The position numbers were made by a program, and so were the translations under genes. Positions 1 through 40,607 of a stretch of 40,607 nt of DNA are shown here, piece after piece. The stretch comes from Trypethelium eluteriae. Lineage: Eukaryota. Location: assembly GCA_051942245.1 (NCBI GenBank), contig JAVECL010000018.1:62001-102607 (forward strand). The letters are read 5' to 3'. The notes under the pieces were generated by a model. It saw only the letters and a list, made by a program, of their open reading frames with translations. It was not told where the DNA came from and searched no databases. Position 1 is the first letter of the stretch, and every line of letters begins with the position of its first letter.

Positions 1-798
1 CATGTACGAAGTCCAGTAATGCCGACTATTCACGAAATAACGCGATCCGACAAGTTCCACTGAGTTGATGTGAAAGAAGTCGAAAGGGCTATCCAGGGTT
101 CCGTTACCAAATGCAGCTTGTCCTAAGGGAGCTCTTGACGCTGTAAGTGGGATGCCAGCCTCATACGCGCTCCATCGGAAAACAGTCTGATTCGTTTTAA
201 TGTCAACCTCATAAAATAAGCCATCATAGATCCATCCGTCTTTAGGGCCATTGATCGATGTGAGGTCTGCGTTGGTGATGTTGTAGATCGTCATGAGTAT
301 TGTACCGCGGTCCGTAATATATGACTCGTGGATATCTCCGTAGCAGGAGAATGTTGTGTTGTCAGGTGCGAGCGCGTATGCTTGCGGACAGACTCGATAT
401 ATTTCGGTATAGGTTGTATCAAGGATTGAAACAAACCCGTAGCCCTGCTCGCCAATACTAGAGCCATTCCAGGCGGTCAAGACTGGCTCAGAGTCCAGAT
501 ATTGAACCCTCAAGTTTGAGTAACTTCCTGATGGACTATTCCACACCAAGTCTCCGGCATCGGTAATGATCACGGCCGCATTTTCTATCTCGTCGGTTGC
601 TGGTATGAAAGACGTTAGTAAGAGCCCAGGTGCAAGAGGAGCTCCAGACTTGTAGACATCAAAAACCGGCGGCTGAAAGGTGGGAGCTGTTTTGAACGAT
701 TGCCTCGGCCACGATCCATTGTTAGCCCGCTTGACAGGTTGACTTAGAGATATGACTCCGAAAAGGAAAAACGAAATTGTAGCGGAGAGGTAGTACAT
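1..798 (-). CDS. Secreted arylsulfotransferase (ASST-domain protein), 3' end truncated by window edge
   Basis: Not in the ORF track because its stop lies outside the window. ATG at 798 opens a frame that runs to base 1: MYYLSATISFFLFGVISLSQPVKR (signal peptide)...GDLVW...VLTAWNG...GYGFVSILDTTY...DIHESYIT...GWIYDGLFYEVDIKT...VFRWSA...PFDFFHINSV...VNSRH. These are typical fungal ASST motifs. Confidence 0.88.
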   Translation of the reverse strand, partial: MYYLSATISFFLFGVISLSQPVKRANNGSWPRQSFKTAPTFQPPVFDVYKSGAPLAPGLLLTSFIPATDEIENAAVIITDAGDLVWNSPSGSYSNLRVQYLDSEPVLTAWNGSSIGEQGYGFVSILDTTYTEIYRVCPQAYALAPDNTTFSCYGDIHESYITDRGTILMTIYNITNADLTSINGPKDGWIYDGLFYEVDIKTNQTVFRWSAYEAGIPLTASRAPLGQAAFGNGTLDSPFDFFHINSVELVGSRYFVNSRHYWTSYM

Positions 799-2231
799 GG
801 TCGGAAAGCAGAAAGAGGATCAGATTTCGAGCGAATCTATTTGTGTATCACTTGTCCTGGGAATAAATACTCAAAGGGCTGATCGATAGCAAATATAACG
901 AAGATTGTATCTGACCGACGTGCTATCAAGAATGACGGGTAGTCAACGGCATTTTGCACATTCACTTCTCCTAAAATTTGCCGCATGGAATCAACATGGT
1001 CAAGAGCAGCGACTTACAGGATCTACGAACCTCTCCGGTACTCATTTGGATATCCTGGATTGAGGTTTATCGCCGACGCGATTTGCTTTGGGAGAAGCCC
1101 CTGCTGGCGCTTGCACTTAGTCTGAGCCGGATAAATCCATGGCAAATCCTAGTTTTCAAGGAACACCTCTTTCAAGGAGTTCGAGGCATTCGCTGCACCA
1201 GGACTCTTCTCTTATCTCCTCCCAAGACAACGGGCACTTGCCGAAGAGTTGTAGGATCGGAGACCGAGATTGCGGCTTCGTGTCCCCTCACGCATGGGAC
1301 TTTCGATACACAACTGCTCGACATGGGAGGCAGCATGCACAGCAAATGCCGAAGGGAGCTCATTGTGGGTAAGCGACGACGGGAGACAATGTGATGAGAT
1401 CATCAAAGTCAACCGTGACGAGTTCAAAGACGCCGTGTCTTTATCCACCCTCGCCGCTAGAACTTGGACGATTTTTGGGCCAGTGTGGGGCGAGTTGGAA
1501 GGTGGAAGGTGAAAGGCGAAAGGTGAAAGATGTTGCATCAGATCCGCTCGGCGTATTGCACGAGACGGGTGCGAGTTTTATATGTGCAATGTAGGCCATG
1601 TAGGAAACTAGAGGTATGGCAAATAAAGGGACGAAATGGGGCAATTGTTCGAATTAGGATTAGCGGATATTGCGAATCATTGCGTGACAGTGAACCCTGC
1701 CCAGCGACACTCTCCTGCTGTTCCTTTTCACCGTGTCTAGCCTCAAGTTGCACTCTACAAGCCATTTAGAGGCATGTCCAAAGCTGCGATGGGACCGTAT
1801 GTTAGATCCATGAGCTCTTGTCCCTGAGCAATTACTATTAGAGGCCCAGAGAACCCCAAAGTATCGTACGGCAGTAAATTCCTCCGAGGCTTACCCGGCT
1901 GACCCGACTAACACCTTACCAATCTGCTGGAGTAGAGGGTCATCCGCCGCAGACTTCTGGCAAGAAAGGTGTAATGGCGCGGATCGAAAGACCAATGTCC
2001 TCTTGGCATTCAGTCGTTTTAGTAGGATTCTCATCCTCCCTTCAATGAATATCGTCTAGTCTCCTGAAGGTGAACTGATAAGCCCGTGTGGCACAGCATG
2101 AGGAAATTATAGGGTAGGATTCTATGGAGTAATCAGTACATAATTGAGGTTCCGCCAAAGGAGAAAATCTACCTGATCTAAGATTGCCCAAGAAGTCTGG
2201 AGTCCACTCTTTTTCTGATCATCTTAAGGCA

Positions 2232-3995
2232 ATGGCTTCATCTCATTCTTATCCTATCGCCATCATTGGCGGCGGTCCTGTTGGCCTCAGCTCCTCTATT
2301 CTTCTCTCTCTCCGCGGCATCCCTCATATCCTCTTTGAACGCCACTCTGACACTTCGATCCATCCCAAAGCCTGCGGTATCAACCAGCGAACTTCCGAGA
2401 TCTTCCGCACCATGGGCATCGAAGACGAGGTCTACAGGCATGCCGGGCCTCCTGAAGTCACAGGGCGGACGGCTTGGTACACGAGTCTGGGAGAAGACGG
2501 AAAGGAGATTGCGAGTCGAGATGCGTGGGGTGGCGGTCAGTATGCAGAGGAATATGAGAGTTTCAGCCCGTGTCGGTATTGTATTCTACCGCAGATCCGG
2601 CTGGAGCCGATTCTGAAGCGAAGGGCGGTAGAGTTGAATCCCGAGGGAATTCAGTACGGCGCAGCTGTAAGAGAGGTCCGCAATGAGGGACGGAATGTAA
2701 AAATTACCTCAGTCATCAACGGGGAGGAGGAGCTATTCGAAGCGTGCTTTGCCCTCATTGCTGATGGTGGAAGGATGTTCACGGATCAGTTCGGCGTAAA
2801 GTGGCTAGGCGAGAGCAATCTCTTTGATATGGTGACCGCGCACTTTCGCTCGCCGCTGCGCTCTCTCCATCCGGATCCACGCAATTTCCTTACCTGGTTT
2901 AGCAGCCCAGAAATGGGAGGCAGCACGCGGACGGGATACTTGTATCAAATCGGACCCTGGCCCTCGACAAGACCAGAAACTGACGAGTGGGTCTTTGCGT
3001 GCGGTATCATTGAATCAGACCCGGCGGAATTCGATGAAGCAACGATGTTGGAAAGGCTCCGCAAGACACTAGCAATTCCAGACCTACCGGTGGAAATGCT
3101 GAGCTTCAGTCACTGGACCGTTAACTGCCTCTACGCTGAGCAATGGCGCATTGGCAACGTCTTTCTGGTTGGTGACTCAGCTCACCGGATACCGCCGTGG
3201 GGGGCGCTGGGAATGAACAGTGGGATACAAGATGCCCAGAATCTCGTCTGGAAACTGGATTTGGCTCTCAAAGATGTAGTAAGATACAATGCGCTACTAA
3301 ATACCTACGAAACTGAGCGCTTAGATGTCGGCCGCCGTGTTGGGCTCACCAGCCTTCACAACATGCGAAGTCACAGCAGTGTCATTGATAAGGCGCTTGG
3401 TGTCAGCGCTGAGCAGTCTGCAGAGCAGAACGAAAAGGCTGCAGCGGAGTATTTTGACTCTGATCATCCGAACTACCCGGCTAAACGAGCTGCCATGGAG
3501 CGCGCGCAAAAAATCCTGGATACCGAGTTCAAGGCTCCTGGGTTTGAAGTCGGCTGGTTCTATCCTTCGGCAGATATCAATCATGAGGGAGGCAGTACTC
3601 ACGGCGGTCAACAGCTTCCAGATGGAACACTCGAGTCAGAGTTCTACTTCCAATCTACGATCCCAGGACACCATCTGCCCCACGTTTGGCTAGAGAAGAA
3701 TGGCCAGAGAATTGCCATTCGTGACCTGGTAGCCCTCAGCAAATTGACCCTCATTGTGGAAAGCCCCATTTCTGAGACTCTACTGGATGACCGTGTAGAG
3801 ATTGAGGTGATTAATGCTGCGAATTGCTTTGACACAGACGGCAAGTGGCGCAAGATATGCGGTGTCACTTTGATCGGTGGTGTTCTGGTTCGACCAGATG
3901 GCATCGTGGCGTGGCGAGGGGAACTGCACAATCTCTCTCTACCAAATTGGAAAGCATTGATAGATAAGGTGCTACACGTCACAGAAGCGATTTAG
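2232..3995 (+). CDS. FAD-dependent aromatic monooxygenase (FAD_binding_3; 2,4-dichlorophenol 6-monooxygenase/phenol hydroxylase-like), intronless
   Basis: ATG at 2232 (the track start is TTG). GGGPVG Rossmann motif, HPKACGINQRT, ADGGR, GDSAHRIPPWGALGMNSGIQDAQNL, C-terminal PGHHLPHVW and LVRPDGIVAWR. Confidence 0.93.
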   Translation: MASSHSYPIAIIGGGPVGLSSSILLSLRGIPHILFERHSDTSIHPKACGINQRTSEIFRTMGIEDEVYRHAGPPEVTGRTAWYTSLGEDGKEIASRDAWGGGQYAEEYESFSPCRYCILPQIRLEPILKRRAVELNPEGIQYGAAVREVRNEGRNVKITSVINGEEELFEACFALIADGGRMFTDQFGVKWLGESNLFDMVTAHFRSPLRSLHPDPRNFLTWFSSPEMGGSTRTGYLYQIGPWPSTRPETDEWVFACGIIESDPAEFDEATMLERLRKTLAIPDLPVEMLSFSHWTVNCLYAEQWRIGNVFLVGDSAHRIPPWGALGMNSGIQDAQNLVWKLDLALKDVVRYNALLNTYETERLDVGRRVGLTSLHNMRSHSSVIDKALGVSAEQSAEQNEKAAAEYFDSDHPNYPAKRAAMERAQKILDTEFKAPGFEVGWFYPSADINHEGGSTHGGQQLPDGTLESEFYFQSTIPGHHLPHVWLEKNGQRIAIRDLVALSKLTLIVESPISETLLDDRVEIEVINAANCFDTDGKWRKICGVTLIGGVLVRPDGIVAWRGELHNLSLPNWKALIDKVLHVTEAI

Positions 3996-4888
3996 TAGGG
4001 ATTCAAGAACAAATTACAGAAGGAGTCCATGCAATTGGTGTACTTGTTGTCGTACGTCCCTCCCCGTAGTACAGGCAATGCCGCCAAATCCGCCCCAACA
4101 CATGATACTGGAAAGAATTATCTTTCTGTTCCAGCTATCGTACTCGCTGAGATTTGAAAGACTCAAGACCACTGATAGGTACTCAAATAGATTTCGCATT
4201 ATGGATTCAATCCTCGAGTGTTACTCAGTGCAGAGCAGGCATGCGTCTCGGCTCGACATTCATTTGCCCAACTCAGTTGCGGTTCGATTCTACAGCGCAT
4301 TGGTCATGCATGCGACTTCTTCGCGCAATCGGGAACTTAATCCTAAGGTTTTATGTCACAAGGGCCGAGATTCCTGGGAATTATGCAGCTACCATACTCT
4401 CGCGTTTCTGAATCCCAGTTGCTAGAGTTGAAAGGCCGCGTTGGTTCATCGTCATGGCGGCTCGTCGCCACCCCCTCGTTGAATATCGTCTCGACCTGCT
4501 TCCCTAATTGATTGGGCGCAGACCATTCTTTGCTTTTAAGAGCCCCGCAGCCAAGCTCAATCGTGATCGACTGATATACTTAGTCGCTTTCTCATTATCT
4601 AGTCGCTAGAAAATGCCCACTATTTCAAATTCTCTCGGTACTCTGTAGCACTCGGGGCTTTTTGCCATAAACAGACATAAAAATAAAAGCAAAGCAAACA
4701 AACATTTCTTCGCACTATCACGTCATAGATGATAGAGGTCCGACTCATCAGTCCCAGTCAAGTACTACGCAGAAAGCCTGGGGGTTTTCGATCTCTAATA
4801 ATCGGACTCTTGCTGGAGCTTTTTCTTACGTGTTGCACTTCTATTGTCGCGCTTCCAACCGAAGATAATTCAATTACTACCCAAATCC

Positions 4889-6062
4889 ATGATGGCGTCT
4901 GAAGAGAGCAACAGGCCTTCATATCCACTAAGTCGAGGCTACCGATCTTCGATGAGGTTTGCATGGATCCAAAACAAAACCGTTCCCGAGCTCAAGCTGA
5001 CCTTCCTCACGAGGTTGAACTATATGCATTGGATGTTGAAAGCGATATGTGGCTATTTGCTTCACCCAAAAGTCCCACGGGGTTCTACGCAAGGTATTCG
5101 AGTCACCGATGTTGGGGCCGGCTCAGGGTAGAACACCCTTGCCAAATGTTTTCTCTCAAGCAGATCGACTGAGTGATTGCCCAAATGTAGGATCTGGCTG
5201 CTTGAACTGGCCGAGGAGCTTCCAGCTACATCCATGTTAGAGGGTTTTGATATTTCCAGCCAGCAGTATCCACCACCAGAGTGGTGGGCGAATAACGTGA
5301 GACTAATGGAGCACGATGCATTCAAGCCCTTTCCAGAGCAATACATAGGAGCTTATGATGTCGTCAATGTCCGCTTCCTCCTCACACTCATCAGAGGTCC
5401 AGAAGCAGTGCCGTTTCTTAAGAACCTTGTCACCTTGCTAAGTACGACTGCCTCTTCGAATAATTCTTTATTTCTTGAGTCGTATCTCAGTGTTTGTAGC
5501 TCGCTCGCTAAGAAAAACCCTGCTTTACAGAGCCTGGTGGATACATCCAGTGGACTGAACCCCAATTCTACTCAGTGCAGACAAAACTTTCAAACCCTGA
5601 AGCCGCTTCTGGTAATGTAGTCAGGCATCTGGAAGCACTGATGCGCAAACCTCCGTCAGGTGTTACCTACGAGTAAGTCGATTGAGTTCTCTCGATAATT
5701 TCCTAGCTACTTTTAAGCTCTAGCCTTCTCATTGGTACAAGCTGAGAGTCTACAAGTGGGTACTGCGCGCCAGATACTAATCATCAAGGAGCAGGTGGGT
5801 TGCAGAGCTTCCAAGTACTTTCGAAAAGGCTGGTCTTGAGCTGGTATGCCATGAGCTATTTCCCGTGAAAGATAGCTACAAGCTTCCCTATTGCCAAGGT
5901 CTCCTAGCGGCACTCGAGGAGACGACCGTCGACTCTCCAAACGTGTCCGCCGAAAGTGCTCAGGAAAGCTCAAAATTCATTAGCGAGCTTAGTAAAGAGT
6001 TTGCGAAGGGGGTCTACCTAGACACAAATTTTTTGTGTATGGTAGGAAGGAAGCCACATTAG
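4889..6062 (+). CDS. SAM-dependent methyltransferase (class I, LaeA/UMTA-like family), about 5 exons
   Basis: Spliced reading: MMASEES..YPLSRGYRSSMR|LNYMHW..VTDVGAGSG|IWLLELA..LEGFDIS..HDAFKPFP..YDVVNVRFL..LLK|PGGYIQWTE..TYE|WVAELPSTFEKAGL..CMVGRKPH*. Introns about 4957-5013, 5128-5190, 5442-5530 and 5673-5793. Confidence 0.85.
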
Positions 6063-7220
6063 ATAATTCATTCTAGGTCCTCAGTTGACTCGGAACATTG
6101 CTGACGATGTATGTTCTCATGCATAAAGCCAGATTTCTGATGTATCATTTTTGGGGTGTATCTTCGTCGAATGAAATAGCATCGATGCCTTTGCTCCATG
6201 AACGCAGTATAATGCATTTTCTAGTTATTTGCATAAGACTATATACTCCTCTTCATCGACTGTTCGTCAGTGCCCAGATATTGAAGCTACATTGTTTTCC
6301 CACTGGTTCCCCGGCTTAGCGTTGTAGGCTAAACGAACCATATTCGAAACCCTTTTCACTCACCAACGGTTTAGCGAAAACTTAAAATTCCTTCTGTGTG
6401 ATCTATCGTTGACAATCTCACGGCACTCACTATCAACATGTGCAGTAAGTGCATTGTCTCAGACCTCCCGTAGTTCAAGAATTAAGCACAAGCTTCCTCT
6501 CTTTTGTGCTGTTGTTTATCGACTGACGCATTCCATGATAGCAAAACAGGATCCGGCTCCCCAGATGTAGTACCGATTTGTCATAACGGCAATTCATTAC
6601 AGCATACGCTTAATGTTCGTGGAGTTCATGAGTTTGGTTGCCAATAGGGAATCAAGTTTGGGGATTTCCAGTTGATGGCTTGTGTGTAAGATGGGCGTAG
6701 GACTCAACGAGCGAGAGAGCGTTCGATGGTACTTTCATTACCAAAGGCCCGCATTGGCTCCAATAATAGCGCCTGATTTGACATAGCAGCCCCTTATATT
6801 GGATCGTTACACATTAGAATTTGGACTCCCCCTGTAAGGTCGAAGGTTCGGCTGCTTCAAAAATCGTAAGCAATCGCACTCGAGACTAGAAATTCCCGTG
6901 TCTCGTAGGGGAAGGGGCGCAATTCTGTATCCCCTTTTGAGATCAGTCATACGAAAACTACTAGTATTGTGATGCCTAATACTTGGAAAAATCTACTCAG
7001 GACGCACTTCTCGTATCGTGGCCCACCCTGTGAGCCTTCCGCCTAATTAGCTACCAACCTTTCGTTCATTCACCATTGGCCTGGGAAATTTTCAGGAGGT
7101 CTCCAATAGATCCGAGTGCAAGAGCTCGGCTATAGCTTGTGAGATCTTGCATTCCGAGCAGCAAAACCAGCATCTATATACCTGAGCCAAAAGAACTGGT
7201 GGCCGTGCTACCTTTCCAAG

Positions 7221-8201
7221 ATGAGTTCCATCAGCCATGGCCATGTTCGCAACGGAGAAACCCCCAGAAAGAACAAACCTCGAACCGTCCAATTCCGAGA
7301 CGAATCTCTTTCCGGCTCTAACGGCAATGAGGAAGCCTATAGCGGTTTCAGACGTGTACCGGTACTTCGACGTCGTCCAACTCCGCATTCCCGGAAGACA
7401 AGGTCAGCCAACAGGAACGAACACACGCATCCGCGTCCTCCGTTTAGCGTTTACAGTACAGGGAACCCATCCAGGACGAAGAATCCCCTCCAGCCGGTAC
7501 ATCAGATCATGCCGACATCGTTCAATCTACCCAAACCGGCGGTGTCTATCAACGATAGCCTCATTGATGATGAATCCTTTTCATCCTCTGAAGAGGTCTC
7601 CAGTGCTCACAGTGAGGATCTGGTCACACCGCGCGAGCTTTTCCAAATCTCAAGCACTCGACCAAACCTACTGAGTAGACTCGGAAGTCAGAGGCCGCCT
7701 TCACATGGTCCAAAAAGCGCTGGGGAAATCCTCATTCGCCCGCGCGGTCGGCCAAAGGCCGTCGCATTTGCAGATCCCAAAGCTCAGAAAGAGAGCCGGT
7801 ATAGCGCGGATGAAAGTAGCGATTCGTTGAGCGCCGTGCTGGGGAAGCCTCTGATCTTTCCGCCGACTTTCCAAGACTCGGAAGACGAGGAGTCTTTCTC
7901 GAGCGATTCTGATTCTGACTTTGATGGTGAGGCGGAAAGGGTAAGAGAAGGAGTATGTTCCAGATGGAGACCACTCCTTGACGATCTGGCAGATTTATTG
8001 GGAGGTGAGCACATGTATCGCCAAGCACATGAATTGTTGTTGTATATCGTTATAATCCATTGGGGGATGCAAGTATCAGTCGGACTGGGCCTTTTTTACC
8101 TTGTCTCTTTAGTGACGCGGTACTTTGCGGTGCTGGCAGATGCGGCTGTGGGTCTTGAATCAGTGGAATCCATGCCGTGGCATGAACATTGCTTCCATTA
8201 A
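7221..8201 (+). CDS. Hypothetical protein: Ser/Pro/acidic disordered body, RPRGRP (AT-hook-like) motif, hydrophobic C-terminus
   Basis: 326-aa ATG-started ORF with no recognisable family; C-terminal LLLYIVIIHWGMQVSVGLGLFYLVSLV is hydrophobic. Confidence 0.5.
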   Translation: MSSISHGHVRNGETPRKNKPRTVQFRDESLSGSNGNEEAYSGFRRVPVLRRRPTPHSRKTRSANRNEHTHPRPPFSVYSTGNPSRTKNPLQPVHQIMPTSFNLPKPAVSINDSLIDDESFSSSEEVSSAHSEDLVTPRELFQISSTRPNLLSRLGSQRPPSHGPKSAGEILIRPRGRPKAVAFADPKAQKESRYSADESSDSLSAVLGKPLIFPPTFQDSEDEESFSSDSDSDFDGEAERVREGVCSRWRPLLDDLADLLGGEHMYRQAHELLLYIVIIHWGMQVSVGLGLFYLVSLVTRYFAVLADAAVGLESVESMPWHEHCFH

Positions 8202-8374
8202 AAACGTAATTGAAAGTAGTCCTAAAAAGGCAGGCATGCAAACCGCTAGCTTCTCAGAATTATTGAGTTTATTGATGAATCTTCAATGGTTGTGCTTCCA
8301 TCAGCAACTGCTACTGTGGAATTGTAAGATACCTTATACCTGCGAGATCCATTCCGAATTTCAGACTCCGAATA

Positions 8375-10277
8375 CTACCCTCTCTTTATCCCAAACTTGT
8401 TTTCCACTGCTTTCCGAACGTCATCCCTTGCTCCCAAATTATCTTCGACTGCTTTCTTGAAATCATTTGTGATGGGTTGGCCATCTTGCTTCCTCCTTTC
8501 CAATTCTTGCTTTATTTCCTCAATCGCCTCGTTGACTTCCTTCTCGGGGTCGCTCGGCAGTCCAAGTACTGGCTGCGAATCCTGGCTCTGGACTCTCGAT
8601 AGTTTGGGTCTTGTACTCCGCTTTTTGATCTCGTTTTGCAGATAGGACTTGCCGGGCGATGCAAGAAATCCAAGGCACACGATGACGCCAATGACGCAGT
8701 AGAAGTACACCCGAGTCCAGACCTTGAAGCTGTTCTCAAACGAGAGAAGTATGAAGGGAGCGGTCGTGAACGCAAAAGCTACTTGGGTAATGAACCATGT
8801 TAAAATGTCGTAATAGCGTTTGCTGGACTTAGATTGAGACCCATCGGGAGTCATGAAGAAGGGCCGAAGGAGGCGACGGCCGTCTGGGAACGCTTAGCAA
8901 ATATTTACTCAACGAGGACAACTCGTAGATTCATACTCTTAGCAATGGTCTGCAGAAAGCTTGCAAGCATGAATGACATATAATATCCGGGTTCAAATCC
9001 GTGCCAAAATGCACTTGTAACAAAGGTGGCCATGCTTGCGCGAAATCCAGGTTTCTTGCCTTTGGGTGTGACTCGAAGATAGATGTAGTTGCGAAGCCAA
9101 TGATTTGTGTTGATGTTCCAGTTACCCAGAAACGCATAAGAGTTCTGCGCAAGCTCGACCCCCAGTGGTTTTATGTTTGTAAGACGGCTCCAGTCGGCTT
9201 TGCCTGTCTTTGGGTCTACGCCTTTGTAGCCGATACCGGATAGAATGCATGCGCCTTCTGTTAAGGACCACACGCCGTAGTACTTTGTACGGGCTGCCAC
9301 ACCGAGCATATGAAGGAGCCACACGCGGCGCAGAAATCCATATTTCATATAGTCGCCGCTGAGATAAAACTCTGGAGTGTAAAGTGCGCCAATCTGAAGG
9401 TAGACCAAGATCCAAACCAAACCTTGTGCGGCTTTCCACATAGCTGGGGTGCCGCTTCGAGGTATCCGCCGCTTCCCTCGAGTTGGTGGGGCCTTGCTTT
9501 TGTCAAAGCCTTCAGGAAGATCAAACATTGAGGTCTCTATCCAACGTCGGTAGTCAATAAAGTCGAATGCAGGACCAACAAGCAGCGAAGGGAAAAAGAA
9601 AACGAAGCTAGTATAGTCAAGGACGCTAGGAAGCTTCCGTAATGCTCTATCTCTCTGATAGTCAGAGAGCTGGCCGTCAGGATATTTCCCATCATGGACA
9701 TTCCACGCAAAAGCGGACAGCTTCATGATATTCACCATCTGGGCTCCAGTGATATCGATAAGGCCTGGATCTGCCACCATATGCCTGTGAATATGATTCA
9801 CCGACATGTGACCCATCAAGAAAACAAAGGCAATCCATGGCATGAAAGGACCCTCGATATAAGCTGAAATAGCAAATGTTGCTACTGCATCAACCAAAAG
9901 CGTCCGGACACCACTCCAGAGGTCGAAAAGGCCCACGAGGTAGAACAGGGACACACTAAGAAAATGAGCGAAGATTTCGACTAAGACGCGAACTTTTTAT
10001 ATACCCTATGTTGAATACATTCTTGGCCCATGGCTTTGTGTCAGGTATTCTCTTCAATAACGCCGCCAGAGGATAGGAAAGCAAAAAAGTGAAGAGAAGT
10101 TTAACTATTCAGAGATTAGACAAGGTCTGGTCCCCAAAAGGAATTGCTCACTCTCATCTGGCGAAGCACCCAGTTTCCCAGAAGCATACACGAATGCTAA
10201 GGAATGCTCGGGTCAGTTCGACACCTGATTTGACGCGGGGAGGGAGTAATCATACGCGCGTTGATATAGGGTAACAT
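8375..10277 (-). CDS. ALE1: MBOAT lysophospholipid acyltransferase, multi-exon
   Basis: Exon 1 MLPYINA (ATG 10277, donor GTATGA), then ..GASPDE..KL; DITGAQMV..MKLSAFAWNVHDG, GPAFD, RTKYYGVW, WNINTNHWLRNYIYLRV, TSAFWHGFEPGYY (catalytic His); last exon ends KFGIKRG*. Confidence 0.95.
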
Positions 10278-10643
10278 GTTGAAGCCTGAGGTTTCACGTA
10301 AAACGGGGAGGGAAGTCGTTCTCCAGGATTTTAAGAGAGGAGATGCGTTATTTTGGACGCTGAAGACAGCATCTGGATCGACAGTCAGCTGCGCCAAGTC
10401 ACATTCGAAGTCATGGTTGTGTTGAGGCACCTTGCATCCATAAGACTTTCCTGGCGCGTGCAACTGCGGCGGCGTAAAAGGTCGCAAGCAAGCGACGAGG
10501 ATGAGGTCACCTTGCATTTCCCTCTGCTGCATCTAGAGCTACTCTAGCTTCGGCAAATCTGTTCTTCCAGCATCCGAAAATCTGCAAAAAGTCACGACTA
10601 CAACGCGATCGAATGCTACTTGTGCTTGCTACGTCGCTTCATC

Positions 10644-12287
10644 ATGAGCACCCTCTACAATCTCGAGCCTCAGCCCACTGCCAAGGCTCTTCTCACTACG
10701 ACTGCTGGGGACATTCTCCTTGAGCTATTTGCGAAACAAACTCCCCTCGCTTCCCGCAATTTTCTGCAACTCTGTCTTGACGGCTATTACGATGGCACTG
10801 TCTTCCATCGGCTCGTTCCGGGCTTCATTATTCAAGGTGGCGATCCCACGGGGACGGGTGCTGGTGGTGAGAGCAGCTATGGAGGCGAGCCATTTGCGGA
10901 CGAATTTCACAGTCGACTAAAGTACAACCGAAGAGGACTGTTGGGAATGGCGAATACTGGCAAGAAAGATGACAATGGTAGCCAATTCTTCTTGACACTA
11001 GACAAAACGGAGGAACTTCAAGGGAAGAATACCATGTTCGGACGTGTGGTAGGCGACACGATTTACAACCTGATGAAGATGGGTGATGCTGAACTGGCGG
11101 ATGATGGGGGAGAGAGACCATTGTATCCCACCAAGATCACTGGCGTCGAGATATTGGTGAATCCATTTGAAGACATGGCCAGAAGAGTGCAGAGTGCACC
11201 GCGAAATGTAGAAAAAGCAGAGAAAAAGAGGCCCAAAAAGAAAGCTGCAAAAAATATGCTAAGCTTTGGCGGGGATATCGATGATGAAGCTGATGTTGCT
11301 CCCATGGCCAAGAAACCCAAGTTCAATCCAAAGCTTGTCAGTGGAGGCAACGAGATTGCTACCGGTTCCGGAAAAGCTCCCACTGTCAGCGCTCGGCAAT
11401 CTGCGACTGCTGTATCGAAACAATCAAAACGGAAAGCATCTTCCTCCCCACCTCCGAAACCATCCGTTGAATCTCAGACCCTCACAAACTCGAAAAGAAA
11501 ACCGACTTCTTCTGATCCTGCCCCTAAGCGCTCTTCTCATTCACCATCTCCCTCGAGCTCTTCCGAACCCGAGCAGGTCTCTTCGATGTCCAGTCTCCTC
11601 TCTAAAACCAACGCGCAGATCGCGGAACTCAAAGCTTCGATGAAACGCAATGTTGGTGGGATCGCTCCAGAGAAGGAAAAGCCAAAATCTGCTCTCGACG
11701 CTATGATCCCTGCCACTTCTTCGCGAGGTAGAAAGCGAAGACACGGAGGTGGAATCACTAACGGGTCGGCGTCAACAAGGGAAGAGAAACGAGCTCTTAG
11801 TGCTTTCAATTCCTTCAGGGAGAGACTTGGGGGCACCGCTTTCGACCCCCCAACTCTATCCAAATCTTTGCGTGACGGAAATACCGGTGTGAACGGAGCA
11901 AACGGCAACAAGGAGGCACTAGCCATCAGTGATGGACAAGCTGACGTGCAAGCCGAGGACGAGGAAGCTAATCTTTGCGATCTGCACTTTATCTCCGATT
12001 GTCAGTCATGCTCGAAATGGGACGATCCTTCTGGCAATCCCGACAATGAAGACTTCTCGAAAGGCGGAGCAGACTGGATGAAACATAGTCTGAGTTTTGC
12101 CAAAGATAGATTGGGTAAAGACCTGGAGTGGAAGAGGAAGAATGAGGAGGACTTAGTAGTGATTGATCCGCGAGAGAAGGAGAAGGGGATGAAGGAGGAA
12201 AAGAAAGATCATGACAAAGAGAGAGGTGCTTGGGGGAAGAGTGCGGGTAGAGTTCGAGGAAGAGAAAGGGAAAAGGCGAAAGGATGA
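10644..12287 (+). CDS. CWC27: Cyclophilin-type PPIase, spliceosome-associated
   Basis: MSTLYNLEPQPTAK, FHRLVPGFIIQGGDPTGTG, DEFHSRLKYNRRGLLGMAN, NGSQFF; C-terminal CDLHFISDCQSC and WMKHSLSFAKDRLGKD typical of fungal Cwc27. Confidence 0.95.
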   Translation: MSTLYNLEPQPTAKALLTTTAGDILLELFAKQTPLASRNFLQLCLDGYYDGTVFHRLVPGFIIQGGDPTGTGAGGESSYGGEPFADEFHSRLKYNRRGLLGMANTGKKDDNGSQFFLTLDKTEELQGKNTMFGRVVGDTIYNLMKMGDAELADDGGERPLYPTKITGVEILVNPFEDMARRVQSAPRNVEKAEKKRPKKKAAKNMLSFGGDIDDEADVAPMAKKPKFNPKLVSGGNEIATGSGKAPTVSARQSATAVSKQSKRKASSSPPPKPSVESQTLTNSKRKPTSSDPAPKRSSHSPSPSSSSEPEQVSSMSSLLSKTNAQIAELKASMKRNVGGIAPEKEKPKSALDAMIPATSSRGRKRRHGGGITNGSASTREEKRALSAFNSFRERLGGTAFDPPTLSKSLRDGNTGVNGANGNKEALAISDGQADVQAEDEEANLCDLHFISDCQSCSKWDDPSGNPDNEDFSKGGADWMKHSLSFAKDRLGKDLEWKRKNEEDLVVIDPREKEKGMKEEKKDHDKERGAWGKSAGRVRGREREKAKG

Positions 12288-12730
12288 TGGCAATAGGCCC
12301 GCCCGTGTGACGCCACTCGAACAAGAGACCAGCATAGACGTTACCCAATTATTTATACGCAGTGCGTTCAAAGACCTTGGCTCGAATGGATAGAAAGCCT
12401 GTGCCTTCTTGACACTTGCATTCGTAGCTTGTCCCAAAAGCTAGATCAAAGAGCTGAACGTCTTCAGTCTATTCCCGCTCGCAAGTTCGAGGAAGGATCA
12501 AGCCATTACCCTATTTTTATTGCATTTGGGATCCAAAAATTGGCTGAAGCAATACCTATGGAGGGTTCTTCCGACTACAAAGAGGTTGAAAGAGCCAGAG
12601 ATCCGATGTCGCCGTTTTGGCATGACTAAAATCCAAAGAACAAAACCTAACCAGTCATTATCGCCAGGACCTTCCTTCCATAAGCCGTGGTTTCCCTTCC
12701 CAACTTTCCTGGCCTACCTTCCTTCTGACC

Positions 12731-13887
12731 TTAGTAAAACATACCCAGGCCATCATCCTGATACTCGCTGCGCTCACTCTCCGCCTCGTCATATTCATCT
12801 TCCTGCACTCCACTCTCCAGCTTCACCTGACTAGCCGCAGCGACGCCTCCACGACCGCCATCATTCGTCGTCGCGCCCCTCTCCTGACGCTCAACCGACA
12901 GACTACTCGAGGCACCACCCACTCCGCCAACCCCAGCGCCGCTCCCAAATCCGCCGTAGAAGTCGACCTCATAATCTTCCAGCCCACCCATCATTCCCAT
13001 CCCAGATCCATCAAGAGGAATACCTCCAACTTCAGCATCCAACCCATCCACAAAATCCCAGTCTCCGACCGACGGCGCTCTCAGCCCTTCTGCTTTCGCC
13101 GTAGGAGCAGCAGCAGCAGCACTATCACCACGGCGGCGTTTAGAGACCGGCGTCGGAGTCGAGGTGGCCGCCGTCGCCGATGAGGGAGTGCCTGCCATAG
13201 TTTTGGAAACGGGGCGCCGCGGAGGCGTCGAGAAGGGATCGCGATTAGCAGCGGCACCAGAACTAGCGCCCAGTCCACCAGTGTTGTGGAAACCCGGCGA
13301 GGAGAGTCCAAGGGCGCGGGCTTCGGCAGCGGAGACATGCGGAGAGATGAATTCGTCGTCGTCGGAATCGGGGGGTTCTTCTTTCTTAAAGCGCTTGCGC
13401 TTGTTGCCGCTGCTGGGTGTGGTACCGCTGCCACTGGCAGTTTCAGTTTTAATCGGGGTGCCTGCGGTGGAAGCGCTGTTGTTTATGGGTTTCCTGGGTC
13501 GACCTCGAGTTTCGCGCTTGGGACCGTCGGGGCCTGTCTTGGTGACGTTGAAATCTTCGTGGGTGTAGTTGAAAGTACTCCGCAGTTTGACGAGACGTTC
13601 GGACACGGCGCGCCATGTGGGCCTTGGAGAGGAGTCGTCATCGTCAGCTAGTGGGGGTGAGAGAAAGTTAGTAGGAGGGAAGTGAGATAACGCGGTTGGG
13701 AAAATGAAGAGAGCCATACGCCATTGGGCAGCGACTTTGACCGAGTCGATTGCAACTTTGTGCGTCTTCAAGACGGTGAGGAGAAGCTACAGAAATGTAC
13801 ATTAGAGTGATATCAATGTCGTTGAAGTGTCGTATGTTTTTCTGTACTTACACGACGGTCATTCTCGATACTCCATCTGATTGGCAT
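12731..13887 (-). CDS. Fungal Myb/SANT-like small-domain protein with AT-hook and disordered acidic tail, 3 exons
   Basis: Exon 1 (13852-13887) MPIRWSIENDRR, intron 13787-13851 (GTAAGT..CTAAT..TAG), exon 2 LLLTVLKTHKVAIDSVKVAAQW, second intron (GTATGG..CTAAC..TAG), then PRPTWRAVSERLVKLR..TRGRPRK..KRKRFKKEE. Confidence 0.8.
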
Positions 13888-15288
13888 CTTGACTGAAACA
13901 GCAATGGAGTAAACGTGGTCAGAATGAAGCGGTAGTAGTAGAAGTTGGAGGAACTAAAGTTTGCAGGGCAACTTCGAAAGCTCCGAATGAGATTCTGCTT
14001 AAGTAGAGGAAGTTGAAGGTTGCGTGAGGAGTGGTGGGCAATTTAAGTGATACACCACGGAAGGTTAGACTTGGGCGACGACAATCCAAGTCGAGTAGGA
14101 GGCCGGAGAAATGAACTCCTTCAGTCATCAGCCCGAGTCTTGTGAGAATGATACCCGTGGGGGTCCCGGCTTGCAAGGATGTTTTGATGTGATCAATCAC
14201 TTGAGCATAGCTTTTGGCACGAAACGTCACTTCTCTCGCCCCTTGTGTAACGTTAGGAAAGATGGTACACCACAGATCACTTCATCCTCCAGCCACACAT
14301 GTATGACGACTGGATTTCTAAGCCTCGAGGCTTGAAGTCAACGAGGAGCCTAAAGTAAGTATACCTTTGGATCGAATGGAGGCGTTTCATCAAAATCTTC
14401 AAGATCTCGAACCATGGAGTAACATTGTCTGCATATTAAATATGCTCAATTCGCTCACTTCATCAAGTATATCACGCTACAGCTCCCACAGTAGTAGGTA
14501 TGTGCGACATCTTGCAGGTTCGCTTAGAATTTGAGTCATAGATGCATTTGCAGTCGGCGAGGATAGCTGCAAATGCTTCAAGGATGGTCAAGGCAACAAC
14601 TATTCTCAAGCTCATCCCTTGTCTTCTTCAGACTATATAGATATACTTTCTGCCTTGCAGCTATTCCCATCAAAAGTTAAAAAGTGATCATGCAGCAGCT
14701 TACAAACGTTGCATACGTGGATTGAGTCAACCGCCTATCGCAGCTTTACAGTATGCGATCGGAAAACAATACTCTCAACCTGTGCCACAAGTCGTGACCC
14801 GTGCTACCAGTCGCGTATCAAAGATTATAGAACAGGTGATAGGCTTTCATTGAACACTCTGTGACCCACATCACAGAGAAGGATAACGCCTCCAGACAGC
14901 CACTGGTCAATAGGTGTGTAGGATGACAACATTTTGGTGAATCGCGAATATCCAACACTTAGGTTAGCACTGTTTCTCTTCGCTTTCACGGAGCATAAAC
15001 ATCACTGATACGGTACTCACCTGCTTATCTCCAAACTTCATCGTATTGACCCACGATCCACAATATACTCTTGACGAAAAACAGACTTGACTCGCAAGAT
15101 TCAATCTTTTGCCATCAACTTGCAGCACATAGTAAGTGCTTTTGTTCACATTTCATATCGTGTATTGACACCATCTCAGACAGGACCGCCGGAGGCCTTT
15201 TTCTAGTCTTCAGTAAGTGAAGCTCAGAGTCCCTGGCATCCGTCGCGGTCAAGTAACGCCTTCAGTGCCTCGAGCAGACAAGGACCCC

Positions 15289-15862
15289 ATGCCACGCAAG
15301 GGAACATCGACGACCATTAACTGGTCCGATGAGGAGAATCAGCGTCGTTTACTGGCAGCCATGTACGCGGCATGTACGGGTGCTAAGGTAGGCACGCTCT
15401 CCATATATCATCCCATGACATCATCCAGCTTCTACATCAGTCCCTTCTACATGCGTCTTGAACATTCTTTGCAGCCCACCTACTGATAGCTTACAATGTC
15501 GAACAGCCTAATAACAAAGATATTGCGAAGTTCTTTGGCAAAAACGCAACTGAAAGCGCGATCAACAACCAGATGCGTAAAGTCAAAGCCCAGGCAAAGC
15601 AGCTAGAATCGGAAATCAGCGACGACTATGAAGTTCCTGTGCGCCAGGGTGCAAGTAAACGCAAGGCGAAAAATGGCGGTAAAGTCTTCCCCTCCATATA
15701 TTCGCAGAAGCTAATCGCCACTGGCGGGATACAGAAACCCCTGTCGCCAAGGTCGTCAAACCGAAAGCGAACGTTCTCGTCACCCCTTCTCAGACCATGA
15801 AGGATAAGTACGAGGAGGAAGTCGAGGATGCAGCCGAATACGAATCTGGGGATGCCGAATAA
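15289..15862 (+). CDS. Small fungal Myb/SANT-like-domain protein, 3 exons
   Basis: MPRKGTSTTINWSDEENQRRLLAAMYAACTGAK | intron 15388-15506 | PNNKDIAKFFGKNATESAINNQMRKVKAQAK..KRKAKNG | intron 15679-15734 | ETPVAK..EEEVEDAAEYESGDAE* (TAA 15860-62). Confidence 0.75.
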
Positions 15863-16753
15863 AGGTTCCCTCTCGCACCGCTTTCCTGCTGAATCCAGTC
15901 AATGGCATCGGGCAAAGGAGTGCATGGAGAAATGAGACACAGATGCTTTGCGGAAGCTCTCTTCTACTCCATCAATGTATCGAATGCAGGGCTCGCGAGG
16001 ATATAATGATGGTGGAAGCCTGATTTTGCTTCTTCCGATGTTGCGGTTGACGAGCTTACTATGATGTACCGTGCTGCGCAATAGAACGGCATCTTCACAT
16101 AAGTGACCCGTCTACGAGTTTTTAATGCGATGCTGCCTTTAGAATTACGGCCACTGCCTCATTCAGAGATTCCATATGGAAAACTCATAGGCTGATCTGA
16201 GTCGTCGGATGCCGCTCGAAGCAATAGGAACGGTGACATCTTTGCGTCATCGCGTGCAGCTACATTCCGCCCAAAGCTAACTCAGATGCGATGTTCAGGT
16301 ACCGTCCACGATGTCTTAGGCATCAAAAGATCTCGCCAAGTCATTGCACCTTGTTAGCTTGTCGAGTAACCTGGTTTGGACTCGGATCGGTAAAGTGTAA
16401 GTACACTCGTATGAGATAGCCGTTCTCGGACTCGCATTCAATGATCGCTTAAGATCTGGGACACAAAGATGCTGGATGCAAGTGTCTAGTGCTGGAATAT
16501 GTAAGGAAGCTTGTTCGAGGAATCAATCGCATCTCGAATGTCGATGGCGAACGGAGTTATTAATGGTGTAAAAAAATTTGTGTAGAGTCCCGAAGTCGAG
16601 GCTTCTGCTGCACATTGGCATACATTCTTGGCTGCTTGGTAGAGTCGTCATTTAGACACATCAGACCCTTTCAAACATCGGAAATATCAACTTTCATCGT
16701 TGGAAAGGAGTGTCTAAAAGCTAAAGATTTGATAGACTCTCTGTTCAACTCCA

Positions 16754-18591
16754 TCATATTTCCTTGTGTGTGGTGCTAAGATCCTGTATCTTTTCAACAT
16801 CGAAACCCGCGTGTATGTTGGTGGTCATGCCCGTATTCTTCTCTTTCAGCAACGCAAAATTGCGCTCAGCGTCCCAAACCCAAGGAGAGTCTGATGCGAA
16901 CAGGAAGTCCATTTCTTCTAGTGTACGCTGACTCGACTCCGGATATAGAGCCCAAACTATGAGAAAGGTTAGCAACGAGTACCGTCCTTCTATCGCAGCG
17001 CTCGCCTTACCTAAAGGGATACTAATAATATTACAAGCCCCGAAGATGTACAGAAGCTTTTCGTTGATCACACTGACGATATATGGAAGAGCAAGAGTCA
17101 AAGATCTGATGTTATGTCAGAAAGCATGAATTGAGTCGTCATCTGGGGTGAGATGTTACCCATTTCCGATACTCCATCCAACAACACCCCAAGCATTCCC
17201 CTTTGCACGGACGTGCAGAGGAAATATTTCGGCCGGATATAGCCAAGGCACAGTAAGCCAGGTGGCCCCAAAGATGAAAGTATAGAGATACACCATCGAA
17301 GCGGCAGCAATTCCCCACTGACTTGCAGCATGCGCATCGCCAGATGCCGTAGCGGTAAGTCCGAGACGACAGAAGGCTCCCACTAGGAACATTGCAATCG
17401 CTTGTCCAGTTGCCCCCCACCACAAAGTCCAACGTCGACCAATTCTATCCAAGGTATAGACACAAATCAGCGTTGAGAACATGTAAAAGATATTGTTGAG
17501 ACCAGAGACCCATTGTGCTTTCGTGGAGGTGAATCCGGCAATTCCAAAGATTGCTGCAGAAGGTTAGCAATTTTCTAAACCAAAATACTTGGAGAGACTT
17601 ACTTGGCCCAAACATGGTGATGCCAGCGATGCCGGTCCAGTCCTGCATAATCTGTAGCCACATTACGAGCTGTACCCTTCGGCCAATGTGCAACTTCTCG
17701 GAACCCAGACCAAACAACATATGGAAGTATGTCGTATGTTTGGCGGTCTTCTTCTCCAACTCCACTACACTAATGATGTCGTTTAATTCTGCTTCAGCTT
17801 TACCAGCATCCGTGCCCTGCTTTCCTCGCAGTCTTTCTAGGACGAAAAGGGCTTCATCATTTCGACCCACTTTGCAAAGCCAACGTGGAGATTCTGGAAA
17901 GGCCCAGCAGAGAAGGAGCAAAAGTAGAAATATGATTTGGAATGCGATCGGAAAGCGCCATCGGACAGGCGACCAGCCGTTATCCATGAAGCTGACGGCG
18001 TACTCCAGCCAATATGCAATAACAACCCCAAATATATTGAGAGTGAACTCGATAGCGATGAATTGGCCACGGGAGGTGTGTTCAGAGATCTCGGAAGCCC
18101 AGGCTGGAACAATAGCATTGAGAATGCCAGTACCGACGCCATTGACCAAACGTGCGCATATCATCCAAGCATGGTTCTGTGCAGAGCATTGAAGGGTTGC
18201 CCCAAGAATTGCCCACGCTGCACCGAGCCCAATGGTGTTGATTCTGCCGTAACGATCGCCCACCGATCCTCCGAGAAGGCAGCCCAAAAGTGTGCCCAGA
18301 TAATAGACTGAGACAATGCCACCCTGAAGTAATGTACGAGTAATGACGGGATTGCCTTCGGCGTCGATATATCCAAGTCCCATTTCGCGGATGTAATCAT
18401 TGGACTCATTGACACCACCCATCATGCCTTGGTCATACCCTAGACTCCTCTGTTAGCTTTAGCAATCCGAAAGGAAAAGTGGTTCTCTAACCAAAGAAGA
18501 GGATCGCCAGGCCAGCAAGACAATTAACGGCGATAAGTAACTTGCGTTTCTCCAACTTCGACGCAACCATCCATGACTTGCGCTGATCCAT
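16754..18591 (-). CDS. MFS sugar porter (STL1-like sugar/polyol transporter), 5 exons
   Basis: ATG 18591, LAILFF|GYDQGMMGGV, GDRYGR, ARLVNGVGTG, PESPRWL, DRIGRR, PWLYPAEIFPLHVRAKG, YPES.QRTLEEMD. The spliced frame appears intact. Confidence 0.93.
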
Positions 18592-18873
18592 GTCTTCTAT
18601 CCTCTAAAGGTAGAACAGACTCTTTCCCAATCCACGCAAGTTAAGTTGTCTAATTTGTGCTCGCATGCAAGATCGAATAGAGAGACCAGCATGGGTTAAT
18701 CGTTCATGGGGATTGATGGGCTCCTTTCTTGTCAGTTATATATCCATGGCGATTTGCTCCTTACGAAGCTAATGTTTCTTAGGGTTAGGTACGCACCACA
18801 ACCGTAAGCGCCACGGATACAGGGTCATATTACGTACCTAGAGGTTAATCGGGGGGGTGACTGCCTCCGGCTC

Positions 18874-18882
18874 TCGTTACGA
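18874..18882. promoter_or_regulatory. TCGTNACGA palindrome upstream of the MFS transporter
   Basis: CCGGCTC-TCGTTACGA-G, about 280 bp upstream of the ATG; the motif recurs in other cluster promoters. Confidence 0.5.
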
Positions 18883-19111
18883 GTCCACTGTTGTAGACCT
18901 TCTCTCCAAAATCGACTCCGAGACCTCTCGAACACCCTGTCCTCTAAATGTTCAGACGCTAAACCGGACGGCCAAGTTCTTGGGCTCTATATCCGATCTC
19001 TAGGATGACACGGTGTCAAATGGAAGGAAAGTCGGTCACCTCGCATCACCAAACCAGAGTAATGTTCCGACGTAGACCTAGAAAGATATACAATGATGTG
19101 CGAGTGCAACT

Positions 19112-20182
19112 TCAGTGAGTCCTTCCTCTGACTGCACCTTCAATGCCGTCTAAGTCACTATATAATCTCCACTCATAATCAAGACTGGGATCATTGAATC
19201 GAGCTTTTGCATCCAGTGCTTCAATCTCATGCAAATCCTTTGGGTCCAATACAAAATCCGCCCCGATATTCTCCTCCAGCTGCCAATCTATGATACTTTT
19301 GGGAATGATTGATCGGTGGTTATTGACGCCCCATGCCAACGCTATTTGCGCTGCACTCTTGCCATACTTCGAGGCCAATCCTTTGAGAAGCGGTTGGTCT
19401 ATCAATCGCACCATATGCGATATCTCCTTGCTCCAGCCGGTCTGTCGATAGAAGTCGTTCATGTTTCCCAGTGGACTGAATTGCACGACGTGGATGCCTT
19501 TGCTTCGCAGCCATTCATTGAAAGTCTTCTGCTGCAAATATGGGTGGACTTCCATTTGGTGCACTGCAGGCACCACTGTAGCTTCTGTCAATAGCGTCTC
19601 AATTTCTCCCTTGCTGAAATTCGAGACCCCAATAGCTTTTGCTCTTCCTGTCTTCATCAACTTTTCCATCGCCTTCCACGTGTCCACAAAGCTCGTTTCC
19701 CCATGGATCATCTGCCCGTTGGCATTTCGCGGAAATCGCTCATAGCCTCTCGCAAACGTGCAAGGGTAGTGCATCAATAGCAGATCGACATAAGGCGTAT
19801 CCAGATCTCGCAAAGAATCATCCAAAGCACGAGGTACATCGTCGGGATGGAAGTCATTGCACCATAGGTTCGTACCAATGAACAGCTCCTCTCGAGCGAC
19901 GCCGCTTTTCTTGAAGCCTCTTCCCACTTCCTTTTCAATGTTGTAGACTCGTGCAGTGTCGATCAAACGAATGCCCCTTTGCAGAGCTCGACAAACTGTC
20001 TCCTCTTGAGCGTTCGCATCTTGGAATGCGCCAATGCCAATAGCGGGTATCCGATCTCCTGTATTCAGAGCAAATGTTGTTGCCGTCTGCAGGAAATGTC
20101 CTTGTGAGAAGTACCGGGTTCGCGAAGTTGATTGCACCTTTGGAGGATGAGCTGCTCTCAACACTGTCAGTCTCGATAACAT
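19112..20182 (-). CDS. Aldo-keto reductase with N-terminal mitochondrial-presequence-like extension; catalytic Lys replaced by Asn
   Basis: LNTGDRIPAIG, IDTARVY, IGTNLW (normally TKLW), DLLLMHYP, AIGVSNF, HQMEVHPY, IIPKS. Likely ATG at 20182 (MLSRLTVLRAAH.., Arg/Ser-rich, no acidic residues). Confidence 0.9.
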   Translation of the reverse strand: MLSRLTVLRAAHPPKVQSTSRTRYFSQGHFLQTATTFALNTGDRIPAIGIGAFQDANAQEETVCRALQRGIRLIDTARVYNIEKEVGRGFKKSGVAREELFIGTNLWCNDFHPDDVPRALDDSLRDLDTPYVDLLLMHYPCTFARGYERFPRNANGQMIHGETSFVDTWKAMEKLMKTGRAKAIGVSNFSKGEIETLLTEATVVPAVHQMEVHPYLQQKTFNEWLRSKGIHVVQFSPLGNMNDFYRQTGWSKEISHMVRLIDQPLLKGLASKYGKSAAQIALAWGVNNHRSIIPKSIIDWQLEENIGADFVLDPKDLHEIEALDAKARFNDPSLDYEWRLYSDLDGIEGAVRGRTH

Positions 20183-20762
20183 CACGACGGCGAACTTCTT
20201 GCCACGGATCAGAGGGATGGACGAGATGGTACAAACCTCCAAGATCACTACGCGATAGTATAAAGCAGCTCTCGTAGCCATTCACCAAAGCCTGTTACGA
20301 CGTAGTCCCGGCGTCGTATTGTGGATAGTGAACCTATTTCCTCGGCTAGGGAACCATGTCCGCCATTCTTGGAATCCCCCGGACCGACCGTGCTCGAGCG
20401 CAACCTCGTCTCGGAGCCGAGCAACGACAATGCTAGGACCGACGATGCGTCCAAAATCTGTCTTCCTTGCCAACTCTATTTCGGCGTCGTCAATAATTGC
20501 CCGTCCACGGATGCGATCAGCAAGGGATTCTAATGGGTTACCAGCATTCTGGACTCTCATATCTGCCCGCAGTAATGTCGCTATTATGCGTGGCTCAACG
20601 TCAGAGTGCTAGTTTTCTCATGATTGCTTTCCCATATTAACTGCGATCCTGCGCTCTGCAAAATGATTTCTTTTCATCCGTGCATCCCATTGAAGGATCC
20701 ATACACTATTAGACGATTCATTGTAAACTCACTGGCCTGCGACACAGCTCGACATTCTGGCT

Positions 20763-21775
20763 ATGGCTGCAAACCACAATGATAACGGCACAAACGGCTA
20801 TATTACCAACAGTACAGCGGCGACACCGGCAACAACGCCTTGCATGGCGATCTCTCTAGCAGGCATGGTCATTGCAAGTAAGCTTTCTCGATAACAGATT
20901 CAATCCATGAGGATGTCGGCGCTGATACGAAGGCAGTAACTGGCGCCAACAGAGGTGAGCACAAGATGTTTCCGCAGTATTGGAATATCTCCTCATCGTA
21001 GACTGCAGGCATTGGTCTGGGAATTGCAAATTCTTGCTTAACCAATGGCGCCGAGCATGTCTTTTCAATTGATATTGGCGACACTGGTGAGGACTTCCTC
21101 GATGTGCAGAAGCAATTCCCCGGGAAACTCCACGCTATAAAGGCCGATGTGACGAAAGAAGACACAATCATACAAGCTCTTGATAGCATAATCGAGCAAG
21201 TAGGTAGTGTGAATGGCATGGTAGTTAATGCAGGCCGGACGAAACACAAGCCTGCACTTGACTTCACTACCGAGGAGATTGATCAGCTATGGTCTATCAA
21301 CCTATACGGGTCGTTCTACTGCGCACGAGCAGCAGCGAGAGCATTCATCAAGCAAGGAGTCAAGGGCTCCATTGTTTTTACCGCTTCGATGGCCTCGTAC
21401 CGTCCTAATAAAAGAGTCCCTTCTGCTCCTTATGGAGCAAGCAAAGTTGGCGTTCGCAACATGACTCATACACTAGCTATGGAATGGGCGCAATACAATA
21501 TTAGAGTAAACTCTGTCTCCCCGGGACTAGTGAATACTGCTATGACGTACTGGGTACCTCAACAGCCAGACTGGAATCAGCAACTGAAGTACTATGGCGG
21601 AATGCCAAGATTGGCTGAAGTTGAGGAATTGGGAGGGGCGTATGTGTACCTCCTGAGCGATGCTGCCAGCTACACGACGTCGATCGATATACCTGTCAAT
21701 GGCGTCATCGGAAGTGAGTGCTCTCTTTCCCATTCGAATACATCCGTACTGATAGGTAGCTGAACAGTCTGTTGA
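20763..21775 (+). CDS. Short-chain dehydrogenase/reductase (sugar/polyol reductase-like), 4 exons including an 18-nt micro-exon
   Basis: ATG 20763; introns 20878-20936, 20955-21008 and 21714-21767 assemble ITGANRGIGLG, VVNAG, TASMAS, YGASK, IRVNSVSPG, ..GVIGIC*. Confidence 0.9.
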
Positions 21776-22318
21776 ATTGCTAACTTTGACTGCTCTGAAA
21801 GAATGTATTGGCGATTAGGGTATTGTCTGGCATATGTTTCTTGCTTCAGGTTCAAATCATCGGTGAGATATCTACGGTATAAGTCTCATTCTTGTGGAAT
21901 TTCGCAATGCGCTATCTTCTCAAATTAGTTAGATTCCGAGCTGTTGCAAGCCGGGCTTTTATATTATCGTTGCGCCGGGCATTTAGATAGAGACTTATTC
22001 TTTGATCTTACTTAGAAAATTGACGACTTCAATACTTGTATGCAGGAAAAGTACCTAGTCATACTTTTCGTGAATGCATGAAGCAGCTTCAATTCCCAAC
22101 TCTGTTGATGCAGAGTCTGCATAGTGTGTCCGACTCAATATGACTGTTCCAAGCTGCAGTGGTAGCGAGATTCAATCACTTTACAATATGTAAATATGCA
22201 GATGGTATGGAGGATTACGTTTAGGATAGATGTGCTTACCTGTGAATTACTACAAGTTAATTTTTAACGGGACGAATTGTCAAACTGGCAGACTTCAATA
22301 CTGTTGCTAGCTGCTGCC

Positions 22319-22327
22319 TCGTAACGA
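22319..22327. promoter_or_regulatory. TCGTNACGA palindrome upstream of the aldolase
   Basis: C-TCGTAACGA-GCCGG, about 330 bp upstream of the ATG. Confidence 0.5.
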
Positions 22328-22654
22328 GCCGGAAACCCTTCTTCGTGCGCGTGGCGAGATACGAAGCTCGGGTCGTTGAAGCCCAAATAGGGTATTAGAT
22401 GCGTAGATAATCAGCTCTGGGTCAAGACAAGGCTACGAGACGCGGTGCTCAACGGACGGACGCGATCTAGCCGGCTGGGAGAATAGTACTTCTGCTTGTG
22501 ACGCTTCATCTTTGGACTCGAACTTATTGAAGCTCCTTAGCCAACTAAGCAGCGAGCTGCTGAAATGAGACTTGAGACTGACAATGTATTCGTGGGCAAT
22601 AATGTGGCATTGCTAACTCTCCACCATTACATTTACAACACGCAAGCGTGCAAG

Positions 22655-23644
22655 ATGGTCAACCTTAGAGATTGGCATGACAGCAAGACTATTCACATCC
22701 TCAAGGATGCTGAAGAGCGCGGCTATGGAATCATCGCGTCCATAGTGTATGTAAACCATAAGACTACTTCTCGCTCTCTCTCGCTGATCTTTGACCTTCT
22801 CAAGATACAATATCGAGCAAATCATTGGAGTCGTGCGGGCTGCGGAGCAAAATCAATCTCCGTTGATCATCCAAGTGTTTCCATGGGCCATAACTTTCTC
22901 CGATGGCCTCATTGTGAGAACAGCAGCAGATGCAGCGTCAAGGGCCTCCGTACCTATAGCTATTCATCTGGACCATTGCCAAGATGAAAAGCTTGTGCGA
23001 TATGCAGCGGATTATCTTCCATTCGACTCGATCATGATCGATATGTCGCACCACGAGAAAGCTGTCAATCTAGCCAAAACGCGAGAGCTTGTCGCCTATT
23101 GCCATGCACGCGGAATCGCTACAGAAGCCGAGCCAGGACGGATAGAGGATGGCGAAGATGGAGTTGCTGATACTATAGATATGCAAGGGATACTAACTAC
23201 CCCTGAAGAGGTCGAAGAGTTTATTGCGACAGGAGTCGACTTTGTCGCTCCAGCTTTCGGGAACGTGCATGGAGAGTATGGGCCAGCAGGTCCGCAATTG
23301 AATTTTGATCGGCGAGTGATGAGTCTCCAAAGTTTCCTTTCCCAAACGCTGACATCGCACAAAGATTCGCGTCGATTAAGAAGCAAGTGAATGGCCGGGT
23401 AAAGCTTGTCGTTCACGGGACCAACGGCTTTCCTCCAGAATTGCTCCAAAGATGCATTCGGGCTGGAGTGAGCAAGATCAACGTGAACAAGCTGGTGCTG
23501 GAAAATTATACACGTCACCTCCAGTCTAAGGCACCATATTTGACCATGACTCGGCTGATGGAGGAAGGTGTAAGTCATGTCATTGGTCAGCAAAAGGAGC
23601 AGATGGACATATGCTGGTCGAGCGGAAAGGCGCGGCCTGCCTAG
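22655..23644 (+). CDS. Class II (metal-dependent) ketose-bisphosphate aldolase, non-glycolytic type, 3 exons
   Basis: YNIEQ..RAAE..SPLIIQ, HLDH, DSIMIDMSH, EAEPGRIE, APAFGNVHGEY, VHGT, KINVN. Introns 22747-22804 and 23312-23364 (GC donor). Confidence 0.92.
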
Positions 23645-23703
23645 TCATAGCTTTGAGTGACCTTTCTTTAAAGACGTCCTTGTCGCCTGGAGATCTTCAG
23701 CTA

Positions 23704-25434
23704 TTACATAAGATCGTCGTTCGAGGGGATGTTATTCGGCCAACCTGTTGTTTCTCGGTGAGCTTGTAACAACGCCGCAATTTCCTCTTTTTGTTGCGTT
23801 GTGTCTACATGCGTAGCTGCAGCATAAAGGCAATAAGTCGAAGTGATCATCGCTGCACCCTTTGAAGTACATTGTGCAATGCCGCAAATACTGCTGACGC
23901 ATTTTTGAACTTCAACCTTCCTAGATGTCAACTCTCTCAAGCCGCCTGTCGCAGGCATCATATCCAGAAGCAGCAGTTTAGCAAAGAAGTAGATTTGAAC
24001 TGCAGCGCTTGCAGCTGGTGGATTGATCCAAATAGATTTGAAAGACGAATGCTCCGGACTGAGTACGGGCAACCGCCGGTCATGGTGTCTGAAGTAAGCC
24101 ACCCATTCCTCAAGACTATTCCAGAGGCTCTGTCCTTTGTCAATCCTCCCTTGCATATCGAGTCGGCCGGCTTCTGTCTCTTTGTCGCTGATATAGTTGA
24201 CGCATTGTCCAAGCAAGAAGAATGCACGATTCACGAGCTCCCAAAAGTCGAGTTCTGAGCAACATCTCTTCAGCGAATAAAAGCTGAGAATCTTACGGCG
24301 CTCTTTGAATGCCGCTCAAATATCTTGCCTTAGCCAGGCCCACCAAATCCGTTTTTTCAGCCCTTCAGACTCTCCATGTATAAGCTGCGAGCGCTGGATC
24401 CAGAAAACTCCTTTCAAGTGTCTCTCCCATCCACTTCCACATCCGTCAATCATTTCAAACGTGGATATTATCAACACAGTCGCTAGTAAGTGGTCGCTGC
24501 GGAGATATGTACTGTCTTGCATTGCTTGCTGCAGATACTGTAGAGCCTCGCTGTAATACCGTACCGAGAGTGTCCGGTCTGAGGAAGTACTCTCACTCGC
24601 CGAGGTCAATGCGGGCTGCAAGGATAAGTGACGGGCAGACAGGGCTAGTACAGCCTTCATGAGACCTTTGTTTCTAAGTGCCATTGAGGGAACAACTATG
24701 GAAAAGGATTGATCTGGATCCGTGAGATCAATCCATGAGCTAAGATGGTTTACAAAGTGCTGCAGTAATGAAAGTTCATGTCGAGATAACGGCACCTCCT
24801 CATCACTCACATATGTCTCTGCTTCTGTTGTTGTTGAGCATGCTGATAATGCCGCGCCTGAGTCGTTGAAGTTGTTTACAGGCTGTGAAGGTGCAACATC
24901 GAGCGTTGCCGGTATCTTCTGCAAAATTTCTAGCTGTGCATCGACGGCGTCTGTTGCAAGCAGATTGAGCCAGCCAAGTGGTGCGGCTTCGGCAGTAAAG
25001 CCGAGACCAGCACTCCAGGACGATTCTGGGCTAGTTCCATAAAAAGGCAATTCCGATGGGAACTTTGTGCTCTCTAGATCAATCAAAGGCAGCAAGGTTG
25101 AAGGTACTTCATTCAGGGTTTGAGCATAGTTATGGTCCGCCTGCGACGTGATACACTCAGTCTCTGGTGGTGGCTCACTTGACCCTATGTATTGTTGATG
25201 ATCATGTCCGGATTCAAATCCGGGCGGTCTTGTTGTACTCTTGTCAGGCTTGGACTGCGCTCCTTGCTCATACACACATGTGTGATCTATTTTCTCACAA
25301 CGACGGCAGCGTGGCTTCTCTTCACCACATTTGACGTGACGAGCACGACAAGCCACGCATCCTGCCCGCGTTCGTAATCCACTGCCGCGCGGCTTCCGTA
25401 CGCGCTTGTGTGATGTCGTTACATTTTAGCTCAT
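23704..25434 (-). pseudogene. Zn2Cys6 transcription factor (Fungal_trans_2-type C-terminus) with two in-frame nonsense codons
   Basis: One frame: ATG AGC TAA(25426-28) ..RKPRGSGLRTRAGCVACRARHVKCGEEKPRCRRCEKIDHTC..WERHLKGVFWIQRS..WWAWLRQDI TGA(24316-18) AAFKERR.., continuing in frame into the ORF at 23704-24234. Confidence 0.85.
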
Positions 25435-25437
25435 GCC

Positions 25438-25528
25438 TCGTCACGATAGTGGTCGTTTTTTGGGGGGCGTCTTGAGATTGGAAATGCGTGGGTGATAGAG
25501 TAGAGTACCGTAAAGGCCTTCGTGACGA
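25438..25528. promoter_or_regulatory. Two TCGTNACGA palindromes upstream of the Zn2Cys6 gene (possible autoregulation)
   Basis: TCGTCACGA at 25438-46 and TCGTGACGA at 25520-28. Confidence 0.45.
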
Positions 25529-25839
25529 GACTTAGACTTTAGCCGAAGTGCCCCGCATCGAGCCCAAAGTCCGGGAGCACAGCTCGGCGTATCACCATAT
25601 GTCTATTTCAAGCTTCTCGATCGGTCGACAAATCCAGGATGACGGTTACACTTGCAAGGACTGCAGAAATAGTGCTCAAGATTCGCCGAGTGGAGGGTGA
25701 GAGCTACGTGGAATGCAATCATCGAGCATGACCATGTCAGGCCACGCGGCAATTCTCACGCATTCAACATTGAGAATAGGGAGCATAAGAGCGATATCTG
25801 ACGTATGATTAACATACATGTAGCACAAATGTAGGCCAC

Positions 25840-26521
25840 TTATTGGAGAGATATCGACAAGCCTCCATCCACACGTATCTCCGCTCCAGATACGTACTTG
25901 CTCAAATCACTTGCAAGAAATACTGCTGGACCAGCTGAGGATTGCATCATGCTCAATACAGCGGCTTTCGTGGGTGTGTAGTGGACCTGCTGTGCGCCTC
26001 CTAAATGAGCGCTTATCGAGGAAATGCCAATAATACTTCCTCCATGCCCTTGACGAATCATCTGGTTGGCAGCCGCTTGCGTTGTCCAGAACGTGCCTTG
26101 AATATTAGTTTGTATATGCGAGTCCAACGTTGATTTATCAATGCTATCAAAGGCGCATCAGCAGACGGGTCACCCGAATACATCGGTCAAGGACAACATA
26201 CGTCAGAAAATCCCGGAATTGACTGATACCTGCGTTGGCAACAAAGACGTCCAAGCCCCCAAACTGATTGACAGATGCTTCAACAATCTCCTGACCAGTC
26301 TCCCTTTGCTTGATATCTCCTACAAGTCCCTGTAGTCTTGATCCCTGAATGCTAGAGGCTTCTCTCTGAAGGCTTTTGAAGTGTTGCTGAGAGGGATCGT
26401 CGTCCATAAAATTGACCATCACCGATGCACCATGCCTCAGAAAGTCAAGTGCAATGGCTCGGCCGATGCCAGTCATGCCGCCTGTTATGGCTGCTGCCTT
26501 TCCCACGAGGAGGGAGGACAT
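25840..26521 (-). pseudogene. SDR of the L-rhamnose-1-dehydrogenase-like family with an in-frame internal deletion
   Basis: TGGMTGIGRAI, VANAGI, one intron, ISSISA, HYTPTKA are present. MMQSS joins directly to AGPAVFLAS, so the usual ALG..IRCNA..PGTI..IPLGR segment is missing and no intron is there. Confidence 0.8.
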
Positions 26522-27266
26522 GTTTTGTGTTGAAAATAGAGATTGTCGGGCATGTCAAGCTGCCTGAGTGACATTGTGGGTCGAAAGAATTGATCAAGTC
26601 TTCTATTGCGCTTTGAAGGAGGTCGAGAACCCAATCTAGCCTGGATAACCTTTACGGGACCGCGTAACGAAGGATGCTCGTGTCGGTTTCATTTAGTGAA
26701 CCTAAAGGATCGTCCCCTAACCGACCTGGTCTTGTCTTCAATTGCCGTAGTAGGTTTCTCATCAAGTTTCAACGTCTAGGCTGATATCTCTAGGCGCGAC
26801 TGGGTTTGGGTTTGAGTTTGGGCTTCGGCTATCGTGTCGATGCATTCGAGCCATTAGTATGAACTTCATCGATCGAACTCCTGAGAAGAGGCCGAGCAGC
26901 CTAAGCAGGGACTGAGCGAACGTTGAGCCGGTGGCTTAGCTTACCACTTTTAGCCTCGTATGAATTCAACCTATCTCAGTCATGATTGTCGTTGTTTTCA
27001 CCTTCGAGAACAGCAATACTAGCTGAACTAGCACGGATCGGTATCAGTTCAGGAAAGAACCGCCCGCTTCCGTTTTTACCAGAGGCAGGTGCTTCCAATT
27101 TTCTTCTGTTTGACGTTGTACTGAATATTTAAGGCAGAAAGAAAGTAATGCCGCACGGTTCCGAAGGATGCAACAGAATTCTTAATGAATCTCAGCTGGG
27201 TTAGCCCTCATGATCACTGCTAATCTTGAATCTTACCAGGCATTTGATGCATGAGAGATCGCAGGT

Positions 27267-28049
27267 ATGGAAGCAATAGGCGCTGCTGCAGGTGCCATAC
27301 AAACTGGTCAACCACTCTTTGCAGCTCACGCTCTCTGCGAGAGAACACACGACACCCCTTCACAGGTGCGGCGACAAGGCACGGAGGTTGTGCATCTTAG
27401 AGCGGCTCTGGAATTAGTCCGGAAATCGCACTTCCACATCTCGGCAATCACCCAGGAACTTGACACCTTCAAGGATTTGATCCTCTCTATCTCATCTGGA
27501 TCGGAGAAAATAAAATCATGGAAAGCCAAATCGAAGGCTGCTCTACCACCGCGTTGGAACTTAAGAAAGAAGACTACTTCAAAGCACTTCAAGAATATCA
27601 AGCGACACTCAGTCTCTCCATTGTTGTTACTACCAGCATCAACAGAAAAATACTGCGGAGCACTCCTCGACCATCGAAGAAGTGACTCAAGACACGCAGT
27701 ATTCCAAGGTCCAAACGCAAGCAATGCAAGAGTCACACCCAGTAGGGCCAGCCCTTAGAGAGCCCGAAGGGATCGAGGAAACCACAAGCTAGAAGCACTC
27801 GTAATTTCCGTTGTGATGTGGAGACCGGGGGAGCATGCAGTGACGACTTCGGAAAAAGCAGTCCCTCTGGGCCTAGAAGCCAACCATAGCGCAGATATGG
27901 TTGTCGGAGACTTTGGAAAACGCGGTAAGGATGCGCCGTCCTCGAGAGAAGTCTGGTACGACATTGAAGCAAATGACCAAAGCAGACTCACGTTTGGGAA
28001 TGTCTTTAATGCCGAGATGCAGAAGTTGTTGCTCAAGAGGGGTTCATAG
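27267..28049 (+). pseudogene. Frameshifted HeLo-like (fungal N-terminal domain) gene with C-terminal HET-s-like amyloid repeats
   Basis: MEAIGAAAGAIQ / LVNHSLQLTLSARE / HDTPSQVRR..LRAALELV.. / KEDYFKALQEYQATLSLSI lie in alternating frames. The terminal frame has GLEANHSADMVVGDF and YDIEANDQSRLTFGNV. Confidence 0.6.
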
Positions 28050-28503
28050 ATGAACCCAAAATGCCCCTACACTGCTCTTGTAGGTAAGAGAAGGGCTGTT
28101 CGCAAGTCAAGCGGCGATATCATACCTCGAAACAAGATTTGAAGGAAATGTGCGTCTGTATGCAAAACGGTAATGGCATTTTGTTACACCCGATATGACG
28201 CTCTTTGCCCTATCCAAGGCAATTTAGACTTTAGACCTCCTTCGAACTCAATTGAGTGACCCTCATTTAGATCCTCAGCGCGTTCTTGCTCCCGTTCTTC
28301 TCCCCTGACATCCTCTTGCATAGTGGGGAATTATGCGACGCATGCTACCTTGCACAGTAACTTTTGGGCTGGTGCCATCTCTCCTCGTTAAATGGTAGTT
28401 ACAGCAGAATATTCGCCACGTCATAACTTCATATCATCATAGCTCATATCAGTCATGCATTTCTGAACGGTCTTGAATGCTGACTCGAGAGGATCCCTCG
28501 TCA

Positions 28504-30888
28504 TTAATTATGATATTCCTTCGCATCCGAGAATAGTTCCGAAGCCGCGTCTTCGTCGAGCAGTCCACTTTCCACCACCGCCTCCACAAGCTGAGTCGGC
28601 GGTCGCGCGTTGATAACACTCAACAAATCTGCAAAAGCTTGGACAAGCGCCTCTGACACATCTCTTCGATCCCGCAGTCGAGTTTCAAAATCACTAGCCA
28701 CATAGTTCTTATCATAGTTGATCTTGAAATGGTCCACACCTGTCAAGATGGTAATGGTTTCCAGATCGCCATAGAAAGCTGCTAGCTGAAGGAGATTTGG
28801 CCCTTGTAGACGGGGACACGCACTGTATTCCTGCCATCGATCAAGGAGCAGCTGGAGTACGTGGTGGCTATTGTGGATGATCGCAGCAGTAAGAGGGGTC
28901 TGGGCGGTAATGGACTTGGCGTTGATATTGGCCTGATCTTCCAGAAGCAGCGTGGCAACGGCCACATCATCGTTCAATGCTGCATGTAGAAGTGACGTTC
29001 GGCCTTCGGCGCCGCAGGACTCAACATCAGAGTTGAAGTCCAGAAGCGTCTTGATGACGATCGGGTCGGAACCGAGTCGCGTGGCGACGTTCAACGGATT
29101 ACCCCTCTTGAGTCTCTTGTATATGGGAGGATTTGGATCTGCCCCTGCTTCGAGGAGCAAGCGGAGACACACGGGATGATTTTGTGCTGCGGCGTACAAA
29201 AGAGGTCCTGAGAATTGCTGGTCCATATGATTAGGATTGGCTTGATAGCTCAAGAGGATGGCAACCGATCGATCATCCCCGCGCGCTGAAGCCCACTGGA
29301 GGGCGGTTCTTCCTTTAGCATCAGTCGCATCAACTTCGTCTGGATGTGCCTGCGCTTCCTGCTCCAAGCTAGCTGCTGATAACCCAAGAACAATCTTGTG
29401 CAATGTTGTGAAGTTCTGCTCTTCCGTAAAGTCATCCATCCTGGTTAGACAGCTCAAGAAATCTTTCGCTTCTTTGGAAAGAGCGCCTTGAAGTAAAAAG
29501 TCACAAGCTTTGTTCTTTGGATTGTCATCATGAGCTGCAATAGGCTTGTATTCGACGTCTGCACCCGCATACACTAAAAATTGGCATGTTTCGTATTGCT
29601 TTCCGTAAAGAGCCCAGCGAAGAAGCGAGTAGCCACGAGTACTGCTTACGTCCTGCGGAGATGCCAGCCCACGGACAAAGAGATCCTTTAGTGCTATTAT
29701 GTTCCCTTCTAGCGCAAAATTGACGCAAGGCGCAGAGTCGGGAACTCTTCGCAAGGTCTTCAATTGGAATTGCGGGCCGAAGCTCTGGGAGACACCCATT
29801 TGAACGCGAACAATTTGGGACCAGAAAAACCCGAGCGGAAACCAATATTCAAAATTCATCTGGGGCGTTTGAGCTTTTTGGCATGCTTCCAGGTTGCATT
29901 TTCGGCTTACGACCGGTAGGCCGGCATAACCAACAAACAACTGTCCAAGCAAACGATCCGCAATAGTTGGCGTAGAAGACTTTTTATACGTATGGCATAG
30001 GCATGGGCATCCAGGTCGACATACAGAGGAGTATTGTGAGGCTCTGATGCTAACGCCCTCGGGGCTCGGCATGTGCTGCGTCCCTTCTTTCGTACTGTGT
30101 TTAGCAATTTTCCGTCGCCGATACGCAGGCGACCCATAGTGGGGACCAAGTTGTGTAGTATAACCTTCTTGTAATCTGCCTGACTGGCTCTGTAGTAGTG
30201 CCATTATCTCATCGATCCTTGAGTCCATCTGTTGTGCGAGCGCATTGCTTTGCAGAATTCCCGAGTTCATCTGTTGTGTGAGCGCATTGGTTTGAACAAC
30301 CTCTTGTCGCAGGTCATTCAGGTCTTCCAAGGACAGTGAGTCCACCGCTGAGAGGTTCTCAAGGTCTAGCCGTACGCGAGCCATATCCCGTCTGCCACAT
30401 TTCCCTCTGTCAGTACCGACCCTAATCATTTAAGTCTGTACTGGACGAAGGCGTGCTTACGAGTTCGATGCACCCAGGATGACATTGAGACTAGACTTCA
30501 CCGACTTGATTTCGTCTTGCAGCGTTTGGATTTTCGCTTGTTCCTTTTGCCACCGAGGACCTCGAAAGATCGGGATTTTTGTCTCAATGCAAGCCTTGAC
30601 AAGCCGTGAGTTGACAGCGTCGAGTTCTGTTAACTTCGACTCCGCTCGTTTCAAAAGGTGTTCGATATCGGCCCGTTCCGGTGTCGACGATAGCAAAACT
30701 TCGCGGTCTCGAGTGACATCCGCAAGTTGGTGGAGGACGACTTTCAGGTCAACGACCTCGTTGTGTAATGCGTGCACTCTCCCGGGAACAGATTTGTGAA
30801 GTCCGCGAAGTTTTATGAATCCCTGGCACGTCTGACCAGCAAGAGTGGCAACGGCAATAATAGAAGCAGTCAGCGATAGCGGGTCCAT
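28504..30888 (-). CDS. HeLo-like N-terminal domain + Cys-rich linker + ankyrin-repeat protein (no NACHT/NB-ARC visible), 2 exons
   Basis: MDPLSLTASIIAVATLAGQ..LHNEVVDL..LNVILGASNS | intron 30392-30460 | RDMARVRLDLE..CRPGCPCLCH..CNLEAC..; ankyrin motifs GRTALQWA, GPLLYAA..LLLEAGADPN, GRTSLLHAA, TPLTAAI. Confidence 0.88.
30221..30294. repeat. 42-bp-period tandem duplication within the ankyrin gene
   Basis: gagtccatctgttgtgcgagcgcattgctttg / gagttcatctgttgtgtgagcgcattggtttg; encodes QTNALTQQMNS and QSNALAQQMDS. Confidence 0.85.
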
Positions 30889-31210
30889 TGTCCCCCGGAG
30901 AGAACAGTAGGTAACCCGATGAAAACCGGACAGCTACTCCGTACATCTCTGCGGCGTTCGTGCACTACGTATATATAGACGAAATCCCGATCAGAAAGCG
31001 GGGCGTAGAGATACGAAAAGGACCAATGAAGCTGTGAAGCGCCCAGCCTTGCGACTCCTGTCTGATCCCCAAACGCCCACTACGTCGCGTACTCGGGCGG
31101 CACAGATTGGTTGCGAAGGCTTGGCATTGATCCCATACCTCCTCGCTACATAACAACGTGCGAGCCCGTCCCTTGTGAAAATAGGCCGATCTGAATACAG
31201 CTTGTCACGC

Positions 31211-31984
31211 ATGGAGCCCGCACCTCTTGTCGTTCTCAACGGCTACCCCGGTGTGGGCAAAGCTGCCGTTGCGTCTGCGCTACAGTAAGGCAAAACAACG
31301 AACCAAAACGTCATATTACACATTTTCTCATAGAATACCATTTACAGGAAGCTTATTCCCAATTCGAAATGTTTAGACAATCATCTACTTATTGACCCAG
31401 TAGCCGCCCTGCTGGAGCGTGAGGATGCAGGATATCGTGACTTACGCAAAGCACTCGTGTGTATCAGTTTCTATTACGATCTCGAATCTAAAGACAGCCT
31501 CATGCTGAAACATTTCCTTTTTCAGCGAGATCCAATTTTCGACTGCATTGCTACCAACCCATCTCTTCGACCAAGAACAGTGATCACGACGTATTACCAA
31601 GAAACCTTCGCCGACCGCGCCATCGATCTGGAAGAGTGCCTCCATAGCGCCAGGCGAGGCGGACGGCTTTTGATCGTGTTCATTCTCACCTGCAGCAAGG
31701 AAGAGAACATGCGCAGACTACTCGATAAGTCTCGCGAATCGAAATCGAAGCTACGAGATATCAAAATCTTGGAAGACATCCTAGAAAATCATTTTGTCTA
31801 CTCGTTTGATAAGGCTGGGTTTAAGCCGCCAACTGTTTGGGAGTACAGCTTAGATATCACGAGTTTGGACCCTCAAGGGGCTGCCTTGGTGATCTTGGAT
31901 ATCGTCAAAGAACACGAAAAAGCATTCAACACAAGAGCAGATGTTATCAGGAAAGGCCGAAATGCATCGAGATTATCCTCGTAA
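31211..31984 (+). CDS. Small P-loop nucleotide/antibiotic kinase-like protein (AAA_33/chloramphenicol phosphotransferase-like), 3 exons
   Basis: MEPAPLVVLNGYPGVGKAAVASALQ|KLIPNSKCLDNHLLIDPVAALLER..YRDLRKAL|RD..LTCSKEENMRRL..R..SKSKL..LDITSLDP. Confidence 0.82.
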
Positions 31985-32737
31985 TTGCCCCTATCTTTTG
32001 GAGACCTGCATGCTCATTGGCGATCGTGTTTACCTTAGCTTTGTTAGATTGTAAGTTGGCGTTCCTTTAGATAATTAGATTAGACTCTATCCTGGTTCCT
32101 GACAGTACGTATTTCCGATGATCAACAGGATTACTCTGCTCCCCAAGGGCCCCCAATCAACTCTTGCAGAGCCATATCAAACAAGACTCAACATCCTTAG
32201 GTTCTAGCTGTGAGACCTCGCGGGCCTCTGACATGTGATTCGAAATAGCGGCAATCTCATAAGTCACATATTGTGGAAAATCCAATGCTCTCATCCTTGA
32301 TTCATGCGCTATTTACTATTCGCTATGCAAACAACCAATTCATGACCTATGCAGAAGAGGAGACCTTCCGATATATGCTTGTCTTTATCACGTCCTTATG
32401 ACCGTCGTATACCCTGCCATGACTCCAGCTCAATCTCTCCAGTTTCAATCCTGCACTTCTTTCCGCCTTTCCACCCAATACTCCTGCGGAATGCGAAAAC
32501 GATCAGATAACCTATGCAAAAGAAAGATGAATGTCAGCCTCTAAGGTCAAAAGTCATAATTTCTATTTGACTGTACAAGAATTTCAATAAGTATGTATGC
32601 TCAGATGGTCCAGCCAAGAAACTAAGAGCTTTACGAAAGTATTGATGATGCAAGAGTGATACCATTAAGGGCAATGAACCATATAAGAATAGAATGAACA
32701 GAAAATTGGAGGCAAAGAAAGGTATGCAGCAGAGACA

Positions 32738-34660
32738 TCAAATAAAGCGAAACTTCTTCGCAAGCGACATACACAACACCGCAAACCCGACTATAAACCC
32801 CAGAATACCAAACCACCATGCAAGACTGTCCGACCCTTCGCCTGGCACTTTGACGTTCATGCCGAACAAACCACAGACCAGGTTCAAGGGCACCAAAATA
32901 GTCGCAAGCAGCGTGATCTTGCTCAACGTATCATTCGTGCGATTCCCCTGCGCGATCGAGTCGACCGAGATCTGCGCCAGGTAGTTGGAATGCGCCCGAC
33001 TCAGCATCTTCTCAAAGTGGCCCAGATTGCTCATCATAGTGACCACATGATCCTGAATATCGCTGAGGTACATGCCGACATCGCCACGGGGCGCGACCTC
33101 ATACTGCTCGTTGCAGCGCTTGGCGAAGCCCTTGATGACGTCCGCCTTGCCGTAGAGCAGGCGCATGAGGGTCATGACGGTCTTGCGGCAGTCGCCGATC
33201 TGCCGGAGGATCTTGGTGTAGTCCTCGAAGCGGGCGGTGAAAACCGAGTCCTCGATGGCGTCGGTCTCGTGCTCGACGTCGGTGATGACAGGCCCGAAGC
33301 TGTCGACGATGTCGTCGATGAGCGCGTAGCAGATCCAGTCGGCGGAGAGGGAGACGTAGTCGCGGAGGCGGGAGATGCGCTGGCGCACGTTGGAGGTGTG
33401 GGGCGTGGAGCGGAAGGTGAAGGTGAGGAGGCCCTCGCGGAAGACGACGGCGTAGACGTGGACGGGTTCGAGGAAGTCGTCGCTGTGCTTGTCCTTTTGG
33501 TAGAAGGAGCGGAAGCAGAGGAAGTAGTAGTTCTTGAAGAGCTCGACCTTCTCGCGGTCTTCTTGCATGAGAATGTCCTCTCGCGTGAGTCGGTGGATGT
33601 TGAATGCTTTGAAGATGACGTTCAATTCCTCTTCACTAAGATTGGCCATGTCAAGCCACCAAACACCGCCGGTATCCTCGTTTGGCTCAAATAGGTCCCG
33701 GAATGTGTCCCCTTCCATGAGCAGGTCCCCAAGATTGTTCGCATGGATTGCGTTGTCAACGTCGGAAGAAAAGAAAGACCAACGCGGTGTTTTCTGTTCG
33801 GATATCGCGCTGTCTTGACGCTCGCAAGGCTCTGCAGTCGCTGCAAGGACATCGGCGCTCTTTTCGTCCAGGTGGTCCTGCTTTTCATTGGCAACTTCAG
33901 CATCAGAGCTGTTATTTGTCTCAATGGCCCGCAAATCTCGGAAATATCTTGGGGTTTGTGGCACCAACGGCGTTCTGGGTTTGTAAGTAGCCACAAACTC
34001 ATCCAATTCTTCATAATCAATTTTGCGGTTCTTGTAATCTTCATCTTCTGAAGGTGGGAAACAAACATCTTCCTCAATGGATCCATGTTCAGAATCGTTT
34101 GGATTGTGGGTCGCAGTCTTCGGCCCTTCGCTGAAAGTCGGTCGGCGCCTGTGAGTTCCGCCAGATACAGTGCGAGTTAGGTCGAGTTCCGAAGGCTTAT
34201 TGCTATTGAAAGTTCCTGCTCGTTGGCGCCTTGGTCCTGCAAATGCATCGACGGAATTCGGAGGAGAGGAAGAACAAGAACTTCGAATCGAAGCCTTGGA
34301 TCGAATTGTTCCTTTATCACCTTGCTGACGCTTTAGAGGATCTCGTCGAGGCATAGGACTGACTGAGGTGCGTTGGTTAGACGCAGTCTGATCATGTATT
34401 GACAAGTGTCCGCTTCGATCATCATCAATGATTGCGTGTTCAAAATCGCGGGTGGCACTCATTTGGCCTTCCAATGCTGCGTTGACCTCTAGAAGATCCG
34501 GTCGGCCAGTCGCTATACTTGCAAGAGTACCCCTCCTTGTGCCGGGGATAGGTGATTCTGCTCGTGGTAGGTGATCTGGCTGATTGCGGTGATCATGTAG
34601 GTCAGAAACAGGAGTACTGAACCTCGTATTCGAGCCGTGGGATTTTGGAGTGTCTGACAT
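32738..34660 (-). CDS. CorA-family Mg2+ transporter (Alr1/Mnr2-like)
   Basis: WWLD, FNIHRLTREDI..EKVELFKNYY, DWICYALIDDIVDSF, YLSDIQDHV, GLFGMNV (GMN signature), two C-terminal TM helices. Confidence 0.95.
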   Translation of the reverse strand: MSDTPKSHGSNTRFSTPVSDLHDHRNQPDHLPRAESPIPGTRRGTLASIATGRPDLLEVNAALEGQMSATRDFEHAIIDDDRSGHLSIHDQTASNQRTSVSPMPRRDPLKRQQGDKGTIRSKASIRSSCSSSPPNSVDAFAGPRRQRAGTFNSNKPSELDLTRTVSGGTHRRRPTFSEGPKTATHNPNDSEHGSIEEDVCFPPSEDEDYKNRKIDYEELDEFVATYKPRTPLVPQTPRYFRDLRAIETNNSSDAEVANEKQDHLDEKSADVLAATAEPCERQDSAISEQKTPRWSFFSSDVDNAIHANNLGDLLMEGDTFRDLFEPNEDTGGVWWLDMANLSEEELNVIFKAFNIHRLTREDILMQEDREKVELFKNYYFLCFRSFYQKDKHSDDFLEPVHVYAVVFREGLLTFTFRSTPHTSNVRQRISRLRDYVSLSADWICYALIDDIVDSFGPVITDVEHETDAIEDSVFTARFEDYTKILRQIGDCRKTVMTLMRLLYGKADVIKGFAKRCNEQYEVAPRGDVGMYLSDIQDHVVTMMSNLGHFEKMLSRAHSNYLAQISVDSIAQGNRTNDTLSKITLLATILVPLNLVCGLFGMNVKVPGEGSDSLAWWFGILGFIVGFAVLCMSLAKKFRFI

Positions 34661-35767
34661 CTTGACTTGGTGTTTCTTGCTGAGAGGAAACAGTTTTGAG
34701 GGATTGACTTATAGTGCGATGTTGTGACTCGATGAGACGTTCGACTCAGATGCTTTGTCTCTTGACGAGGGATACCCAAAAAGGCGAGCCGGGTAAGGCT
34801 CACCGCGTAGAGACCGTCAACTTGACTGATGGCTTCGCGTAGGGAATCTCACCCCACACTAGGCCTAAAGGTGCAGATTCTATCAATGTGGTGACGATGT
34901 CCCACTCCTAGCGCAGGCCGACACCTACTGTCCAATTCGATGATAGATGTTCAAGGCTCGTATGATGTTCAGAGGTTGTTCGGCACTTAAGGGCCAGTTA
35001 AGGAGGCTTCAAGTCGCCTCCGCTAAAGACCCAGAACTTGGGTCCTAGAAGGGGGCGAATCGCAGAGAACTTGTGAACGTAGAGTCCCGCCAACTTGATG
35101 GTGTTTGTAGAAAAGCTGACTGAAGTCGGTAGGAGCTAGGCAATGGAAGGCCGCAATCCGGAGAATGTACCAGGAGCCGGGCAGACTACTGGAATACTGT
35201 CGGATACGTTGGCTTCAGCGATTGGTGAAACTGGTTCTCTGTCAAAAATAGCGGTCGGAAGCTATCGTAACTCGTGGCTGTCGGTTGTTCGCACTGGGCG
35301 ATGCCAGCGATTTGAGAGAGCGGCAGCAGGCGTTCTGTGATTACAAGGGAAGTAAGAGACCAAGAGTCTGGGTGGGCGATGTTGTGAGGCGAGTGGAAGG
35401 CCGGTTTTGTGGGTGCCAAAGGAAGAATTTGCGCTTTGGCCTGGGCTGGGCCAACGCCAAACTTAGACCTCCAATCGCCGACGCCAACCGAACGCACGAC
35501 CCAGTGAAGGCCGTTTGTGTGTCTTTGACGCGTGATTTTTGGACCTTTATATTCGTTGGGGGGCAATCGGAGTATTGCGTGTCACAGATACGGAGTGATG
35601 GAGAAGAATTCCTGGAGGAAGAAGCAAATACTGAGGACGATGACATCGAGTGCGCACTTCCCATCCCAATCCGGCTTAGTTATCTCCGTCCCTGCCCTTT
35701 AAGCCTGGTTCCTGCGCATTGGCGGCCCGCTTTGTTCAAGCAACGTCTTCACGAGATCTAGGACAAA

Positions 35768-36186
35768 ATGGCAGATCAATTATTAGAGAAAGTTCAGGAC
35801 GTGCTCGAAGGCCAGATTGTACGTCTATCGCACAACCCTTTCATCCGTATTTGAGACTGACCTTTGGCCAACAGGACTTCGAGGGCCAACGCCTCGCAGA
35901 GCTCTTGACCACTGGCGTTCTTTCCGCTACCGGGGTATGATTCGTTAGAAGAAAATGATACGAAGAGTACAAACTAAAGTCCCCGAAGGCAATCACATTC
36001 ATTCTCGGCTTCGTACTTCAAGATATTCGTCTTTCGCTTTGGACTGGACTCGGAGGCACAGCTCTTACCTTCCTCATCGTCGTACCGCCATGGCCATTTT
36101 TTAAACAACACCCATTACAGTGGCTTCCGGCGCAAGGTCAAACTGGGGGAATATCCATTGAGGTGGACGGAAAAAAAGTTAGTTGA
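35768..36186 (+). CDS. SPC1: Signal peptidase complex 12-kDa subunit (SPC12 family), 3 exons
   Basis: MADQLLEKVQDVLEGQI|DFEGQRLAELL..ATG|AITFILGFVLQDI..VVPPWPFFKQHPLQWL..KKVS*. Confidence 0.92.
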
Positions 36187-36490
36187 AAGTGTGTCACAAA
36201 TTCGCAGCATGGCGTTTGCGCGACTCGGATTGGAAAGTTAGTTGTAAGCGTGACCTATTTACAGGCCAAGCTACAGTCTCCAAAAATGGGACATCGGGAA
36301 AAATAAGATTGCTCTAACGAGCATCTATGAGCGTTACTGACGTCTCCAAAACGCCATCCCATGTGAACATATCCGTAAGGCCTCACCAAGATAGTCTCAT
36401 GCTATCCATCCTACCCATCCTCCCCAGTAGCGGACATTTTTCTTCATGATACTGTCCATCATCTTGCCAATTTGCCCAGCCTCCCGAGGT

Positions 36491-36960
<470 letters not shown>

Positions 36961-37857
36961 GATATATGTGTTCGGTCTGGGCAGTAGTCTTGGTTTCGGC
37001 GAAGAGGAAAATCAGAGTGGTGCCTAGCAGCAGGTCGAAGCTCGCAAGATAGAAACCCTGCTTTGAATGTTTGGGGAAGAAAGGAAGAATAAATTTATCA
37101 TTAACAGGTCCTTCTATCAAAAGAACCACTCACACTGTACTATTGATAACCCCCCGATGCAAGGGCAAGAGTGTGATGGAGGGGTCGAGCTGTGTGAAGA
37201 AAGAGTGAGTGCCTAAAAGAGGAAAGCGTGATGGTGAGTGGCATGTGGACGGCTGAGCCTCAATAGCGACGACTCTGCGCTGCGTCACTCCCATTGTTGC
37301 GCATTCACCTACTTCTCTACCCAACCCAACCAACAAGGACTCCATACTTCCCCCCACTACCAGCATGATCCCCTTTTTGCCGAACCTCTGTTCGTTTGAT
37401 GCTCAACGTCATTCAATGCAATCCCGAAGAAAAGAACTTTTGCTTACTGCTTTCGTCGCCAGGCTACTCCCCAGATAGGTCCATTCACAGGCATCGCACA
37501 CCTCTTCACGAATCGTCCGCGTGACGAAAGAAGATCAATCGACCATCGTTCAATATCATCATTGTTGGCGCCTCACGACCTGCACGCGCTGGGTCCGCAC
37601 AAACATTTCTATTCACATACAAACGACGCGGATAAACGCCCCTATCTCTCCGAGGGTTACCTCGTCCAAACATCACCAACGTAATCATAAATACTGTTTT
37701 CCATTCTTGGCTTCGCTCATTCTTGAGCCTGTATTCAAGGGGACGGCCTTTTCACTTTGGTACAAATTTTATTCTCTCTCGGAGTCGCCCGGTCCTAATA
37801 TCTCTACCCATTCGCACGGAGGTGCTTTCAGAGGGAATACTGCGTCCGAGAAGGTTG

Positions 37858-39486
37858 ATGGAAGGTTTTTCGGAAGCTGTTCCGCAGCTGAACCCGCAAA
37901 AGACGCGGAAACCCTCCCGACCCCGCCGTCAAAAGCGTGCCAACAGCCATCAAAATGGCATGCCCAACGGGCACGGAGGCCATTCCGACAATAACAGAAC
38001 CCCTCCCCGGGAGAACAGCCACGACCGAGCGAGACTAGTCTCCATGTCCGCTCAGCCGGGGACAGAGACTCCTTTGAAGCCTGCATATGCTGGACCGACT
38101 TTCCATGCATCACCTGCTGCATCCTCTTTACCAGTACCACGATTCGTCTCCAAATCCGTACCTACAAATGTTGAACAGCCAGGGTTGCAGGCGCGATTGA
38201 ACGAAGAGTCAGATCGTGGCGAAGGCCCGCCGTCCTCTTCGGGCACGACCCCAAAATTGGCTCCAACGGTACCTTCACAAGATCGAGGACCGACTCCAAT
38301 CGATTTCCTCCTTGACGCGGATAGAAGAGAAAAGGCCAGAGCGGGGAGTAGGGACTCTGGCTCGCACACACCGGACCGTGATCCGTTTTTCCAACAGCTC
38401 ACATCCGAATCGTCTAAAAATGATCAACTGCCCGAAAATGTCAAGGAGTTGCCTATGCATCATTCCCGCAGCCCTTCAAACAGAGGCATGTTTCCGATGG
38501 AGCTTGATGGTGCCCAAACAGAGAATTCTCGACTTGCAATTCCGCAGGGTACGCCGGATCGGTCACGCATGCCGGTTTCCCGGTCAAATACTGAACCTTC
38601 CAAATTATCTCATGCCGATAGCGAGGCGGCTGCACAGACCCTGAAAAGTATTCTAGGCGTGCCCACTAATGTGCAATCTCCTCCAGGGGCTGTGTCAAAT
38701 CCCTTCTCCAATCACGGCACTGCGTCACCTCAGCTCCACCGAAATCACTCTTCAAATCCGTCCGTTCCACTTTCAGGATCGCCTACTCCGCCCGTCACGC
38801 CTTCAGATGGGGCCAGACTCCCTCCAGCAGATCTACGCTATGGAAACCGCAACCTTTCGCCCCTTTTCCAGGCTGCGCGTGCACCCCCGCCGAACCGGCC
38901 ATCTTCGGGTTTGCGGCAGCAAGTAGAACAAGAGCCTCCACCTGCACCTGCAGAGCTACCCGCGACCAATGGACTGGCGTCACCACTCTCGGCTCATGGT
39001 CCACAGCAAAATACATCTCCACCCCCAAATCCTCATTTTGACGTTAGAGCATTCTCACGCGCATACTTGGATAAGCAGATCCAGGCTGCGAACCCGACAA
39101 TGCCTTCGATATCTCTTCCATCTCACGCTGGGAATTCGGACCAGTCGATTTCAAATGCTGTTCCTTCCGCATCTCTTGGTCGCGAGCCATCTCCTTTCAA
39201 TTCCCCTTCTCCTGCTTCTGCATCTTCCAGTCAGCAAGACGTTTTGGCATCTGGCTTCATTCATCGCGATATTTTTCCTGCATCTCACTCCGACAAGGCT
39301 GAAAATAAGGGAGCGTCTGGACCCGACCACCGCTTGCACAACGCAGCGACGGCTGCACCTAATGGGTCACCAGTCCAGACACGATCAAATCATACGCAGG
39401 ATGTGAAGACGATGGAGGATAGTTTACGCAAGATCTTGAATTTGCATGCGGTAGGTAGTCAAGACGGATCGGCGCATCCACAGTGA
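37858..39486 (+). CDS. Disordered Pro/Ser-rich protein with Edc1/PNRC-type decapping-activator motif
   Basis: First ATG of the long ORF is at 37858. YAGPTFHASPAASSLPVPRF matches the YAG..F/LPxP motif; C-terminal MEDSLRKILNL is a helical Leu-rich motif. Confidence 0.8.
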   Translation: MEGFSEAVPQLNPQKTRKPSRPRRQKRANSHQNGMPNGHGGHSDNNRTPPRENSHDRARLVSMSAQPGTETPLKPAYAGPTFHASPAASSLPVPRFVSKSVPTNVEQPGLQARLNEESDRGEGPPSSSGTTPKLAPTVPSQDRGPTPIDFLLDADRREKARAGSRDSGSHTPDRDPFFQQLTSESSKNDQLPENVKELPMHHSRSPSNRGMFPMELDGAQTENSRLAIPQGTPDRSRMPVSRSNTEPSKLSHADSEAAAQTLKSILGVPTNVQSPPGAVSNPFSNHGTASPQLHRNHSSNPSVPLSGSPTPPVTPSDGARLPPADLRYGNRNLSPLFQAARAPPPNRPSSGLRQQVEQEPPPAPAELPATNGLASPLSAHGPQQNTSPPPNPHFDVRAFSRAYLDKQIQAANPTMPSISLPSHAGNSDQSISNAVPSASLGREPSPFNSPSPASASSSQQDVLASGFIHRDIFPASHSDKAENKGASGPDHRLHNAATAAPNGSPVQTRSNHTQDVKTMEDSLRKILNLHAVGSQDGSAHPQ

Positions 39487-40607
39487 TATGACAGTGCTGG
39501 ATTTCGTTTTCATGGAATCTATGTCTCTCTGGAATTAAAGAGATTTCTCACGGCGCTGGTGCTTTGGTTCGTTTAGGACGTGACTACGGTCATATCAGTT
39601 TTTTTCATTCCACTTTTCTTGATGTTTCCATAGCGACTGCATGTAGCCTGCGCGTCGGTCTGGCGTTCTGCATATGCTGAACTCGCGTATCTATTTTGTC
39701 TTCCCTGCAAGGGTTCGCTTTCGCATAAGGTTCAATGGCGAGAGCACTCTCGCATTGGATTCTGTCTCTTTCAGGATCGGACCATGATGTTCCTTTATGT
39801 TTTTCTGTGCGTGACCATCTGGTCATCTCGATGGTTTCCGAGCACGGCTAAGGCCTCATCTTCTGATGTTCACAAGACCGGATGGTCTTCTCTCTTGCGG
39901 AGGACTAAGCGACGCAGGGATTGTGACCTGTTGCCGTTGGGTCTTCTCTCTGGTATTTACGCCAGTAATATTAGGCTGGGAAGTCTACTTTGCGTTTACA
40001 GTTACCAGGACATTGTGGGCGCCCTGGGACTCTCGTGGAAATAGGGATGCTGGAGGGCGGACGAATACTACAGGACAACAATTCCTGATGTTTTCATGGA
40101 GGAAGTCGACAGAAATGGGAGAGTTCGATGGTGCGCGATGGATGATGAGTGAAAGATATAAAAGCAGAAAAAAGACCAGGTCTAGATAGCTGCCAACACA
40201 TGCTGTTTAGTCCTGACGAATCCTGTGCTGCCAGTTCAGCTCTTAATCGCAACCGAGTCGTTAAACCTAGAGCTGGGAAAATGTTGATCATAGATTACAC
40301 GCTTGACGCCAAACCTTCGCGACACACACCTGATCAAGTAGCCAGAGATAACAGGCTGCGATGTCCATCTTGATTGCTGCCCAAGCACCCAGGGGTAAGC
40401 TATGCTATCAAAAGGTTCGGAGGTGATCGGCGAGCCGCATCGACCCAGGAGCAGGGTTTGCCGAAATCCGGGGAAGCTGGTCAAGCTTTTAATTTCATAC
40501 CCCTCCTCTGCTCTCTTCCACCCTCAATTCACTCATTCCTCCTCTCTATAACCATGGATCGACCCATCGTCCGTCTTGCCCCTCTTTTACGACCTCATCG
40601 CTCACCC

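Follow-up and report, generated by a model that had tools for sequence, protein, structure and literature searches.

On the forward strand of Trypethelium eluteriae contig JAVECL010000018.1, within the 40,607-nucleotide stretch analysed here (the window, whose numbering is used throughout), the locus at 27267-28049 begins with the remnant of a gene for a rare, predicted helical domain and ends in two pseudo-repeats that fit the HRAM pattern. We give about an even chance to the reading that it is a pseudogenised effector of the HeLo-like class with a divergent HRAM. Rather than a new system, the locus most likely represents a degenerated version of a familiar type of cell-death switch. Amyloid signalling from an NLR to a HeLo-type executioner is a well-described fungal cell-death pathway.

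The ancestral effector would have begun with a helical domain of ~125 residues, followed by ~50 residues of polar linker, and its prion-forming C-terminal part would have consisted of two HRAM pseudo-repeats. In an intact copy, an NLR receptor with one matching N-terminal motif would oligomerise, and its motif would serve as the template on which both repeats fold as a two-rung beta-solenoid; this refolding would free the N-terminal helical domain for membrane attack and cell death. The present assembly would depart from that state by -1 shifts near 27557-27566 and 27637-27650 and a further change near 27742-27792, and with the frame broken the repeats would no longer be translated behind the domain. 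The gene as assembled is therefore not a working effector.

Two pseudo-repeats in the last reading frame

The last reading frame (frame D, frame 0, 27759-28049) is open for 96 codons followed by TAG, and the two HET-s-like pseudo-repeats that the initial annotation had proposed are both present in its last 66 codons. The end of the frame reads ...EKAVPLGLEANHSADMVVGDF / GKRGKDAPS / SREVWYDIEANDQSRLTFGNV / FNAEMQKLLLKRGS, corresponding to repeat R1 (27852-27914, positions 1-21), a 9-aa loop (27915-27941), repeat R2 (27942-28004, positions 1-21) and a tail that closes with the TAG at 28047-28049 (28005-28049 including the stop). In the published description used here, HRAM numbering assigns 21 residues to each repeat, with an invariant Gly at position 19 (the beta-arch), hydrophobic residues at 5, 8, 16 and 18, a hydrophobic residue or Thr at 10, Arg or Lys preferred at 15, Asn, Gln or His at 3, and a Gly-rich loop of 6-18 residues (Daskalov, Dyrka and Saupe 2015, PMC4518210). 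The same source describes two motif copies in the last 80 residues, a tail that often carries an aromatic residue and a diglycine, and charge complementarity between repeats at positions 4, 6, 7, 11, 12 and 13 (PMC4518210).

R1 carries five of the eight published residue features (L8, A10, M16, V18 and G19) and departs from the pattern at A3, P5 and D15, whereas R2 carries seven (W5, I8, A10, R15, L16, F18 and G19) and departs only at E3. The hydrophobic core at 5, 8, 10, 16 and 18 is thus complete in R2 (W, I, A, L, F) and filled at four of five positions in R1 (P, L, A, M, V), the Pro at core position 5 of R1 being unfavourable in a strand. Gly19 is followed by D in R1, the GD ending initially described for the first repeat, and by N in R2; this G[DN] bigram is characteristic of HRAM. 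The loop is Gly-rich (two Gly) and of a length inside the published range, and the tail has one aromatic residue (Phe) and lacks a diglycine.

Position 15 is Arg in R2 and Asp in R1, opposite charges that could pair between rungs, and one published r2, TINEIVDLEARGSSDVHVGNT, likewise has Asp15 (PMC4518210 supplement). At position 3, where Asn marks HRAM1, Gln HRAM2 and His HRAM3 (PMC4518210), R1 has Ala and R2 Glu, so the pair fits none of these subfamilies. The R1/R2 pairs at 4, 6, 7, 11, 12 and 13 are V/V, L/Y, G/D, N/N, H/D and S/Q, with no clash and at most one pairing (His12/Asp12), while Glu at position 9 in both repeats would stack like charges.

R2 aligned without gaps to HET-s repeat 1, as had been noted at the outset, with D7, I8, R15, G19, N20 and V21 identical (6/21; HET-s sequence from the PMC4518210 supplement). 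Compared by eye, published repeats such as KSHSYDGNEANNKARAVYGNI have E9-A10-N11, R15 and G19-N20 in the same register; others end in QSRLQVGNV, and some published repeats have QSRLxxGNV in this register (PMC4518210 supplement). Judged by its sequence, the C-terminal frame fits within the range of the published HRAM pattern.

The published features alone are not rare: in shuffled six-frame translations of the window, 0.44-0.56 pairs per window passed them, with at least one such pair in 68 of 200 shuffles. The likeness between the two repeats is a different matter. Scored in register with BLOSUM62 they reach 21, and 15 when the eight defining positions are left out; among 400 chance pairs taken through the same feature filter none reached 21 and one reached 15. 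From these counts we estimate that a pair like R1/R2 arises by chance roughly 1e-3 times per window. It is the only such pair in the six-frame translation of the window (1 in 81,210 residues), where R2 is one of five 21-residue segments with seven features. At the nucleotide level the repeats are identical at 24 of 63 positions, distributed 8/11/5 over the three codon positions and thus mostly at positions 1 and 2, which indicates likeness at the protein level and no recent DNA duplication.

Codon usage was scored as a log-likelihood ratio per codon and compared with 127 segments of real genes and 113 open wrong-frame segments. The repeat frame (27843-28046) scored 0.151 against a real-gene mean of 0.081, a value reached by 13% of the real-gene segments and 4.4% of the open wrong-frame segments; upstream segments A and C scored 0.053 and 0.122. 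A third, degenerate copy of the repeat, suggested near 27790 on the strength of the CTAGAAGC duplicated at 27789 and 27873, did not survive scoring: in register it gave -16 against R1 and -12 against R2, in the range of the background (mean -20, sd 8), and it is without Gly19. The locus contains 2 duplicated 8-mers, where 6.0 would be expected.

Searches with the repeat frame returned no relative. No frame piece matched any Pfam family at E<=10, the HET-s profile PF11558 (HET-s_218-289) included, so that the anticipated HRAM profile match did not materialise; since PF11558 matches only 38 of the 155 accepted double-repeat HRAM proteins (PMC4518210), this is weak counter-evidence. Phmmer gave no match in the PDB, in which HET-s structures are present, and the Atlas gave no usable match to the repeat frame (recognition 1292, below the 2300 mark). 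A word-index search, covering longer proteins only, produced 132 candidates with none at E<=10, and a metagenome scan with the 68-aa repeat piece yielded 315 pattern matches and no confirmed relative. The beta-solenoid expected from structure prediction did not appear either: AlphaFold2 run on the 68-aa piece as a single sequence gave no beta structure (pLDDT 57.6) and, at low confidence, a helix at residues 41-65.

Most HRAM proteins, though not all, have an adjacent NLR with a single r0 motif (PMC4518210). No NACHT or NB-ARC domain was found in the 75 ORFs of at least 110 aa in the window, which leaves the predicted NLR with one N-terminal copy without a candidate in these 40.6 kb. A search of the six frames of the window for a single r0 copy was likewise negative, the best other 21-mer scoring 13 versus 64-66 for the repeats themselves.

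The upstream domain and the frame breaks

Segment A (27267-27563, frame 0) starts with an ATG, spans 99 codons and corresponds to a predicted helical N-terminal domain. A search of 1.84 billion proteins found a single real homologue, P0001 (188 aa), whose sequence is a gene prediction on a 4988-base metagenome contig. Residues 1-98 of P0001 are identical to segment A at 35 of 98 positions (E 3.4e-8 for 1.84e9 proteins), and tblastn inside the window gave E 5e-15. A second match, P0002 (E 1e-7), has 22 VWA repeats in its 4429 aa and was taken as spurious. P0001 aligned to 27267-27687 only when two -1 shifts were allowed, in which case the alignment extended to residue 141 with 48 of 141 residues identical (about 34-36% identity over its course).

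The first break, one base short, lies at 27557-27566, where nine aligned residues (W..F) are covered by 26 nt and the P0001 alignment passes ungapped from frame 0 to frame 2. This ungapped passage rules out an intron, and no GT..AG pair able to make one is present at 27557-27566. Segment B (27563-27637, frame 2, KKEDYFKALQEYQATLSLSIVVTTS), probably the last helix of the domain, aligned with P0001 100-124 at a local score of 41, which 2 of 2000 shuffles attained; kept in frame 0, this DNA scored 23, attained by 743 of 2000. The link emerged only by Smith-Waterman alignment with shuffles, BLASTP at default settings giving no local alignment between P0001 and frame B.

Frame 2 closes at the TGA at 27683-27685. 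The frameshift-aware alignment to P0001 weakly suggests a second -1 break before this point, at an uncertain site within 27637-27650 (~27638 in the alignment), with a small net gain over the shift penalty of -12. Segment C (27637-27792, frame 1) would then encode a polar linker rich in Q, E, T and S, ending at the TAG at 27790-27792. P0001 126-141 aligned weakly to its start, and the remainder of the segment had no significant similarity to P0001 (60 of 2000 shuffles). Neither did P0001 resemble the repeat frame (873 of 2000 shuffles, and no local alignment in default BLASTP); its own frame is unbroken and holds no HRAM-like pair.

Segments A, B and C and frame D are each free of internal stops in their own frames, and a frame-0 reading from the ATG at 27267 meets one stop, the TAG at 27756-27758, before it reaches the last. 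Reaching the repeat frame from segment C needs either a third frame change or a weak candidate intron, and the transfer from frame 1 to frame 0 would fall within 27742-27792: as a third -1 break at 27759-27792, or as a 47-nt GT..AG interval (27742-27788) that would link ..QESHP to LEALVISV.. in frame. Its donor is GTAGGG and its acceptor AAG, and the CTRAC branch motif present in three real introns of the window is missing from it. Rescue of the whole frame by a single intron was rejected. GT..AG intervals 38-300 nt long number 624 in the locus, and in 66 single-intron models the frame stays open; the donor consensus is GTRNGT, and no donor fits it among the 60 of 66 models listed. Programmed frameshifting was likewise set aside, two or three successive -1 events without a slippery heptamer not being credible.

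The initial annotation had placed the repeats at the end of a HeLo-like gene. This placement stands only if two or three frame changes from the ATG at 27267 are allowed; on the assembled DNA, the domain upstream and the repeats are not connected. The assignment to an HRAM-type effector is borne out in part, by a C-terminal frame that fits the pattern and a rare helical domain upstream, while the broken frame and the residues at position 3 depart from it.

A HeLo-like or SesA domain is expected to be a helical bundle whose N-terminal helix consists of small residues. AlphaFold2 predicted helices in P0001 at 2-24, 32-53, 59-89 and 95-131 with low confidence (mean pLDDT 55), and Foldseek matched this model to generic four-helix bundles only, with 0 matches at E<=0.001. 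The nearest Atlas clusters to P0001, found by language-model features only, are ascomycete proteins labelled 'fungal N-terminal domain', including ones bearing PigL_N, SesA or Ses_B (scores 0.91-0.94, recognition 2814). The best Pfam row for P0001 was Rx_N (E 0.003, 18 bits, below the 27.7 cut-off), with PigL_N and SesA unlisted, and the frame pieces of the window had no match to HeLo, PigL_N (PF17111) or SesA (PF17107) at E<=10. No relatives of P0001 were found among 539 candidates of 103-329 aa. For segment A, a word-index search covering longer proteins only gave 2317 candidates with none at E<=1, and a metagenome scan with its alignment gave 323 pattern matches and no confirmed relative. 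A neighbouring gene in the window carries a PigL_N domain; hhalign found no link between that domain and the one described here (probability 0.4%). From the homology to P0001, the upstream part is the remnant of a real gene with a rare, predicted helical N-terminal domain, and the Atlas neighbourhood suggests that this domain is HeLo-like.

Alternative readings of the locus

The main rival holds that the ancestral gene ended at 27790-27792, that 27793-28049 is 3' flank, and that its resemblance to HRAM is coincidental. We regard this as unlikely. Segments A, B and C together amount to ~175 codons, near the 188 aa of P0001, which itself has nothing resembling the repeat frame; the TAG at 27790-27792 may therefore have been the end of the ancestral gene. 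The absence of a profile, structure or database match for the repeat frame, the ease with which the bare features arise by chance (0.44-0.56 pairs per window), the off-pattern P5 and D15 of R1 and the Glu9 of both repeats point the same way; very many windows were scanned, and an event of 1e-3 turns up somewhere. Against coincidence, the in-register similarity of R1 and R2 exceeds that of all 400 chance pairs, and the pair follows immediately, on the same strand, upon a gene of a class that typically bears such motifs, the chance of a random pair falling in any given 100-residue stretch being ~1e-3. The codon usage of the frame is gene-like, and identical bases in the two repeats fall mainly on codon positions 1 and 2. 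The ending of P0001 is also a doubtful yardstick: its contig measures 4988 bases, and its predicted C-terminus may be read-through into an intron.

It is quite improbable, in our estimate, that the locus encodes an intact effector of ~260 aa with domain and HRAM pair, its breaks being local assembly errors and the change from frame 1 to frame 0 perhaps a short intron. All three changes would be -1 and sum to zero, which is why frames A and D coincide; the first break lies in an A-rich stretch and the second perhaps in a run of five A, the four segments are each free of internal stops, and the 47-nt GT..AG interval would connect frame 1 to frame 0. However, two or three errors would be needed in 783 bases, and the candidate intron has no CTRAC branch motif. 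Ten neighbouring ORFs, covering 14,448 bases with 638 homopolymer runs of at least 3 and 29 of at least 5, are all uninterrupted, and a general assembly fault is therefore an unlikely source of the breaks.

It is very doubtful that the organism makes such an intact ~260-aa protein as the founder of an undescribed effector family, in which a short four-helix killing domain and a divergent HRAM would be under the control of an NLR whose gene lies elsewhere in the genome. If true, the family, for which Pfam has no model, would count two members in 1.84 billion representative proteins, and its HRAM would lack the Asn/Gln/His ladder at position 3 and carry a Glu-Ala-Asn triad in both rungs.

We consider it highly improbable that the repeat frame, having lost the killing domain, is now translated as a stand-alone amyloid peptide from the in-frame ATG at 27816-27818, which precedes R1 and opens 77 codons: the gene-like codon usage of the frame would agree with this, and the non-toxic het-s allele is comparable in spirit to a prion-forming piece without its effector, but a new transcription or translation start within a decayed gene would be required, promoter, transcript and homologue support is lacking, and no search returned a match.

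Significance and comparison with known systems

The pseudogenised HeLo-like-class effector remains our preferred reading. As one further HRAM instance, probably dead, it adds little alone to the 155 double-repeat HRAM proteins, with 310 repeats, catalogued in 2015 (PMC4518210). Its N-terminal domain is of some value as a member of a very rare family without a Pfam model; effector catalogues built from known domains of the HeLo, HeLo-like or SesA types would therefore miss it. Freshly broken and with its segments still open, the copy would also be a small example of birth-and-death turnover, as is expected for immune-like genes of this type.

With HET-S/HET-s of Podospora anserina and HRAM1-5 as described in the source consulted (PMC4518210), the locus shares two 21-residue pseudo-repeats, here within the last 66 residues, the Gly19 followed by D or N, the hydrophobic core, the Arg15 of R2, a Gly-rich loop, here of 9 aa, and an aromatic residue in the short tail. 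It differs in having Ala and Glu at position 3, Pro5 and Asp15 in R1, no diglycine in the tail, no PF11558 match, a broken frame and no neighbouring NLR in the window. In the HRAM proteins of this source a HeLo, HeLo-like or SesA domain precedes the motif in the same polypeptide, whereas here it would take two or three frame changes to join them, and the upstream domain of ~125 aa matches no HeLo, PigL_N or SesA model.

Proteins with HeLo-like (PF17111, now PigL_N) or SesA (PF17107) domains carry C-terminal amyloid motifs such as HRAM, sigma/Ses_B, PP and PUASM (Wojciechowski et al. 2022, PMC9815663). The domain described here shows no HMM-level membership in these families and is shorter than the 209-position PigL_N model. 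The likeness lies in the overall design, that of a small protein in which a polar linker connects a helical N-terminal domain to a short motif at the C-terminus, and in an N-terminal start of the form M-E-A-x-G-x-A-A.

The gene for a predicted helical domain and its broken frame

Frame 0 opens at an ATG at 27267 and meets a TAG at 27756–27758. When its first 102 codons were used as the query of a full HMMER search against 1.84 billion representative proteins, two matches came back, P0001 and P0002. The latter, a protein with 22 VWA repeats, was rejected as spurious. P0001, a 188-aa protein from a single metagenome contig, is a genuine match (E=3.4e-8, 35% identity over residues 1–99); none of 539 candidates of 103–329 aa proved to be its relative. 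The P0001 tail (residues 142–188) carries no recognised amyloid motif. The ATG lies within GTATGG (27265–27270), immediately 3' of CAG, and just upstream are a branch-like GCTAAT and an acceptor CCAG at 27239, which suggests a possible 5'-UTR intron ahead of it.

No HMM assigns the domain to a family: Pfam returned nothing for its pieces in the window, and the best Pfam row for P0001, Rx_N, was sub-threshold (E=0.003, 18 bits against a 27.7-bit cut-off, residues 18–96). Rx_N is the coiled-coil domain of plant NLRs, whose fold class is likewise a four-helix cell-death domain. With hhalign, no link emerged between the domain in the window and PigL_N of the adjoining gene. AlphaFold2 predicted four long helices and a fifth for P0001 (mean pLDDT 55), Foldseek with this model retrieved only generic four-helix bundles (no match at E≤0.001), and structure prediction tells nothing about P0001 beyond a predicted fold class. 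In Atlas language-model features, P0001 lies nearest to clusters of ascomycete proteins termed 'fungal N-terminal domain', several of which include members with PigL_N, SesA or Ses_B, a placement (scores 0.91–0.94, 169–178 of 256 features in common, recognition 2814) that is a lead and not a membership test. The PigL_N/SesA-type class is described as a carrier of C-terminal amyloid signalling motifs (PMC4518210).

Past W97 the P0001 alignment runs on gapless in frame 2 (KKEDYFKALQEYQATLSLSIVVTTS versus KIQDRFRILQGFLQSLTLAINVMNS; score 41, equalled in 2 of 2,000 shuffles), and the frame of the window gene is therefore broken. The same DNA continued in frame 0 has no similarity to P0001 (743 of 2,000 shuffles). 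Frameshift-aware alignment placed P0001 residues 1–141 over 27267–27687 (48 of 141 identical) with −1 shifts at ∼27558 and ∼27638; the second, whose gain is barely above the shift penalty, is weak. Codon usage traces the same path, with log-likelihood ratios per codon of 0.053 (27267–27563, frame 0), 0.102 (27563–27637, frame 2) and 0.122 (27637–27792, frame 1), against −0.005 for frame 0 continued through 27564–27755. Frame 1 stops at a TAG at 27790–27792. From it the repeat frame could be reached by a third −1 change (27759–27792) or a 47-nt GT..AG interval (27742–27788), which would connect ..QESHP to LEALVISV.. in frame. As this interval lacks the CTRAC branch motif present in three real window introns, the link to the repeat frame is one that we infer. 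The initial annotation had placed the repeats at the end of a HeLo-like gene: a gene with a predicted helical domain does lie upstream on the same strand, but as assembled the repeats are out of frame with its domain.

The repeat frame

The open stretch in frame 0 runs from 27759 to a TAG at 28047–28049. Numbered by the 21-residue scheme of Daskalov et al. 2015 (PMC4518210), it contains, all on the + strand, the candidate HET-s-related amyloid motif (HRAM) repeats R1 (27852–27914, EKAVPLGLEANHSADMVVGDF) and R2 (27942–28004, SREVWYDIEANDQSRLTFGNV), the intervening loop (27915–27941, GKRGKDAPS) and a tail (28005–28046, FNAEMQKLLLKRGS). The peptides and coordinates first annotated agree with the window translation, and R2 indeed aligns without gaps to HET-s r1 as printed in the supplement of that paper (PMC4518210), with D7, I8, R15, G19, N20 and V21 identical. 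A third degenerate copy, proposed at the duplicated CTAGAAGC, is background (scores −16 and −12, without Gly19); the locus has 2 duplicated 8-mers against 6.0 expected. In frame 0, KLEALVISVVMW (27789–27830) precedes R1 and by eye resembles LLEANQVSCGVVFSQ and RRLEALG, found before motif 1 of several proteins in the published set (PMC4518210). Within the loop lies a donor-like GTAAGG of good quality (27925–27930), with several AG sites 45–98 nt downstream; were it used, R2 would be intronic.

Eight features drawn from PMC4518210 were scored (G19; hydrophobic 5, 8, 10, 16 and 18; R/K 15; N/Q/H 3), of which R2 has seven and R1 five. With a 6–18-residue loop required, R1–R2 was the sole qualifying pair in the six-frame translation (81,210 residues). 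Shuffled translations gave 0.44 qualifying pairs per window (68 of 200 shuffles held one or more), so the bare pattern is without significance. The repeats are also alike in register, sharing V4, E9, A10, N11 and G19, with a BLOSUM62 score of 21, or 15 after dropping the eight defining positions. Filter-passing chance pairs averaged −8.8 (sd 9.7), reaching at least 21 in 0 of 400 and at least 15 in 1 of 400. All counted together, the pair is about a 1e-3 event per window. At the nucleotide level 24 of 63 positions are identical, and their split by codon position (8/11/5) points to constraint on the protein and not to recent DNA duplication. Codon usage of the repeat frame is gene-like (0.151 per codon): of 127 segments from real genes 13% score as high or higher, as do 4.4% of 113 open segments in a wrong frame.

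Genomic setting and competing readings

The window DNA is fungal, of ascomycete type. Its long ORFs encode a Zn2Cys6 transcription factor, short-chain dehydrogenases, an MFS sugar transporter, a class-II aldolase, CorA, a cyclophilin and a PigL_N-plus-ankyrin protein; those at 7143–8201 (+), 12731–13786 (−) and 31334–31984 (+), of 352, 351 and 216 codons, match no Pfam family at E≤0.001. The class-II fructose-bisphosphate aldolase gene (22788–23641, +) occupies two frames (profile 20–191 and 190–277), explained by a short intron (GTGATG...GCTGAC...AAAG) that served as reference for genuine intron signals in this genome. The PigL_N gene (28504–30933, −; PigL_N E=5e-8) is convergent with the locus, 455 bp past the stop at 28049, which means that the locus adjoins a further gene encoding a HeLo-like-class domain. 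This neighbour has a short intron (GTAAGC...CTGACAG), then a 641-codon exon with ankyrin repeats, and neither NACHT nor NB-ARC. A Pfam scan found no NACHT or NB-ARC among all 75 window ORFs of at least 110 aa, and the anticipated NLR partner with a single N-terminal motif (r0) was absent, as was any r0 copy, from the 27 kb upstream and 12.5 kb downstream.

We read the locus as a decayed HeLo-like-class effector with a divergent HRAM pair, a view we believe about as readily as we doubt it. In its favour are the in-register likeness of R1 and R2, their agreement with the published pattern and with single repeats in print, the gene-like codon usage of the repeat frame, and the location of that frame on the same strand as a gene of the right class and immediately downstream of it. 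Weighing against it are the want of support from profiles or databases, the fact that the one homologue is repeat-free and near the first three segments in length, the unproven join, the departures of R1 and the missing partner. A chance frame in the 3' flank is an unlikely but real alternative. That the gene is intact and its breaks are local assembly errors is improbable: ten neighbouring ORFs (14,448 bases, with 638 homopolymer runs of at least 3 and 29 of at least 5) are unbroken, so 2–3 indel errors in 783 bases would not be typical of this assembly. We give very little credence to a stand-alone peptide translated from an ATG at 27816; some other explanation takes the remainder.

Relation to known HET-s-type systems

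If the decayed effector was once intact, then by analogy with the known HET-s-type system, from which this mechanism is wholly taken, an activated NLR with one matching N-terminal motif would oligomerise and template R1 and R2 into a two-rung beta-solenoid, and refolding would release the N-terminal helix of the helical domain for membrane insertion. The DNA as assembled cannot support this, since it does not keep the repeats in frame with the domain. The locus is probably one more member, now dead, of a well-catalogued kind, of modest interest for a rare N-terminal domain without a Pfam model and an odd position 3 in the repeats.

The proposed profile check gave no match: Pfam, PF11558 included, found nothing in the repeat frame at E≤10. 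This negative is weak evidence, since PF11558 recognises just 38 of 155 accepted HRAM proteins (Daskalov et al. 2015, PMC4518210). A PDB sequence search, a word-index protein search, Atlas and a metagenome scan likewise returned nothing for it. According to the abstract of Daskalov et al. 2015 (PMC4518210), most but not all HRAM genes adjoin their NLR gene, and non-adjacent effector/NLR pairs are also discussed in the literature.

The repeats depart from the HRAM pattern in Pro5 and Asp15 of R1, in Glu9 of both rungs, in a tail without diglycine, and at position 3, where R1 has Ala and R2 has Glu but the HRAM subfamilies have N, Q or H. Compared by eye with hand-picked rows of the published supplement (PMC4518210), as illustration and not as a test of fit, KSHSYDGNEANNKARAVYGNI has E9, A10, N11, R15, G19 and N20 in the same register as here, TKNSMRTVSATNQSRLQVGNV has A10, Q13, S14, R15, L16, G19, N20 and V21, and TINEIVDLEARGSSDVHVGNT agrees with R1 at L8, E9, A10, S13, D15, V18 and G19.
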